This document shows positions 1 to 64,000 of a stretch of DNA of 64,000 bases, in pieces. The DNA is from Candidatus Bathyarchaeia archaeon (GTDB taxonomy: Archaea > Thermoproteota > Bathyarchaeia > Bathyarchaeales > Bathycorpusculaceae), in contig JBEKGO010000001.1 of assembly GCA_050012755.1 (NCBI GenBank), forward strand, positions 63,545 through 127,544, read 5' to 3'. The position numbers were made by a program, and so were the translations under genes. Positions within the stretch are counted from its first letter, which is position 1. Each line of letters begins with the position of its first letter. Under the pieces are notes generated by a model. The model had not been told where the DNA came from. It did not search any database and was given only the letters and a program-made list of their open reading frames with translations.

Positions 1-195
1 TATGTTAGGTCAAGCCAAAAATACGGGTTCTCTTTGAAAGACACGATTACCACAAATGGGGCATTCGGAATAGAATCAGCAAAATTCGTCTTTGAATTGA
101 CACCGAAAACAGAAGGCACTATTCGATATTGTCAATATTGTGGAACAGTTAGAGATATAAGCAAAACTCCACTTTGCCCTAAATGTGGTGCGTAA
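1..195 (+). CDS. 3' end of a hypothetical protein with C-terminal zinc ribbon (partial, runs off window)
   Basis: Frame 1 is open from base 1 to TAA 193-195 and ends RYCQYCGTVRDISKTPLCPKCGA (CxxC...CxxC). Confidence 0.7.
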   Translation, partial: YVRSSQKYGFSLKDTITTNGAFGIESAKFVFELTPKTEGTIRYCQYCGTVRDISKTPLCPKCGA

Positions 196-273
196 TAGGT
201 TTTCTTATTCTGGGTATTGTAGGTTTTCACCACACATAGGACACGTTAAAGGCAGTTTCTTTTGGATTGCACC

Positions 274-582
274 TTACTCTTTGATACGGTAATATGCTAT
301 TCCTAAAATGATTAGGACAGCTATACATGAAACCGATACGATAATTCCAAGGATTCCAGCAATTACGGAAAGAACAATGCCACCAAAAATAAGGAAAGCA
401 ACAAGAGCTATAGCAACATACGCAATTGCATCTTTCTTCATCCTTATTCCATGATACGTTTTCCAACAGTCTTTGTGGAAAGGTTTGCGTTCTGAACTAA
501 AATAACCAGTTGAGACGTTCTTCATGATTAAATCTTCATCTCCAACTGCTTTCCCACAATAGTAACACTTGACTTCGCTCAT
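274..582 (-). CDS. Small membrane protein with N-terminal Zn-finger-like motif and two TM helices
   Basis: CYYCG...FHKDCW followed by two hydrophobic segments. Confidence 0.7.
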   Translation of the reverse strand: MSEVKCYYCGKAVGDEDLIMKNVSTGYFSSERKPFHKDCWKTYHGIRMKKDAIAYVAIALVAFLIFGGIVLSVIAGILGIIVSVSCIAVLIILGIAYYRIKE

Positions 583-696
583 TTTGATCGCTAAGGTTTT
601 CTATGTATCCACTTTCAATATAAAATTTTGCAAGACCTCAAACGCACAAGTCTTAAATCTGAAAAGCGCAGAAAATAGTATTCGAGTTGAATCAAT

Positions 697-1086
697 CTGA
701 GTATTGACTGGGTTCTTATTGCAACTGTGATAGGTTTTATTCCGCTTTATCTTGACCTGATATGGAGAGCGAAGGAACGCAACAAAATTGAATTAAAGCT
801 CTTACGATTTCCAGAACAGACTTTAGATTTTGATACTGTTTGGTACATACGAATTTTGCATCCAAGTAAACCTATTGAGCATTGCTCTGTCTCTTATAAT
901 GGTGTTAAACTTTCTTGGTCAGATATGGTTTTGGATCATTACGAAAAATATATTGACGCCATGAGTGGAGATAATATACAATTGCCAAAGGGAATTCCAA
1001 AGGAAGACGCAATAGTTGTAGTTAGAGATGGTCAAAAAATTCTTCGAAAGAAGAGATTTAGAGATATACCTATAGTTCCAACATGA
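697..1086 (+). CDS. Hypothetical protein with N-terminal TM helix (probable CTG start at 697; ORF track starts at 727)
   Basis: In-frame CTG AGT ATT GAC at 697 gives MSIDWVLIATVIG, downstream of TCTTAAAT and GAGTTGA, mirroring the next gene. Confidence 0.6.
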   Translation: MSIDWVLIATVIGFIPLYLDLIWRAKERNKIELKLLRFPEQTLDFDTVWYIRILHPSKPIEHCSVSYNGVKLSWSDMVLDHYEKYIDAMSGDNIQLPKGIPKEDAIVVVRDGQKILRKKRFRDIPIVPT

Positions 1087-1144
1087 ACATTGAGACGTAT
1101 AATCTTAAATCTAAACAAAATAGAAATAGGGCTGAGGTGAAAAA

Positions 1145-1372
1145 ATGAGTATAGATAGTGAGATTTTAAAACAATTAAAAACTAAAAAAATACGCGTAGA
1201 AACTAACAGAGAAATAATTAAGAAAGTAATTAAAGACAAATTTGGCTATGAATTGCCACTTGAAAAGAGTACATATCTTAAAACAAGTGATTCAGGTAGA
1301 GAAAATTTAGAACGTATGGTTAATGTTCTCTTTGAGGCATTAGCCGAAGCTGTAGAGGAAATACCTGTTTAG
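1145..1372 (+). CDS. Small hypothetical protein
   Basis: ATG preceded by RBS GAGGTGA and TATA-like TCTTAAAT. Confidence 0.65.
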   Translation: MSIDSEILKQLKTKKIRVETNREIIKKVIKDKFGYELPLEKSTYLKTSDSGRENLERMVNVLFEALAEAVEEIPV

Positions 1373-1568
1373 CTAAGTTTCCAGAGACATTAGAGCATAG
1401 AGCTTAAGTAAGAAAAGATTATAGTTTAGCTATCATAGTAAAGAAAGGGCATTGAATTAGACGGATTGTGAAACATGAGAACAACCTATTTCAACAAAAA
1501 AGAATACCAATATCAAGAATCTCGCCATGCTAAAATGTTTCAGCGCCTTCTTTGCTCAGAGAGTTTAC

Positions 1569-2609
1569 ATGCCGTACAATGAATTAAGAAAAGATTATTT
1601 GCTGAACCGCTGGGTTGTAATCGCGACGGAAAGAAGTCGCAGACCCACCGATTTCGTCAAACAAAAAGCTGAAACTGCCCAGACAACAGTTTGCCCGATG
1701 TGCGTTGGCAACGAGCACTTAACGCCGCCAGCCACGATGCTTTATCTTAAAGAGAACGATGGAATAAATGTGGCTCAGGACCCGCTGGTTGGCAAGCGCC
1801 CGACAAATTGGCTTATCCGTGTTATACCAAACCTTTACCCAGCCTTCAGCCCCCCAAAACAACCCGAAGATACAACACAAATTTTCAAGAGTGAATGCTT
1901 AGGAGATGCAATCGGGGGTCATGAAGTTATTGTAGAATCGCCTAATCATGATGAGGACCCGGCTGACGCTGAACTGCCACAGCTGGAATTGGTCATCCAT
2001 GCCTACATCGATAGGCTCAGAGAGTTAAGCGCAAAGCCTTATGTCAAATATGTTTCAATTTTTAGGAATTTTGGCAAAGAAGCTGGCGCCTCAATGTCTC
2101 ACGCCCACAGTCAAGTAATCGCAACTCCTATGGTTCCCTCGCTTGTCCAAGATGAAATGGATGCAAGCAAAGCATGCTACAGAGAGCACAGGCGATGTGT
2201 TTTCTGCAACATATTGGAAAAGGAATCGAAGGATTCAAGGCTTGTTTATGACAGCCCTGATTTCGTGGTGTTTGCTCCTTTTGCAAGCATTTGCCCGATG
2301 GAGTTTTGGATTGTACCTAGGAAACACGCTGCAAACATCCTTGACTTGGATGCGGCTGAAGTGTCTGCGTTCGCCAAAACTCTCAAATTGAGCCTCAAAG
2401 CGCTGAAAGACGTTGTCAACGACCCGCCCTACAACTACGGAATACACCTAGCCATCGATAAAGCAGCGGAAAACTACTACCATTGGCATTTAGAAGTTTA
2501 TCCTAAATTGTCAATTTGGGCAGGCTTCGAACTCAACACAGGAATATACATTAATACGGTCACACCTGAAACCGCTGCGGAAAGCATGCGAAAAACAATA
2601 ACGCCCTAA
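1569..2609 (+). CDS. galT: Galactose-1-phosphate uridylyltransferase (GalT family)
   Basis: ELRKDYL..RWVVIATERSRRP N-terminus, CPMC, active-site GASMSHAHSQ, HWHLEVYP; likely start ATG 1569. Confidence 0.92.
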   Translation: MPYNELRKDYLLNRWVVIATERSRRPTDFVKQKAETAQTTVCPMCVGNEHLTPPATMLYLKENDGINVAQDPLVGKRPTNWLIRVIPNLYPAFSPPKQPEDTTQIFKSECLGDAIGGHEVIVESPNHDEDPADAELPQLELVIHAYIDRLRELSAKPYVKYVSIFRNFGKEAGASMSHAHSQVIATPMVPSLVQDEMDASKACYREHRRCVFCNILEKESKDSRLVYDSPDFVVFAPFASICPMEFWIVPRKHAANILDLDAAEVSAFAKTLKLSLKALKDVVNDPPYNYGIHLAIDKAAENYYHWHLEVYPKLSIWAGFELNTGIYINTVTPETAAESMRKTITP

Positions 2610-4678
2610 ATTCCCAAAATCTCTTTTGCATGTAATGGTTTGACCATTAATACGTCTTCTACATAGGCTCGGAGGGGCTCGGATACGCTCCAAGCCTGCG
2701 AGATACAACCCCTCGGTGCGTTTGGCCTGTCGCAATCGTAAATTTCATTTATCGTTCCTAACCCGTCTTGATGAATTCCAACTGTAAAGAGGGGCAAAAC
2801 TAGATTGTCTAAAGCATATTCCCGAGATTTAGCGTTGTAACCGTTCACTTTCAAGTGTGCTGAGACATAAGGTCCCAGTAGCCAAGGCCAAATTGTGCCG
2901 TTATGGTAAGCTTTATCTCGGCTTCGGCGGTTACCGAAACATTTGCCAGCAAATTTGGGATCATCTAAGGATAGGGTTCTCAAGCCGAAAGGCGTCAAAA
3001 GTTCACGGTTTGCCACTTTAACGACTTTTGCGCTTTTTTCTGGGTCAAGCATTATGTAATCCAGTGAAACGGCAAATATCTGGTTGGGTCGAAGTGATGC
3101 ATCTGTTGCTTTGGCATCTAGGACATCAAATAGGCAGCCATCGTTGGGATTCCAGAATTTTTCGTTGAAACTTTTGCTGGTTTTGTTTGCCATTGCACCG
3201 TATTTTTCAGCTAAGGAGGGATCACCAAGCTTGTTGGCTATTAGCTCCATGGTTCTCAGGGCGTTGTACCATAAGGCTTGGATTTCCACTGCTTTTCCAG
3301 TTCGAGGAGTAATTTCGTGACCGTCAACCGAAGCATCCATCCATGTAAGTTGAGAACCATGCATTATTAAGCCGTCATCATCCAAGTGAATGCCAAATAA
3401 TGTGCCCTTTTGGTGGTACTCTATTATTGATTGAAGGCTTTCCCAGAGTTTTTCTTTAACGAAAACAAAATCGCCCGTGTATTTCAGGTATTGGAGCACC
3501 GCATTAACATACCAGAAGGTGCCGTCAACTGTGTTATAAGCTGGCTCGCCAGTCTTGTCTGTAACAAAGTTAGGAATCAAGCCTCCTTTGCAATATTGAA
3601 TGAAGTTCTGTAGTATGTTTTTTGCTTCGCCGAACCTTCCAATTACAAGCAACAACCCCGGAAGTGAGACAAAGGTATCTCTTCCCCATGTTTCAAACCA
3701 GTGGTAGCCGGCAATGATTGATTTTTGTCCATCTGTGTTTTCAACAACAAAGGAGTCTGTGGCTAAGAGAATCCAGTTTAGCCAATCACTTATGGGTACC
3801 TTAGCGTGTAACCGATAAAAGTCATCTATGAGTTCATTCTGTCGATTCACTACTTCTGTAAAAACGTCAGCGCTAACAAATGTGTTTCCGAGAGAATATA
3901 AGAAATCCCTCGCTGTTTGGGTCTCACGATCAACGAAGGCAGTTATCGCAAACTGTTTCTCAGCTAGGGCTGGAAGCAGCAATTCAAAATATCCTGGCTG
4001 AAAACAATCATCTTTACTGCTTTCTTCCCGTTCTGCTTCATCACGGTAGAACAAACGATCCACCCAGTTTAGTTTCTCTTTGAATTCGCCGTCAGATGTT
4101 TGGCAAATAAATGTGGCTTGTGGATTCTGGAAGATTATTTCAAACTCTTTATTTCCGCTTTTTTGCGTAAAATTCCGAGGGTTTTTTCGTCGATCAACCA
4201 CATTGTGGAAGTATCTACAGGTTAAGAGGGGATAAATCCTAAATTCAATATTAAAATTGTTCTGATTATTGACTTTGTAAATGGTCGAAACAACATTCTT
4301 GTTTTTTGGCATGAAAATGGTTTTTTCAATTTTGATGCTGCCGAGCTCATAAGAGTATTTTGGATAAGGTGCGATTGAAAACTCCTTTATCAGCTTGTAA
4401 CCTTGGGGGTAGATTACATCATGGAAATCGTTTGCGCCTAATCTGTAAATATCCTTGCCGACAATTACGTCTTCATCGAGTTTTGACAGGCAAACGGTGC
4501 GGTCGCCAGGTGGATTTAACGCAGCAACCAGTAAACCATGGTACTTCCGTGTGTTAATACCCAAAACCGATGATGAAGCGTAACCGCCCAAGCCGTTGGT
4601 AATCAGCCATTCCCGTTCAATAACCTCGTCGAAACGTGAAAGCGCTTCATGAGTAAAGGTTATGGCGGGCAACTTCAT
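2606..4678 (-). CDS. Glycogen debranching enzyme (amylo-alpha-1,6-glucosidase, archaeal type)
   Basis: EWLITNGLGGYAS, TRKYHGLL, AGYHWFETWGRDTF, LTWMDA, YHNGTIWPWL, QAWSV motifs. Confidence 0.92.
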   Translation of the reverse strand: MKLPAITFTHEALSRFDEVIEREWLITNGLGGYASSSVLGINTRKYHGLLVAALNPPGDRTVCLSKLDEDVIVGKDIYRLGANDFHDVIYPQGYKLIKEFSIAPYPKYSYELGSIKIEKTIFMPKNKNVVSTIYKVNNQNNFNIEFRIYPLLTCRYFHNVVDRRKNPRNFTQKSGNKEFEIIFQNPQATFICQTSDGEFKEKLNWVDRLFYRDEAEREESSKDDCFQPGYFELLLPALAEKQFAITAFVDRETQTARDFLYSLGNTFVSADVFTEVVNRQNELIDDFYRLHAKVPISDWLNWILLATDSFVVENTDGQKSIIAGYHWFETWGRDTFVSLPGLLLVIGRFGEAKNILQNFIQYCKGGLIPNFVTDKTGEPAYNTVDGTFWYVNAVLQYLKYTGDFVFVKEKLWESLQSIIEYHQKGTLFGIHLDDDGLIMHGSQLTWMDASVDGHEITPRTGKAVEIQALWYNALRTMELIANKLGDPSLAEKYGAMANKTSKSFNEKFWNPNDGCLFDVLDAKATDASLRPNQIFAVSLDYIMLDPEKSAKVVKVANRELLTPFGLRTLSLDDPKFAGKCFGNRRSRDKAYHNGTIWPWLLGPYVSAHLKVNGYNAKSREYALDNLVLPLFTVGIHQDGLGTINEIYDCDRPNAPRGCISQAWSVSEPLRAYVEDVLMVKPLHAKEILGI

Positions 4679-5569
4679 TTATGGCATCAGCTTAGCTACG
4701 TTTTTGTCGCGTGGAACACAAAAATAATTTGCGACTGGGACACATTTTGTTCTAAATAAAAGCAAATGTGGTTTTGTTAATTTGTATTCAGTGAGGGTTT
4801 CAGCGTATCCCATACCTTTAGCGAAAACAAGCTCCGCAGCTTCATAAACTTTTAAAAATTCAGGCGAAACTTCTTTTTTCTGTAAACCCACCGCGTCGGT
4901 TCCTGTTGTTATAACTTCGTCGGCTAATTTGTCCATGTTTGATTGCGGCACATCATCCATGGTGGCATCGTTTATTACTGGCCCGCCTTTAACAACATAA
5001 ATTACTTTTAGACCCATATTTTTCAGCTGTTCAACAAGTAAAGTGTCGAAAACGATTTCTCCAGCATTATCCGCTAGAAAAAGAACACTATTTGCCTTCT
5101 TCGCTAACTCATAAGCCCTGTCAATATCATCAATAACTAAGTCTTTGGATGCTTCTCTGAAGCAACCTGCTAAATCGTTCAAAGTGAATTTGTGTCCTGG
5201 AATGTCAAACTCCATAATGTTTCCGACAATGGCGCATAGGCATGCTTTTTTGAATCGTTCCTGCTGGTTATTGCCTGCTTCCACCAGTTTTTTTGCGTGC
5301 GGGAGCATCTTGAGTGCTTTCTCGTTAGCCAATCTTTTAGTTCGCTGATAAGGGTCGTTGTTGCATGTTAGCTGTTTTATTATGTGGTCTCTTTTAGTGC
5401 CTAAATCCGCAGCGACTGAAGTAGATTTGAACTCTCGATTTAACAATTTAACTATTTCAGCTAGGCATCTGAAGCGTAATGCAGGGTTTGTTGTGGCTTG
5501 ATATGTTGCGACCTGCCCCCTCGATAGTAAACATGATTCACATTCAGCTTCAACTTTCAAAGCATTCAC
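4679..5569 (-). CDS. DUF89/ARMT1-like damage-control phosphatase
   Basis: N-terminal CxxC, GNIMEF, DNAGEIVFD, NDAT, KGMG and KCVPVA motifs. Confidence 0.88.
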   Translation of the reverse strand: MNALKVEAECESCLLSRGQVATYQATTNPALRFRCLAEIVKLLNREFKSTSVAADLGTKRDHIIKQLTCNNDPYQRTKRLANEKALKMLPHAKKLVEAGNNQQERFKKACLCAIVGNIMEFDIPGHKFTLNDLAGCFREASKDLVIDDIDRAYELAKKANSVLFLADNAGEIVFDTLLVEQLKNMGLKVIYVVKGGPVINDATMDDVPQSNMDKLADEVITTGTDAVGLQKKEVSPEFLKVYEAAELVFAKGMGYAETLTEYKLTKPHLLLFRTKCVPVANYFCVPRDKNVAKLMP

Positions 5570-5574
5570 ACAAT

Positions 5575-6288
<714 letters not shown>

Positions 6289-6351
6289 TTACTAATATGA
6301 TTTGCCTTAGAAAAATGTGATGAAGATATATTTTAAATAAAAATCAAAGAG

Positions 6352-8034
6352 TTAAGGTGCTGATGTTTTGGCTTGTAGGACAGCCCTCTTAGTAATATCT
6401 TCCGTTAGCATACCGATTAGATGACCGTTTTTAACCATAAAAGCCCGTTTCATACCTTTCTCGTTCATCAGTTTCATGGCTGAAATCATGGATTCTTCTC
6501 CATGCAATACTATGAGCGGCGTGTAGTTGAGGTCTTTGACTAGTGTCTTCTTAGGGTCCTTGTGCTCTTCGACTATGTCTCTTAAAATGTCTTTGTCATT
6601 TATTACTCCAATTGGCTGATGGTTCTCAATTATTAAAACAGAAGCAACTCCATTTTGAAGCATTTTATTGACCAGTTTAGTTACTGTTTCGGAGATTGAT
6701 ACTTCAACTGAGGGAAGTTTAGTGCCGGCTTGGTCGCTGATTTCTGAAATATCGATGCCTCTCTTCCAAATATCGTTAAGCATTTCGCTTACTCTTTCAA
6801 TCTGACTAGGATCAGTAGAGTACATTGTATCAACCAAAGAGAGCGCGGATTCGGTCTCAAAATCGCTCAAGGGCGGCATCTTGAACATGAAGAGGTATTT
6901 GTTGTCAACAAGCATCATTGTCAGATAACTGATTGGCACATGCTTGATTTCATAATTTGCTGAAAGTTTTTGTGCTGGCTCAAGATTGTCAAGGTCGATT
7001 GACGCCATTATTCTAACATCTAAGTCTTTATTTAGGTACTTTACTAATGGGTCATTTTCAGCGAGACGGCTGATGCTTTGGGATGTTGTAATTAGAACAA
7101 TTTCTTTTTTTGCAGATTCCAGAACCTTTGTCACTTTGTTCCAAGCTTCGTCAGCGTCTTTGATAACCAATGTTTCGCCTATGGGTATTCCAGTTTTTAG
7201 CTCGTCAATTCGTCTTGAAGCATCAATTCCGCTTTGCCACATTTGAACAAAAAAGGCTTTCAGAACCGAAATGAACATTTTATCGTTAATCCATAAACCT
7301 TCATCTTCCAAATTCAAAACGGATGCTTCGTTGCCGAAGGGAGCATACAGCATAGCTTCTTCTTCATCTTTAATTAGAAAGCGTGGGAAAAATTTGGAGC
7401 TCATGCCCACGTGGCGAAGCTTCATATTTAATTTTTCTTCAGCGATAGTACTATCTAGTCTCTCTGTAACTTTGAGGTTTTCATGGGAAATGTCAGTTAT
7501 AATTTGAAATTGAACTTTTCTTTCTTGGGAAGAGACTGCAGCTGTATCAAAAATTCCAGCTATGTCTTCTTGAATTAGACCTAAAGCTGTTGTTAAAATT
7601 GTTACTTCAGTTTTTGATTCTTCAATCATGGATAGCATTTTTGAATGAATTTTCTTTTTTCCCGTAATAATTGAGAATTTAGCGACTGGATATTCAGATT
7701 CAGGAGCACTAATTGATTGCCAAGCCGTTAGCAGGCCTGATTTCTGATCGCTTAGGCTGGTAACTTCATTCTTTTTGGCGTTAATGAATTGGTCAACCAG
7801 TGCTTCAAAAGGAACAATCGTAAACCGCGTTGGCCTTTCCAATGTTGCTTCGATAAAGCCTTTTTCTTGCAGTTTTTTGAAAGTTCGGTACGCTTGTACC
7901 CGTTCCATCTTAAGTCTTTTAGCCACAAAGCTTGTTGATTGTACGCCGCTTTTGGCAAGAAACATGTAAACTTGTATTTCTCGCTTTGACAAACCGAGAA
8001 TCTGAAGGAATTTGGTAACATCCTTTTCACTCAA
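6352..8034 (-). CDS. TrmB-family transcriptional regulator (wHTH + two PLD-fold effector domains + CBS domains)
   Basis: LGLSKREIQVY...YRTFKKLQEKGFI TrmB HTH; repeated 'ESAKKEIVL...MLVDNK' effector units; C-terminal IGVINDKDIL / IGMLTE CBS motifs. Confidence 0.85.
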   Translation of the reverse strand: MSEKDVTKFLQILGLSKREIQVYMFLAKSGVQSTSFVAKRLKMERVQAYRTFKKLQEKGFIEATLERPTRFTIVPFEALVDQFINAKKNEVTSLSDQKSGLLTAWQSISAPESEYPVAKFSIITGKKKIHSKMLSMIEESKTEVTILTTALGLIQEDIAGIFDTAAVSSQERKVQFQIITDISHENLKVTERLDSTIAEEKLNMKLRHVGMSSKFFPRFLIKDEEEAMLYAPFGNEASVLNLEDEGLWINDKMFISVLKAFFVQMWQSGIDASRRIDELKTGIPIGETLVIKDADEAWNKVTKVLESAKKEIVLITTSQSISRLAENDPLVKYLNKDLDVRIMASIDLDNLEPAQKLSANYEIKHVPISYLTMMLVDNKYLFMFKMPPLSDFETESALSLVDTMYSTDPSQIERVSEMLNDIWKRGIDISEISDQAGTKLPSVEVSISETVTKLVNKMLQNGVASVLIIENHQPIGVINDKDILRDIVEEHKDPKKTLVKDLNYTPLIVLHGEESMISAMKLMNEKGMKRAFMVKNGHLIGMLTEDITKRAVLQAKTSAP

Positions 8035-8090
8035 TCAAGTAACCGCCGATTAGAACAGTTATAATTGGTAGTAAGCGATGCAATTCCACA

Positions 8091-8172
8091 TTTATATAAC
8101 TACTGTCTATTTGTAGACGTTTTGTCAAACGACTTGACTACAACTGTGACGTTTTCGCGTTGACAAGATGAC
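8091..8172 (-). promoter_or_regulatory. Promoter of the TrmB-like gene with GTC-N8/9-GAC inverted repeats
   Basis: TTTATATAA at 8091; GTCTA-tttg-TAGAC at 8105-8118 and GTCAA-acgac-TTGAC at 8124-8138. Confidence 0.45.
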
Positions 8173-8834
8173 TAAGCAAGCTTGTGCTGTAAAAAGCTGC
8201 GCTCGCTCTTTGCCTTTTTCGCCGGCTTCCATGACTTCCTAACAAAATCAGGATAATCCTCATTTTTCTCCAGCAGCATTTTAAGAAAAACCATCGTTTT
8301 TTCATCTGTTAAATATCCGCTGCCGAAGTCGCCGTGTTCAAGCCTTAAGATTGCAACTTCTCTGTCGCGCTCGACCTTAGCTATGATTGAGGCCGCTGAA
8401 ACAATCGGATAAATCCTGTCAGCCTTATGTTTGGAAATGATCCTGGTTTCAATTTTTAAACATTCTTTAATATGGTTTCCAAAGCGATGTTCAACAGTGT
8501 CAGCCGCGTCAACGTATGCTTCGTCAGGCTTCAGAACTTCAATAACTTGAGCCATCGTTTGGGCCTCAAGCCTGTTCAGTTTGTGCAGTTTTCTGAGGCT
8601 TTCAACTACTTTATCAATTTGGTAGGGCATGACTTTTATGGTGTGATATTTTTCGACTAATTGTAGAATTACTGGGTACAGGAGCTCACGTTTTTCAGCT
8701 GTAAGAAGTTTTGAGTCTTTGACGCCCAGTTCAGTCAGGATGGAGAGGTTTTCAGCTTTCATCAATACGCCAGCAACTACTAAAGGACCGATAACGCATC
8801 CTCGCCCAGCTTCGTCAACACCAGCAATCAACAT
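8172..8834 (-). CDS. rnhB: Ribonuclease HII
   Basis: GVDEAGRG, VKDSK, VSAASIIAKV, GSGY motifs. Confidence 0.96.
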   Translation of the reverse strand: MLIAGVDEAGRGCVIGPLVVAGVLMKAENLSILTELGVKDSKLLTAEKRELLYPVILQLVEKYHTIKVMPYQIDKVVESLRKLHKLNRLEAQTMAQVIEVLKPDEAYVDAADTVEHRFGNHIKECLKIETRIISKHKADRIYPIVSAASIIAKVERDREVAILRLEHGDFGSGYLTDEKTMVFLKMLLEKNEDYPDFVRKSWKPAKKAKSERSFLQHKLA

Positions 8835-8998
8835 TCTAGCTTTTCATCCTTAAACTATCAATGCCCTAAATGTAATCTAAGCTATATTGCTTTTCCAAGA
8901 AATATTTTTAATTAAAAAGAAGAACTGCGAAGCAGAATGATATAAAATTTTTGATTCGGAAAGGAAGAGAGTAATTCTTGAAGTAGTGCTCTTTCGGA

Positions 8999-9697
8999 TC
9001 AGCTTCGTTGGGCAACTATCATGGCATGTGCCTTGTCAAAAGGCTCCAAATTCACAACTTCTTTAACTTCAAAGCCTCTCTTCCGCAAAACATTCGCTTC
9101 CTGGCGATAAACATCATCAGGATACATGGTGACATCGATACTCTGCGATTTCACAGCAAGCATAACCCAACCGCCTGGTTTCAGGAAGACATCGGCGTTG
9201 TCAGCCAAAAGTTTTGCTTGTTCAGGCTGCGCCACATCACAGTAGATAGTATCTACTTTGCCCGAGATGAACATGGCGTACCTTTCGGGCATCCGAGCGT
9301 CTTCCAACAGCGGGGAAATGTTAGGTCTGAAAGTTGCAACATTATTAACTAAATCTCGAATTGACCGCTGAGCAAATTCAACGCAGTAAACATATCCGCC
9401 TTCGCCCACAATGTCTGAAACATGGCTAGGAGTTGTTCCTGAAGCAGCTCCCAAATAGAGAACTTTAGAGCCAGGCTCTATTGGCACATTTTGCAGACCT
9501 TTAATGATGGCAGCGGCTAATTTGCTTCTGAAAGCATCCCAAACACGATATTCAACGCTTCTAAATTTAAGCAGCCGTTCACCATAAACGTTCAAGCCAG
9601 GAGTTAAATTGCGCGTACCTAGTCGTTGCGCGCCGTCTTCAAGGGTAACTTGGTAAATTTCTTTGAATTTTGGATGCGGCCTAACCTTTACGGTCAA
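8999..9697 (-). CDS. flpA: Fibrillarin-like rRNA/tRNA 2'-O-methyltransferase
   Basis: YRVWDAFRSKLAAAI, VLYLGAASGTTPSHVSD, DVAQPEQ. Confidence 0.96.
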   Translation of the reverse strand: MTVKVRPHPKFKEIYQVTLEDGAQRLGTRNLTPGLNVYGERLLKFRSVEYRVWDAFRSKLAAAIIKGLQNVPIEPGSKVLYLGAASGTTPSHVSDIVGEGGYVYCVEFAQRSIRDLVNNVATFRPNISPLLEDARMPERYAMFISGKVDTIYCDVAQPEQAKLLADNADVFLKPGGWVMLAVKSQSIDVTMYPDDVYRQEANVLRKRGFEVKEVVNLEPFDKAHAMIVAQRS

Positions 9698-10989
9698 CGC
9701 CGTTCTCTTCTCCGATTCCTATCTCTATGCGGCCCACTATTGCTTCTGAAAGGTCGCCCTCCGCCTTCTCGTGGCCTGAATGGGCGTTCTCCAAATTGTT
9801 CCCTTCCTTCCTGTCGGGGTTTAGGTTCTTTTGGTGGCGGCGGCTCCTTGTATTTTTCACGGATTTCTTCTAGTCGCTTGTTTACGTCTGCTTTTAATCG
9901 GTCGCCGATGTAGTGACCCCCGAAAGCGTCAGCTCTGGCGGCAATTGCTAGTTTTCCAGCGATTACTCTTGCGATTTTTCCTCTTTGCCATCTTTTAGCG
10001 TCATGCAAAAGTGTATGCTGGAAGATTAGGCCGTGCTTTGGTGGTCGGGCACCAGTTTTTAGTGAACGGAAAAGTGCTTTTTCTGCGCCTAGAACCTGTA
10101 TAGTGCTTGCTGGTCTCATGGCTAAATTCTGCAAACTGCCTGCGATAGCGATTAGTCGTGCTCCCAGAAGTGCACCTGCAACTGCCCGTACGTTGGGCGC
10201 CATCTCTTCCATAGTTCTGTCAACGTAATTATCCATATTTTTGCGGAGTTCATAAAATGAAAGCACGTTTTTGGCTAATTCTTGTATCTGCTGTAGATCT
10301 CTTTCTGCGATGTCTGCGCCCATGGATGATTCAGCAGCTTTCGCAACCAATTGGGCTCGTTCTTTGGGGATATTTTCTTTCTCTAAGCCCTCAATTGTGT
10401 AGTTTTCTCTGTCGCCTAAATTCATGGCGAGTCTAGAGTAAGTTTCATGTTTCTCGATCAAACGATCAAGCTCAGGGAAATACACTCCGTACCATTCTCT
10501 AAGTCTGCCCATGAATAAGTTAACAGTGCGGTCCAAATCATCTAACGTTTGTATGCCTTGGGCGACAATTAAGTCTCTTTTTTCTGAAGCTCCCTTGATT
10601 CGCAGTTTGGCAAGCTCCATGCTAACGTTGCGATTCCACAAGCTAAGTTCCGCTTCGTCATTGACAAAACCTGATTCAACAGCGACCTCATTCATACGGG
10701 AACGGAGAACTTCTGCTTCAGCGGGTTTTACAACTTCCACCGTCACATTCATTTTTCGCTGAACTTCTTCTGCCAAATTAGCTTTTTCGAAAACAAAAGT
10801 GTCATAGCCTGAACCTTTTAGAATTGAAATTAATGAGAAAACTTCATCAGACATTTTTCCAGCTTCAGCCTTAAGCAAGCTTCTTGCTGCAGCCTGTGGT
10901 TTTTTTGGAAACAGAACTTTTTCAACTAAGCTGTTTTTGTCGTCGAAAGCTGCTATGCCAAACGGAAATTGAATTAGGAATGTTTTCAT
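9694..10989 (-). CDS. nop5: C/D box RNP core protein Nop5 (Nop56/58)
   Basis: RLREWYGVYFPEL, PASTIQVLGAEKALF, PPKHGLIFQH; overlaps fibrillarin by 4 bp. Confidence 0.95.
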   Translation of the reverse strand: MKTFLIQFPFGIAAFDDKNSLVEKVLFPKKPQAAARSLLKAEAGKMSDEVFSLISILKGSGYDTFVFEKANLAEEVQRKMNVTVEVVKPAEAEVLRSRMNEVAVESGFVNDEAELSLWNRNVSMELAKLRIKGASEKRDLIVAQGIQTLDDLDRTVNLFMGRLREWYGVYFPELDRLIEKHETYSRLAMNLGDRENYTIEGLEKENIPKERAQLVAKAAESSMGADIAERDLQQIQELAKNVLSFYELRKNMDNYVDRTMEEMAPNVRAVAGALLGARLIAIAGSLQNLAMRPASTIQVLGAEKALFRSLKTGARPPKHGLIFQHTLLHDAKRWQRGKIARVIAGKLAIAARADAFGGHYIGDRLKADVNKRLEEIREKYKEPPPPKEPKPRQEGREQFGERPFRPREGGGRPFRSNSGPHRDRNRRRERR

Positions 10990-11184
10990 GTTTTGAGCCC
11001 CGATAAACTAAGTATTGTCACTGCTCTAACTTAATAAACCGTTATGTTGCCCTAAATCGAAAGAACCGTATTTTTCATAGCTATTGAGAATTCTCGCTTT
11101 GTTTATTTGACAAACATATTGTTTTGAAGATTCGCAGGATGAAAGTCTAAACATCCAAAAAAGTAGGTTTAATCTTATTGGCGC

Positions 11185-11300
11185 GGATTTTTGTGCGTTT
11201 TTGTTCTTTGTGTTTTGGTTTGCTTTTTTGATTTGGGGCTTAAATTGTTTGCAGGTTGAGTCAAGAAAAGTCAAAATTCGTCAAAATAAGTCAAAGATAG
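11185..11300 (+). repeat. Dispersed leader + 10-bp phased GTCAA array, copy 1
   Basis: Leader core TCTTTGTGTTTTGGTTTGCTTTTTTGATTTGGGGCTTAAA (11205-11244); GTCAA at 11260, 11270, 11280, 11290. Confidence 0.85.
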
Positions 11301-11379
11301 TGATGAATTGCATAAAAAAGTATTTGATGCCCCGTAAACAGAAGTTGAAAGGTTTTTATTACGTTAGTGCAATGTAGAG

Positions 11380-12270
11380 TTGATGTCTGGCAAACAGTTT
11401 TTCTTAGATCGCTACACTCAACTTGGCTGGAAATACGAAGAACCTAAGCCCAAGCTATCCATCAGAATAAATCAAACCAATGCAAGAGCCAAAAAACTTC
11501 CTGAGCGTCTCCGCAGTTTAGGCGTTGAAATTCAAAAAATCCCATTTCTACAAGCAGGATATTGGATCGTTAGGTCCAAAGCTTCAGCAGGCGCCACGGC
11601 AGAATACCTTCTTGGAATGTACTCTATACAAGAAGCCGCAGCCCAAATTCCCGCCACACTCTTCACAGCATTGCACAGCAAAATGGTGCTGGATGCCTCA
11701 GCAGCGCCCGGAGGAAAAACTGTTCAACTGGCCGATCTAATGGAAAACAGTGGAACCATAACAGCATTAGACATAAACAAAGAGCGGCTATCAGTGATGG
11801 CGAACCATTTAGAACGATGCCACATCAGCAACACAGCGGTCTACAATTTAGACGGACGGCAAGCCACAAAACTCAACCGTACCTTTGACCGCATACTTCT
11901 CGACGTTCCATGCTCAGGCAACTTTGCAGCTGATAGCGAATGGTTTAGCCGAAGAACATTCGCAGACATAGAGCGAAACGCGAAGGTGCAAAAGGAAATT
12001 CTATCTGAAGCAGTAAAATGTCTCGCGCCGAACGGTGAAATAGTTTATTCCACCTGTTCTTTGGAGCCTGAAGAAGACGAATTAAACATTGATTGGGCAA
12101 TCAAAAACTTAGGTCTAAAAGTTGAAAAAATTGATTGTTATGGCGTGAACGGGTTGACAGAGGTTTTTGGAAGAAAACTTGATCCGCAAATCGCCTTTTG
12201 CAGAAGAATCTGGCCTGAGCAAACTCAAGGTTTCTTTGTTTGCAAACTAAAGAGGACGGTTGCTCAATGA
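11380..12270 (+). CDS. RsmB/NOP2-family RNA m5C methyltransferase
   Basis: VLDASAAPGGKT, DRILLDVPCSG, YSTCSLEPEEDE, GFFVCKL. Confidence 0.93.
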   Translation: MMSGKQFFLDRYTQLGWKYEEPKPKLSIRINQTNARAKKLPERLRSLGVEIQKIPFLQAGYWIVRSKASAGATAEYLLGMYSIQEAAAQIPATLFTALHSKMVLDASAAPGGKTVQLADLMENSGTITALDINKERLSVMANHLERCHISNTAVYNLDGRQATKLNRTFDRILLDVPCSGNFAADSEWFSRRTFADIERNAKVQKEILSEAVKCLAPNGEIVYSTCSLEPEEDELNIDWAIKNLGLKVEKIDCYGVNGLTEVFGRKLDPQIAFCRRIWPEQTQGFFVCKLKRTVAQ

Positions 12271-12740
12271 AGCCCTATGAAGTCTTTGCATCCAGATTCG
12301 GCAGTCGAGTAGCGTTTAACTCAGAAATGGTAAATGAAAAAAATCAACGGTATTACCTCTTGAATCCGCGCCTGAAAACGATTTTGCAAAGTGACTATTA
12401 TTATGCAGGTTTGTACCTAGGTAAAATAAAAAACGGCATGTTCTTTCCAAGCTTCAACTTCCTAAATCTGCTTGTAAGTGCTGCAGCAAACAAAATTGTG
12501 GTTGATCAGAAAGCAGCTTGGCTGTTTATCTGTGGAAGAGACGTTTTTCGGGTTGGTATAGTGAAGGTTATGGGGTCTAAGCGGAAAGGCGATGCAACTT
12601 TGGTGCTTAATGAGTTTGGCGAATGCCTAGGGTTCGGCAAAATACTTGAAGATCTTGGAGCTTCTGAAGGGAAAATTGTTGTAAAGAACGTTCTTGATGT
12701 TGGGGATTTTCTGCGCAGGGAAACGAGGGGTAGGTTCTAG
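12267..12740 (+). CDS. NIP7-like PUA-domain ribosome biogenesis protein
   Basis: AAWLFICGRDVF, VLNEFGECLGFG, DVGDFLRRE; ATGA overlap with the methyltransferase stop. Confidence 0.8.
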   Translation: MKPYEVFASRFGSRVAFNSEMVNEKNQRYYLLNPRLKTILQSDYYYAGLYLGKIKNGMFFPSFNFLNLLVSAAANKIVVDQKAAWLFICGRDVFRVGIVKVMGSKRKGDATLVLNEFGECLGFGKILEDLGASEGKIVVKNVLDVGDFLRRETRGRF

Positions 12741-12905
12741 GTTTTCTGTAAGTAATTTTTTTGTTACTTTGAAGGCGTCTGTCGCTTTAATTTAGATTTG
12801 AGGCTTTATGATTTTTTCTTAACCATTAAACATTCATTCAAACATTTCTGCGATAAACTTATATATGTTTATGTTTTAAGTGGATTCTCAAACATATGAA
12901 TTGAT

Positions 12906-14381
12906 ATGGTGAAAGTCATGGTGGATGAACAAGTAAAGAAAGCAATTGAAACTCTCAAATCAAATAATATTCGATGGGTGCATTCGGCATTTGTCGATGT
13001 CCGAGGAATCCTCCAAGATATGGTTCTCCCAGCAAGAGAATACCTAACCGGCACAGCCTTCACAGAAGGCATAGGCTTCGACGGATCCTCAGTACGCGGC
13101 TTCAAATCCATAGAAGAATCAGACATGATCTTTATGCCCGACGCAAAAACACTCTCAATCATGCCATGGGTAACTGATGAAGCACAAAAAAGTGCAATAA
13201 TTTTGGGCGATGCCCAAGAAGCTTTCGGCGGAAAAGGAGCCTCTGTTACTTGCCCAAGAGGTTATGTAGCAAAAAGAGCCATAAAAGCAGCCAAAGATAT
13301 GGGGTACACTGGAATTTTCGCTCCTGAACTTGAACATTTCGTTTTCTCCTCAATCGACCCCACAAAATTAACGTGGGACCTTTGGGCGGCACCAAAAAGT
13401 GGTGAAGGAGATGCATGGGGTGCACCACGTGTCGTACCAGAATCACCCGAAATCAAACCAGGCGGATACATCTTAAGACCCAAAGAAGCATACTACAGAA
13501 CGCCCCCAGAAGACACAACTGTTGCATACAGAAACGAGGTCTCTCAAGTACTAGAAGATAACTTTGGATTAACAATTGAAAAGCACCACCATGAAGTAGC
13601 CACAGTGGGACAAGTTGAAATCGACTACAAATACGGTGAACTCCTTGAAACAGCAGACAGAGCTCTGTTCTTCAAGTTTGTTGCCAAAAACATTGCGAAG
13701 AAGTATGGCTTAATCGCTACATTTATGCCTAAACCCATCTACCTTGACAACGCAAGCGGCATGCACGTTCACTCCAGCCTTTGGAAAGATGGAAAGAACA
13801 TAATGTATGACGGAAAAGATGAGTACGCAGAACTAAGCCAAATTGGCAGGTACTATGTGGGCGGAATCTTAGCCCATGCAAAAGCCTTGACCGCAGTGTG
13901 CTGCCCAACCGTAAGCAGCTACAAGCGGCTTGTACCAGGCTTTGAAGCGCCAATCTATGTCATGTGGAGCAGACGTAACCGCTCATCCCTTGCAAGAATA
14001 CCTCTATACTACAAAGGAGCAGGTTTTGCTGCACAGAAAAGAGTTGAATACCGCGGCGTAGATCCATCATGCAACCCATACTTGGCGTTCTCCTGCATTA
14101 TGATGGCCGGTCTCGACGGAATCAAAAAGAAACTTGACCCAGGCGACCCAGTCGACGAAGACGTTTACAAACTAAGCAAAGCAAAACGCAAAGAACTAGG
14201 CATCCAAGAACTCCCAACCACACTAAAAGACGCATTGGACGAAATGGAAGGCGACGAAGTCATAAAACAAACTCTCGGCAACCACATTTTCGACGCATTC
14301 ATAGAGCTAAAAACAAACGATTGGAACCAATACTGCCTATATGTGTCACCTTGGGAAATAATGAAATACCTCGACTATTAA
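12906..14381 (+). CDS. glnA: Glutamine synthetase type I (with GSI-beta-like insertion)
   Basis: FDGSS, HHHEVA, FMPKP..NASGMHVHSSL, SYKRLVPGFEAP, NRS, RVEYR. Confidence 0.95.
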   Translation: MVKVMVDEQVKKAIETLKSNNIRWVHSAFVDVRGILQDMVLPAREYLTGTAFTEGIGFDGSSVRGFKSIEESDMIFMPDAKTLSIMPWVTDEAQKSAIILGDAQEAFGGKGASVTCPRGYVAKRAIKAAKDMGYTGIFAPELEHFVFSSIDPTKLTWDLWAAPKSGEGDAWGAPRVVPESPEIKPGGYILRPKEAYYRTPPEDTTVAYRNEVSQVLEDNFGLTIEKHHHEVATVGQVEIDYKYGELLETADRALFFKFVAKNIAKKYGLIATFMPKPIYLDNASGMHVHSSLWKDGKNIMYDGKDEYAELSQIGRYYVGGILAHAKALTAVCCPTVSSYKRLVPGFEAPIYVMWSRRNRSSLARIPLYYKGAGFAAQKRVEYRGVDPSCNPYLAFSCIMMAGLDGIKKKLDPGDPVDEDVYKLSKAKRKELGIQELPTTLKDALDEMEGDEVIKQTLGNHIFDAFIELKTNDWNQYCLYVSPWEIMKYLDY

Positions 14382-14421
14382 GTCGAGAAATTTCCATTTT
14401 CATTTCTCTTTTCATTTTTTT
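14370..14421 (+). terminator. Hairpin + T-rich terminator after glnA
   Basis: CTCGACT-atta-AGTCGAG across the stop codon, followed by oligo-T tracts. Confidence 0.55.
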
Positions 14422-14543
14422 AGACCAAACAGATGGATTGTTACGGTTTCTTAGAAACTGTCTGGACTAACGTTAAATTTAAATTCTCTACCCAATGCAA
14501 TAGGTTCACTCTTGGATGAGAAGATTTAGGATTTGCAGTCTAA

Positions 14544-15137
14544 ATGTCTACTGAACAGTTTACAGTGCAAGCGCCCTACAGCGTTTTCATAACTATTCTT
14601 GTAATAATTCTAATCGCCTTTGGTGTTGTTCTTATGTTATCGTTCTTTTTGGACAAACTTGTGAGAAAACTATCGTCTATTTCTCTTTCTGGTGGAAAAA
14701 CTGGCAATAGATACGTATATGCAACCATAGGGATAGTATTAATCGTATTGGCAGGTGGGTTATCTTATTATTGGTATGCGCCTTCAACGGTAACGGTTGG
14801 CTCTGGATACATAAACATACAATTTTCTGCTCTTTCACCCATCCCGTTTATTGGCGGTGAAAAAAATGTCACCTCAAACGAAATATCCAATGCTTTTGTC
14901 GGTCAGATAGGTTCAGGAGCCTTCACATTAAACAAGCAGTATGGAAACAATCTCGGCGATACCAATATAGGCGTTTTTACTCTTGGAAATGGAGCCACAG
15001 CTTACATGGCATCCACTAACTCTACCGACCTCATAATACAGCTGAAAAGCGGAGAATACATAATACTGGGCACATCAAATATGAGCACTCTTGCAGCCAG
15101 CTTCTCACAGAACGTTTACCCATTAAAATCTCCCTAA
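14544..15137 (+). CDS. Hypothetical membrane protein (two N-terminal TMs + soluble domain)
   Basis: Two hydrophobic helices followed by an S/T/N/G-rich domain. Confidence 0.7.
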   Translation: MSTEQFTVQAPYSVFITILVIILIAFGVVLMLSFFLDKLVRKLSSISLSGGKTGNRYVYATIGIVLIVLAGGLSYYWYAPSTVTVGSGYINIQFSALSPIPFIGGEKNVTSNEISNAFVGQIGSGAFTLNKQYGNNLGDTNIGVFTLGNGATAYMASTNSTDLIIQLKSGEYIILGTSNMSTLAASFSQNVYPLKSP

Positions 15138-15231
15138 GGTTTATGCCACTCAAATCTGCAGTTCTTTGATTTGTGAAAGTTTTTAAATAGGTACGGTACT
15201 ATTTTCTAAATAATAGGACTGATCCTTTTTC

Positions 15232-17862
15232 TTGCCTAAAAATACACGAGATAATGCTGAACGAAAAGAGTTTTCATCTTGCGCTCAAGCAAAAACTAAG
15301 TTGACCAAAAATAATCGACGTAACGCAATAGAGAGAGGAAAGTTTCTTCTTGATCTCTACCAGAAAGCGTTACTTTTGTCCGAGAAGGAACTAAATGACT
15401 ATTTTCTAGATCACGCAGTTAGTCTAACAGGGAGCACAATTGGTTTTTTCCATTTTGTCTCGGATGACCAAAAATCCATCATGTTAACTGCATGGAATGG
15501 CGAAGCACGAAAAAACTGCGTCGTCAATTATGATACTCATTATCCAATTGAGCAAGCAGGAAACTGGGTTGATTGCGTTCGACTTAAACGTCCAGTTATC
15601 TACAATGACTTTGCCAAATCCCCCAATCAGAAGGGGTTTCCCTCCGGGCACGTTTTGATCAAACGCTTTATGAGCATCCCCATTTTTGAGAACGACAAAG
15701 TGAAGATAGTTTTTGGTGTAGGTAACAAAATTGATCCGTACACTGAAGATGATGTTGTTCAGCTTCAACTTATAGCCAACGAGTTGTCCAAAATCTACCG
15801 ACAGCGTCAAGCAGAGTATTCGATACGTGAATCTGAAAAAAAGTACAGATCTTTGTTTGAGAACATGCTAGATGGCTTTGCTTTTTGCAAAATGGTCTTT
15901 GACGAACAAAACAAACCCATCGATTTCATTTATCTTGAAATTAATGATGCATTTGAGCGCATAACTGGTCTGAAGAGAGAAGCAGTTGTTGGAAAAAAAG
16001 TTACTGAAGCGATACCTGGAATAGAAAATGCCAATCCTGAATTGTTTGAAATCTATGGCAGAGTTGCCGTTACCTGTCAGGAAGAAAGGTTTGAAATATT
16101 TTTCAAGCCATTATGCTTGTGGCTTTATGTTTCCGTGTATTGTCCCATGAAAGGCTATTTTGCTGCTGTATTCGAAGACATTACTGAACGCAAGAAAGGT
16201 GAAGAAGCATTACGCAAACTTAACCGTCATTTAAGAGCCATTAGCGATAGCAACCAAGCGCTCATGCATGCTACCGACGAAAAGCTGTTGATGCAGGAAG
16301 TCTGCAGCATAATTATCAATGATTGTGGCTATGCCCTGGTTTGGATTGGTCTTGCCGAAAATGACAAACGCAAAACGGTGCGTCCAGTAGCTTTCGCTGG
16401 TTTCGACAAAGGCTACATTGATGCCTTAAGAATCACTTGGAACGAAAAGTCAAAAAGAGGTCGAGGACCAACGGGTACTGCAATTCGAACTGGGAAACCA
16501 TACATCTGCAAGAGCATGGAAAGGGACCTCAACTTTGAGCCTTGGCGCGAAGAAGCCAAAAAAAGAGCCTACACAGCATCGCTGGTTCTTCCCTTAATTT
16601 CATTTGAGAGCAAAACGTTTGGTGCATTGAACATTTACAGTAAAGAACCAAACCCCTTCAGCGATGAAGAAGTAAACCTTCTAACGGAACTTGCCAACGA
16701 TTTCGCGTACGGTCTCATGATGCTGAGGCTAAGTAAGGATATAGAGCAAGCTGAGGAAACATTACGAAAGCAAGCTTCACTAATTGATCTAAGTCCAAAC
16801 GCAATATTGGTTCGGGATTTGGAGGGCACTATCACATTCTGGAGCAAGGGCGCAGAAACTTTGTACGGCTGGAAGAAAGAAGTGAGCATCGGGCAAAACA
16901 GCAACATCCTTTTGCAAACTGTATTTCCAGAACCCTTGAAATCCATAATTAGTGAGCTTAGGACGAAAGGATACTGGTCAGGCGAACTTATTCATAAAAC
17001 AAAAGATGGACGAAACGTCGTGGTTCAAAGCTACTGGCTTGCTAAACTTGATGAAAAAGGCAAAGTTGCAGAGCTATTTGAAGCAAACATGGACGTTACT
17101 GATCGCAAACAAATGCAGGCAAAGCTTGAAGACTATAGCAAGCATTTGGAGGATTTGGTTGAAGAACGAACTAAGCAGCTTAAGGATTCTGAGCGTTTGG
17201 CTGCTATTGGTGCAACGGCTGGCATGGTTGGTCATGACATCAGAAATCCGCTGCAAGCTATTGTCGGCGATTTATTCTTAGCTAAAGATGATGTTTTTTC
17301 ATTATCTGAAGGGGAAACAAAGAGGGACTTGCAAGAAAATTTAAACAATATTGAAGAAAATCTGTTGTATGTTGAAAAGATTGTTGCTGATCTTCAGGAT
17401 TATGCGAGACCTTTGCATCCTATAATCGAAAACGTTGGCATAGAGGAGGCAATTGAAGCTGCTTTTTTGGTCGTGACTATTCCATGTAACTTGGAAGTTT
17501 CTATAGTTGTTGAACATGGAATTCCACCGCTTGATTCTGATTTATCAATGTTGAAGCGTGTTCTGGTTAACTTGATTCAAAATGCTGTTCAAGCGATGCC
17601 AAATGGCGGTAAACTAACGTTAAATGCTTACAAAGAAGAGAATTATGTCATTGTAGCGGTAAAGGATAATGGCGTTGGCATTCCTGAAGCCATAAAAAAC
17701 AAATTGTTTACGCCGATGTTCACAACGAAGTCGAAGGGGCAAGGCTTTGGCTTAGCAGTAGTTAAGCGTATGACCGAAGCTCTCGGCGGCACTATCTCTT
17801 TTGAGAGTCAAGAAGGCAAAGGAACCACCTTCACTATACGTTTGCCCCTCCTAAAGAAATAA
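15232..17862 (+). CDS. Multi-sensor histidine kinase (GAF-PAS-GAF-PAS-HisKA-HATPase)
   Basis: GMVGHDIRNPL H-box, NLIQNAVQAM N-box, DNGVGI, FTTKSKGQGFGL, GKGTTF. Confidence 0.93.
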   Translation: MPKNTRDNAERKEFSSCAQAKTKLTKNNRRNAIERGKFLLDLYQKALLLSEKELNDYFLDHAVSLTGSTIGFFHFVSDDQKSIMLTAWNGEARKNCVVNYDTHYPIEQAGNWVDCVRLKRPVIYNDFAKSPNQKGFPSGHVLIKRFMSIPIFENDKVKIVFGVGNKIDPYTEDDVVQLQLIANELSKIYRQRQAEYSIRESEKKYRSLFENMLDGFAFCKMVFDEQNKPIDFIYLEINDAFERITGLKREAVVGKKVTEAIPGIENANPELFEIYGRVAVTCQEERFEIFFKPLCLWLYVSVYCPMKGYFAAVFEDITERKKGEEALRKLNRHLRAISDSNQALMHATDEKLLMQEVCSIIINDCGYALVWIGLAENDKRKTVRPVAFAGFDKGYIDALRITWNEKSKRGRGPTGTAIRTGKPYICKSMERDLNFEPWREEAKKRAYTASLVLPLISFESKTFGALNIYSKEPNPFSDEEVNLLTELANDFAYGLMMLRLSKDIEQAEETLRKQASLIDLSPNAILVRDLEGTITFWSKGAETLYGWKKEVSIGQNSNILLQTVFPEPLKSIISELRTKGYWSGELIHKTKDGRNVVVQSYWLAKLDEKGKVAELFEANMDVTDRKQMQAKLEDYSKHLEDLVEERTKQLKDSERLAAIGATAGMVGHDIRNPLQAIVGDLFLAKDDVFSLSEGETKRDLQENLNNIEENLLYVEKIVADLQDYARPLHPIIENVGIEEAIEAAFLVVTIPCNLEVSIVVEHGIPPLDSDLSMLKRVLVNLIQNAVQAMPNGGKLTLNAYKEENYVIVAVKDNGVGIPEAIKNKLFTPMFTTKSKGQGFGLAVVKRMTEALGGTISFESQEGKGTTFTIRLPLLKK

Positions 17863-18026
17863 ACGGCAAATTGGTCTTCAAGTGAAATTAGTAAAACAAG
17901 ATGGACATTTGATAATTTAGAAATGCAAAATGTAAACTATTGCTGACACGCCTTTACCACGGATATTGAATCCTATCTGTTGCTCTGATAGGAATCGTTT
18001 TAGGTTTCTTTAAAAAAAGAAAAGTT

Positions 18027-18302
18027 TTAAGTTTTTGCTTCTTCTAGGAGTGTTTGTGTTTCGGGTAGTTTTTCTTCTTTTGGTTTTGTTACTTGCCAAA
18101 TAATTCCTGCTGCTATGAATGAAACAACCGCGTAAGCTATGAACGGCAACGCTGACATTAAAATACCAAGTTGAATGAAGCTAGCAGGAACAGTTGGATT
18201 ATACTCTAGCTTATCTATTTGGTAGGTCATCAATGCTGCTAAACCGGCAAATATGCTGAATACTACTCCGAAGACTAAAGCTACTTTTTGAATAAGTTTC
18301 AA
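18027..18302 (-). CDS. Small two-TM membrane protein
   Basis: Two hydrophobic helices and a charged tail. Confidence 0.65.
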   Translation of the reverse strand: MKLIQKVALVFGVVFSIFAGLAALMTYQIDKLEYNPTVPASFIQLGILMSALPFIAYAVVSFIAAGIIWQVTKPKEEKLPETQTLLEEAKT

Positions 18303-18537
18303 TGTAGTTATTTTTCTTCACCCAATATTCTTTGTTAATGTCTGCTTTCCTTTTTAAATGATTACCCATATTCAGATGCTGCTATCCTCGGAATTTACAT
18401 AATTTTTTCAAAATCAAGTTAATTTTTGACAGATAACCAATTTTACCAAAAACAGGGTCTAAACATTAAATATATCTACCCAAAGCCCACTATTAACTAG
18501 ACAGTTAATCAAACGCTATAACAGGTGAAAAGATAAA

Positions 18538-19902
18538 ATGAAAAATTTCAAAGACGCCATATGGAAAGAAAACGTCTCAAAAGTAATCCAGCAAATACAG
18601 GAACAAGAAATAAAATTCATCAGACTACAATTTACCGACATTAACGGCATTCTAAAGAATTTGGCAGTAAGCTCAAAAAATATTGAAACTATTTTTGAAA
18701 ATGGCCAATCATTCGATGGATCATCCATCACAGGCTACAGACCCATTGAAGAATCCGATATGGTGCTGTATCCTGATCCAAGCACATTTGCAGTTCTGCC
18801 ATGGCGACCCAAAGAAAAATCGTCCGCGAGGTTAATCTGTGATATTTACACTCCGGAAAACAAACGGTTTGAAGGCGATCCCCGTCACGTTCTTGAACGA
18901 ACATTAGAAAAAGCTGCCAAAGCAGGCTACACATTCATGTGTGCTCCGGAACTTGAATTTTTCATAGTTAAAGAAAGTGAAACGGGAGGCTTGCCAACAC
19001 CAATAGACTTGGCAGGCTACTTTGATTTTCATCCCGGCGACTTAACAGACGACCTGCGCCGAGAAATTGCTGATACGGCCGAAGCTTTCGGAATAGAAAT
19101 AGAGATTTCGCATCATGAAGTTGCTTTGGGGCAAAACGAAATTGACTTCAAATATGATGAAGCATTAAAAACGGCTGACCGAACAATTACAATGAAGATG
19201 TGCGGGAAAGTTGTTGGCGCACGAAACGGCTACATCACCACTTATATGCCTAAACCATTCGCGGGCATAAACGGTTCAGGCATGCACACTCACATGAGCC
19301 TGTGGAACAAAAACGTCTCGCAAAACCTCTTTTACGAAGACGATGAGAAAAGCGGCTTTCTCTCAGACTTAGCAAAAAGTTTTATCGGCGGGCAACTAGC
19401 GCATGGACGCAAAATGTGTGCTATTCTTGATTCATGGCCAAACAGTTTCAAACGATTAGTTCCAGGTTATGAAGCCCCAGTCTATCTTGCTTGGGCACAC
19501 AAAAACCGCTCGCCCCTTATACGAGTGCCAAACTTTGGCGGAAGAAAAAACGCTGCAAGATGCGAAATTCGCTGCCCAGACGGTGCCGGAAACCCATACC
19601 TACAATTCGCAGTGCTTTTAGCAACAGGCTTAGACGGTATCAAAAACAGTATTGACCCGGGCGACCCCGTCGAACTAAACGTCTACCATATGACCTATGA
19701 AGAACGCAAAGAAAGAAACATCGTTTCACTGCCAGAATCACTTAAAGAGGCTCTTGACGAATTGGAAACCAGCGATTTAATGCGTGACACCCTCGGCGAA
19801 ACCGCATTCACAAACTTCCTAATCGAAAAACGCAGAGAATGGGACCTTTACCGCACACAAGTCACCGAGTGGGAAGTCAACCGCTACATTAAACGGCTCT
19901 AG
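18538..19902 (+). CDS. glnA: Glutamine synthetase family protein (GSI-alpha-like), second paralog
   Basis: LQFTDING, FDGSSI, SHHEVA, MPKP..GINGSGMHTH, KRLVPGYEAP, NRSPLIRVP. Confidence 0.9.
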   Translation: MKNFKDAIWKENVSKVIQQIQEQEIKFIRLQFTDINGILKNLAVSSKNIETIFENGQSFDGSSITGYRPIEESDMVLYPDPSTFAVLPWRPKEKSSARLICDIYTPENKRFEGDPRHVLERTLEKAAKAGYTFMCAPELEFFIVKESETGGLPTPIDLAGYFDFHPGDLTDDLRREIADTAEAFGIEIEISHHEVALGQNEIDFKYDEALKTADRTITMKMCGKVVGARNGYITTYMPKPFAGINGSGMHTHMSLWNKNVSQNLFYEDDEKSGFLSDLAKSFIGGQLAHGRKMCAILDSWPNSFKRLVPGYEAPVYLAWAHKNRSPLIRVPNFGGRKNAARCEIRCPDGAGNPYLQFAVLLATGLDGIKNSIDPGDPVELNVYHMTYEERKERNIVSLPESLKEALDELETSDLMRDTLGETAFTNFLIEKRREWDLYRTQVTEWEVNRYIKRL

Positions 19903-19941
19903 CCAAAAAGACTCATTTTCCTTTTCTTCGTTCTCGTTTTT

Positions 19942-21231
19942 TTAATCCTTTATTTTTTCAGGTAACGCTTTAATGGGAACAATTGTTTGTTCACGTTTAG
20001 CGAGATTCCTTAGCATTGCTGCACCCTCTTTTAGCTCCCGCTCGCCTACAATCACCGCATAATCGATGCCGCGTTTATCAGCGTCTTCAAGCGCCTTAGC
20101 CATCTTGCGACCCATAATTTCAAACTCAACAACAACCCCCGAGCCGCGGAGCATCTGGGCAATTTTTAAGGCTTCAACCTTCAACGCTTCATTAACTGCC
20201 AAAACAAGAACCCTTTTCCCGACCTTACCTGCAACACTTGACTTCTGGGTCTGCAAAGCAAGCGCAACCCTATCAATTCCATGGGCAACGCCCACAGCAG
20301 GGGTTGGTTCGCCTCCGAACAATTCAATTAGCCTATCATATCTGCCTCCGCCGCCAAGAGCAATGTCTAATTGTGGAATGTAGATTTCAAAAATCATCCC
20401 CGTGTAATATTCCAAGCCTCTGGCAAAAGCGGGCTCAACCATCTGAACTGGACATCCGCTTTCTACTATAAGTTTTAAGATTTCTCCGAGATTTTCTGCC
20501 GCATCCTTAGCTATCTCGTAGTTGGCAACATAGGTTTTGATTTTTTCAATGGTTTCAAAGCAGTCTTCGCTTTTCAGTTTGAGTAATCCTTCAAGCATGC
20601 CTCGGCATTTGTCGGTCGGCGCCAGCTTAAACGCTTCCTCATACTCTTTTTTGTCCATGCGCTGTAAGATGGTGTTTTGGGTTTTTTCGTCAACGCCTTC
20701 TTGGCTAAGAATGCCTCGTATTACGCCTATATTCCCGATTTTGAACGCGTAACCCTGCAAACCCAGCCCTTTCATTAAACTGTTAGTTAGCAAAACGATT
20801 TCTGCATCCGCCTCTGGCCTAGCCGAACCCATCAATTCAAAGTTAGACTGCCAAAACTCACGATAACGACCCCGCTGCGGTTCATCATAACGGTAAACGG
20901 TGCCAACAGAGAAAAGTCTAAGCGGTTTAGGATCGTTTTTAAGAGCTGTGGTTGCTAAGCGTGCGATTGATGCGGTAAATTCTGGACGCAAAGCTACCTG
21001 TCGCTCTCCGAGGTCTTTGAAAATGAACATTCGTTGTCGAATTTCCTCACCCGATTTAGCACTTAAAAGCTCGAGTGATTCAACGACTGGCGTTATGGCT
21101 TCTTTGTAACCGTAAAGTGCCGCTGTTTGGCGGGCTTTAGCAATAATGTTTGTGAATGTTTGGGCTTCTTCGCCTAGTAAATCTCTCATTCCACGAACAG
21201 TTTGGAAATTCGGCATACAATTTTTCTCCAT
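19942..21231 (-). CDS. hisS: Histidine--tRNA ligase
   Basis: RGMRD, LRPEFTAS, RYDEPQRGRYREFWQ, RGLEYYTG, GGGGRYD. Confidence 0.96.
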   Translation of the reverse strand: MEKNCMPNFQTVRGMRDLLGEEAQTFTNIIAKARQTAALYGYKEAITPVVESLELLSAKSGEEIRQRMFIFKDLGERQVALRPEFTASIARLATTALKNDPKPLRLFSVGTVYRYDEPQRGRYREFWQSNFELMGSARPEADAEIVLLTNSLMKGLGLQGYAFKIGNIGVIRGILSQEGVDEKTQNTILQRMDKKEYEEAFKLAPTDKCRGMLEGLLKLKSEDCFETIEKIKTYVANYEIAKDAAENLGEILKLIVESGCPVQMVEPAFARGLEYYTGMIFEIYIPQLDIALGGGGRYDRLIELFGGEPTPAVGVAHGIDRVALALQTQKSSVAGKVGKRVLVLAVNEALKVEALKIAQMLRGSGVVVEFEIMGRKMAKALEDADKRGIDYAVIVGERELKEGAAMLRNLAKREQTIVPIKALPEKIKD

Positions 21232-21355
21232 TACTAGTTAACTTTACAGTAAAAGTGTGCAATTGTCTGTATTTAGCTCTTGGCATTTGTTTTGTTTTCA
21301 TCGCTGGAAGAAATATGATAAAAAGAATTTATTAGAAACAGATAATGAAGAGACT

Positions 21356-24124
21356 CTAAGTGTGATCGTGTATCTTCAACGCTTCCGCACCTGTTTTGCT
21401 GAATTTTCGACTGAAGAACTTCCGAATTTCCTCTGCGAAAACAACAATCAAAGCGAGTGAAATCAGGAATGCCCAGTCACTTAGGTTAAGCGGTGCAGTT
21501 GTGAAGATGTGCTGCATTGCCGGAACATAGACAATTAATGCTAAAATTCCGATTTGCGAGGCGATGCCGAAGATTATCCATTTGTTTGTTTTTAAGCTTG
21601 TTTTGAAGACTGATTGCTTGCTGGTTCTGCATGCTAATACGTTGCCTGCTTGCGCCACCACGATGCCCGCGAAAGTCATCGTTACCCCTTTGGCGTAAAG
21701 TTGGCTATTGGCAGCCAATGTCATTCCAAAGTGCCATCCGCCTGCAGTCCAAGCGCTCAAACATCCATACATAGCTCCTGCAGCTATAATGACTCCGATG
21801 AATACTGACCGAATCAGAACCTTGCGAGTAAAGAGTCTTTCTTTTATGCTTCTTGGCGGTTCCTGCATGATTCCTGCTTCAGGAGGTTCACGACTCAAAG
21901 CTAACGATGGAATGACGTCTATGGCAAGGTCAATCGCTAAAACTTGCGTCACGAGAAGTGGCAGAGGAATACCTAAGACGGCATATAATATGAATGGAAT
22001 TAGTTCAGCCCAGTTGTGTGAAAACACGTAGACAATAAACTTGCGAATGTTCTCATAGATTGCTCGTCCAGACTCAATCGCTTTTACAATCGAAGCAAAA
22101 CTGTCATCAAGCAAAACAATGTCTGCGGCTTCACGTGCAACGTCGGTTCCTGAAACCCCCATTGCAACGCCTATGTCTGCTTCTTTAAGCGAAGGGGCGT
22201 CATTTGCGCCGTCACCTGTTACAGCCACAATTTCTCCGCTGTTTTTAAGTACTTTTACTATGCGGAGTTTTTGTTCTGGCGCAACACGAGCAAAAATCAC
22301 GTTCCCTTGTCGTACTTCATTGACAACAGCTTGATCGCTTAAATCGTCTAGGTCAACACCGCGAATAACTTGGCAGCGATCCCGGTCGACAATCGCAACT
22401 TCCTGTGCGATAGCTTGGGCTGTTGGGCCATAATCTCCTGTAATAATAACGGTTTTTACTCCGGCTTGTTTTGCCTTCAAAACGGCTTCTTCAACCTCCA
22501 TTCTTGGCGGATCACGCATCGCGGCTAAACCGACAAAAATCAAGTCAGATTCCACTTCAGCACCTTTGTCATACTCGGTTTTTGGCATCTTCTTGTAAGC
22601 GGCTGCGATTACTCGCAAGCCTTCGTTGGCGAACTCGTGGATTCGTTCTTCTATGCAACCCATTTTTTCCGTATCTAACTCTACAATTTTGCCGTCGAGA
22701 AGCACTTTTTTGCATAAATCCAAAATGTTTCTTGGAGCGCCCTTTGTGAAAACTAAAACGTCGCCATTCAAAGTGTGGACGGTGCTCATGGTTTTGCGTT
22801 CAAAACTGAAGGGTATAATGTGGATCATTGGTTTCTGAGCTAAGGCGTTCTGAATATTCACAGTTGATTTTAACGCGGCAACAAGCAACGCGCCGTCCGT
22901 TGGGTCGCCTATTACGCTCCAATTTTTGTTTCGGTCTGAAGGAGGATCGAGTTTTGCTCCGTTGCAGAGAGCAGAAATTTCAATGAGTTTCTCTAGAGAA
23001 CCTGTTTGACCTTTCTTCAATGGTTGACCGTTTACGGTGAAGTCGCCTTCAGGCTTGTAGCCTAAGCCAGAAACGTCCACAACATAATCATAAACCCACA
23101 GCTTGTTTACAGTCATTTCTCCCTTAGTTATTGTGCCTGTTTTATCGGTGCAGATTACGGTGACGCTGCCTAGAGTTTGCACCGCAGACAGCCTCTTTAC
23201 CAAAACGTTCTGTTTCACCATTTTCAAAACGTTGATGGCTAAAGCGCTGGAAACTGTGACTTGCAACCCCTCTGGCACGCAAGCCACCATGACGCCAATC
23301 ATGAAGAATATGCTTGTGGCAAGAGAAGCATGCAAGAAAAGAAAACTGGAAGCAAAGAAAACTACGCCTACGGCTACAGCAATCATAAAATCGTATTTCG
23401 CGGTTAAAGCGATTTCTTTTTGAAGTGGGCTATCTTCTTCCTGGATTGTTTGAGTTAAATTAGCGATTCTTCCAAACTGAGTATCCATGCCAGTTGAATA
23501 AACAACTGCTTTGCCCTGTCCTTTGGCGACGCTTGTACTCATGAAAACAAGGTTAGGGGAATACAAATAGGCTTTTTCAACAACTTTGACTGTTTCAGCA
23601 ACACGAGGTTGTGGTTCGGATTCTCCAGTTAAGGGAACATTGTTTGTCCATAAGTCAAAGGCTTCGATCAGGCGTGCATCTGCTGGTACTCTGTCACCTT
23701 CTTCTAATGCTACAATGTCGCCTGGAACAATTTCGCTGACAGAGATTTTTTTGAGTTCTCCATCACGCATAACTTTTGCAAACTCAGGCATCCAGCTTTT
23801 CAAGGTCTGCATAGCTTTTTCTGCACGTGATTCTTGGAACATGCTAACGAAAATGTTTACGAAGACAACTGCAAGAATTATTAAAGCAAGTTCAGGACTA
23901 CCACTGATGTACGATAAAATTGCTGCAACAAGTAATAGGATTCCGAATAGGTCTCGAAGATGCCTTATGAATTTGTGTATAAAGGGAATTTGTCTTTTTT
24001 CTGAGAGTTTGTTGTACCCGTATTTTCTTAGGCGAAGTTTAGCTTCTTCACTTGTCAATCCTTCAGGAGAAGTATTTAGGTCGTTGAAGACCTCGCCGAC
24101 GGGCATAGAAGCAGCTTTTTCCAA
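21356..24124 (-). CDS. Cation-transporting P-type ATPase (type II)
   Basis: LTGES, VPEGL, ICTDKTGT, KGAP, TGDGANDAP. Confidence 0.93.
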   Translation of the reverse strand: MEKAASMPVGEVFNDLNTSPEGLTSEEAKLRLRKYGYNKLSEKRQIPFIHKFIRHLRDLFGILLLVAAILSYISGSPELALIILAVVFVNIFVSMFQESRAEKAMQTLKSWMPEFAKVMRDGELKKISVSEIVPGDIVALEEGDRVPADARLIEAFDLWTNNVPLTGESEPQPRVAETVKVVEKAYLYSPNLVFMSTSVAKGQGKAVVYSTGMDTQFGRIANLTQTIQEEDSPLQKEIALTAKYDFMIAVAVGVVFFASSFLFLHASLATSIFFMIGVMVACVPEGLQVTVSSALAINVLKMVKQNVLVKRLSAVQTLGSVTVICTDKTGTITKGEMTVNKLWVYDYVVDVSGLGYKPEGDFTVNGQPLKKGQTGSLEKLIEISALCNGAKLDPPSDRNKNWSVIGDPTDGALLVAALKSTVNIQNALAQKPMIHIIPFSFERKTMSTVHTLNGDVLVFTKGAPRNILDLCKKVLLDGKIVELDTEKMGCIEERIHEFANEGLRVIAAAYKKMPKTEYDKGAEVESDLIFVGLAAMRDPPRMEVEEAVLKAKQAGVKTVIITGDYGPTAQAIAQEVAIVDRDRCQVIRGVDLDDLSDQAVVNEVRQGNVIFARVAPEQKLRIVKVLKNSGEIVAVTGDGANDAPSLKEADIGVAMGVSGTDVAREAADIVLLDDSFASIVKAIESGRAIYENIRKFIVYVFSHNWAELIPFILYAVLGIPLPLLVTQVLAIDLAIDVIPSLALSREPPEAGIMQEPPRSIKERLFTRKVLIRSVFIGVIIAAGAMYGCLSAWTAGGWHFGMTLAANSQLYAKGVTMTFAGIVVAQAGNVLACRTSKQSVFKTSLKTNKWIIFGIASQIGILALIVYVPAMQHIFTTAPLNLSDWAFLISLALIVVFAEEIRKFFSRKFSKTGAEALKIHDHT

Positions 24125-24700
24125 ATTTATTCCGCCAAAACCTCACGATTGACTAGTTTATGGCAACCCCGTACAATTGAACATCGAAGCAAAGAGAAAC
24201 ATTAAATGGGAAAATATTTCGTTGAACCAGACCTGATTGAAGGTGCATTCATATCCTCAGCGTTTTAATCTAAATACATTGATTTTACTTTATTTTTGGG
24301 TTTATTGTTGCTTGTTACATTTAAACTAATCGGACTTGAAGCTGAATTTAATGTCGAATTAGCAATTTTAAAGCAAGTAATGGCTTTCTTATACATTTGA
24401 TTCTTTTTCCTCTTTCAAATTCATCATTTAGATAAGAAAAACTAAGTCCATTTATTCTTTTTTGTGAACTTCACTTAACCTATATGCAAAGTAGAATCAA
24501 CCTCTCTTTTGTCTACTGTTGAAGGGAAATAATTCGAAATGCAGAATCTTTGCAGAACAGATGAGTTTGCGGTTGATTTCACCAGCTGTTGTTTTTCCAA
24601 TTGTTTTAAAAAAGGATGCCATAAAGTTAATAGGACACAATTTCACTTTCCATGTAGTTTCAAGTAATAAATAATCATCAAAATGGAGAATGCATAATTT

Positions 24701-26917
24701 ATGGCTCGTTATAGGCAGACTGATGAAATAGTCAAACTGATGGAAACTCCAACATTTATCAGAAATACCAGTATAATTGCTCATGTAGACCACGGAAAAA
24801 CCACACTTTCCGACAGCCTGTTGGCCGCAGCAGGAATCATCAGCACGCAAACTGCAGGACAAAAACTATTTCTTGACTCCTGGGATCTTGAGCAGAAACG
24901 TCAAATGACTGTTTTCGCTTCAAACGTCAGTCTAGTTCACACTTACCAAAACCAAGATTATTTAATCAACCTCATTGATACACCTGGGCACATTGACTTT
25001 TCAGGTGCCGTAACAAGAAGCCTAAGAGCAGTAGACGGCGCACTGGTAGTTGTCGATGCTGTTGAAGGACCTATGACTCAGACGGAAACTGTTTTGATGC
25101 AGGCTCTGCGAGAACGTGTTAAACCAATTTTATTCATCAACAAGGTTGACCGATTAATTAAGGAAATCAAACTTACACCTCTTGAGATTCAGAAGAAATT
25201 CGCAAAGATTCTATTGAGAGTAAACAGTTTAATCGAAAAATATGCTCCGGCAGAACACAAACAAGACTGGCAAGTCAAAATAGAAGATAGCCGTGTTGCA
25301 TTCGGTTCAGCGCTCCATAAATGGGGCTTAAATCTTGATCACATGAAAATGAAGAAAGTCACTTTCCAAGACATCATCGACGCGTACACAGGTGACCCTG
25401 CAGATGTCGGAAGAAAAGTTGACGCGCTCAGCAAGAGAGCACCCCTGCCAGAACCAGTATTAGATATGTTCGTTCAACACTTACCCAACCCATACGAAGC
25501 CCAACCCTACAGGCAACCGCAGATTTGGCCAGGAGACGTTAGCAGTCCAACTGGTGTAGGCATGGCGAAAGTTGACCCCAAAGCACCATTACTTATGTGC
25601 ATATCCACAATCGAAGTTGACCCACATAGCGGAACAGTTGCGATCGGCAGAATTTTCAGCGGGTCAGTTGAGCGGGGAAAAACAGTTCAACTTGTAAGCA
25701 GCAACCAGAAAGGCACAATACAGCAGGTTTTCATGAGTATGGCAACTGACCGAGTTCTTATTGACAGGGTTCCAGCGGGCAACATTGGCGCAATCTCAGG
25801 TTTACCATCCATACATGTTGGCGAAACCATTGCTGAAGAAGGCATTGAAGTACACTCGTTTGAAGGTTTAAGATATGTTTCAGACCCGGTCGTAACCGTA
25901 GCTGTTGAACCTGAAGACATCAAAGACTTGCCTTTATTCGATAAAGTGATGCATAAACTCACCACAGAAGACCCTAACCTACACTTTATTATGAACAAAG
26001 AAAGTGGTGAATTCCTCCTATCAGGCATGGGTGAGCTTCACCTCGAAATCACCGCTTACCGCATGCAGGAAGCAGGCTTAAAAGTAAAACTTAGCAAGCC
26101 AATCGTCATCTACAGAGAAACGATAAGTCACGATTATCGTGGTCCAGCAATCATGGGCAAAAGCCCCAACAAACATAACAAACTCTGGATAACCATCGAG
26201 AGACTGTCCGATGAAGTCATTGAAGCAATAAAATCTGATAAAATTAGTGATATGCAAAGCAGAGATGAACGAACGAAAACATTGCGGGCTTTAGGATGGG
26301 ACGCAGATGAAGCTAAAGGCGCAGTAGCTGTGGAAGAAAACTGCATTCTTGTCAACCGTATTCGCGGAAGACAATATGTTGAGGAAATTTTAGACCACAT
26401 TAAAGGTGGGTTCCGCGAAGCAGTCCATACATCGCCATTAGCAAAAGAACCAGCTTACGGCTTAAAAATCAACTTAGAAGACATTGTCCTACACGAAGAC
26501 CCAGTCCACAGAGGACCCGCACAAGCTATCCCCATGACTTGGAGACCAATATACTGCTGCATATTACTGAGCGATCCAAAACTGCTTGAGCCACTCATGA
26601 GTTTCGAATGTAAAGTTCCGAGCGAATTCGTCAGCGCAGTACTCACAATGCTAAACAAACGACGCGGAAAAATCCTTGACATGCCATCCGAAGAAGACAT
26701 GATCACCGTTAAAGCTGAAATGCCAGTCTCCGAAAGCTTCGGCATAGCAGATGAACTACGCGGTTCAACTTCAGGCAGAGCTTTCTGGGCAACACAGTTC
26801 AGCCGTTGGGCACCAGTTCCAGAGCAGCTGCAAGCAGAAACCATCAAAAAGATACGCGAACGCAGAGGATTACCACCAGTACCGCCAAAACCAGAAGAAT
26901 ACTTCGAGAAAGAATAA
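24701..26917 (+). CDS. fusA: Translation elongation factor EF-2 (archaeal)
   Basis: AHVDHGKTT, DTPGH, NKVD, GMGELHL, KSPNKHNK, diphthamide-site LHEDPVHRGPAQ. Confidence 0.93.
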   Translation: MARYRQTDEIVKLMETPTFIRNTSIIAHVDHGKTTLSDSLLAAAGIISTQTAGQKLFLDSWDLEQKRQMTVFASNVSLVHTYQNQDYLINLIDTPGHIDFSGAVTRSLRAVDGALVVVDAVEGPMTQTETVLMQALRERVKPILFINKVDRLIKEIKLTPLEIQKKFAKILLRVNSLIEKYAPAEHKQDWQVKIEDSRVAFGSALHKWGLNLDHMKMKKVTFQDIIDAYTGDPADVGRKVDALSKRAPLPEPVLDMFVQHLPNPYEAQPYRQPQIWPGDVSSPTGVGMAKVDPKAPLLMCISTIEVDPHSGTVAIGRIFSGSVERGKTVQLVSSNQKGTIQQVFMSMATDRVLIDRVPAGNIGAISGLPSIHVGETIAEEGIEVHSFEGLRYVSDPVVTVAVEPEDIKDLPLFDKVMHKLTTEDPNLHFIMNKESGEFLLSGMGELHLEITAYRMQEAGLKVKLSKPIVIYRETISHDYRGPAIMGKSPNKHNKLWITIERLSDEVIEAIKSDKISDMQSRDERTKTLRALGWDADEAKGAVAVEENCILVNRIRGRQYVEEILDHIKGGFREAVHTSPLAKEPAYGLKINLEDIVLHEDPVHRGPAQAIPMTWRPIYCCILLSDPKLLEPLMSFECKVPSEFVSAVLTMLNKRRGKILDMPSEEDMITVKAEMPVSESFGIADELRGSTSGRAFWATQFSRWAPVPEQLQAETIKKIRERRGLPPVPPKPEEYFEKE

Positions 26918-26927
26918 TCAACCAACC

Positions 26928-26955
26928 CATCTTTCTTTTTGTTTTTTATTTATTG
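26928..26955 (+). terminator. T-rich terminator after EF-2
   Basis: CTTTCTTTTTGTTTTTTATTT just downstream of the stop codon. Confidence 0.55.
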
Positions 26956-27360
26956 TCTCTTTAAAGTAAACTTTGAAGTTTTATTCTGGTTTTAGCCTTA
27001 CGTTTGTGCATTCAACCATGGTTTCTTTTCTTGGTTACTTATTCCCGAAATAGTCAGCGCTCTTTGTTGTTCTATGTTCGCCAACACTATAATCCGCCAT
27101 AGAACACGAACTTTTGAAACACTTTTGAGCCACAAAACTCAAACAGGTAGCTTTACAGTATACAATGGCTTTGTTTGCGTGCCTTTATATTTCTAAGACG
27201 GTTTTTGCATAGATATGTAATTCATTATTTTCAGGACATGCACTTTTCTAACGTTTTCGATGCACAAATGTTAATTTCTTTTTTATAGAATTATCATTCT
27301 TGCAAAATTTTAAATAGCAAACGCTTGATACTCAACAACACTGAAAAAGGAGAAAAACAT

Positions 27361-30066
27361 ATGAAAATTTCAAAAAATAAAGCGACAACAATCACGACGT
27401 TATTAATGCTTTTACTTGCAGCCTCAATGATGCTATCACCAATAAAAGGCCAAGTTTCCTTTCCAGCAGGAACCCAAATTCCGACCTATGCGTACATCAA
27501 CGTTGCACCGAACCCTGTCGGCGTTGGTCAAACAGTTAACGTCAACTTTTATCTAGCAACGGTAATAGAATCCAGCGAAGACCCAACAAACATGACAGTT
27601 CAAATAACAGATCCGACGGGCACAGTTCAAACAAGAGGTCCCTTCACAGGAGACACAACTGGAGGAACATTCTTTAATTTTGTTCCTGACAAAGTTGGCA
27701 ACTGGACCTTCCAATTCTTCTACGGCGGCCAAGTTACGGGAGGCGGCGGCATGTTCGGTGGAGGATATTCAGGCCTTGTTCAGTTACCTAGCCATAGCAA
27801 AGTATACACATTAGTGGTTCAGCAAGCACCAATCATTAAGACTACATATCCAACAACTCCGCTTCCAACAAAATATTGGGAGAACCCTGTTAGCGCTCAA
27901 AACGTGGAAACCTGGTACAATATTATGGGACCTTGGCTTGGATTAGGCGGCCTTGTTTTCGCATCAACGGGAGAATACAATGCAACCAGCGCGTGCAATC
28001 CATACACTGAATCAGTATATTCTGGCCACGTTCTTTGGACTAAAGTTTGGTGCCCAGGCGGTGTGGTCGGTGGTGACGCGGGTGGGACAGAGATAACGGG
28101 TCATTACTGGTCTACGAGGCAGTATTGGCCTCAATATGCACCAGTAATAATGGATGGCAAAATGTACTCTACATGGTATCCAGAAACAACAGGTTACTCA
28201 AATGGCATTCTTTGCACAGACCTATACACTGGCGCAACTCTTTGGAGACTAAATACCACTAGTGTCTTGCGGTGCGGTATGGAAACTGAATGGAAAACGC
28301 CCAACATGTACGGTGTTATTGGTCCATACATCTGGACAACCGGCGATCTTCCAGCATCGGAAACTGGCGGAATAGCGATTCCGAGCTACGCAGTGATGAC
28401 ACCCTTCGGTCCATCGGGACCAACTCAATACAACATGTATTCTGCCTTAACTGGAGAATACGTCCTTAGTATTGTCAACGCCAGTTCAATGACAATTAAA
28501 TCAGACGCAAATGGCAACTTGATAGGCTACTACATCAACAGCACAGCTGGCTCCATGACAACATATGGCTCTGCTCCAGCAATGGCGTCCCAACCGGTAA
28601 CGGGAGTAGTAAAAATATCTGCCACTGATCCTGATCTATGCTGCTTCAACTTTTCGCAAGCACTCGGCAATAGTTGGGGATGGTCTCCATCACAGAACAC
28701 CGTGATTGACGCTGGCCTCGGAGTTATGTGGGCGCAACCAATACCTATCAGCATTTCAGGCGTAGCAATAACCCCACAACTCGTAATGGATGCGATTAAC
28801 CCATTATGTGGCAATGCAGTGACATTAAGTTCAGGCTACGTTCACATGGAAGGCGGCGGAGATGAACAAAGCGGGTGGATTGTGTATGCAAGCATGGATG
28901 ACACTACTGGACAACTGCTGTGGTGCAAGAACTTCACATACCCAGAATATCAATCACTTCTGCCATTTACAAGAACAACCAGCTCCCAAGGAGACGGAAT
29001 AAGGACAATAAGTAACATGGTTAACAACAAGATGGACGCTATCGATATGCGCACTGGCAACAAAGTATGGTCAGTAAATCTCGCAACTCCATATGGCGAC
29101 GGCACACCAAACAGGTATGATACATTTGGCTTTGTAGGGCGGTCCGCGAACGGTCAGCTAATTCTGTTCGGCTTAGGCGGAGATATATGGGATTTCGACA
29201 TCGCAACTGGACATCAATTATGGTATACGAATACAACGACCCTTATTGGCGATCCTGGCATTGAGACGCCCTATGATGTTTGGCCATTGTGGGTGTTTAC
29301 ACCACAAGCGTTCACAAACGACATAGCATACCTCGCTGTTGGCCATGAGTATGATCCACCGCTGTTCCACGGGGCACAACTGCTGGCCATAAACATGAGC
29401 AATGGACAACTAGCCTGGAGCGAATTAGGCTTCTGCATTAGATCAGTGGCAATTTCTCAAGGCGTCTTGTTATCGCTCAACGCTTATGACAATCAAATAT
29501 ATGCTTTCGCCAAGGGACCAAGCGCTACAACTGTTAATGCTCCAAACGTTGGAGTTACTACTGCTACGCCGATAAGAATTACAGGCACTGTCATGGATGT
29601 TTCCGCTGGTTCACAGCAGTCTCAGGTTGCGAAGGACTTCCCCAATGGACTTCCATGTGTTTCTGACGCGAGCCAGAGCAGATGGATGGAATACGTATAC
29701 CAAGACCAGGCAATGCCAACTAATGCTACAGGCGTCACCGTTACATTGAGCGTTCTTGACTCCAACAATAACTTCCGACAAATCGGCACGACAACAAGCG
29801 ATGCTAGCGGTACATATGGTTTCACTTGGACTCCAGATATACCAGGTGATTACACACTCTATGCAAGCTTTGCAGGATCAAACTCATACTATCCATCATC
29901 AGCTGAAACATCATTCCATGCAGGTACAGCCGCTACACCAGTCCAGACTGCTGCTCCACTTCAACAAGTCGATAACACGATGACCATCGTCGGCGTTGGC
30001 GTTGCAATCATAATAGTAGTCGCTATTGTTGGCGCACTGACGATAATGATGCTCAGAAAACGATAA
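27361..30066 (+). CDS. Large secreted/surface protein: Ig-like domains + PQQ-like beta-propeller repeats + C-terminal TM anchor
   Basis: RBS AAAGGAGA before ATG 27361; signal peptide; repeated 'D..TG..LW' motifs; C-terminal TM followed by RKR. Confidence 0.82.
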   Translation: MKISKNKATTITTLLMLLLAASMMLSPIKGQVSFPAGTQIPTYAYINVAPNPVGVGQTVNVNFYLATVIESSEDPTNMTVQITDPTGTVQTRGPFTGDTTGGTFFNFVPDKVGNWTFQFFYGGQVTGGGGMFGGGYSGLVQLPSHSKVYTLVVQQAPIIKTTYPTTPLPTKYWENPVSAQNVETWYNIMGPWLGLGGLVFASTGEYNATSACNPYTESVYSGHVLWTKVWCPGGVVGGDAGGTEITGHYWSTRQYWPQYAPVIMDGKMYSTWYPETTGYSNGILCTDLYTGATLWRLNTTSVLRCGMETEWKTPNMYGVIGPYIWTTGDLPASETGGIAIPSYAVMTPFGPSGPTQYNMYSALTGEYVLSIVNASSMTIKSDANGNLIGYYINSTAGSMTTYGSAPAMASQPVTGVVKISATDPDLCCFNFSQALGNSWGWSPSQNTVIDAGLGVMWAQPIPISISGVAITPQLVMDAINPLCGNAVTLSSGYVHMEGGGDEQSGWIVYASMDDTTGQLLWCKNFTYPEYQSLLPFTRTTSSQGDGIRTISNMVNNKMDAIDMRTGNKVWSVNLATPYGDGTPNRYDTFGFVGRSANGQLILFGLGGDIWDFDIATGHQLWYTNTTTLIGDPGIETPYDVWPLWVFTPQAFTNDIAYLAVGHEYDPPLFHGAQLLAINMSNGQLAWSELGFCIRSVAISQGVLLSLNAYDNQIYAFAKGPSATTVNAPNVGVTTATPIRITGTVMDVSAGSQQSQVAKDFPNGLPCVSDASQSRWMEYVYQDQAMPTNATGVTVTLSVLDSNNNFRQIGTTTSDASGTYGFTWTPDIPGDYTLYASFAGSNSYYPSSAETSFHAGTAATPVQTAAPLQQVDNTMTIVGVGVAIIIVVAIVGALTIMMLRKR

Positions 30067-30241
30067 AAAAAACAAAATTCCCTTTTCTTTTTTTTATTTA
30101 AATCATGCTGAGAAAATTCTATAGAAAACTAGAATGCTTTTTAATTTTCTTTCTTAAGCGCTCGACAGCCCCAAAAAAAAGGTTTGTGTTTGCAGGGTAA
30201 GGCTTTAATTCAAATTGTCAGTTAACGTTTTAGTGAAGCTT

Positions 30242-30826
30242 ATGATAATTGGAGTTTGCGGTAGCCCAAGAGACCAAGCCACAGAATATGTTTTAAAGGA
30301 AGCCCTTCGGATGCTTGGCGAGAAGGGGTTCGAAACCAAATTTTGGACAGTAAAGGGAAACTGGATTGACTTTTGTGCACATTGTGATTATTGCCTCAAA
30401 AACAAGGAATGCGTTGTCCAAGATGACATGCAAGAACTCTACACATTACTCACTGAAGCAAAAGGAATCATCCTAGCAACCCCAGTATACAACGGCGGCG
30501 TCAGCGCCCAAATTAAAGCCGTAATGGATAGAACACGCGCGTTGGTTGCAGCGGATAAAAATGTGTTTAAGGGCAAAGTTGGCATGGGCATTGCAGTTGG
30601 CGGAGATAGGAACGGCGGTCAAGAATTCGCATTGATGCAGATTCACACGTTTTACATTATTAACGGAATGATTCCCGTGGGCGGAGGATTTTTCGGAGCT
30701 AATTTAGGTGCAACGTTTTGGAGTAAAGACACTCTTGAAGGAGCCAAGTCTGATGAAGAAGGCTTCAGAAGCTTGAAGAAAACCGTTAAGCGGTTTGCAG
30801 AAAACATGGAGAAATATCAAAAATAA
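30242..30826 (+). CDS. Iron-sulfur flavoprotein (Isf)-like flavodoxin-fold protein
   Basis: GSPR, CAHCDYC-x5-C cluster motif, ATPVY, GGDRNGGQE. Confidence 0.87.
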   Translation: MIIGVCGSPRDQATEYVLKEALRMLGEKGFETKFWTVKGNWIDFCAHCDYCLKNKECVVQDDMQELYTLLTEAKGIILATPVYNGGVSAQIKAVMDRTRALVAADKNVFKGKVGMGIAVGGDRNGGQEFALMQIHTFYIINGMIPVGGGFFGANLGATFWSKDTLEGAKSDEEGFRSLKKTVKRFAENMEKYQK

Positions 30827-30834
30827 CTGGTTGA

Positions 30835-31428
30835 ATGTTTATGGCAGAAGCGGAGAAAGTTAAGAAGCTAAAAGTTGCTTGGGGTATTACAGGCGCAGGC
30901 GACAAAATCGCTGAAATTTTGGAGATAATGAAGGACTTAAAAAAACAGTCAGAAGATACAGTCGAAATTCAAGTTTTTCTCTCCAAAGCCGCTGACACCA
31001 TGCTAAAGTTTTATCGGCTCGAAGACGATTTGAAAAATAATTTTCCAAAAGTTCAGGTTGAGCTTAATTCTAATTCGCCATTCCTTGCTGCTTGGCTGCA
31101 AAGCGGCAAATACGAGTTCCTCCTTATTGCCCCTGCTAGTTCAAATACGGTTGCTAAAATAGCCAACAGCATCAGCGATACCATGCTAACCAACGCGGCA
31201 ATCATGAGCCTCAAAGCCTACCGACCAGTGTACATCTTGCCTACAGACTACAGGGAAAGCACCGTTACCACAAAATTGCCAAATGGCAAAGAAATGAAGC
31301 TTAGAGTACGCAAAGAAGAAGCTGACCAAGTCCGCAAACTCGAAAAAATGGAAGATGTGCATGTGCTGGAAAACCCACAGAAGATGCGTCAAATCTTTTT
31401 GGATTGGCTGAAAACTTTAAGATCTTAA
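30835..31428 (+). CDS. afpA: Archaeoflavoprotein AfpA (HFCD-like flavoprotein)
   Basis: KVAWGITGAGD, FLSKAA, IAPASSNTVAKIA..SD, PVYILPTD. Confidence 0.78.
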   Translation: MFMAEAEKVKKLKVAWGITGAGDKIAEILEIMKDLKKQSEDTVEIQVFLSKAADTMLKFYRLEDDLKNNFPKVQVELNSNSPFLAAWLQSGKYEFLLIAPASSNTVAKIANSISDTMLTNAAIMSLKAYRPVYILPTDYRESTVTTKLPNGKEMKLRVRKEEADQVRKLEKMEDVHVLENPQKMRQIFLDWLKTLRS

Positions 31429-31514
31429 TTCTTTTTGCGGTAGCGGCGAAATAGAAGTATCGCTCCCATCGCTATTAATGCTGATGAAATAATTACCAGT
31501 AAATAATCTTGTTC
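31425..31514 (-). pseudogene. Orphan C-terminal membrane-anchor fragment
   Basis: Reads EQDYLLVIISSALIAMGAILLFRRYRKKN*, immediately preceded by an in-frame TAA. Confidence 0.4.
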
Positions 31515-31585
31515 TTAATTGTCTGTGAGATAATGTTAATAGGAACTGCTAATCAATAAGGACTCTAACATATTGAGGCAAGAGC

Positions 31586-32272
31586 TTGGCTGTTCTAAAA
31601 AGGATGCGAAGAAGCAATTATTTCAAAACAATGGTCGCAATTGTTCTTATTATTGCAATAATTCTTGGCTTCTTCTTTGGTTTGCAGTTTGGGCTTCATA
31701 CTTCTGATCCCCTGTTGACTGTGGAAAGCGGCAGCATGAGCATCCCCTATGATGGTATGGAAAGTAAAAACTGGCAAGGCTTCTGGCTAAGCATAACGCA
31801 CCCGCTTGACAGAACCCTAAGTGTAGGCGACATCATAATTATCCAAGGCGTAAACACCAAAGACCTAAACACCAACTACCCAAACAGCGACATAATCGTA
31901 TTCCACAGCCCAATAACTGGCGAATTAATTGTTCACCGCATAATTGGCACAAAAATAGTTAACGGTACTACGTATTTTTTCACCAAAGGGGACGGAAATG
32001 GGTATCCAGATACATGGCCGCAAATCCCAAAAAGCTTGGACTCACGGTCAGGTGTTGACTCGTGGGACTACATGAGAAACCCGCCTGGAGTCCCTCAAAA
32101 CCTGGTGGTCGGTAAAGTAATCATGCGCATTCCATGGTTCGGATGGATAACACTTGAAATGAAGGATAATCCATGGGCTTTACCGTTTGTTATTGCGATC
32201 ATATTTTTGCTCGTGATTATCGAATTTGTTATTCCAATACTAAAGAGAAAAAAACCTAAACAAAAAAGGTAA
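31586..32272 (+). CDS. Signal peptidase I (archaeal Sec11 type)
   Basis: VESGSM, GDIII, IVHRII, TKGDGN, VVGKV; N- and C-terminal TMs. Confidence 0.88.
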   Translation: MAVLKRMRRSNYFKTMVAIVLIIAIILGFFFGLQFGLHTSDPLLTVESGSMSIPYDGMESKNWQGFWLSITHPLDRTLSVGDIIIIQGVNTKDLNTNYPNSDIIVFHSPITGELIVHRIIGTKIVNGTTYFFTKGDGNGYPDTWPQIPKSLDSRSGVDSWDYMRNPPGVPQNLVVGKVIMRIPWFGWITLEMKDNPWALPFVIAIIFLLVIIEFVIPILKRKKPKQKR

Positions 32273-32385
32273 TTTCGTGCGGTAATTGTTTTCTGGAGTC
32301 CGTGAGATAAGTATAAACGTAGTGATATAAAGTCCTTGAGATCGGTTTGATTAGTTTCCGCGACACGCATCAGCAAGACAAAAGT

Positions 32386-33405
32386 TTATCCGATGTCAAC
32401 GCGTGCCGATTTTCGCTTAATTCCACATTTGCTACATTTTTCCATTAACGGGTACCCGCTTGTTTGGAAGCCATCATTGATTGGACCTTCAGTGTCGAAA
32501 TACTGAAGTGTTTTTTCTGCTGAGGCTACGATTTTTATTGGCTTAAATTCGTGAGTAGGTTTCTTTAGAATTTCTAAAATTCTGGAATTATCTCTAAGTT
32601 GCGTCCTAAGTTCCATAAATCGAGCTAATTGTTCCATATCAAAGCTCTCTAACTGAGATTGTATTAATTTAAATTTATCCAACGAAGTTTTAAGTTGATT
32701 TGCTTGTACAGTTGCTTCTGGTACGGGTTCATATTTGTTTATTGCTCTATTGATGTTTTCAATTTCAGCCGATATTGAATGTAGATCATTTCTTATTTTT
32801 GCATAGTTCTCCACAGCTTGGGTCAAGTTATTGTTTTGTCCAATGAATTTTTCAATTTGTGTTTTGTACTGCAAAAATTCTTGGTCATAATTTTGAGGAT
32901 TTAACTCGCACACGGGTTGTTTTTCCTTAATTTCTTTTGTTGCTGAGAGAAATTTTGCTGCTTCTTGTTCAATGTTACCCATCAGTTTATTATCGGGCAT
33001 TCGGTAATTTTGCCATTCATATTCAATTGATTTAATTTTTTTAACAGCATTCAATCTTTGCTTAGCTCTTTGTTGCTGTTGTATTGCCTCTTGCAGTTGT
33101 TTGGTAATGCGGTCGGTTTCGGCTTTTGCTAAAGCCTCAAGTGCTGATTTTCCTTTTGGAGTCAACTCAAAACCGACTTTGCCTTGCACGTAAATTTTCC
33201 GTATTAAGTTTTTTGAACTTAATCTGTTGATGCTGATTTCTAATTGTTGAAGGCTGATTCCTATTTTGCTGCTTATTCGACCGAGAGCCAATTTTTCTGT
33301 TTGGTCAGTGATACCGCCTTTCTTGGATAGAAAATCCATGATGGCTTCGTCTATTGATGGTTTGTTGGCTTCGTCGTCGCTCATGTTGGAGAACCTTGCA
33401 TACAT
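32386..33405 (-). CDS. Hypothetical protein: winged-helix N-terminus, long coiled coil, C-terminal CxxC
   Basis: LEISINRLSSKNLIRK...FELTPKGK wHTH signature; Q/E/K heptads; CSKCG near the end. Confidence 0.7.
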   Translation of the reverse strand: MYARFSNMSDDEANKPSIDEAIMDFLSKKGGITDQTEKLALGRISSKIGISLQQLEISINRLSSKNLIRKIYVQGKVGFELTPKGKSALEALAKAETDRITKQLQEAIQQQQRAKQRLNAVKKIKSIEYEWQNYRMPDNKLMGNIEQEAAKFLSATKEIKEKQPVCELNPQNYDQEFLQYKTQIEKFIGQNNNLTQAVENYAKIRNDLHSISAEIENINRAINKYEPVPEATVQANQLKTSLDKFKLIQSQLESFDMEQLARFMELRTQLRDNSRILEILKKPTHEFKPIKIVASAEKTLQYFDTEGPINDGFQTSGYPLMEKCSKCGIKRKSARVDIG

Positions 33406-33480
33406 AATGCTGGTTGGAGTTAAATAAATTAGATTGGGATTTTTCCTAAGGCTAGATCAAATATGATTCTCCAATTGTGC

Positions 33481-33517
33481 GTTCCATCTTTGGAACATCA
33501 TGTTCCATGAATAGAAC
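33481..33517. promoter_or_regulatory. Tandem GTTC-N8-GAAC palindromic operators
   Basis: GTTCCATCTTTGGAAC (33481-33496) and GTTCCATGAATAGAAC (33502-33517), starts 21 bp apart. Confidence 0.6.
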
Positions 33518-33560
33518 TATATGTTGCTTAGCGAGAGAATTTTATTGCAAGGAATAATGG

Positions 33561-34793
33561 ATGAGAAAGAGAGTTATCCTGCGAGCAGTTCTTGTTCTCG
33601 GGCTCTTAACTTCACTGTTTTTAGGGGTTCAAAATGTTAAGGCACAATACATATCGACTGATGTAGAAGTCACGTATGGGTCGCTTGAAACATTAGTTAA
33701 TCAGCGGGTTGAATTAACCGCAACGAACAGCGGCGGCACACCGCCATACACATATCGGTGGTACATCAATGACCAACCAGTGCAGGGAGCTACATCTTCA
33801 AAATTAGAGTTCATTGAATCTACACCTGGTTTGTATTATATTTCTCTTGGCATAACTGATTCTTCAGGCAACTACACTCTTGCCACATTTATGGGCACAT
33901 TTTTCATTAAAGTTTTAGCAGTGCCCACGCCTTCTGCCTCATCTTCTCCATCGCCAACTTCACAACCTGAAACGGCTCCAAAAATTTTAGAACCGATTGT
34001 TTCTTTTACTCAATGGCATACAAGTTCACCTGTTATTCAACCACCTGCAAACCGTTCTGCAGACATTCAACCAATCGTTGAAATTATGTCACCTAGAAAT
34101 CAAACTACATTCCAAACAAGTAACGTCACATTAACAGTAAATGTAGCTTCATATTTCTGGATACTTGATAGTGTTTATTATCAGGCGGATTGGCAAGATG
34201 GTGTTCATCAAATTTTCGGTATTCAGCCCAATTATGAAGATGCGTTGAATGCAACAATTACGGCAGCCTTTACGCAGATTCCCATAGGGAATCATACCGT
34301 AGAGATTTATGCAAACACCCATGACGGTATGCATACTTTCTCTACTGTTACCTTTTTAACTGAAGGATATTTGCCAAAAATCTCAGTCTTATCGACAGAG
34401 AATCAAACTTATATATCAAAAGATTTAACGTTGAATTTTACGATTGACAAGCCTACATCTTGGATAGGTTACAGTCTTGATGGTCAGGGAAATGTAACTG
34501 TCAATCCAACTATTATCATCAACAATGGCGTCATAAATAATATCACAATTGCTAATCTAACAAACGGTTTTCACAGCCTAATAGTCTACGCTAATGATAC
34601 AATGGGCGACATGAGTGCTTCTCAACCAATTAATTTCAGTATAGCTTCATCAACTGCTATGAGGTCAGAATCTCTCCCGACCATATTCACAATTGCTCTT
34701 GCTTCTGTCATAATAGTATTGGCTTGTGTAAGCTTTTTGTTGTTTTATGGAAGGCATCAAAAAACTCAACTTTATAATGAAAGAATTAGTTAG
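33561..34793 (+). CDS. Secreted Ig-like/PKD-like domain protein with C-terminal TM anchor
   Basis: Signal peptide, GGTPPYTYRWY, S/P/T linker, IGYSLDGQ..NVT, GFHSLIVYANDT, TM tail. Confidence 0.78.
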   Translation: MRKRVILRAVLVLGLLTSLFLGVQNVKAQYISTDVEVTYGSLETLVNQRVELTATNSGGTPPYTYRWYINDQPVQGATSSKLEFIESTPGLYYISLGITDSSGNYTLATFMGTFFIKVLAVPTPSASSSPSPTSQPETAPKILEPIVSFTQWHTSSPVIQPPANRSADIQPIVEIMSPRNQTTFQTSNVTLTVNVASYFWILDSVYYQADWQDGVHQIFGIQPNYEDALNATITAAFTQIPIGNHTVEIYANTHDGMHTFSTVTFLTEGYLPKISVLSTENQTYISKDLTLNFTIDKPTSWIGYSLDGQGNVTVNPTIIINNGVINNITIANLTNGFHSLIVYANDTMGDMSASQPINFSIASSTAMRSESLPTIFTIALASVIIVLACVSFLLFYGRHQKTQLYNERIS

Positions 34794-34941
34794 CTTTGAC
34801 TCTGTGCTTTGGAGTTTAAACCATAACATCCGCGAACTCAAGTAAAATTTCATCTTGGGTACGAGAAATTTGTTTCTTGAAATTTTCTGTTTTGGACAAC
34901 CCTTATAGGTCTCGACTGTTAACCTTTGTTGGTTTTTGAAA

Positions 34942-35028
34942 ATGGTAATGTACCAATTTGTTAGAGAAGAAGAAGACGAAGATTGCGAAGACGACTGCGA
35001 CTGTGAAGACTGCGAAGACGAAGAATAA
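34942..35028 (+). CDS. 28-aa acidic Cys-rich micro-protein (not in ORF track)
   Basis: MVMYQFVREEEDEDCEDDCDCEDCEDEE*; TTATA ~38 bp upstream; T-rich terminator immediately downstream. Confidence 0.6.
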   Translation: MVMYQFVREEEDEDCEDDCDCEDCEDEE

Positions 35029-35093
35029 ACATTCTTCCACTTTCTTTTTTCTGATTTTGCCTTTGAGTTTAGGCTACTTTTACTACTGACTTG

Positions 35094-35561
35094 CTATTCA
35101 GATAGCTTCTTTGCTAATTCTTGTGCCCAGGCTTTGGTTTTCTCGACCTGTCCAGCTTTAAACTGCCATAGGTTCTTGTCTTTTCTTTCTACATAAACGA
35201 CCAGTGGCTCCTTGAATATGGTAAAGCCAAGTTTCTCCAGTTTCTTTTCTATCCCTTTAGCAGCATTTCCAGTTATGGCCGCCTTTATTTGAGTATCAAA
35301 CGTAGCTGCCTTTATCCCCGCAAACTCACTTTCGCCTAGAGCGTTCAAAAAATCCATAATGCCCACCGTAGCTCTAAAAGCCATTGTTGGAGCGCCAGCA
35401 ATCAAACAGCCATATTCCTTAACTTTTGCAGCATCAATGTCTTTAACGTAAAAGGAATCAACGTCAATCCCATTCTCCTTCAAGGTTTCAGTTATTGATT
35501 CAGCTACTTGTTTGGTCATTTTGCTTTCCGAAACCGTGTCATACAAAACTAAAACTCTCAT
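35094..35561 (-). CDS. Flavodoxin-like protein
   Basis: MRVLVLYDT...TKQVAESI, GAPT, AATFDT; likely start ATG at 35561. Confidence 0.85.
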   Translation of the reverse strand: MRVLVLYDTVSESKMTKQVAESITETLKENGIDVDSFYVKDIDAAKVKEYGCLIAGAPTMAFRATVGIMDFLNALGESEFAGIKAATFDTQIKAAITGNAAKGIEKKLEKLGFTIFKEPLVVYVERKDKNLWQFKAGQVEKTKAWAQELAKKLSE

Positions 35562-35650
35562 GACTTCGCTTCCTTTAACGCTGAATTGTATTGAAGACAC
35601 AGGTTCTTAAGCTTTAAAATCTTTATGAGGGAATAAGATTTGGGCTTTTT

Positions 35651-35902
35651 TTAGGTTTTTCGAGATTCAATTATGCCTCGGCATTTGTCAGCGTATTGAC
35701 AATATTCTAGGCAGGCGGCTGATTTATCTGGGCGTTTCCATTCAGCGCCACATGAGGGACATGTTGTTTTGTCTTCGTCGCTCCAGATTTCAAGGTCGCC
35801 TCCGCAAACATGGCATTTAATGTAGGCTGGTTTTGGCTGGAGCAGATCGCGTAGTCCAGGGCACGTTTGAGGATTTTTTTCTGGTTTGTCTTTAGAGCCC
35901 AA
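35651..35902 (-). CDS. Small Cys-rich zinc-ribbon protein
   Basis: CPG, CHVCG..LEIWSDE, CPSCG, CLEYCQYADKC. Confidence 0.75.
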   Translation of the reverse strand: MGSKDKPEKNPQTCPGLRDLLQPKPAYIKCHVCGGDLEIWSDEDKTTCPSCGAEWKRPDKSAACLEYCQYADKCRGIIESRKT

Positions 35903-36536
35903 CTATTTCACCACCTATCTTCACTTCAAGCTCTTTAACGGGGATTTGTTTGCCTGATGTCTCAAGTGCCTTGTTTACAGCCCACTTTAAACCCGTGCAG
36001 CAGGGTACTTCCATGTGGACAACGGTTACGGAGGCAATGCTGTTTTGTTTGAAGATTTCAGCTAGTTTTTCGGCATAAGCTCTGGCATCGTTGAATTTTG
36101 GGCAACCAATAATGGTTCGTTTTCCAACGATTAGGTCATGGAAGTTTTTGAGTGCAATTGGAGCGCAGTCAGCGGCAAATAGCAAGTTGGCGTTTTCAAA
36201 GAAAGGCGCTTTTATCGGGACTAGCTCTAATTTTACTGGCCACTGGGGCTTTTGGGGCGCCGGGTTGGCTTGGATTTTTATGGTTGACGCTGGGTTTCTG
36301 TTTTTAAGGTGTTCGTGGGTTTCTGTTTGGTTGAATGGTTCAGCTTCCCTCTCTGTAATCGTTATTGCCCCTTGCGGACACTGACCCAAACACGCGCCAA
36401 GTCCATCGCAGTAAACCTCTTTGATAATTTTCGCCTTCCCATTCACAATTTGCAACGCGCCTTCAACACATTTAGGAATACAGACTCCGCAGCCGTTGCA
36501 GAGATCTTCATTTATGTTTACAATTTTTCTCTTCAT
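35892..36536 (-). CDS. 4Fe-4S dicluster ferredoxin-domain protein
   Basis: CNGCGVCIPKCVEGA, CDGLGACLGQCPQ, QWPVKL, AADC, GCPK, MEVPCC. Confidence 0.88.
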   Translation of the reverse strand: MKRKIVNINEDLCNGCGVCIPKCVEGALQIVNGKAKIIKEVYCDGLGACLGQCPQGAITITEREAEPFNQTETHEHLKNRNPASTIKIQANPAPQKPQWPVKLELVPIKAPFFENANLLFAADCAPIALKNFHDLIVGKRTIIGCPKFNDARAYAEKLAEIFKQNSIASVTVVHMEVPCCTGLKWAVNKALETSGKQIPVKELEVKIGGEIVGL

Positions 36537-36537
36537 G

Positions 36538-36858
36538 CTAGTTTTCTCCTCTTAGGCATTTTCCGCCTGTGTAGCAGAATTTTTCTGCGTGGTTTTGGAT
36601 GGCTCCAAAGATGGGACGAAGGGTTTCTTCGTTGACAGTGTATATGTGTTTTTTGCCTTCTTTTTTGACGAGAATGAGGTTGCATTGGAGAAGCGGCTTG
36701 AGGTTGTGTGAGACCATGCTTTGTTCTTGCTCAAGTGCTGTTGCGAGTTCGTTTACGCTCATGGGTTTCTCCATCAATTGTTCAAGTGCGGCAAGTCTGG
36801 TAGGGTTTGCGAGGTTAGTGAAGAAGCGGTAGCAGATTTTTGTTAGTATTGTTTTCAT
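36538..36858 (-). CDS. ArsR/SmtB-family transcriptional regulator
   Basis: LANPTRL, SVNELA, QSMVSHNLKPL, KEGKKHIY; C-terminal His/Cys residues. Confidence 0.9.
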   Translation of the reverse strand: MKTILTKICYRFFTNLANPTRLAALEQLMEKPMSVNELATALEQEQSMVSHNLKPLLQCNLILVKKEGKKHIYTVNEETLRPIFGAIQNHAEKFCYTGGKCLRGEN

Positions 36859-36880
36859 TTTTAATCTTTACCTGATAGTT

Positions 36881-36916
36881 ATATGAATATTAATTCATAT
36901 GAATAATTATTCATAT
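36881..36916. promoter_or_regulatory. Two overlapping ArsR/SmtB-type palindromic operators
   Basis: ATATGAAT-atta-ATTCATAT (36881-36900) and perfect ATATGAATAATTATTCATAT (36897-36916) upstream of the ArsR gene. Confidence 0.8.
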
Positions 36917-37039
36917 AAATGTTGTGTCGTATTTTCCTTACTTTTTCCAGTGATAAACTTTAGAAAACTGTCCATAACTTACGTGCCATGACGTACCTTA
37001 ACCGGAACATTCAATCTTTCAATCCTTCTAAAAAAGTAA

Positions 37040-37372
37040 TTATCGCCACCAATGTTTTTTCGGCTCACCAAAGACAATTTCATCATTCTGTTTTAAGTCG
37101 CAAACCTTAACAAAACCATATTCTTCGATTTTAGTTTCATAAACACCCTCTGGAAGCTCGGCGGTTACTTTCCCATAACTATCTGTATTCATTGATATCA
37201 TCAGTCTTTTGAATGGGGTTCCATTTTTGAGATTTTCAGCCCATTGTTTTAGTGTTATTGATTCTTTTTCTAATCTGAAAACTTTAACGTTAACATTTTG
37301 GACTGGCTTATTTCTTTGAAAGTCAACCACTTTCACAACAAGCGTGAAAGTCTTTTCCAAGACGGAATCCAA
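37040..37372 (-). CDS. Hypothetical protein (prealbumin/carboxypeptidase-regulatory-like beta fold possible)
   Basis: VKVVD..NKPV.NV.V...TDSYGKV..ELPEGVY pattern. Confidence 0.6.
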   Translation of the reverse strand: MDSVLEKTFTLVVKVVDFQRNKPVQNVNVKVFRLEKESITLKQWAENLKNGTPFKRLMISMNTDSYGKVTAELPEGVYETKIEEYGFVKVCDLKQNDEIVFGEPKKHWWR

Positions 37373-37467
37373 TTCCTAAGTCACCACTGGAAAAAATTGA
37401 ACAACTTTAGAGATATCATACGTCATTCTAACAAAAAGCAGCTCGCGCTTAAACAATTTCAAAAGCA

Positions 37468-37584
37468 TCAATACTCTCTGTCTTTTTTCCAGATGTTTAG
37501 GGAGCATTGCCCCCAACAGTAACTACTTGCTTTGTACATACAGCATCCACAATTCGGTGAATCAAAAAGTCTACGTTTACTCAC
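37468..37584 (-). CDS. Putative 38-aa Cys-rich micro-protein (not in ORF track)
   Basis: GTG start after GAGTGGG; MSKRRLFDSPNCGCCMYKASSYCWGQCSLNIWKKDREY*. Confidence 0.35.
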   Translation of the reverse strand: MSKRRLFDSPNCGCCMYKASSYCWGQCSLNIWKKDREY

Positions 37585-37893
37585 AAACCCACTCAAAACA
37601 ATATGTTGCAGACATGCATTTCTGTGTTCCCATCACTTTCTACTAAAATCCTCAGTGTTTCTTAAGATAGTAAAAAGGATTCAGGGATCAAAGCTGTAAT
37701 CGAACTTCTGTTGTTTTGTAGGCTGGTGTATTGGTCGTAACCCTCCTTAAGCCTTATTAATTTTTTAATACCTATTTCTTCACTCATTTTTAATCCCTGA
37801 TTTCCTATTGTTGATAGCTAGCTATAAGCTTTTTGAAGGTTTACAATTTTAAGCAAATATGCTCATGCATGCGTATCTCACTTAAATGTCCAT

Positions 37894-40062
37894 TTACTTT
37901 TCAGTTCTTGGTAGGGGGAAACGTATTATGAATGTTGTTCCTTTGCCTTCTTGGCTCTCGAAGGTTACGGTGCCTCCCAACGATTCAGTCATACGCTTGA
38001 TTACTGCTAAGCCGAAGCCTTGACCTTTCGCTTTAGTTGTAAACATTGGTGTAAACAATTTACCTCTAACGGCTTCAGGAATGCCAACGCCAATGTCCGT
38101 GACAGTTATTATGACGTCGTTTGAATCTTTGAAAACATGTATGGTTACTTTTCCGCCTTTGGGCATAGCTTGAACAGCATTATTAACCAAATTGTACATA
38201 ATGCGGTTTATGTATGCGGAGTCAGCCATAACTTTACAAGCCTCAGCGTCAACTTTAACGCTCGCCTTAACATTTTCAGGCAACCCAACCTTTGCAAGCA
38301 ACTCATCAATTATGAGTTTTAAATCGACCTCTTCGGTGTGCGGGTTAAGTGGTTTGGCAAAATCTTGAAGGTCCACGACAATTTTGTTAATGTAATCAAT
38401 GTTCTTTTCAATCTCTTGCAAACTCTCTAACGCAAGCTTTTTTTCATCACTCTCAACCGTCGAAGCTAATTCTGTTTTAGCCAAGTAAACATCGCTTATA
38501 ATGGACTGCAACGGGTTACGAATGTCATGACCAACCATTGCTGCAGTAGCGCCAATAGCCGCTAAGCGTTCAGAGTCTTTTAGTTTCTTTGCAGCTTCCG
38601 CAGCTTCCGCTTCAGCTTTTTTAAGCTCTGAGATATCTCTTGCCGCTGCAAAAACGCCTTGTATCTCACCTTTGTCATTGGTGTAAACAGTAGCATTGTA
38701 CAAAACTTCGGTGATTTTGCCATTCTTATGTTTAATCGCTAATGGATAATCTTTCACTATTCCCTCACTGAAAACCCGTTTATAACCAATCTTGGCTTTT
38801 TCAGGTTCAACAAAGTAATCTGAGAAGTCACTGCCAATTAACTCAGCTCTGGAACACCCCGTAGCTATCTCGGTGGCTTTGTTGACGTCGGTGATTTTGC
38901 CCTCAGCACTGATAGTGAGCAGAGGGTCCAGACTTGCTTCAATTAGGTTTCGAGCATACAGAGCGCTGAGCTCAAGTTTCTTGGTTCGCTCCTCAACAAG
39001 CTTCTCCAAATCTCCAGAGTGAGTCTTCAATTCTCTTTCGTTTTCTTCAAGCATTTTCAGCATTATGCTGTTGACCAATGCAACTGAGGCTATTTCTCCA
39101 AAAGCCAGTGACATTTCAGCATCGCGTTCGGTGAATCCACCTATTTTATTAGCCAACCCGAGGACTCCAACTGTTCTCTGTTTGACAGTTAATGGCGCAA
39201 ATAACACGTTCTTGAGCTGAACATGACCTTTTGGGGAGAACTTTTGCCATTTGCTGTGTGGAAAATCATTTTCTACAGCCACTTTCCCTGAGTTATATGC
39301 GGTTGAGCGGAGTCCCCGAATAGGCATCGGAAGCGAAGGGTCAACAGTACAAGGAAGCCCCCCAGAATCCAGAAACAAAACTTGGTTTTCTTTTCCATCA
39401 TCGCTTAAGAGCGCAACATAGCCAGCTTTGGCTCCGATTAGTTCCTTGCAAGCGTCAAAAATTGCTCGCGCTGAGACTTGAAATTCTTGATTTTGCAGAA
39501 CTGCTTTTGACGCCTTCAATAGGGCTGAAACCTCAGACTCACGCCGCCGAGATGCTTCAAGAAATGTAGATAACTCTTGCTCCATTTTCTTGTTTTTAGT
39601 AATGTCTCTGGCTATTGATGAAGCTCCAACGATCGTTCCATGATGGTCTCTGATTGGAGAAACAGTGAGGGATACGTCGATTTTTGTGCCGTCTTTTCGT
39701 ATACGTTGAGTTTGAAGACTCTTAATTTGCTCTCCTGCGCCGATTCTTTTAAGGATTTGCGAAATTTCTTCTTTTTCATTCTCTGGAGCCAAGATTTTAA
39801 TTGATTTACCAAGAACTTCAACTGCTTTATACCCATAGATTTTTTCCGCGGCATTATTCCAACTTGTAATAGTTCCATCTATATTCTTGCCAATAATTGC
39901 ATCATCTGAATTTTGGACAATAGCGACGAGAAATTGAGTTTCTTTTTCAGTCTTATTGCGTTTGGCAATCGTTTGTATGCTATCGGCTTTCTCATCGGTA
40001 TTCCTTTTACTTGTATGCAAAGAAGCACCACAACTCTCAAAAGGTATTATCTTACTCTTCAC
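37894..40062 (-). CDS. Multi-sensor histidine kinase (PAS-GAF-PAS-HisKA-HATPase)
   Basis: SDDAIIGK..DG.ITSWN PAS, AMVGHDIRNPL, NLVNNAVQAM, FTTKAKGQGFGL. Confidence 0.92.
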   Translation of the reverse strand: MKSKIIPFESCGASLHTSKRNTDEKADSIQTIAKRNKTEKETQFLVAIVQNSDDAIIGKNIDGTITSWNNAAEKIYGYKAVEVLGKSIKILAPENEKEEISQILKRIGAGEQIKSLQTQRIRKDGTKIDVSLTVSPIRDHHGTIVGASSIARDITKNKKMEQELSTFLEASRRRESEVSALLKASKAVLQNQEFQVSARAIFDACKELIGAKAGYVALLSDDGKENQVLFLDSGGLPCTVDPSLPMPIRGLRSTAYNSGKVAVENDFPHSKWQKFSPKGHVQLKNVLFAPLTVKQRTVGVLGLANKIGGFTERDAEMSLAFGEIASVALVNSIMLKMLEENERELKTHSGDLEKLVEERTKKLELSALYARNLIEASLDPLLTISAEGKITDVNKATEIATGCSRAELIGSDFSDYFVEPEKAKIGYKRVFSEGIVKDYPLAIKHKNGKITEVLYNATVYTNDKGEIQGVFAAARDISELKKAEAEAAEAAKKLKDSERLAAIGATAAMVGHDIRNPLQSIISDVYLAKTELASTVESDEKKLALESLQEIEKNIDYINKIVVDLQDFAKPLNPHTEEVDLKLIIDELLAKVGLPENVKASVKVDAEACKVMADSAYINRIMYNLVNNAVQAMPKGGKVTIHVFKDSNDVIITVTDIGVGIPEAVRGKLFTPMFTTKAKGQGFGLAVIKRMTESLGGTVTFESQEGKGTTFIIRFPLPRTEK

Positions 40063-40290
40063 GACCCAAGAAATAAAAGTTTTTTCTAGAAGTGAGGTTT
40101 TGGTTTGTTTGTTCTTTGAAACTCAGTTTTGCTGATTTTAGAATATAAATGCAACTCTTTTTTTGTTTGCTGGCTTGTTGTGCAAAAACAGAGTCCTTAG
40201 GCGTGGGGGTTGCCTTTAGAGTTAGAGGCATCGCCATGGCTCAACCGTTTCTTTGTTGAGCTTTCGCTTCAAAAAGAAAGTGAGGTGAGG

Positions 40291-40325
40291 CAAGCGGAGC
40301 GACCGCGCAAGCGGGAGCGAAGCGC
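40291..40325. other. Cluster of GC-rich GNA/GNNA mini-hairpin motifs (possible single-strand origin/oriT remnant)
   Basis: GCGGAGC, CCGC-GCAA-GCGG, GCGGGAGC and GCGAAGC within 30 bp of otherwise AT-rich DNA. Confidence 0.4.
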
Positions 40326-40427
40326 TGAATATTTTTGTAAACAAAAGGGTATTTTCTAGAATCTGCTATCCTAAAAATTCTTATTAACTACTGCCTTTTA
40401 ATCTTACATTTAAGCGGGGCATCCATT

Positions 40428-41834
40428 ATGAGACAAAGCGTAGAGAATTTTGGTCCAATTTGCAGAGCGGATATAGAAATTAAACCTCTTACGGTCATAA
40501 TCGGAAAGAATTGTGTGGGGAAATCGTTTTTTTCCAACCTTTTTTACGCAATGCTTGCATCCCTAAGAAGCGCGAGTGATATGGAAAGGGCGTTTTTTTC
40601 GATGACTACTCCCTCAAAAGCTCTGCAAAAGCTCGGGGTTGAAATTTCACCAGATTTCTCTGAGCAAAAATTAGTATCCAAAATCCTTGACATCCTATTA
40701 GAAGAGTATCGTCATCAGTTGGAATCGCTTTTTAAAAGGCATTTGGAAAGCATATTTGGCGTTCCAACAAAAGACTTGATTAGAGTAAATTCAACTAAAG
40801 CAACTATCAGGTTTGACTTTTCATCTAACTATTCCATTGAAGTAAACCTTTTGCGTCCAAATGAGATTTCATTGACCATTCTACTTGATAAGGAAAAACT
40901 TTCAGAAAATATGCTAATTGCCCTCCGAAGAACCCTCCGAGGAGCATTTGAAAGAGATGTGAAAAAAATCATAACTGCAAAACGAGTTTCATCTAGATGG
41001 AACCCGCTTTTCGACATGTATTTTGCATCTATAAGATTATTACTAAAAGAATTGCAGTTTCTAGATGAATCAACTTCCGTCTATATCATTCCAGCTGGAC
41101 GAGCAGGGTTGCTGGAAGGTTATAATACCGTCCAATCTGCACTCTTAAGTCTATCGCCCATCGCACCTATTCAAGGCGTATCAATGCCTCCGATACCTGG
41201 ACCCGCAGCCGAGTTCTATAGAGTTTTTTTGCAACTTAAAGGTCGAAAGGGACCTATGCGGAAGGTCGCAAAGGAATTTGAAGATCTAATTAAAGGTAGA
41301 ATCTTGGTTAAGTATTCCAGCAAAGTAAAAGGAAAAGCCTCGCTGAGTTATCTCTTTGAATCAGCTGACAAAACTGGTTCAACTGATGTAATCCATGCCG
41401 CCTCTGGAATTAAAGAGCTAGTAGTGTTACAACTGATTATAACGGAATTTGTAAAAAAAGGAGATTTTCTAATAATTGAGGAGCCAGAATCGCACCTTCA
41501 TCCAAGCGCACAAAGTAGACTTATGGAAATAATATCGGTTTTAATACAAAACAATGTAAGAGTTGTTATGACAACTCACAGTGATATAGTACTGAAAAAA
41601 CTAGCTCAACTGACAGGAATCCATAATGTTAGTGAAGGCGAAGCTCCTTATAGTCTAGATCCAGACAAATTCGCCGCATATTTGTTCAAAGACTCGAAAA
41701 ATGGAAGTACTTCTGAGAAACTAGTGCTCACCAACTTCGGAACATTTGAAGCCATGCCTACTTTTGATGACGTCATAAAAGAATTGTATGACAAAGAGAC
41801 ATCCTTGCAGTCTGCGATACAGATGAAGGGCTGA
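40428..41834 (+). CDS. ABC-type ATPase (AAA_15/AAA_21-like), conflict-system type
   Basis: VENFGPI start, Walker A GKNCVGKS, IPAGRAGL, signature AASGIKE, Walker B LIIEEPESHLHP, H-loop TTHS. Confidence 0.9.
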   Translation: MRQSVENFGPICRADIEIKPLTVIIGKNCVGKSFFSNLFYAMLASLRSASDMERAFFSMTTPSKALQKLGVEISPDFSEQKLVSKILDILLEEYRHQLESLFKRHLESIFGVPTKDLIRVNSTKATIRFDFSSNYSIEVNLLRPNEISLTILLDKEKLSENMLIALRRTLRGAFERDVKKIITAKRVSSRWNPLFDMYFASIRLLLKELQFLDESTSVYIIPAGRAGLLEGYNTVQSALLSLSPIAPIQGVSMPPIPGPAAEFYRVFLQLKGRKGPMRKVAKEFEDLIKGRILVKYSSKVKGKASLSYLFESADKTGSTDVIHAASGIKELVVLQLIITEFVKKGDFLIIEEPESHLHPSAQSRLMEIISVLIQNNVRVVMTTHSDIVLKKLAQLTGIHNVSEGEAPYSLDPDKFAAYLFKDSKNGSTSEKLVLTNFGTFEAMPTFDDVIKELYDKETSLQSAIQMKG

Positions 41835-41835
41835 C

Positions 41836-42279
41836 ATGACGTTAGCGGATCTTTTCAGATGCGTTTGTAGAGGTCGAAATTGCTTAGAAAAAAACCACAT
41901 CAAATGCGACAATGAAAAGCTTTTTACTCATATTAGAATCGATGGATGTGTAATCAAATCATCTGAAGAGAAGAAATGCGACTGCCTGATCTTATTCTTT
42001 CCATCTGAAAGCCCAAAGATGGTAATGTTTTTCGTAGAATGTAAACCAGCTGGATATAGCTTAAGAGAAGTAAAAGAGCAAATCGAAAACAGCATTAACG
42101 TTGTCGGAAAAGCATTTGGTCAAATCAGCGGAGACGTTCTGATTCCTGTTTGTTATTCCAAAAGTCATTCAAGCGGTTGTGAACGAGCAATTGATAGCTA
42201 CAGAGTGAAAAGTCCTAAAGGATTATTAACAATTAAATTGTTGAATTACGGTGATGATATAACCAAAGCTTTGAAATGA
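41836..42279 (+). CDS. Small putative PD-(D/E)xK nuclease-fold protein, partner of the ATPase
   Basis: KCDCLILF...FFVECK...EVKEQIENS pattern; starts 1 bp after the ATPase stop. Confidence 0.6.
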   Translation: MTLADLFRCVCRGRNCLEKNHIKCDNEKLFTHIRIDGCVIKSSEEKKCDCLILFFPSESPKMVMFFVECKPAGYSLREVKEQIENSINVVGKAFGQISGDVLIPVCYSKSHSSGCERAIDSYRVKSPKGLLTIKLLNYGDDITKALK

Positions 42280-42370
42280 CTTAATCTAAAGATTTACCTT
42301 GTTGGTTCGAGTTTGTGACATACAATTTTAAAGAATTTTGTATTGTATGTTTATTGCATGAGACTCTTGT

Positions 42371-43535
42371 CTATTTCTTTGTAAACAGTTTTATTCCATC
42401 GTATTCCATTTCGTATTTGTAGCCTTTCGCTAATAGTGCTTTAACTTCTGTTATGTTTCTTGCTTCTGCGACTGTCGGTTCTTCTTGGTCGAGGTCTTTT
42501 TTTTTCTGCGATAATGGTCGGCTTTGTTTGTGTTGGCGTTTCTTTGACGGTTGCTCTTATTTCGGGAAATACTTTGACAAATTGGTATGCTTTCATGTAT
42601 GCATCCCTTAATTCTTCGTCTGTTGGCAAGCTGTAAGCGTCTCGACTGTTAATTAATTGGTGTCCTAATATTTGGTCTATCCAGTTTGAGTTTATTCCAG
42701 CTTTCTCTAAATCCGTTTGCAGTTTCTTTCTTAAGCTGTGGGCTGACATTCTATCTTCATTAACGCTTACAAATGCTTCTCGCATTAATGATGATAATGA
42801 ATGCCTTGGGTATCGTTTGACTTCTCCTTTAGTCCAAACTTTGAATAGCGGGCTATCTTTTGTGATGATTTCAGGTTCTACGTTTCTTGAGTCTTTTGAG
42901 CCTTGTTTTCTTGCTTCCAAGTATTCTTTCAGTGCGTTTATGGATTCTTCGCCTATGAATGTTTTAGCTAAGAGATTTGTTTTCTCCGTAATTATGTTAA
43001 TTTGGATTATTGTTTCTGCATTTTCCAGTTGTTTAGCTATGTCGCCATAGTTTAGTCGTCTGACGTCGCTTACTCTTAAGCCTGAATCTTTTATGAACAG
43101 CATTATGGCTTTGATGGTTAGCTTGTTTCTTTGATGTTTGTTGTTTAATACTTTGAGTATGGCTTCTTTGGTTGCCCTTTTTACTCCATTGCTGTCTCCT
43201 GTAGGGTAGTCTCTCTTTCTCATTATTAACGGGAAATAATGTATCTCAAAGAATGAGCGTATAGATGCGAAGTAAATTTGTCTGGTTGCTACCGCATAGC
43301 CTTCGGCTTTCTTCTTTGCCAAGAACGCTAAGAATAAACTCTCAATTCTGCGCTGTATTTTCCTATCAGGGTTCAGTAGGTCTTGCTGTCTTTGCACTAT
43401 TAACTCGTCGGGTGTTTTGTCTACGAATGTTAAGAATTCGCTAAAGTATTGTTGATATCTTTGTTTGGTGCCTTCTTCTCTGGTTGCTAATTCACTTTGC
43501 CAATACTGCATTGCGGAGGGTGTTTCAGTTAACAC
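42371..43535 (-). CDS. Tyrosine recombinase/integrase; C-terminal domain out of frame at an A9 tract
   Basis: SGLRVSD, AHSLRK, ILGH, DAYS catalytic set in 42441-43535; a shifted frame continues DLDQEEPTVAEARNITEVKALLAKGYKYEMEYDGIKLFTKK* to 42371. Confidence 0.88.
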
Positions 43536-43787
43536 GGCTCAACCCTCCTCTTGGTGTATTGGATTTTTGAAACCTTATGTTGTTTACAACAAAGATTTGG
43601 GCTGGTGTATTGGCTGTAACCCGCCTTCTGTTATTGTGTCATATGGCTAATCGGGTTGCCTACCCATTTTCGGGCAGATTTCTAATCGACAGTATTTCTT
43701 AATTTCGCTTCCCAAAAGATTGTCTTTACAAATGACGTTTAAGCGAATTCTAAAAGTTAATATTGCCTTGATACTTAAAGTCCGAGT

Positions 43788-44273
43788 ATGTCTTTTCATG
43801 TTAGACGCAAGGACCGGGAAATAACCGACTGCGAAGAGTTGCAACAAGTTCTAAAAAGTACCAAATATGTTACTGTTGCCCTCTGCATGGAGAATGAGCC
43901 ATATCTTGTATCCTTAAGCCATGGCTACGATGAAGACAAGAACTGCCTTTACTTTCATTGCGCAACGGAAGGAAAGAAATTGGAGTTCTTGAGAGTTAAT
44001 AGTAGGGTGTGGGGGCAGGCGCTGCTTGATTTTGGCGTTACTGAGGACTGCGATTATGCTTACACGTCGGTTCATTTTAGTGGCAAAATGTCGTTAATTG
44101 AGGATTTAGTTGAGAAGCAGCATGCGATGGAGGTTTTGGTGCGGCAGGTTTCTCTTAACCCAGAGGAAAAACTTGCGAAGATCAAGCCAGAGAAACTTGA
44201 GAAACAAACGATGGGCAGAATTGACATTGACTACATGTCGGGTAAGAAGCATCAGGTTCCCAACGTTAGATAA
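43788..44273 (+). CDS. Pyridoxamine 5'-phosphate oxidase-like / NimA-like flavin-binding protein
   Basis: VRRKDREI, PYLVSLSHGY, LYFHCATEGKK, YTSVHFSG, MSGK. Confidence 0.87.
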   Translation: MSFHVRRKDREITDCEELQQVLKSTKYVTVALCMENEPYLVSLSHGYDEDKNCLYFHCATEGKKLEFLRVNSRVWGQALLDFGVTEDCDYAYTSVHFSGKMSLIEDLVEKQHAMEVLVRQVSLNPEEKLAKIKPEKLEKQTMGRIDIDYMSGKKHQVPNVR

Positions 44274-44293
44274 AGAAACTTTCAGTTTGAGAA

Positions 44294-44635
44294 CTAAGCT
44301 TTCTCTTTTAGGGTTTGTTCAATGTCTTGACGTAGGTTGGTTTCTTTAATATTTGGTAAGAGCTGCAGAAGACGACCTGTTACACTAACATCTTTTTTCT
44401 CGTCCATGCGAACCCAGTACTTGTTCCTCTTTAGCAAAGTCAACAATACACGAGCCTCAGTTTCCGCATCTTCATTCACTTTTGTAGCAGATGGAAAAGC
44501 AAGTCCATACTCAAGTGCGTTTGACATGAATTTTTCAAAAGCTCCGGTTACGGTGTAGCCGCTTTCTGATGCCAGAACCTTGAACTTCTCGTAGAGTTCT
44601 GGGTTAAACCGGAACGCTTTCAACATTTTAGGCAT
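44294..44635 (-). CDS. Small protein with N-terminal ribbon-helix-helix-like DNA-binding motif
   Basis: KAFRFNPELYEKFKVLASESGYTVTGAFEKFM fits a beta-helix-helix pattern. Confidence 0.6.
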   Translation of the reverse strand: MPKMLKAFRFNPELYEKFKVLASESGYTVTGAFEKFMSNALEYGLAFPSATKVNEDAETEARVLLTLLKRNKYWVRMDEKKDVSVTGRLLQLLPNIKETNLRQDIEQTLKEKA

Positions 44636-44646
44636 ACGCTGTCTCC

Positions 44647-44706
44647 TGTATCAACAATTTGTATCAACAAAATGTATTGACGGTGACCTACCTATAGGTA
44701 CCTATC
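44647..44706. promoter_or_regulatory. 13-bp-spaced direct repeats and palindromes upstream of the RHH-like gene
   Basis: TGTATCAACAA at 44647 and 44660, TGTATTGAC at 44673; TACCTATAGGTA palindrome at 44689-44700. Confidence 0.6.
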
Positions 44707-44899
44707 AGAGAGAAATAAAAATAGATTTTGTCAAGATTCAGACTGGAGCTGGTGTTTTCATTTGCCGTAGACAAGACACGATAGAACCACAAGTAACCTT
44801 GTCCAGATTTCTCCAGAATGCAAACGCAGAGCTTATCCGGTAGAGAGCTGTGCAATCTCTCGAGAAAAATGTTTTATACAAACAAACATACTTTATGCT

Positions 44900-45877
44900 A
44901 TGGTCAAATTCCTTTCTTGCGCTGAACTTTACGAAACGATTCAGAAAAAATCTCAAGAGACAAAAGACGTTTTGTGGGTATGCTCACCAAATTTGGGATT
45001 GGATGCACACGAAGTTTTTTCCCAAGAGATACTAAAGAATCAACTCGCAGACATCCGTTTTATTTTTAAAGTTACTGACTTTGCCGTCAAAAGCGGCTGT
45101 GTTAATCCTAATGAAATTCAATATCTTTTGGAAAATTTTGAAGGCAGCATAATCAAATCCCATGATAATTTTAATTGTAACATTTACATTTTTGACAATT
45201 CAGCGTTGATTACATCTGCAAATTTGACAAAACCTGCTTTCGAAGGCTCCTTTGAGTCAGGGCTTCTCCTTGATGGCCCAGAGGTTGATGAGGCAAAAGG
45301 TTTTTTCAACAATTTATGGGAAAATGCAAAAGTAGTAAGAGAACTTCAAAAACTCAAAAAAATGTGGAACGCGGAAAAGAGCGGAAACTTTGATTCAAAG
45401 AAAACTAAGCCACATACAAGCATTCGCAATTGGACAGACGAATGTGTAAGTAGCTGGTATTTTACAATTCCAGATGTCTTGTCAAAAAACGTTGAACGCA
45501 AGATAAAGAAAGAAGCAAACTGGGCGAGTGATTTGTCTGTTGTTGCAGATATTGGTCCCACGTGTTTCAAAAATATTAAACTCGGGGATTTGGCGTATCT
45601 TGCGAACCTAAACAAGACACGGGGCAAAGTGGAGGTTGATTTGGTTCGAATATTTGATAAAGGCACAGTGGAAACTGATGAAGGGGATTATCATTTTGCG
45701 TATAGAATAGAGAAAATCTTTTTGCTGGAGAGAAAAAGGTTCTACGAAATGTTGGTAAATGCAACTATTGGACCTAAAACTTGGGGAGCCCAACTAAGTG
45801 AAAACCAAGTAAAGTGGATGAATGAAACTCTTCTTTCACGCAAAACAAAGAAACCGCCCAAACCCAAAGTGAAATAG
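44900..45877 (+). CDS. Phospholipase D-fold (Nuc-like) protein with degenerate HKD motif plus C-terminal domain
   Basis: LWVCSPN, NFNCNIYIFD..ALITSANLT...ESGLL; H and K of HxKxxxxD both replaced by N. Confidence 0.75.
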   Translation: MVKFLSCAELYETIQKKSQETKDVLWVCSPNLGLDAHEVFSQEILKNQLADIRFIFKVTDFAVKSGCVNPNEIQYLLENFEGSIIKSHDNFNCNIYIFDNSALITSANLTKPAFEGSFESGLLLDGPEVDEAKGFFNNLWENAKVVRELQKLKKMWNAEKSGNFDSKKTKPHTSIRNWTDECVSSWYFTIPDVLSKNVERKIKKEANWASDLSVVADIGPTCFKNIKLGDLAYLANLNKTRGKVEVDLVRIFDKGTVETDEGDYHFAYRIEKIFLLERKRFYEMLVNATIGPKTWGAQLSENQVKWMNETLLSRKTKKPPKPKVK

Positions 45878-45953
45878 CATCGGCTTTGATGCAAACAATT
45901 TTTCCGAGAAACATTAATTAGTTGAATTATCGTGTATCTGTTGCGGCGCTCAT

Positions 45954-46056
45954 GCCCAGGTAGTATAGTTCGGTCCAGTATATGCGGCTGTCGCCCGCAG
46001 GACATCGCGATAAAATTCGTGACCTGATCCGGGTCCAAATCCCGGCCTGGGCGCCA
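45954..46056 (+). tRNA. tRNA-Asp(GTC) with a 25-nt BHB intron (46004-46028) at position 48/49; CCA encoded
   Basis: Acceptor GCCCAGG/CCTGGGC, G73, anticodon arm TGCGG-CTGTCGC-CCGCA, T arm CCGGG-TCCAAAT-CCCGG; strict bulge-helix-bulge around the intron. Confidence 0.92.
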
Positions 46057-46149
46057 ATTCATTTTGCTTAACTCATTCTTGCATGCTTGCTTTTGGATAG
46101 CTAGCTTAAAATCAAGTTTCTTTTATAAGCAAATCCTAATTATAGGAAA

Positions 46150-47172
46150 ATGAGTGTGACAGATGTGAGTGATTGGAAGTCCGTTCTTAGGGCAGATTCA
46201 ACGGATTGGCTTTTGGAAACAGAGAATCCTTCCGTTCGGTATTTTGCTTTATCCCAAATATTGGATAAGCCACAAAATGACCCTGAAATGGCTTCTGCAA
46301 AAGAAGCAATTATGCGTGATGGCGTGGTACCCGAAATTTTGGCTAAGCAGAACAGTGACGGCAGTTGGGATTTACCTGAAAAGTTTTACACTGCTAAATA
46401 CAAAGGAACTGTTTGGCAGCTTCTTATTTTGGCAGAATTAGGTGCTGACCAAAAAGATGAGCAAATCAGAAAAGCATGTGAATTTATTTTGGAGAATTCT
46501 CAAGACCGCGAAAGCGGGGGATTCTCTGCTTGGCCAAGTGTTAAGTTAGGCGGGGGGAGGCATAGTGGTGTTATTCCCTGTTTGACAGGAAACATGGTCT
46601 CGAGTTTGATTAAGCTCGGTTTGTTAGATGATGAGCGGATTCAGTGTGGGGTAGATTGGATAGTGCGTTATCAGCGGTTTGATGATAGTGAGTCTTGTGC
46701 GCCTAAGGTTTGGCCTTATGAGAAAACTCCAGGCTGTTTTGGGAAGCATTCTTGCCACATGGGTGTCGTTAAGTCGCTTAAGGCGTTATCAGAGATCCCA
46801 ACTGCCAAGCGGTCCAAAGGTGTAGCTGAAACTATTGAAAAAGGCGCTGAGTACATGCTAAAACACAACGTTCACAAAAGGAGTCACAATTTGAGTCAGG
46901 TATCGAAGCCGGGTTGGCTGCGCTTTGGTTTCCCATTGATGTATCAAACTGATGTGCTAGAGGTTCTAGGCATTTTGACTAAACTAGATTATAGAGATGA
47001 ACGGATGCAAGAAGCCATAGACGTAGTGGTCTCCAAACAGAACGAAAAAGGCCAATGGAACTTAGAAAACACTTTCAACCCAAGCTTTCAAACAAACATA
47101 GAACAGAAAAACAAACCCAGCAAATGGATAACCCTAAACGCCCTAACAGTTCTTAAAAGATTCTACAGCTAA
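46150..47172 (+). CDS. Prenyltransferase/squalene-cyclase-like (alpha/alpha) barrel protein
   Basis: QW-like repeats KQNSDGSW, YQRFDD, KQNEKGQW; SKWITL C-terminus. Confidence 0.75.
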   Translation: MSVTDVSDWKSVLRADSTDWLLETENPSVRYFALSQILDKPQNDPEMASAKEAIMRDGVVPEILAKQNSDGSWDLPEKFYTAKYKGTVWQLLILAELGADQKDEQIRKACEFILENSQDRESGGFSAWPSVKLGGGRHSGVIPCLTGNMVSSLIKLGLLDDERIQCGVDWIVRYQRFDDSESCAPKVWPYEKTPGCFGKHSCHMGVVKSLKALSEIPTAKRSKGVAETIEKGAEYMLKHNVHKRSHNLSQVSKPGWLRFGFPLMYQTDVLEVLGILTKLDYRDERMQEAIDVVVSKQNEKGQWNLENTFNPSFQTNIEQKNKPSKWITLNALTVLKRFYS

Positions 47173-47287
47173 CCACCAAGATCTGAATCCAAATCTCAGC
47201 ATAAGCGCCACTTCACTTTTACTTTCTTAAAATTTAATCAAAAACTTAATATCGATAGCACAACTGTTATACTGTAGATGTATCGAT

Positions 47288-47497
47288 ATGGATACCGTAG
47301 TACTTTCTTCGAAATACCAAATAGTTATTCCGCAAGGAGTTAGAGAAAAAACAGATTTGAAGCCAGGGCAAAAAATAGTTATTATCGAAAAAGACGGCGT
47401 AATTCACTTGATTCCTCAAAAACCGATAAAAGAAATGAGAGGATTTTTAAAAGGAATAGACACAAGTCAACTTAGAGATGAAGAGGATCGCTTTTGA
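47288..47497 (+). CDS. AbrB/MazE-fold antitoxin (VapB-like)
   Basis: LSSKYQIVIPQGVRE..DLKPGQ; overlaps the PIN gene by 4 bp. Confidence 0.9.
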   Translation: MDTVVLSSKYQIVIPQGVREKTDLKPGQKIVIIEKDGVIHLIPQKPIKEMRGFLKGIDTSQLRDEEDRF

Positions 47498-47871
47498 TTC
47501 TTATAGATTCCTATGGTTGGATAGAATACTTCACTGATGGTCCGTTAGCCGAAAGTTATGCACCTCACATTGAAAAGGCAGAACGCGAAAATTTTGTCAC
47601 GCCTACGATAGTCGTTTATGAAGTTTGCAGAAAAATCAAAAACCTGCAGGGCGAGCGGAATGCTCTAGAAGCCTTTGCTCAAATTTCTCGAACAAGAATA
47701 GTTGAACTGACAAGTGCAATATCACTCAGGGCGGCAGACATCAGTATTGCTTTAAAGTTGGGAACAGCTGACGCAATCATTTTAGCAACTGCGCAAGAAT
47801 GCAACGCCGAGCTCATTACTAGTGATAAACATTTGAAGGACTTAAAAAACGTCAAATTCATTAACAAGTAA
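47494..47871 (+). CDS. vapC: VapC PIN-domain toxin
   Basis: LIDSYGWIEY, VVYEV, ADAIILATA, LITSDKH. Confidence 0.9.
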   Translation: MILIDSYGWIEYFTDGPLAESYAPHIEKAERENFVTPTIVVYEVCRKIKNLQGERNALEAFAQISRTRIVELTSAISLRAADISIALKLGTADAIILATAQECNAELITSDKHLKDLKNVKFINK

Positions 47872-47921
47872 TCTTCGACCTAAGGACTAAAAGTTAAACA
47901 TTTCACAATCGGTGTATTTGT

Positions 47922-48908
47922 TTGCCTAGATTAATTGAGCCTTTAAAAGTAAAGGGTTACACTCTTAGGAACCGCATTGTTATGCCACCGATGCAGTCGG
48001 GAAGGGCAAGTTTTGAAGGCGCTGTAACTAACAAACTCATTAACTTTTATGTTCGCCGTTCTTCAGCGCTAGGCTTGCCTATTGTTGAGCATGCGTATGT
48101 TTCACTTACTGGAAAAATAGGGCCAAAACAACTTGGCATCTACAATGATTCGCTAATCGGCGGTTTTGAGAAGCTTGCGAGGGGACTGCATGAGGTTGGC
48201 GCACCCGCGGTTGTCCAAATATCGCATGCTGGCGGGGTCACAAACAAAAGAGTTATTGGCACCGAACCTGCTGGACCCTCGGCGAGACCAAAAACACGAA
48301 TGCTCGAAGTTAGCGAAATAGAGGCGATTGCTGAGGATTTTGCTTTGGCGGCTGAGCGTGCGGTTAAGGCTGGTTTTGACGGGGTTGAGCTTCATGGCGC
48401 GCATGGATATCTGCTTAACCAATTCTCCTCACCATTGATGAACAAGCGCGATGATGAGTATGGGGGTTCTTTGGAGAAGCGTATGAGCTTTCCCTTGTTG
48501 GTTGTTGAAAAGGTGCGTCAGCGCCTCAGCGGTAAACTTTTGCTCTATAGGTTAGGTTCGGATGATTTAGCCCCTAGTGGAACGCATATTGTGGATTCTG
48601 TTGTCTTTGCCAAGAAGCTTGAGGGGTCAGGAGTGGACATTATTGATGTATCTGGGGGTATGTGTGGAAGCGAGCCAAAGCAGCTAAAGCATGTAAAAGG
48701 CTATTTTGTTCCTCAGGCAAGCGAAATCAAGAAGGCAGTCAGCGTCCCCGTTATCGGTGTGGGAGGAATCACCGATGCAATTTTTGCAGATAAACTGGTA
48801 AGGGCGGGCAAAGTGGATTTGGTGGCAGTGGGCAGAGCGTTTTGGAGGGATAATAGGTGGGCTGAAAAAGCCATACAAATCCTCAGCTCAAGCAAATTAA
48901 CCTGTTGA
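47922..48908 (+). CDS. NADH:flavin oxidoreductase (Old Yellow Enzyme family)
   Basis: LRNRIVMPPM, QISHAG, AGFDGVELHGAHGYLLNQF, RDDEYGGS, VAVGR. Confidence 0.92.
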   Translation: MPRLIEPLKVKGYTLRNRIVMPPMQSGRASFEGAVTNKLINFYVRRSSALGLPIVEHAYVSLTGKIGPKQLGIYNDSLIGGFEKLARGLHEVGAPAVVQISHAGGVTNKRVIGTEPAGPSARPKTRMLEVSEIEAIAEDFALAAERAVKAGFDGVELHGAHGYLLNQFSSPLMNKRDDEYGGSLEKRMSFPLLVVEKVRQRLSGKLLLYRLGSDDLAPSGTHIVDSVVFAKKLEGSGVDIIDVSGGMCGSEPKQLKHVKGYFVPQASEIKKAVSVPVIGVGGITDAIFADKLVRAGKVDLVAVGRAFWRDNRWAEKAIQILSSSKLTC

Positions 48909-48930
48909 TTATAGCTTTGGTTTATGGGGG

Positions 48931-51537
48931 TCAATTCTTTTTTTTCGGAGCGCAAATTTGTTCTAGGCGGTAAGAGTATCGTTTAATGAACCATTTCTTG
49001 ACAACCTCAACCAAGAACAAGTAGCCAACTATTATCCCCACCAGAGCCAGATAGAATGTTGCGGGCGGAGGAGTAAACCCGAATATGACGCCAAGTGCCG
49101 TGTAAGGCAATGCAAAAGCGACTGCAACAACGGCCAAGCTACTAATCAACAAATATTTGCCAGGCTTGCTTTTGTAAAACGGCGTTTTTCTGGTTCTTAA
49201 CAAGAAAACTACTAGTGTTTGCGTTGTAAGAGATTCTACAAACCATGCGGTTTGAAATATGCTGTGTCCGTGAAGTTCAAGCACAACTGCTGGTAGCATA
49301 GGCATAAAGACAAACAGCAACAAGAAAAATGTCAAATAATCAAAAATCGAACTGACCGGTCCCATAACAATCATGAACCTTCTAATGTACGAGATGTCAA
49401 GTTTTTTCGGTTTCTGAATATACTCATCATCCACGTTGTCGGTTGGTATGGTTGCTTCAGAAAGATCGTATAGGAGGTTGTTTAGAAGAATTTGAATCGC
49501 TGTCATTGGCAGAAAGCTCAGAAACAAAGATGCTCCAGCAACACTAAACATTGTTCCAAAGTTTGAGCTGACTCCCATCATAATGTACTTCATTGTGTTG
49601 CCGAAGGTTTTTCGGCCTTCCAAGACGCCTTGGTCGAGTACGTTTAAGTCAGGTTTCAACATGATGAGGTCGGCAGATTCTTTCGCAACATCAACTGCGT
49701 TTTCTACTGATATGCCTACGTCGGCAGTTTTCAAAGAGGGTGCATCGTTGATTCCGTCGCCCATGTACCCTACTACATGACCGTTAGCTCTAAGGGCGCC
49801 AATCACTCTATCTTTTTGAGCTGGGTTTACACGGGCAAAAATGTTGTTCTCCTCAACAACTCGCGATAGAGCATCGTCTTGGAGCAGAGCGATTTGGTTT
49901 CCTGTAACAACTCCTTTTATAGAAAAGCCGAGTTGATCACAGACAGTTTTTGTCACTAGTTCGTTGTCTCCAGTGACTATTTTGAGTTCCACGCCATCTC
50001 GGGCGAGCAAACTGATAGCTTCTTTAGCGCTTTCTTTAGGCGGGTCAGAAAAAGATAGAAACCCAAGAAAAACCATGCCTGTTTCGTCGCCAATTGAATA
50101 ATGCGGTTTATCATCATTGACTTTTTTGTATGCGACTGCCAAAACTCTGTATCCTTTAGCGCTGAGATCATTGTATTGTTGCTCATACTGACCTTGGCAT
50201 ACATTTGAAAAATCAGTCAACTTTTCGTCTGTTTCGCAGAAGGTACAGATTTTTAGAATTTCTTCTGCTGCACCTTTGGTAATAATTAGCCTCTCCCCTT
50301 TGTATTCAACAACAACTGAAACACGACGACGGATAAAATCAAAGGGGATTTCATCAATTTTGTTGATTCCAGTTACATCAAACTGCTTATACTGAAGCAC
50401 GGCGTCGTCAAGAGGGCTTTTCAATCCAGTTTCAAAAACACAGTTAAAATATCCATACATCAATACTTTCTGAGCTTCTTTTCCCTCTAAATCCTCGAAC
50501 CCATTTAGCGTAAGCTTATTCTCGGTAAGAGTTCCTGTTTTGTCCGTACATAAAACGTCCATGTTACCAAAGTTTTGAATTGATGCCAATCGTTTTACGA
50601 TGACACCTTTTTTGGACATTGCAACAGCTCCTCTGGATAGGTTAATCGACATTATCATGGGCAGAAGTTCGGGTGTCAAGCCAACGGCAAGAGCCACTGA
50701 AAAAAGCAGTGATTCCAGAATTGTGCGGCTACCTGCATAGAAGAATGCGTTTACAAAAAACACGAAAACTACCAAGAAAAGCGTTACTTCAGTCATCAAA
50801 GCTCCGAAGCGGCGGAGTCCCTTTTCAAACTCGGTTTCAGGCATCGCTGATGTGAGCGCTTTGGCGATTTTTCCGTATTCTGTTAATTTTCCTGTTTTGA
50901 CGACAACTGCAGTTCCTGTTCCACTAACAACTGAGGTTCCCAAGAAAACGTAGTTATTCCAACCCGTCATTTCAGATGTAACTGTTGAAAGTGGATTGGC
51001 GTTCTTTTCAACTGGAAACGCTTCGCCCGTTAACGCTGACTGATTAAGGTTCAAATCTTTAGCGGTGATTAAACGGGCATCTGCTGGAACTAGGTCCCCA
51101 GCTATTAGGTACACGATGTCGCCTGGGACAACTTCAGAAAGCTTCACATCTTGCTTAACGCCGTCTCTAAGAACCGTTGCCTTTGTGGTCACTCTTTCTT
51201 TAAGTGCTTCAGCAGCGTTCTGCGCTTTTGATTCTTGATACACGTCAAGTATGATGCTGAGAAGAACTATGGAGAAAATAATAATTGCGTCTGTTGTGTC
51301 CCCTACAAATCCCGAGACTAAACCTGCAATCAAAAGGATGAGAACAAGCGGATTTCTTAAGTGGTACAGGATTTCAACAAATCCCGTTCGTTTTTGCTTT
51401 TCAGCTAATTCGTTGGGTCCGTATGTTACGAGGCGGCGCTGAACTTCCTGCCCAGATAAACCCGCCTGGGATGTTTTGAGTTGTGCTAAAACTTCATCAG
51501 CAGGTTTAGACAGAAATTCTTGGTTTTCCGCCATCAA
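48931..51537 (-). CDS. mgtA: Magnesium-translocating P-type ATPase
   Basis: AVAVGLTPELLPMI-type M4 (VALAVGLTPELLPMI), CTDKTGT, DEIPFDFIRRR, SSNFG, QILLNNLLYD, QTAWFVES. Confidence 0.9.
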   Translation of the reverse strand: MMAENQEFLSKPADEVLAQLKTSQAGLSGQEVQRRLVTYGPNELAEKQKRTGFVEILYHLRNPLVLILLIAGLVSGFVGDTTDAIIIFSIVLLSIILDVYQESKAQNAAEALKERVTTKATVLRDGVKQDVKLSEVVPGDIVYLIAGDLVPADARLITAKDLNLNQSALTGEAFPVEKNANPLSTVTSEMTGWNNYVFLGTSVVSGTGTAVVVKTGKLTEYGKIAKALTSAMPETEFEKGLRRFGALMTEVTLFLVVFVFFVNAFFYAGSRTILESLLFSVALAVGLTPELLPMIMSINLSRGAVAMSKKGVIVKRLASIQNFGNMDVLCTDKTGTLTENKLTLNGFEDLEGKEAQKVLMYGYFNCVFETGLKSPLDDAVLQYKQFDVTGINKIDEIPFDFIRRRVSVVVEYKGERLIITKGAAEEILKICTFCETDEKLTDFSNVCQGQYEQQYNDLSAKGYRVLAVAYKKVNDDKPHYSIGDETGMVFLGFLSFSDPPKESAKEAISLLARDGVELKIVTGDNELVTKTVCDQLGFSIKGVVTGNQIALLQDDALSRVVEENNIFARVNPAQKDRVIGALRANGHVVGYMGDGINDAPSLKTADVGISVENAVDVAKESADLIMLKPDLNVLDQGVLEGRKTFGNTMKYIMMGVSSNFGTMFSVAGASLFLSFLPMTAIQILLNNLLYDLSEATIPTDNVDDEYIQKPKKLDISYIRRFMIVMGPVSSIFDYLTFFLLLFVFMPMLPAVVLELHGHSIFQTAWFVESLTTQTLVVFLLRTRKTPFYKSKPGKYLLISSLAVVAVAFALPYTALGVIFGFTPPPATFYLALVGIIVGYLFLVEVVKKWFIKRYSYRLEQICAPKKKN

Positions 51538-51742
51538 ATCAACAACGCTAAAGAGTCGTCAAAATCATATTTTCCGAGCAACTATTAAATGTTAATTGCT
51601 TCGCTTGGTTGCATTTGCTTGAAGCTGAATACTTTTTCTAAATCATGGTAAACTAATTTCCAGGCACTTTTTAATTTAGCATATATTTTTTAAGAAATAG
51701 CGACTAATTCAATATGTCTCTGTTTAATGGAGAATTAAAAAC

Positions 51743-52309
51743 ATGTCACACAAAGGAGAAGCCTATTCAACATCCGGCGCTATCTTTTTGGACAATCCGA
51801 TAAGACGGTTAATTCAACCGCCCACCGAACTTATAGAAAAACTTGCAGTAAACTCAACTGATGTGGTTGTGGATTTTGGATGCGGACCAGGCTACTATAC
51901 GATAGAGCTTGCAAAAAAAGCAAGAAAGATGGTGGCGGTTGACCTTTCATCTGAGATGCTCAAAAAAGCCCAAAGGAAAGCCGAGAAAGCAGGAGCGAAA
52001 AACATCGAGTTTTTGCAGAGCGACGGAAAAAGTCTTCAGCTTGAAAGTAGCTCGGTTGATATAATTCTTCTTGTGACAGTTTATCATGAGGTCGATGAAA
52101 GTGAAATTGTTTTGAAGGAATTTAGCAGAGTTTTGAAGCAAGATGGAAAGTTGGTAATTGTAGAAAATATAAAGAAGGGTGTCTTTCCTGGGGCGCCAGT
52201 TCAAAATCCAGATAAATTGAAGGCTGAAATTGAAGTCCTAAATTTTAGACTTGAAAAGCTATCGCCTTATAAGAATTATGGCATTTTATTCTTTACCAAA
52301 AAAGGTTGA
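51743..52309 (+). CDS. Class I SAM-dependent methyltransferase
   Basis: VVDFGCGPGY, AVDLS, VYHEV, RVLKQDG. Confidence 0.87.
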   Translation: MSHKGEAYSTSGAIFLDNPIRRLIQPPTELIEKLAVNSTDVVVDFGCGPGYYTIELAKKARKMVAVDLSSEMLKKAQRKAEKAGAKNIEFLQSDGKSLQLESSSVDIILLVTVYHEVDESEIVLKEFSRVLKQDGKLVIVENIKKGVFPGAPVQNPDKLKAEIEVLNFRLEKLSPYKNYGILFFTKKG

Positions 52310-52620
52310 CTACGCGCTCAACTTAGAGCGATAGCCAGCAAATATGGCTTGCTAGACATAACATGAGACAACATTCAAAGCGTAAATGGGAACTTGAAAA
52401 TCGTAGACACAAGCTTAGCGCCTCTAGGACTTTTTAGACTTTGGAAAACTGCCGATGTTGTCAAACTCATGTTGCATACACCTATAAAAAAAGCAATCAA
52501 AAAGTCACGGATGTTAACCATGGCCAAAGGAAGATAGTTTAAATGAAATATGCTGGGTTTATTGCGTTAAACTTGGTGGAAAAACATATCAAGCCGTTAC
52601 AATCATCATGAAAGTGTAAC

Positions 52621-53958
52621 ATGACCACCACAGCATCGCTCTCAAACATTCGTGGGTCGGATAATTGGCTAAAAGACATCCTAAAAAGCCACAGCGGTTT
52701 TGACGAGAACCAAATTATTACTCGAAGCCGACAAGACAGCTTATGCGTCTTATGCAAAGGTGCACGTTTTCTCTGCGGAAAAACCCGATGCTCAATAATG
52801 CTGAAAGTTAACTATTTCCTCAAAAGCGTGCCGTTGATGGGTGAGGATATTGCCGGTATGTCTCCCCCAAGCGTTTTTATCGGAAGAATGGGCTACCCAA
52901 ACGTTTACGCTGGACCACTCGTGCCACCTGTTCATGAAGACACAAGCATTTACGATTTACCAGAGCATTGGTTTGGAAAATCCATGGATGAAATTGTGGG
53001 TTTTCGCAGTTTGCTTGTACGTGGTAAACACAGAGTTAACGTACAAAAGTTCATGGATTCAGGCAAAATCTTGGATCAAACACGTGAATTGGCCCTCGCC
53101 GACAGCTGCGTAGATATTGAATTAAACCTTACAAAAAAACCAAGAGGCTCAATCTTTCTCGACGATGATATTCAGCCGTTCGGTCCTTCAGCACCCATTC
53201 GAGACCTTCATGTTGGCAATTCAAGGTACGACGACAAAATTGAAAAAGCATATTACGACACAGATTTAAAAGCAACACAAGCAGTGTTGGAGCTATTTAA
53301 GCGAGGAGTTGTTGTTTCAAAAATTCAGAAAGCCTTCAGTGTTGGCGCTTTTGGTATCGAGAAAAACAGGAAGCTTGTTCCTACCCGCTGGAGCATAACC
53401 GCAGTCGACGACATCATATCCAAAAACCTTAGAGAACAAGTGAAAACTTTTCCTGAAATCAACGAGTACCGAGTTTACGAATCAATTTATATGGATAATG
53501 TTTTTGAGATTTTAATGATTCCACAACAGTGGAGCTACGAATCTATGGAAGCCTGGTTTCCAGGTACAACTTGGAATCCTACTGGAAAAAACATCGCCAT
53601 CTTTTCTGATTGGGAAGGCAACGGTGGACGAACTACATATGCTGAGATTGGCGGTTGCTATTATTCGGCGCGGTTGGCTACTTGCGAACAATTGGTTAGG
53701 GAGCGGCGTCAAGCTACTGTTGTGGTGCTTAGGGAAGCAAGACCCGGCTACATTATGCCGATTGGTGTCTGGCAGGTACGAGAAAATGTCAGGAATGCGA
53801 TGCGTCAAAAGCCGTTTCTTTTCAAAAGTCTTGCCGAGTCTTTGCAGTTTGTTGCGGGCAGGTTTGAGATTCCGATTCAGCGGTGGATAAGACAGAGCGA
53901 ATTGTTGAAGCGAGCTCTTTTCCAAAAGAAGATTACAGATTTTTTCAGAGCCAATTGA
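52621..53958 (+). CDS. nreA: Archaeal DNA repair protein NreA (PCNA-interacting)
   Basis: CVLCKG..LCG...C, SPPSVFIGRMGYP, LVPTRWSITAVDD, GGCYYSARLA, C-terminal PIP box QKKITDFF. Confidence 0.9.
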   Translation: MTTTASLSNIRGSDNWLKDILKSHSGFDENQIITRSRQDSLCVLCKGARFLCGKTRCSIMLKVNYFLKSVPLMGEDIAGMSPPSVFIGRMGYPNVYAGPLVPPVHEDTSIYDLPEHWFGKSMDEIVGFRSLLVRGKHRVNVQKFMDSGKILDQTRELALADSCVDIELNLTKKPRGSIFLDDDIQPFGPSAPIRDLHVGNSRYDDKIEKAYYDTDLKATQAVLELFKRGVVVSKIQKAFSVGAFGIEKNRKLVPTRWSITAVDDIISKNLREQVKTFPEINEYRVYESIYMDNVFEILMIPQQWSYESMEAWFPGTTWNPTGKNIAIFSDWEGNGGRTTYAEIGGCYYSARLATCEQLVRERRQATVVVLREARPGYIMPIGVWQVRENVRNAMRQKPFLFKSLAESLQFVAGRFEIPIQRWIRQSELLKRALFQKKITDFFRAN

Positions 53959-54011
53959 CATCATATTCTTCAAAAGGTTTAGTTGGCTGTAATTCTGAAC
54001 TTTTTCTTCCT

Positions 54012-54135
54012 GCGATTTTTTGGGATGTTTCTAGATGTTTTGGGATGTTTTAAGATTATAGTTGCAATAGTTTTGAGCCCCAAATTAAAAAAGCAACTCA
54101 AAACACAAAGAAAAAACTGCACAAAATCCGTCAAT
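54012..54135 (-). repeat. Dispersed leader + 10-bp phased (A/C)ATC array, minus-strand copy
   Basis: Minus-strand core TCTTTGTGTTTTGAGTTGCTTTTTTAATTTGGGGCTCAAA (54111-54072); plus-strand GAT at 54014, 54024, 54034, 54044, 54054. Confidence 0.85.
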
Positions 54136-54280
54136 AACTGACTTCGTCCCTCACTCTAATCTTTTATAGATAAACACTTTAGCCGCTTAATCACTAATAG
54201 ATAATAATTTAGTTTTGATTCAATGTTAATTCAGACAATAAATTTTAAAAAGAAATCTGATATACTTTGACCAGAAACTA

Positions 54281-55912
54281 ATGTTAAACGCCCAAGTCAA
54301 ACGATTCATTTTGCCCTTTTCCTCGCAGAAAAGCAATGAGCCATTCGTCTCAGAAGTTGAAGCAGCAACTGTTTATGCGCTTGCAGAGTTTGAAAGAATG
54401 AAAGGCGGTGGATTAATTTTAAAACATCCAGAAGAAAAACTCCATTTTATTGCGGAGATAGGTTATCCACTTTGGCTTTTTCCAAACAGCTTAACTGCCT
54501 ACATTTTTGACGGCTTAAACAATTTCATCTATTCTGTTCCTTACTTTGAATTGCCTCATGCCAAAAGTTTCATGGATAACCTTGAGGCAAAATCGAAGAC
54601 GCGAGAAGATTACATGATTTTTCTCTCATATAATAGCCGTTATTTTAAGCAGCCCACTAAAGAGAAAGAGTTCCCTCTGAGAAGTTTAATTGTTGCTTTA
54701 GATTTTAAGAAAGAGTTCGATGTTTACCGTAAAGAGGCCACAGAAGTGATGGGTCAATTCACGAAGATAGCACCGCTAACTCCAACTCTGCAAGAGACAT
54801 CAATTTCTTCAATGATAGCTGAAATGAACATGCTGCAATCATCACTAAAAGAAAATGCTGATGGACTTCCAGAATGCCTCAGACGCGTAAACAAGACAAC
54901 CAGCCAATACATAACAGAGCTCGATTATGCAGCAGAAGCAGCAAAAGACGAAGCTGACGCTAAAATCAAAGCTCAAGAGGAAATTATTAATCCGCAAATC
55001 ACCAAGCTGAACAGTGAATGCAAACGTCAAATAGCAAATGTAACGGTCGGCTTTGATGATGAAATAGACAAACTCAAAAAACTCAAAGCAAGGACCTCAA
55101 AACTCATAGACTCTGAAGAAAAAAAGCTTAAACAGTACGAGCAAGCAGCAAGAAAACAAGCCCAGCAGAACCATTTGATCTATGAAAAAAGATGGAAATC
55201 AAAAAGTAAGGAAACCAAAAAAGAGATTGGCGGACTCAGGAAAGAGCTAAAACGAATAGAAAACAACATTAAACATTTGAACAAACAGAAAGACGAGAAA
55301 ATCTCCGCACTGCGGTTTGAACTTGAAACTGAAGTAAAGTTGGCTCGCCAGCCCTTGCTTGACCTCGAGGTTGCACGCGACGCCAAAATGTTGATTTTTA
55401 AGCGAGAGACTGAAAAGTTGGTTAATCAGGAAAAATCCTTAGTTGAAGGATTGAATGGTGCTATTGAATTGGCTGAGAAAGTTAACGGTGGGTTCCAAAT
55501 GTTAGGTATTAGAAACCTACAACTGAGGGACCCAGCCCTATTTTATGTTCCATTCTACGTGGCCTGTTATCAAGTTGGATTAGCAAAACGGTATATTTTC
55601 ATTGCTCCATCGAAGACAACCTCTGCTGGTTTTGCTGCCAAATTCAAAGGCGTAATGGGCGTTTCAAAGATTAAAGAAATGTTTACTCCATGGTTCAAGA
55701 CTATAACAGTTCTAATTGAAAAAGTTCAGGTTCTGGTTAAGCGGGACAGTTTGTTGGACCAGCAAATCACTGACTGGGGTGAAAGAAACAACCTTTTGAA
55801 AAATGAGTTGGCTCGGGTTAATGTGGCCAAGGGATTAGTTTACTTAAAGGATGCCGGCTGGCTTTCGCAACGAGAATATCAAACGTTAACTGACAGCTTA
55901 GCTCAATATTAG
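54281..55912 (+). CDS. Hypothetical protein with long central coiled coil
   Basis: 543-aa ORF; K/E-rich heptads flanked by globular segments with YPLWL and YVPFYV motifs. Confidence 0.75.
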   Translation: MLNAQVKRFILPFSSQKSNEPFVSEVEAATVYALAEFERMKGGGLILKHPEEKLHFIAEIGYPLWLFPNSLTAYIFDGLNNFIYSVPYFELPHAKSFMDNLEAKSKTREDYMIFLSYNSRYFKQPTKEKEFPLRSLIVALDFKKEFDVYRKEATEVMGQFTKIAPLTPTLQETSISSMIAEMNMLQSSLKENADGLPECLRRVNKTTSQYITELDYAAEAAKDEADAKIKAQEEIINPQITKLNSECKRQIANVTVGFDDEIDKLKKLKARTSKLIDSEEKKLKQYEQAARKQAQQNHLIYEKRWKSKSKETKKEIGGLRKELKRIENNIKHLNKQKDEKISALRFELETEVKLARQPLLDLEVARDAKMLIFKRETEKLVNQEKSLVEGLNGAIELAEKVNGGFQMLGIRNLQLRDPALFYVPFYVACYQVGLAKRYIFIAPSKTTSAGFAAKFKGVMGVSKIKEMFTPWFKTITVLIEKVQVLVKRDSLLDQQITDWGERNNLLKNELARVNVAKGLVYLKDAGWLSQREYQTLTDSLAQY

Positions 55913-55995
55913 CCGATTTTTGCTTCTCAAAAAGCTTATTGCATCCAAAATGCTCTGGTGTTTCTAGAAAACAAATTAAGCGTAAGGCGTGAAGA

Positions 55996-56418
55996 ATGAA
56001 GAAATACACAGGTAAAACCGCAACCGCAATCATGCCATTTTCAAAGGATAAAATCTTGCTAATTAAAAGAAACACCGTTCCTTTCAAGGGTTACTGGGGG
56101 CTGCCAGGCGGCAGAATGGATCCAGGCGAAACCATTGAGCGAACCGTCGTTCGCGAGGCAAAAGAGGAAACAGGATTGGATGTAGAAATCATCTCGAAAA
56201 TTGGCGAATACGTCGAGAAAGGAGTCAAGGACGATGTTGATTATGAATATTACCCGACATGTTTTCTTGTAACGGTAGTTGGCGGTCAAATGAAGCGGCA
56301 AGAAAGCGAAATCCAAGACATTCAACTCTTCAGCCTGAAAGCATTGCCTGAACCATTGGCGTTTGAGCATGACAAGATGATTAATGACTATTTGAAAATC
56401 AAAAGCAAGGACTCCTAA
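55996..56418 (+). CDS. NUDIX hydrolase
   Basis: Nudix box GGRMDPGETIERTVVREAKEETGL; LAFEH. Confidence 0.93.
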   Translation: MKKYTGKTATAIMPFSKDKILLIKRNTVPFKGYWGLPGGRMDPGETIERTVVREAKEETGLDVEIISKIGEYVEKGVKDDVDYEYYPTCFLVTVVGGQMKRQESEIQDIQLFSLKALPEPLAFEHDKMINDYLKIKSKDS

Positions 56419-56471
56419 TGCGCAGATTTGAACAACTCTTTCTGTGGAAAAGTTGAAAACGAGAAGCTGAC

Positions 56472-57071
56472 ATGTTACTTGTTGATGTCACAATGATTGA
56501 TACGTTTTATTTGCATTTGGAGTTTTCAAACAAAAAATCCAAATGGTCAATTAACTTGCCTTTCTTATGCACAAAATGTGGCGTTTGTTGCCTATTGGAA
56601 GATTTCTTGACTGCTGGAGAAATCAGCGCCAAACCTGAAGAGCAACCGGAAGTTCGTAGCAAAATAAAAACCCTATTTGAAGAGATAGGCAAAATGTGGG
56701 AAGCCGATGAAACAAAATACGATGACTTTATCGCACATACCCCGTGCCCATTCTTGGTCAACAATTCCTGCTCTATCTACGAAATCAGACCCGTCGGCTG
56801 TCGACTTTTCCCCAAAACCGCATTTGGCATGCAAACCCAAAATTGCTCGCCGCTCACCCGATTCAAAAAACAGCGTTCAGCGCTGATAAAGGGTAGGTCT
56901 CATAAGGAAACTTACCAATTTACCGGCTCAGTCAAGAGTGACGAAGCCATAGAGCCTGCAAAGTTCACCGAAATACAATACCAAACCTGCACCACCAGAC
57001 TACGCCAAGCAGGCGTAACGGAAGACGAGCTAAATCTCTTCAATTATTTCAATACAAAATACAAAAAATAA
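56472..57071 (+). CDS. YkgJ-family cysteine-cluster protein
   Basis: FLCTKCGVCC...CPFL..N.CSIYEIRPVGCRLFP. Confidence 0.85.
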   Translation: MLLVDVTMIDTFYLHLEFSNKKSKWSINLPFLCTKCGVCCLLEDFLTAGEISAKPEEQPEVRSKIKTLFEEIGKMWEADETKYDDFIAHTPCPFLVNNSCSIYEIRPVGCRLFPKTAFGMQTQNCSPLTRFKKQRSALIKGRSHKETYQFTGSVKSDEAIEPAKFTEIQYQTCTTRLRQAGVTEDELNLFNYFNTKYKK

Positions 57072-57085
57072 ACCCGATCATTTTT

Positions 57086-57886
57086 TTACGGCTTATGGGC
57101 TTCCACTTCTATGCGCATCATTCCAACGTGAATAACGCCTGCAGAGTCCGCTGGGTGCTGTTCAATGTAGTGGTTAACGATTAATTCAACAAATTTTGGT
57201 CTAAGCTCAACTGGAATCCGGTCTGTGAAAGGAAGCCATGTGGTCCTTACCCACCCAGTCAAGCCTTCTACATCGTTAAACTTCATGTCTTTAGGAAACA
57301 GCTCAATACGTTCAGCCAGCAAACCCGCCTCACGCATGAACACAGTGTATTCTTCTGGGTCATAGAAGCCATAGGGAAAAGTCATATTATCGAAAAAGCC
57401 CATCCAAGGCTCCACAACCATTAATTCGTTTATGAGGCTAAGTATGTCTTTGGCATTGCCTTTTCCGGCCATCTGAAACAGCAGCCTGCCGCCTGGCTTT
57501 AAGCTTCTCTGGACACCTGCAAGCACTGCTTTTTGGTCAACAATCCAATGTAATGCAGCATTAGAAAAAACGACATCAAATTCCGATTTAAAAGTTAATT
57601 TTCGAGCATCGATAATTTGGAAACAAAGGTTTGGATAATCTTTTTGTGGGAACGCCTTTTTTGCCAAATCTATCATTTTCTCTGAGCTGTCAACGCCGAT
57701 TATCTTGCCATTGGATAGGCACCGTGCGAGTTCTGCTGTGATTTTGCCGTCACCGCAGCCAACATCGAGCAAAGCTTCGTTTCCTTGAAGTTTTAGTTTT
57801 GGAATTAGCTCTTGCGCCCATTGGAACTGGTTTTGGCTGTTTTTCGAGTAGTCTTGAGCGTTCCAATTATAACCGATGTGTGCCAT
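57086..57886 (-). CDS. SAM-dependent methyltransferase (Tam-like)
   Basis: WNAQDY, LDVGCGDG, VFSNAALHW, LKPGG. Confidence 0.87.
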   Translation of the reverse strand: MAHIGYNWNAQDYSKNSQNQFQWAQELIPKLKLQGNEALLDVGCGDGKITAELARCLSNGKIIGVDSSEKMIDLAKKAFPQKDYPNLCFQIIDARKLTFKSEFDVVFSNAALHWIVDQKAVLAGVQRSLKPGGRLLFQMAGKGNAKDILSLINELMVVEPWMGFFDNMTFPYGFYDPEEYTVFMREAGLLAERIELFPKDMKFNDVEGLTGWVRTTWLPFTDRIPVELRPKFVELIVNHYIEQHPADSAGVIHVGMMRIEVEAHKP

Positions 57887-57896
57887 TTTTCCATCT

Positions 57897-58448
57897 CTAT
57901 TTGAATGTTAATTGGGAGATTGAATAGTAGACGATTTCGCCTCGGCGGTTCATGACAGCTAAGGTTAGCTCTTTCTTTTGGCTTTGACATTGCTGCAGTG
58001 CGTTTGCTAACTCATCTATGCCGAGAGGTTTGCCCTCTTGCATGCTTAAAACCAAGTAAGGTGCGGTATCTTTGCCGTATGCGCCTCGTTCGTACATGCG
58101 AAAATCTATTCCGGCGCCGAAACCATCCCTTGCAACATAGCCTCGGCTTCTCAGATCTCGGTAAACCATGTAGCTAACCCATGCATTGTCATTTTGTGCT
58201 TCGTAGCAATGTAGGAGGCTTTGGAAATCCGCTACTTTGCCATTTTCATCTTTGACTTCTAGCATTCCCTTATCCATAAGGTACAATGCTTCAAAGAAGG
58301 TAAGTGTGAAAACTTTATCATCTAATGTGCCGTATCCCCGAGAGGTAAGCGCGTCAATGCTGCTTTGGTCTGCGACAACAACGCCTTTTTCTGCTAAGGT
58401 GCCGTTGGTTCTGAATTCTGGGGGCTGTGTTTTTTTGATTTCGGTCAT
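57897..58448 (-). CDS. endA: tRNA-intron endonuclease subunit (probably structural/non-catalytic)
   Basis: LTFFEALYL, YMVYRDLRSRGY, DFRMYERG; catalytic Tyr and His positions appear substituted. Confidence 0.85.
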   Translation of the reverse strand: MTEIKKTQPPEFRTNGTLAEKGVVVADQSSIDALTSRGYGTLDDKVFTLTFFEALYLMDKGMLEVKDENGKVADFQSLLHCYEAQNDNAWVSYMVYRDLRSRGYVARDGFGAGIDFRMYERGAYGKDTAPYLVLSMQEGKPLGIDELANALQQCQSQKKELTLAVMNRRGEIVYYSISQLTFK

Positions 58449-59476
58449 TTTGCTCTTTTTCCTTCATTTTTGAACTTGCTAAAATCTTTGCTGTAATACA
58501 CTTTGTTCTCACAGATTATGGCGGACACATATTTAAGTGGCGTAATGTCAAAAGCAGGGTTCATAACATTGACCCCATCTGGAGCAATTTGCACCGAGCC
58601 GATGTGTGTGACTTCTTCAGGTTTGCGCTCCTCAATAATAACGTCCGATGCCTTGTGCTGCAGATCGAAGGTGGATTTTGGTGCTGCAACATAGAAAGGT
58701 ATGCCATGTTCATGTGCCAGCACTGCCACAGAGTATGTGCCAATTTTGTTAACCACTCCATCTTGGACGATGCGGTCAGAGCCCACAATAACCTTGTCCA
58801 CAAGCCGTTTGCTCATGACGTAGCCGGCCATGTTATCTGTTATTAAGGTAACAGGGATGCCGTCGCGTTTTAGCTCGTATACTGTGAGTCGAGCTCCTTG
58901 CAAAAGCGGGCGGGTTTCGTCGGCAATTACTTTGATTTTTTTGCCCTGTTTCCAAGCCGCACGGACCACGCCCAAAGCTGTTCCATACTCCACAGTTGCA
59001 AGTTCGCCTGCGTTGCAATGGGTCAAAATAGTGTCGCCATCATCAATGAGTACTGAGCCGTTTTTGCCGATTGCATGGTTCTGCGCTGCGTCTTCATCCG
59101 CAATTTTCTGAGCTTCCTCGATGACGACTGCTTTAAGCCCTTCAATGGCTCCTGTGTATGATCGGGCTTTGTTTAATACTCTGTCTACTCCCCAAAACAG
59201 GTTCACGGCTGTGGGTCTTTGCCGTTTGATAATTGAGCCTGCATCTTCCAGCTCTGATAATAGTTTTTCTTTTGTTTTTGCTCTTGAATGGTAAGCGGCT
59301 AATGCAACGCCAAAGCCAGCGGCTGCACCTAGTAATGGAGCACCTCTAACGCGGAGGGTTTTTATGGCTTCAGCCATCTGCTCAACCGTTTTAATTTCCA
59401 AAGTTACTTCTTGCAGAGGAAGTTTGGTTTGGTCAGGTGTAATGACGGCTCCGTTTTGCCACTTTATCATCCGCAT
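58445..59476 (-). CDS. mtnA: S-methyl-5-thioribose-1-phosphate isomerase / aIF-2B family
   Basis: DQTKLP, VRGAP, RPTAVNL, THCNAG, DETRPLLQGARLT, NKIGT, NPAFDITP. Confidence 0.9.
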   Translation of the reverse strand: MRMIKWQNGAVITPDQTKLPLQEVTLEIKTVEQMAEAIKTLRVRGAPLLGAAAGFGVALAAYHSRAKTKEKLLSELEDAGSIIKRQRPTAVNLFWGVDRVLNKARSYTGAIEGLKAVVIEEAQKIADEDAAQNHAIGKNGSVLIDDGDTILTHCNAGELATVEYGTALGVVRAAWKQGKKIKVIADETRPLLQGARLTVYELKRDGIPVTLITDNMAGYVMSKRLVDKVIVGSDRIVQDGVVNKIGTYSVAVLAHEHGIPFYVAAPKSTFDLQHKASDVIIEERKPEEVTHIGSVQIAPDGVNVMNPAFDITPLKYVSAIICENKVYYSKDFSKFKNEGKRAK

Positions 59477-59580
59477 TTTGCATTTTCCCCAAACGTCTTG
59501 TTATTATGCCTAGTTTGTGTTGGTTCTGTTTAATATTTCGGCAATTTTATGAAAACTTCATGTTCGGAATATTCATTCAT

Positions 59581-59740
59581 GTTTTTCTGCGATTTTTTGT
59601 TCTTTGTGTTTTGGGTTGCTTTTTTGGTTTAAAGCTCAAATCTTTTGCACGTTGCGTCTTTATTCGTCACTACGCGTCACTATACGTCACTAACCGTCAT
59701 CAGACGTCATAAATCGTCACAGAACGTCACTGTTCGTCAA
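59581..59740 (+). repeat. Dispersed leader + nine-unit 10-bp phased CGTC(A) array
   Basis: Leader core 59601-59640; CGTC at 59655, 59665, 59675, 59685, 59695, 59705, 59715, 59725, 59735. Confidence 0.92.
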
Positions 59741-59748
59741 GGGTGCAA

Positions 59749-59810
59749 CTTTTTTTGTGTTCTAGTTAGCTCTTTTGTTTTGGGCTTAAAATGCTGTAGG
59801 CTACGTATGC
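59749..59810 (+). repeat. Degenerate tandem copy of the leader
   Basis: TTTGTGTTCTAGTTAGCTCTTTTGTTTTGGGCTTAAAATGCTGTAGG aligns with the leader consensus. Confidence 0.55.
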
Positions 59811-59956
59811 AGAAGTAACCAAAGTTCCAGCATGTACAACTGCGGAAACCTACGATACAAAAGGTTCTCGACACCTTAAACAAATTACGGTGCTTTCCAA
59901 TCTGCCAAAGCTAAAGCCTATATAACTTAATTAGATAAAATGAGAAGGGAAGCGAT

Positions 59957-60226
59957 ATGGAGATTTTACTTGACGAAATGTACGCTGGCCTAAAAGAATA
60001 TCTTGAAACCTTAGGCTACAATGTGCTGACAGCTCAGGAAGCAAGTTTGAAAAGCGCCAAAGACCGAGACATAGTCGAACACGCTGGCAAACACAATTTG
60101 ATTCTTGTTACTCAAGACCAAAAGCCCGCCGAACTTGCTGAACTTTTGGGCGTTAGGTGCGTCTTTATTACTAATTTGATGATTGCCAAATTGGTAGACG
60201 AAAAAATTAAACAGCTCTTTAAATGA
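59957..60226 (+). CDS. DUF5615/Mut7-C-like small PIN-domain protein
   Basis: ILLDEM..L..YL..LGY, DRDIV, ILVTQD. Confidence 0.8.
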   Translation: MEILLDEMYAGLKEYLETLGYNVLTAQEASLKSAKDRDIVEHAGKHNLILVTQDQKPAELAELLGVRCVFITNLMIAKLVDEKIKQLFK

Positions 60227-60764
60227 GAATATTGCGAAGATATTTGTTCCATAAGTAAGAAGCAGCGTAGCCAGCCACGATGCCGCTAGCTGGACCCATG
60301 AACAAAACGAGGGCGTCAAGCATTGTGCTTCTTTGAATGAATAATCCGGCGCCCTTCGCAAAAGGAATAAACTGTGGAAACAGCGCAAAAGCCGAGTAAC
60401 TTAACACTCCAATTAACATCGTGCTTACAGCCATTGCAGCAATCATTCTGTTGCGGTTTACGCCTTCGCGTGAAGCGTTGATTTTGAAAACGAACAAGAA
60501 TACATCGACAAAGACTCCAAACATAAGGGTGAAGAGGAATGTGAAGGGACCCAAAGCTGGATTTCCAAGAGCAGTTAAGAGACCCCCAACTGCACCCACA
60601 GAGGTTGCGCCTACTTTTCTTATAAATAATCCGCTTAGGGCGAGAAGAACTGCTTCCACAACGATTAAGATGTAATTCAGTGGGGGAGGAAGAAATACGT
60701 TGACTACGAAAATGATTGAGCCGAAGAGCGCGGTTATGAATAATTGACTGAGCTTCTGCGTCAT
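60219..60764 (-). CDS. Integral membrane protein (ECF S-component-like)
   Basis: About six TM helices; likely start ATG 60764 after AAGGGGGA. Confidence 0.6.
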   Translation of the reverse strand: MTQKLSQLFITALFGSIIFVVNVFLPPPLNYILIVVEAVLLALSGLFIRKVGATSVGAVGGLLTALGNPALGPFTFLFTLMFGVFVDVFLFVFKINASREGVNRNRMIAAMAVSTMLIGVLSYSAFALFPQFIPFAKGAGLFIQRSTMLDALVLFMGPASGIVAGYAASYLWNKYLRNILI

Positions 60765-60946
60765 AGTTCCCCCTTTGGTATAGGACTTAACTTGCTGTCT
60801 AAAAAGTCTAATGTACAAGTGTTCAAAGTTACTGAGCTAGTCTTTCTGATCAACAATTGTTTCTTGTTTGTTTTAATCAGAAAGCTATAAATTGGCAACC
60901 TACAATAACAAGTAAATATACATAACTGTGAATTGAAGGGATAAGT

Positions 60947-61696
60947 TTGAGCACTCATGCAGAAGATTTGAAACTTCGTTTAATGACAATCGAACTGCTA
61001 AGAACAGCAAAGTATAAACGAAATATTACTTATCGTGAATTAGCGTCCAAAACAGGATTACCAGTCACCGTTCTAAGCCGATACGCCAAAGGTCACGTGC
61101 TACCAAACACGACACGAGCCAAACAACTCTGGCGAGTCCTCACCAAAATGGTTGGCTTAGAAGCAGAACTGCGTAACCGAATAAAATTCGACGACAGCGG
61201 CTACTTTGACAACACAGAAATCGTCGGTGACTACAACATTTTACAGCAAGCAGCAAACCACGCACTTGCAAATTTTGCAGGCAAAAGAGTGACCAAAGTT
61301 TTAACCGCAGCCGTAGATGGAATTCCATTAGCCACCATGGTCGCCAATGCGTTAGGAGTTAACCTTATTGTTGCAAAGCGCAACAAAGAAGTCGGAGTCA
61401 AAGCTTTCCTCGATGAAACATTTGTTTTAGGAAGAGATTCGGGCGTGACCGTAACACTATACATTCCAAAAGAAGCTATCAAAAAACGAGACAGTGTCCT
61501 AATTGTGGATGATATGATTAAAAGTGGCGAAACCCAAGAAGCACTCGTGACTCTCGTAAAGAAGTCGAAGGCTGAAGTTTCAGGTATCTTCTCCCTAATC
61601 GCGGTAGGGGAAGAATGGAAAAAGCGGCTAAAATCAGGCGAAGACTCACCGGTTGAAGTCGTAACTGCTCTGAAATCACCCTTAGACGCGTCCTAA
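60947..61696 (+). CDS. HTH + phosphoribosyltransferase protein (PurR-like regulator)
   Basis: TYRELASKTGLPVTVLSRYAKGHVLP HTH; VLIVDDMIKSGETQ PRPP loop. Confidence 0.85.
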   Translation: MSTHAEDLKLRLMTIELLRTAKYKRNITYRELASKTGLPVTVLSRYAKGHVLPNTTRAKQLWRVLTKMVGLEAELRNRIKFDDSGYFDNTEIVGDYNILQQAANHALANFAGKRVTKVLTAAVDGIPLATMVANALGVNLIVAKRNKEVGVKAFLDETFVLGRDSGVTVTLYIPKEAIKKRDSVLIVDDMIKSGETQEALVTLVKKSKAEVSGIFSLIAVGEEWKKRLKSGEDSPVEVVTALKSPLDAS

Positions 61697-61757
61697 GATT
61701 GAGCCTAAGCAAACATTTTTCTTTCAATTTCCAATTCAATTAATTGAAGGTAAAGAG

Positions 61758-62153
61758 ATGAAGATAGGTCACATAACACTTCTTGTCAAGAATTTTGATG
61801 AGGCACTAAATTTTTATGTTGAAGAAATGGGGTTCCAAAAATGCCGAGACGACAAGTTTGGGAAAGATATGCGTTGGGTTACTGTTTCGCCAAAAGACCA
61901 GCCAGATTTGGAATTAACTTTTGTCTTAGCCGATACAGCGGAAAAACTTAAGGCGTTGGGAAAACAGGCGGGTGACCACGTGTTTATGACTCTGCAAACA
62001 GATGATTGCAAAAGGGATTACCAAGCAATGAAAGAAAAAGGAGTCAAATTCTATGGAAGACCAACCCAGCAAATGTGGGGCATAGAAGTAGTCTTTGAAG
62101 ACCTCTACGGCAACCTCTATGACTTAATTCAGAGATCAAAGCCGCCCAATTAA
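61758..62153 (+). CDS. VOC/glyoxalase family protein
   Basis: IGHITLLV..FDEALNFY, RWVTV, FEDLYGNLYDL. Confidence 0.9.
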   Translation: MKIGHITLLVKNFDEALNFYVEEMGFQKCRDDKFGKDMRWVTVSPKDQPDLELTFVLADTAEKLKALGKQAGDHVFMTLQTDDCKRDYQAMKEKGVKFYGRPTQQMWGIEVVFEDLYGNLYDLIQRSKPPN

Positions 62154-62230
62154 AAAGCAACTCAAATAACACTGTTCAAAAATAGTTGGTTAAGTATGGT
62201 TATTTCTGCGGGACAAATAAAAGAAACACT

Positions 62231-62866
62231 TTAGTCTATGAGCAGCAGTGCGAATGATTCAGGAGTTTTTGCAAAGGGAAAAGTCACTTCGATGCCAGCG
62301 TTGGTGGCAGTTTTGTTCACGTTTACTCCAACTGCGTCCTCAGACCACCGAGCCAAATTAGGATGCGCGCAAATCTTTGTTTCGATATTGCATTTTTCGC
62401 AGAGTTGACAATGACCTGAAACAAAAGCTATAGCTAAGCTGTAGCCCTTGTTCATTGCTGCCTTCTCCAAATCAACGACAGACTGAAGCATTTTACGTTT
62501 GTCATCTTCCCAGTCTGCCCAAAACTTTGTCACTCTCTCCTTAATTTCTTTGGGAACAGTAGGATCAGATTCAGCCACCATAGGCTTCTCCAACACTTCA
62601 GGCTCAGCTTCCGCAGAAGATTTGAACTTCATGAACATGGCATAGCTGTATTCGTTAACTATTTTTCTAAATTCTTCCGCTGATGGTGTGTATGGTGGGC
62701 ACGCTAATGTTTTTCCGTAGTGGTTGCAGCCAACCTTGCATTTGAGAACCACTCGGTCTTCAACAACTACTTTGCTTGTTGGAATAATTTTTGCCTCTGC
62801 AGTTCCTTTCTCCAAGGCTAACTTGGTCAGAAACTGAAATTTCTCTGTGCCTGCATGAAATGACAT
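62231..62866 (-). CDS. DUF2284-like Cys-rich metal-binding protein
   Basis: KCKVGC..YG...ACPP, LEKAA, GHCQLCEKC, CAHP..AR.SEDAVG. Confidence 0.8.
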   Translation of the reverse strand: MSFHAGTEKFQFLTKLALEKGTAEAKIIPTSKVVVEDRVVLKCKVGCNHYGKTLACPPYTPSAEEFRKIVNEYSYAMFMKFKSSAEAEPEVLEKPMVAESDPTVPKEIKERVTKFWADWEDDKRKMLQSVVDLEKAAMNKGYSLAIAFVSGHCQLCEKCNIETKICAHPNLARWSEDAVGVNVNKTATNAGIEVTFPFAKTPESFALLLID

Positions 62867-63056
62867 TAATTTTCACTCATCTCTTGCGTGAGCGTTTTCT
62901 TTTGATATAAACTTTTATGAAATTTTTTGATGAATTCTTGTTAACTCTGTACGGCAGTAAAGCGGTTAATGGACAGTTGATATTTTCGCATTCTAGCAAG
63001 CACAAGGATAATATAGAGAATCGGTAAATCATGTTTCAACTGAAGGTGCGGTTGTT

Positions 63057-64000
63057 ATCAAAAGCAAAATCAGCAGCATCGGATACGTCAACAAAATCCA
63101 AGAAAATATTTTGAGCATTAAACGAAGAGAGTTGTCTCCATTATATGAAGACCTTAAAGCTGCTGACTGTGTAATCTGCGGAGGATCAGGCAGATCACTC
63201 TACTCTTTAAACGCTGCCTTAAGCCAGATTGCGTTGAGCCAAGCTGGTTGGCGAAACAAGGTGGTTTTGACTCCTGACGATCCAGGTTTTCCAGGTAAAA
63301 GCATGTATGATGCAGCTGCTGATTTGAGCAGGCGTTACAAGAAAACTTTACTTTTGATAAACTCTGGCAGCGGATATTCTGATGACCCCTTAGTTATGGC
63401 TCAAGATTTAGCTAAATACATTGAGGAAAAGAAATCAAACAAGTTTTCCATGGGTCTTTTCACATCTGCTTTGGCGTCGCCTTTAGGAGAAATATGCAAC
63501 AAATATGGCAACGTAGTTGAGCTCAAAGGACGCGGCAAATCAAAACCAGGTACCGAATACAGCGAAACAGGTATGATGGGCGACATCTTCGAGTTAGGTA
63601 CCCTTGAACTCTTGAATAGCATGATTGAATCCATTTTCCGAAATCTTGAAGTTGACGATGTCTTTCGCCTTTGTGTTGAAGAATTCGAGAAAATCGGTGA
63701 AATGATAGATTCAAACGTTAATTCTGAAACATACACGGCGCTTGTAGATATCCTTGAAAAACGGACAAACGTGTTTCTAGGCGGAAAAGGTACTGCCAAC
63801 GAAATCGCCAAAATGACAGGCGTAAGACTTTTCCACATTAAAAGTTTCCTAGGCGACAACGTCTACATAACAAGAGGCGTTAACACCCCACATCCGAGAG
63901 CAGGCGATCTTGAAATTCTCCTGTCATATTCAGGTGAAACAAGACCCGTCATCATCTGGGCAGACGTAATCAAGAAATTCGCTGGAACCGTTTTTGCTAT
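63057..64000 (+). CDS. SIS-domain sugar-phosphate isomerase-like protein (6-phospho-3-hexuloisomerase-like, tandem SIS), partial
   Basis: Open frame with CGGSGRSLYS, INSGSG, MMGDIFELG, FLGGKG, LSYSGET; runs off the window; start uncertain (ATC 63057 or TTG 63111). Confidence 0.75.
   Translation, partial: MKSKISSIGYVNKIQENILSIKRRELSPLYEDLKAADCVICGGSGRSLYSLNAALSQIALSQAGWRNKVVLTPDDPGFPGKSMYDAAADLSRRYKKTLLLINSGSGYSDDPLVMAQDLAKYIEEKKSNKFSMGLFTSALASPLGEICNKYGNVVELKGRGKSKPGTEYSETGMMGDIFELGTLELLNSMIESIFRNLEVDDVFRLCVEEFEKIGEMIDSNVNSETYTALVDILEKRTNVFLGGKGTANEIAKMTGVRLFHIKSFLGDNVYITRGVNTPHPRAGDLEILLSYSGETRPVIIWADVIKKFAGTVFA

Follow-up and report, generated by a model that had tools for sequence, protein, structure and literature searches.

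What element sets a short motif at every tenth base pair behind a T-rich leader in an intergenic spacer of a Bathyarchaeia genome, and what reads it? The element lies at positions 59583-59870 of the window, that is, the whole 64,000-nt stretch of DNA that was analysed. A sequence-only reading had described it as one of three dispersed copies; it had missed the copy number, the decayed unit at 59745-59870 and the protein gene family that owns the module.

The reported unit and its repeat family

The units of the window are listed below; copies without a gene are called orphans.

59583..59654, + strand: leader of the reported unit, ~72 nt (leader profile, E 5e-12)
59655..59744, + strand: array of nine 10-bp units, CGTCA(C/T) class (sequence reading, TRF and pattern count)
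59745..59870, + strand: second, decayed unit, head to tail with the reported one (weak leader match and reading)
11187..11308, + strand: AGTCA-class orphan unit, with its leader at 11187-11258 and five array units starting at 11259
54008..54129, - strand: CATCC-class orphan unit, with its leader at 54129-54058 and an array descending from 54057

The reported leader comprises, in order, a T-rich conserved part, a BRE/TATA-like stretch and TTGCACGTTG, which abuts the array; it carries CTCAAAT where gene-linked copies have CTTAAAT. In the array, CGTC starts at 59655, 59665 and so on to 59735, with CGTCT in the first unit and CGTCA in the other eight, so that a box of positions 1-5 or 1-6 is followed by a spacer of 4-5 nt. 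The claim that CGTC recurs nine times at exactly 10 bp holds on direct reading, in Tandem Repeats Finder (TRF), which gives period 10, and in a pattern count, in which four CGTC at 10-bp spacing match the window six times in overlapping positions, all within 59655-59738, and never in 100 dinucleotide-preserving shuffles. We read 59655..59744 as an operator-like binding array. Ten further units of the CGTCA(C/T) class, eight in this genome (G000) and two in other genomes, have an identical 3' unit order.

The decayed unit consists of a shortened leader remnant (59745-59803), with a leader match at C1:123294-123337, equivalent to window 59750-59793 (E 0.035), and of a degenerate GTACA/GCAAAC-type array from 59804. 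The next gene after the reported copy is a DUF5615/PIN-like ORF ~210 nt away, beyond the decayed unit; in this copy the array does not stand between the predicted promoter and the regulator's own gene, as it does in complete modules.

The leader is indeed shared with the copies at 11.2 kb and 54.1 kb, although its ungapped identity to the former amounts to 53 rather than the claimed 55 of 65 positions; to the latter it is 46 of 65. In all three copies 6 nt separate TTGCA from the first RTC, as the fixed register described earlier demands. The copies are also intergenic and non-coding, as had been stated: the ORFs that overlap the units are spurious and built of the repeats themselves, and AGTCA-class arrays contain stops in all three frames. 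A coding origin, as a hydrophobic leader peptide with a low-complexity tail, was rejected on stops in all frames of many arrays, unconserved frames and spurious overlapping ORFs on both strands.

When the leader profile was iterated on the whole genome (2.41 Mb in 65 contigs) at E <= 0.01, it found 128 units on 34 contigs, 125 of them with E < 1e-4; the three dispersed copies are all real, yet three is an undercount. Such a genome-wide scan, which the sequence-only reading had proposed, shows that 121 of 127 units have a fixed-register periodic tail with a best lag of 10 or 20. Specifically, the lag-10 self-identity of the 70 nt after the leader averages 0.61, against 0.26 (sd 0.07) in 2000 random genome windows. 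Column conservation of the leader spans -72 to -1 relative to the array, and the arrays comprise 2-13 units. The 106 arrays with at least four units fall by ungapped identity into 16 box classes, the largest of which in this genome are:

AGTCA, 26 arrays
GCAAAC/GTACA, 15 arrays
GGTC/GGTT, 11 arrays
CGTCAC, 10 arrays (the reported class)
CGTCTC, 9 arrays

Over 746 units, G occupies position 2 of the box in 93% and T position 3 in 70%, and position 1 is almost never G. Conservation within arrays is 0.97/0.89/0.92 at positions 2-4 and falls to 0.62-0.69 at positions 7-9; that positions 2-4 are kept while 7-9 drift argues for selection on a short phased box and not for mere duplication history. 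The repeat unit is a short box plus a spacer in strict phase. Within classes, arrays are conserved as well as or better than leaders: in the six CATCC copies the arrays are 100% identical over 40 nt and the leaders 82%, and TGTGT-class arrays are 96% identical. The units form 75 clusters of 1-5, and strands are never mixed in the 34 multi-unit clusters, all of which run head to tail.

Several further features of the family were observed. A 20-nt super-period of alternating unit types, for example at window 54014-54056, is as strong as the 10-nt period in many arrays, and the best lag is 20 in 39/127 units of this genome and 37/103 units of other genomes. The motif T(A/G)TTGA(C/T)(G/A) occurs at about -82, just outside the conserved leader, in 35/127 units. 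In units of the TGTAAG class (e.g. C40:13787, C34:26211 and C1:31107 of this genome), the next leader is preceded by a 3' tail that is specific to the class and contains a short hairpin, GGACA...TGTCC.

Beyond this genome, 16 of 24 other genomes of the genus contain the leader, and of 16 genomes that represent other genera of the order two gave a weak match. An exact-pattern search in which each GTDB species was represented by one genome gave 88 stretches; nearly all of the 80 that were listed come from Bathyarchaeota/Bathyarchaeia MAGs of peat, bog and soil projects. Among the 80 listed loci, 77 hold 106 units, with a best lag of 10 or 20 in 81/103. Two leader-profile matches (L089, L099) lie on MAG contigs labelled Limnocylindrales and Euryarchaeota, possibly mis-binned Bathyarchaeia contigs. 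At L206 (G015:C3:40600-41200), a near-perfect run of at least ten AGGACAAGGA units looks like a recent slippage expansion, unlike the diverged spacers of most arrays.

Coupling of the module to a family of ~92-aa proteins

An ORF family of ~92 aa starts 3-30 nt after the last box in all six assessable places of this genome. As a safeguard against circularity, family genes were also selected by protein alone, by searching 40 genomes of the genus with the protein profile, which gave 30 loci and 27 genes with an N-terminus. In 23 of these 27 genes a same-strand leader-profile match ends 45-111 nt before the start codon, and the remaining four have a degenerate leader with three to four GTC boxes. 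At least three phased boxes can be read upstream of all 27; lag-10 identity reaches 0.5 or more at 15 of them and is low in some loci because short arrays score low. Distant homologues in other genera and families of the class are preceded by an RRGCTTAAAT-like motif and 10-bp arrays, ten AGATnnnAAA units in the case of L176, and the T-rich leader is not conserved there. The family protein is rare in the class, occurring in 13/201 genomes and 9/87 genera. Over the 24 same-genus genomes, leader and protein match counts are correlated (Spearman 0.79, with six genomes having neither), the kin not being independent. This coupling of array and gene across loci identifies leader plus array as the native 5' region of the gene family.

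In this genome, 10 of the 128 units are followed by a family start (M/L-P-L-T/N/S), against 9 of 5000 control windows; they comprise six genes and four decayed remnants. About 120 copies, the reported one among them, are gene-less, and four orphans retain decayed first codons of a family gene. The arrays of the eight family matches, of which four are complete and four cut by contig ends, cover 4 of the 16 classes, and the most abundant orphan classes, AGTCA (26 units), CGTCAC (10) and CATCC (6), lack a gene-linked array in this genome. For CGTCAC only decayed gene remnants occur here, and an intact gene stands behind such an array in another species (L150). Likewise, in G015 (10 contigs; 50 units read in 31 stretches) AGTCA (10 orphans) and AATCG (6 orphans) have no gene-linked array. 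A rule of one box class for one paralogue per genome was rejected, since it fails for AGTCA, CGTCAC and CATCC in this genome and for AGTCA and AATCG in G015; with such classes lacking a cognate gene, a binding model requires that the proteins recognise no more than a 3-nt core, GTC for example. A tree of 35 proteins agrees partially with box class, one tight clade differing in its boxes (CGTT, CGAC, CGCC), and any such agreement is uninformative, co-inheritance being expected of a gene and an array that are physically linked.

No conserved same-strand ORF follows the family gene in the 27 loci. A type II toxin-antitoxin operator was rejected, as the AbrB-type order of antitoxin then toxin is absent in the same 27 loci. 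Two of the family genes of this genome lie at C53:6751-7026 and C2:15857-16126. Three tandem copies of the family gene occur at ~1539-nt spacing at G012:C1:7626-10973.

The gene-linked leaders have a purine-rich stretch and CTTAAAT upstream of the array. The core TTAAAT is fixed at 19 nt before the array in 19/19 occurrences, and it is present in 16/35 gene-linked leaders versus 16/120 orphans of this genome (Fisher p 1e-4). Family genes have GGAG-type ribosome-binding sites downstream of the last box and ahead of the start codon, which suggests that gene-linked arrays are probably transcribed as 5' UTR; the usual archaeal promoter-to-start spacing, counted from CTTAAAT, would place the start of transcription near the first or second box. 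By these motifs, the leader looks like an archaeal promoter region of BRE/TATA type with a T-rich upstream part, and not like the nucleation site proposed for it earlier. The companion proposal, an array on one helix face for a DNA-binding protein, fares better, as the array is tied to a gene of the PhS018/AbrB superfamily, and binding would be its likely function.

The family protein is a single chain with two R-x-x-(I/V)-P motifs. Pfam gave no match to it even at E 10, MraZ included. An AlphaFold2 model built from a 14-row alignment has a pLDDT of 90, and its best match in the PDB is PhS018 of Pyrococcus horikoshii (2GLW), with a Foldseek E of 1.5e-5 and a TM of 0.74, and with a Z of 12.1 and an rmsd of 2.1 over 84 residues in VIA-align. 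In line with this structural match, a profile match to PhS018 covers both motifs (E 0.014), and TIGR01439 (AbrB) matches 9 of 14 members at a level short of its cut-off (best E 2.5e-5). MraZ chains, on the other hand, match weakly in Foldseek (prob 0.87-0.94, TM ~0.45) and are absent among the best 50 VIA matches. The only ESM Atlas match is the family's own unnamed Bathyarchaeota cluster (score 0.77). On its predicted structure, the family protein is a PhS018-type single-chain barrel of the AbrB superfamily and not a MraZ. PhS018 is placed in the AbrB/MazE/MraZ superfamily, is predicted to recognise DNA and is called uncharacterised (PMC4333400).

Bacterial MraZ offers a precedent. It binds four GTG(G/T) boxes with 6-nt spacers before its own gene, and in Mycoplasma genitalium one subunit places its two-lobed motif in the major groove at each box, transcription starts inside the first box and the outcome is repression (PMC12957436). 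Boxes before the regulator's own gene are the ground on which we read the leader as promoter and the array as operator. We therefore propose, with moderate confidence, that the reported element is an orphan copy of the 5' regulatory module, promoter plus operator array, of PhS018-type genes. In a complete module, the leader would carry a BRE/TATA-type promoter ~19 nt before the array, and an operator of 4-13 boxes (N-G-T-N-N plus A/T-rich spacer, in an exact 10-bp period) would lie between promoter and start codon. The protein would bind one subunit per box on one helix face, as MraZ does on GTG(G/T), and would control transcription from a start site at the array or just within it, so that the gene may be autoregulated. 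Leader and array would then have multiplied in this genome to ~128 copies in 16 classes, mostly gene-less, and the orphans may act as extra binding sites, whether operators, roadblocks or sinks, for family proteins. If this reading holds, the uncharacterised archaeal PhS018-type family gains a DNA target and a role. The MraZ mode, with one barrel for each box and one box for each helical turn, would then not be confined to a single bacterial promoter but would also operate in an archaeal system of many specificities with up to 13 boxes.

A further-reaching version is tentative, and we hold it possible at best. PhS018-type paralogues may each read their own 3-5-bp box in 10-bp register and polymerise over 40-130 bp, an 'addressed coating' by which more than 100 cassettes would serve as switchable roadblocks, insulators or promoter silencers. 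If true, it would give a first function to the structural-genomics orphan PhS018 and would represent a natural form of modular, phase-dependent DNA recognition that diversifies by change of box.

Lability of the orphan copies and competing explanations

Orphan sites vary between relatives. The 11.2-kb unit lies 72 nt before an RsmB/F-type methyltransferase gene at a synteny break (window 11086-11343): the flanking Nop5 and RsmB/F-type genes are non-adjacent in every relative examined, at a distance of ~46 kb in G003 and ~74 kb in G015. The 54.1-kb unit stands in the spacer that separates Nre from an unannotated 543-aa gene and is aimed at the Nre 3' end; the orthologous spacers of G015, G004 and G018 lack it. 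The neighbouring 543-aa ORF (window 54281-55909) has no Pfam match. The reported element is situated at the left breakpoint of an inversion of at least ~1.8 kb (the query ended at 61700). Compared with G003, G018, G046 and G015, segment 59903-61687 is inverted and 57086-59544 keeps its orientation; the inverted segment holds the DUF5615/PIN-like ORF, an unannotated ORF and an HTH+phosphoribosyltransferase gene. Four further orphan loci were compared, two of them with empty sites in one to three relatives and all of them variable. Altogether, orphans are absent in at least one of five relatives at three of seven compared loci, and two others coincide with a synteny break or an inversion breakpoint. 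The orphans are young or labile.

Such lability, together with 128 copies in 2.4 Mb, raises the possibility of a selfish or neutral dispersed repeat, a non-autonomous mobile element or one spread by recombination, whose periodic tail would be inherited from the regulatory region of the gene and whose orphans would be decaying relics without host function. We judge this explanation unlikely, and it survives better than the other two set out below. In its favour, units are over-represented on short accessory contigs and near the ends of contigs, most orphans have degenerate TATA-like motifs, and four units carry decayed gene starts. Orientation relative to neighbouring genes shows no bias either, the downstream gene lying on the same strand in 36 cases and on the opposite strand in 32, with 15 clusters between convergent genes, in a neighbour set of ORFs of at least 90 aa that misses short genes. 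The lack of orientation bias in orphans, the absence of TTAAAT from most of them and their labile sites count against the module reading proposed above and would also fit selfish or decaying DNA.

The hallmarks of transposition, however, are lacking. Terminal inverted repeats are absent, as had been claimed, with no inverted pairs in 59500-59960; no target-site duplication was found at the three filled/empty comparisons, where the insertions bring 50-100 nt of unshared flank that blurs the boundaries; and the 69 crude ORFs of the seven contigs densest in elements include no transposase, integrase, Cas, partition or initiator gene. A MITE or other non-autonomous transposon was rejected on the first two of these counts. 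Moreover, the strictly head-to-tail order of all 34 multi-unit clusters, the greater conservation of boxes than of spacers and the retention of arrays at or above the level of their leaders count against this explanation. The selfish reading is partly compatible with the promoter-plus-operator module, because it concerns how the copies spread and not what reads them.

The unit-densest contigs (C33, C54, C60, C61, C53, C55 and C59; L025-L032) carry up to ~1 unit per kb, and their genes include PIN, MazF, ParE and AbiE modules, PadR/TrmB/HTH_45 (wHTH) regulators, glycosyltransferases and sugar/surface genes. Since the ends of many contigs fall within a unit, assembly probably breaks at the repeat. 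As an abundant repeat family of a widespread uncultivated soil and peat lineage that marks sites of rearrangement, it is useful for genome assembly and comparison.

A small non-coding RNA gene in each unit is less probable still. Here the leader would be the promoter of an unstructured A-rich transcript that presents a motif every 10 nt and serves as sponge or guide for an RNA-binding protein; the transcript would be terminated at the next T-rich stretch. T-rich stretches terminate archaeal transcription, and the leader of the next unit would do so; the BRE/TATA-like motif stands at a fixed distance from the array, whole arrays including spacers are near-identical between copies in some classes, and the probable 5' UTR transcription of gene-linked arrays would also agree with an RNA. 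The TATA-like motif, however, is missing from most orphans, and an exact 10-nt period suits, in our judgement, the DNA helix better than any known mode of RNA binding. The structured ncRNA named earlier as a candidate finds no backing: Rfam gave no matches at gathering score over the window and, over 59450-59960, only a chance-level match to sR41 (E 0.47) outside the element, and on neither strand does the array fold more stably than shuffles (z +0.8 and +1.1). The leader folds slightly better than shuffles on its + strand (z -1.9).

A chromosome-organisation site made of 10-bp phased A-tracts and boxes, among the earlier suggestions as a centromere-like, origin-like or histone- or nucleoid-positioning site, would explain the exact 10-bp phasing and the A/T-rich spacers, which in many classes would give intrinsically curved DNA, but is highly improbable, given that 128 copies are too many for centromeres or origins, that 16 classes with conserved boxes are needless for a structural signal, that A-tracts are absent from the CGTCAC, CGTCTC and GCAAAC classes, that partition and initiator genes are absent beside clusters, with ParA, SegAB and Orc1 missing among the 69 scanned proteins, and that the module is tied to one small transcription-factor-like gene.

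Comparison with known systems

A literature search, with supplementary files outside its scope, found no description of such an element. Several known systems share parts of its architecture. In iteron-type centromeres and operators, such as ParR-parC of R1 and pSK41 or the omega heptads, direct repeats of 7-20 bp are bound cooperatively by a protein that forms a continuous coat or superhelix. ParR and omega are ribbon-helix-helix proteins on plasmids, with one or two arrays per replicon, whereas the arrays described here make up a dispersed family. BOX, REP/BIME and Correia elements occur in tens to hundreds of intergenic copies, are modular and non-coding with variable inner units, and rely on inverted repeats or hairpins. 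The present element is likewise a modular, intergenic and non-coding repeat, but it has no inverted repeats, its inner units are 10 bp long in helical phase, and it is tied to a specific protein gene.

A conserved AT-rich leader followed by a directional array also recalls CRISPR. As the sequence-only reading had rightly stated, it is not one: 10-bp units with a 5-nt box stand here in place of repeats of ~25-40 bp with unique spacers, there are no phage-derived spacers and no cas genes among the 69 scanned proteins, and whole arrays are conserved between copies.

With respect to the protein, PhS018 (2GLW) is a 92-aa single-chain barrel between the swapped-hairpin and double-psi folds and has the same length as the family protein. 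It is the best structural match, at 23-26% identity, and both R-x-x-I-P motifs align. The difference is that PhS018, called uncharacterised in PMC4333400, is not known to have a DNA site or a function.

The closest parallel to the system as a whole is the MraZ box array, which had been overlooked when the element was said to resemble nothing named. Both consist of short direct box repeats, GTG(G/T) there and N-G-T-N-N here, with a 10-bp period; both arrays lie between a promoter, a predicted one in the present case, and the regulator's own gene, here in complete modules; and both regulators are single chains with two AbrB-like halves. Additionally, the G-T at box positions 2-3 recalls GTG. Unlike MraZ/UPF0040, which has ~150 aa and forms rings, the protein here has 92 aa and lacks a MraZ Pfam match and oligomerisation helices. 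The system is monocistronic and has no dcw context, its arrays reach 13 boxes instead of 3-4, and it comprises 16 classes and ~120 gene-less copies in this genome. Compared with MraZ-like box arrays, what is new here is an archaeal system tied to PhS018-type genes, whose boxes fall into many classes and whose copies make up an abundant repeat family.
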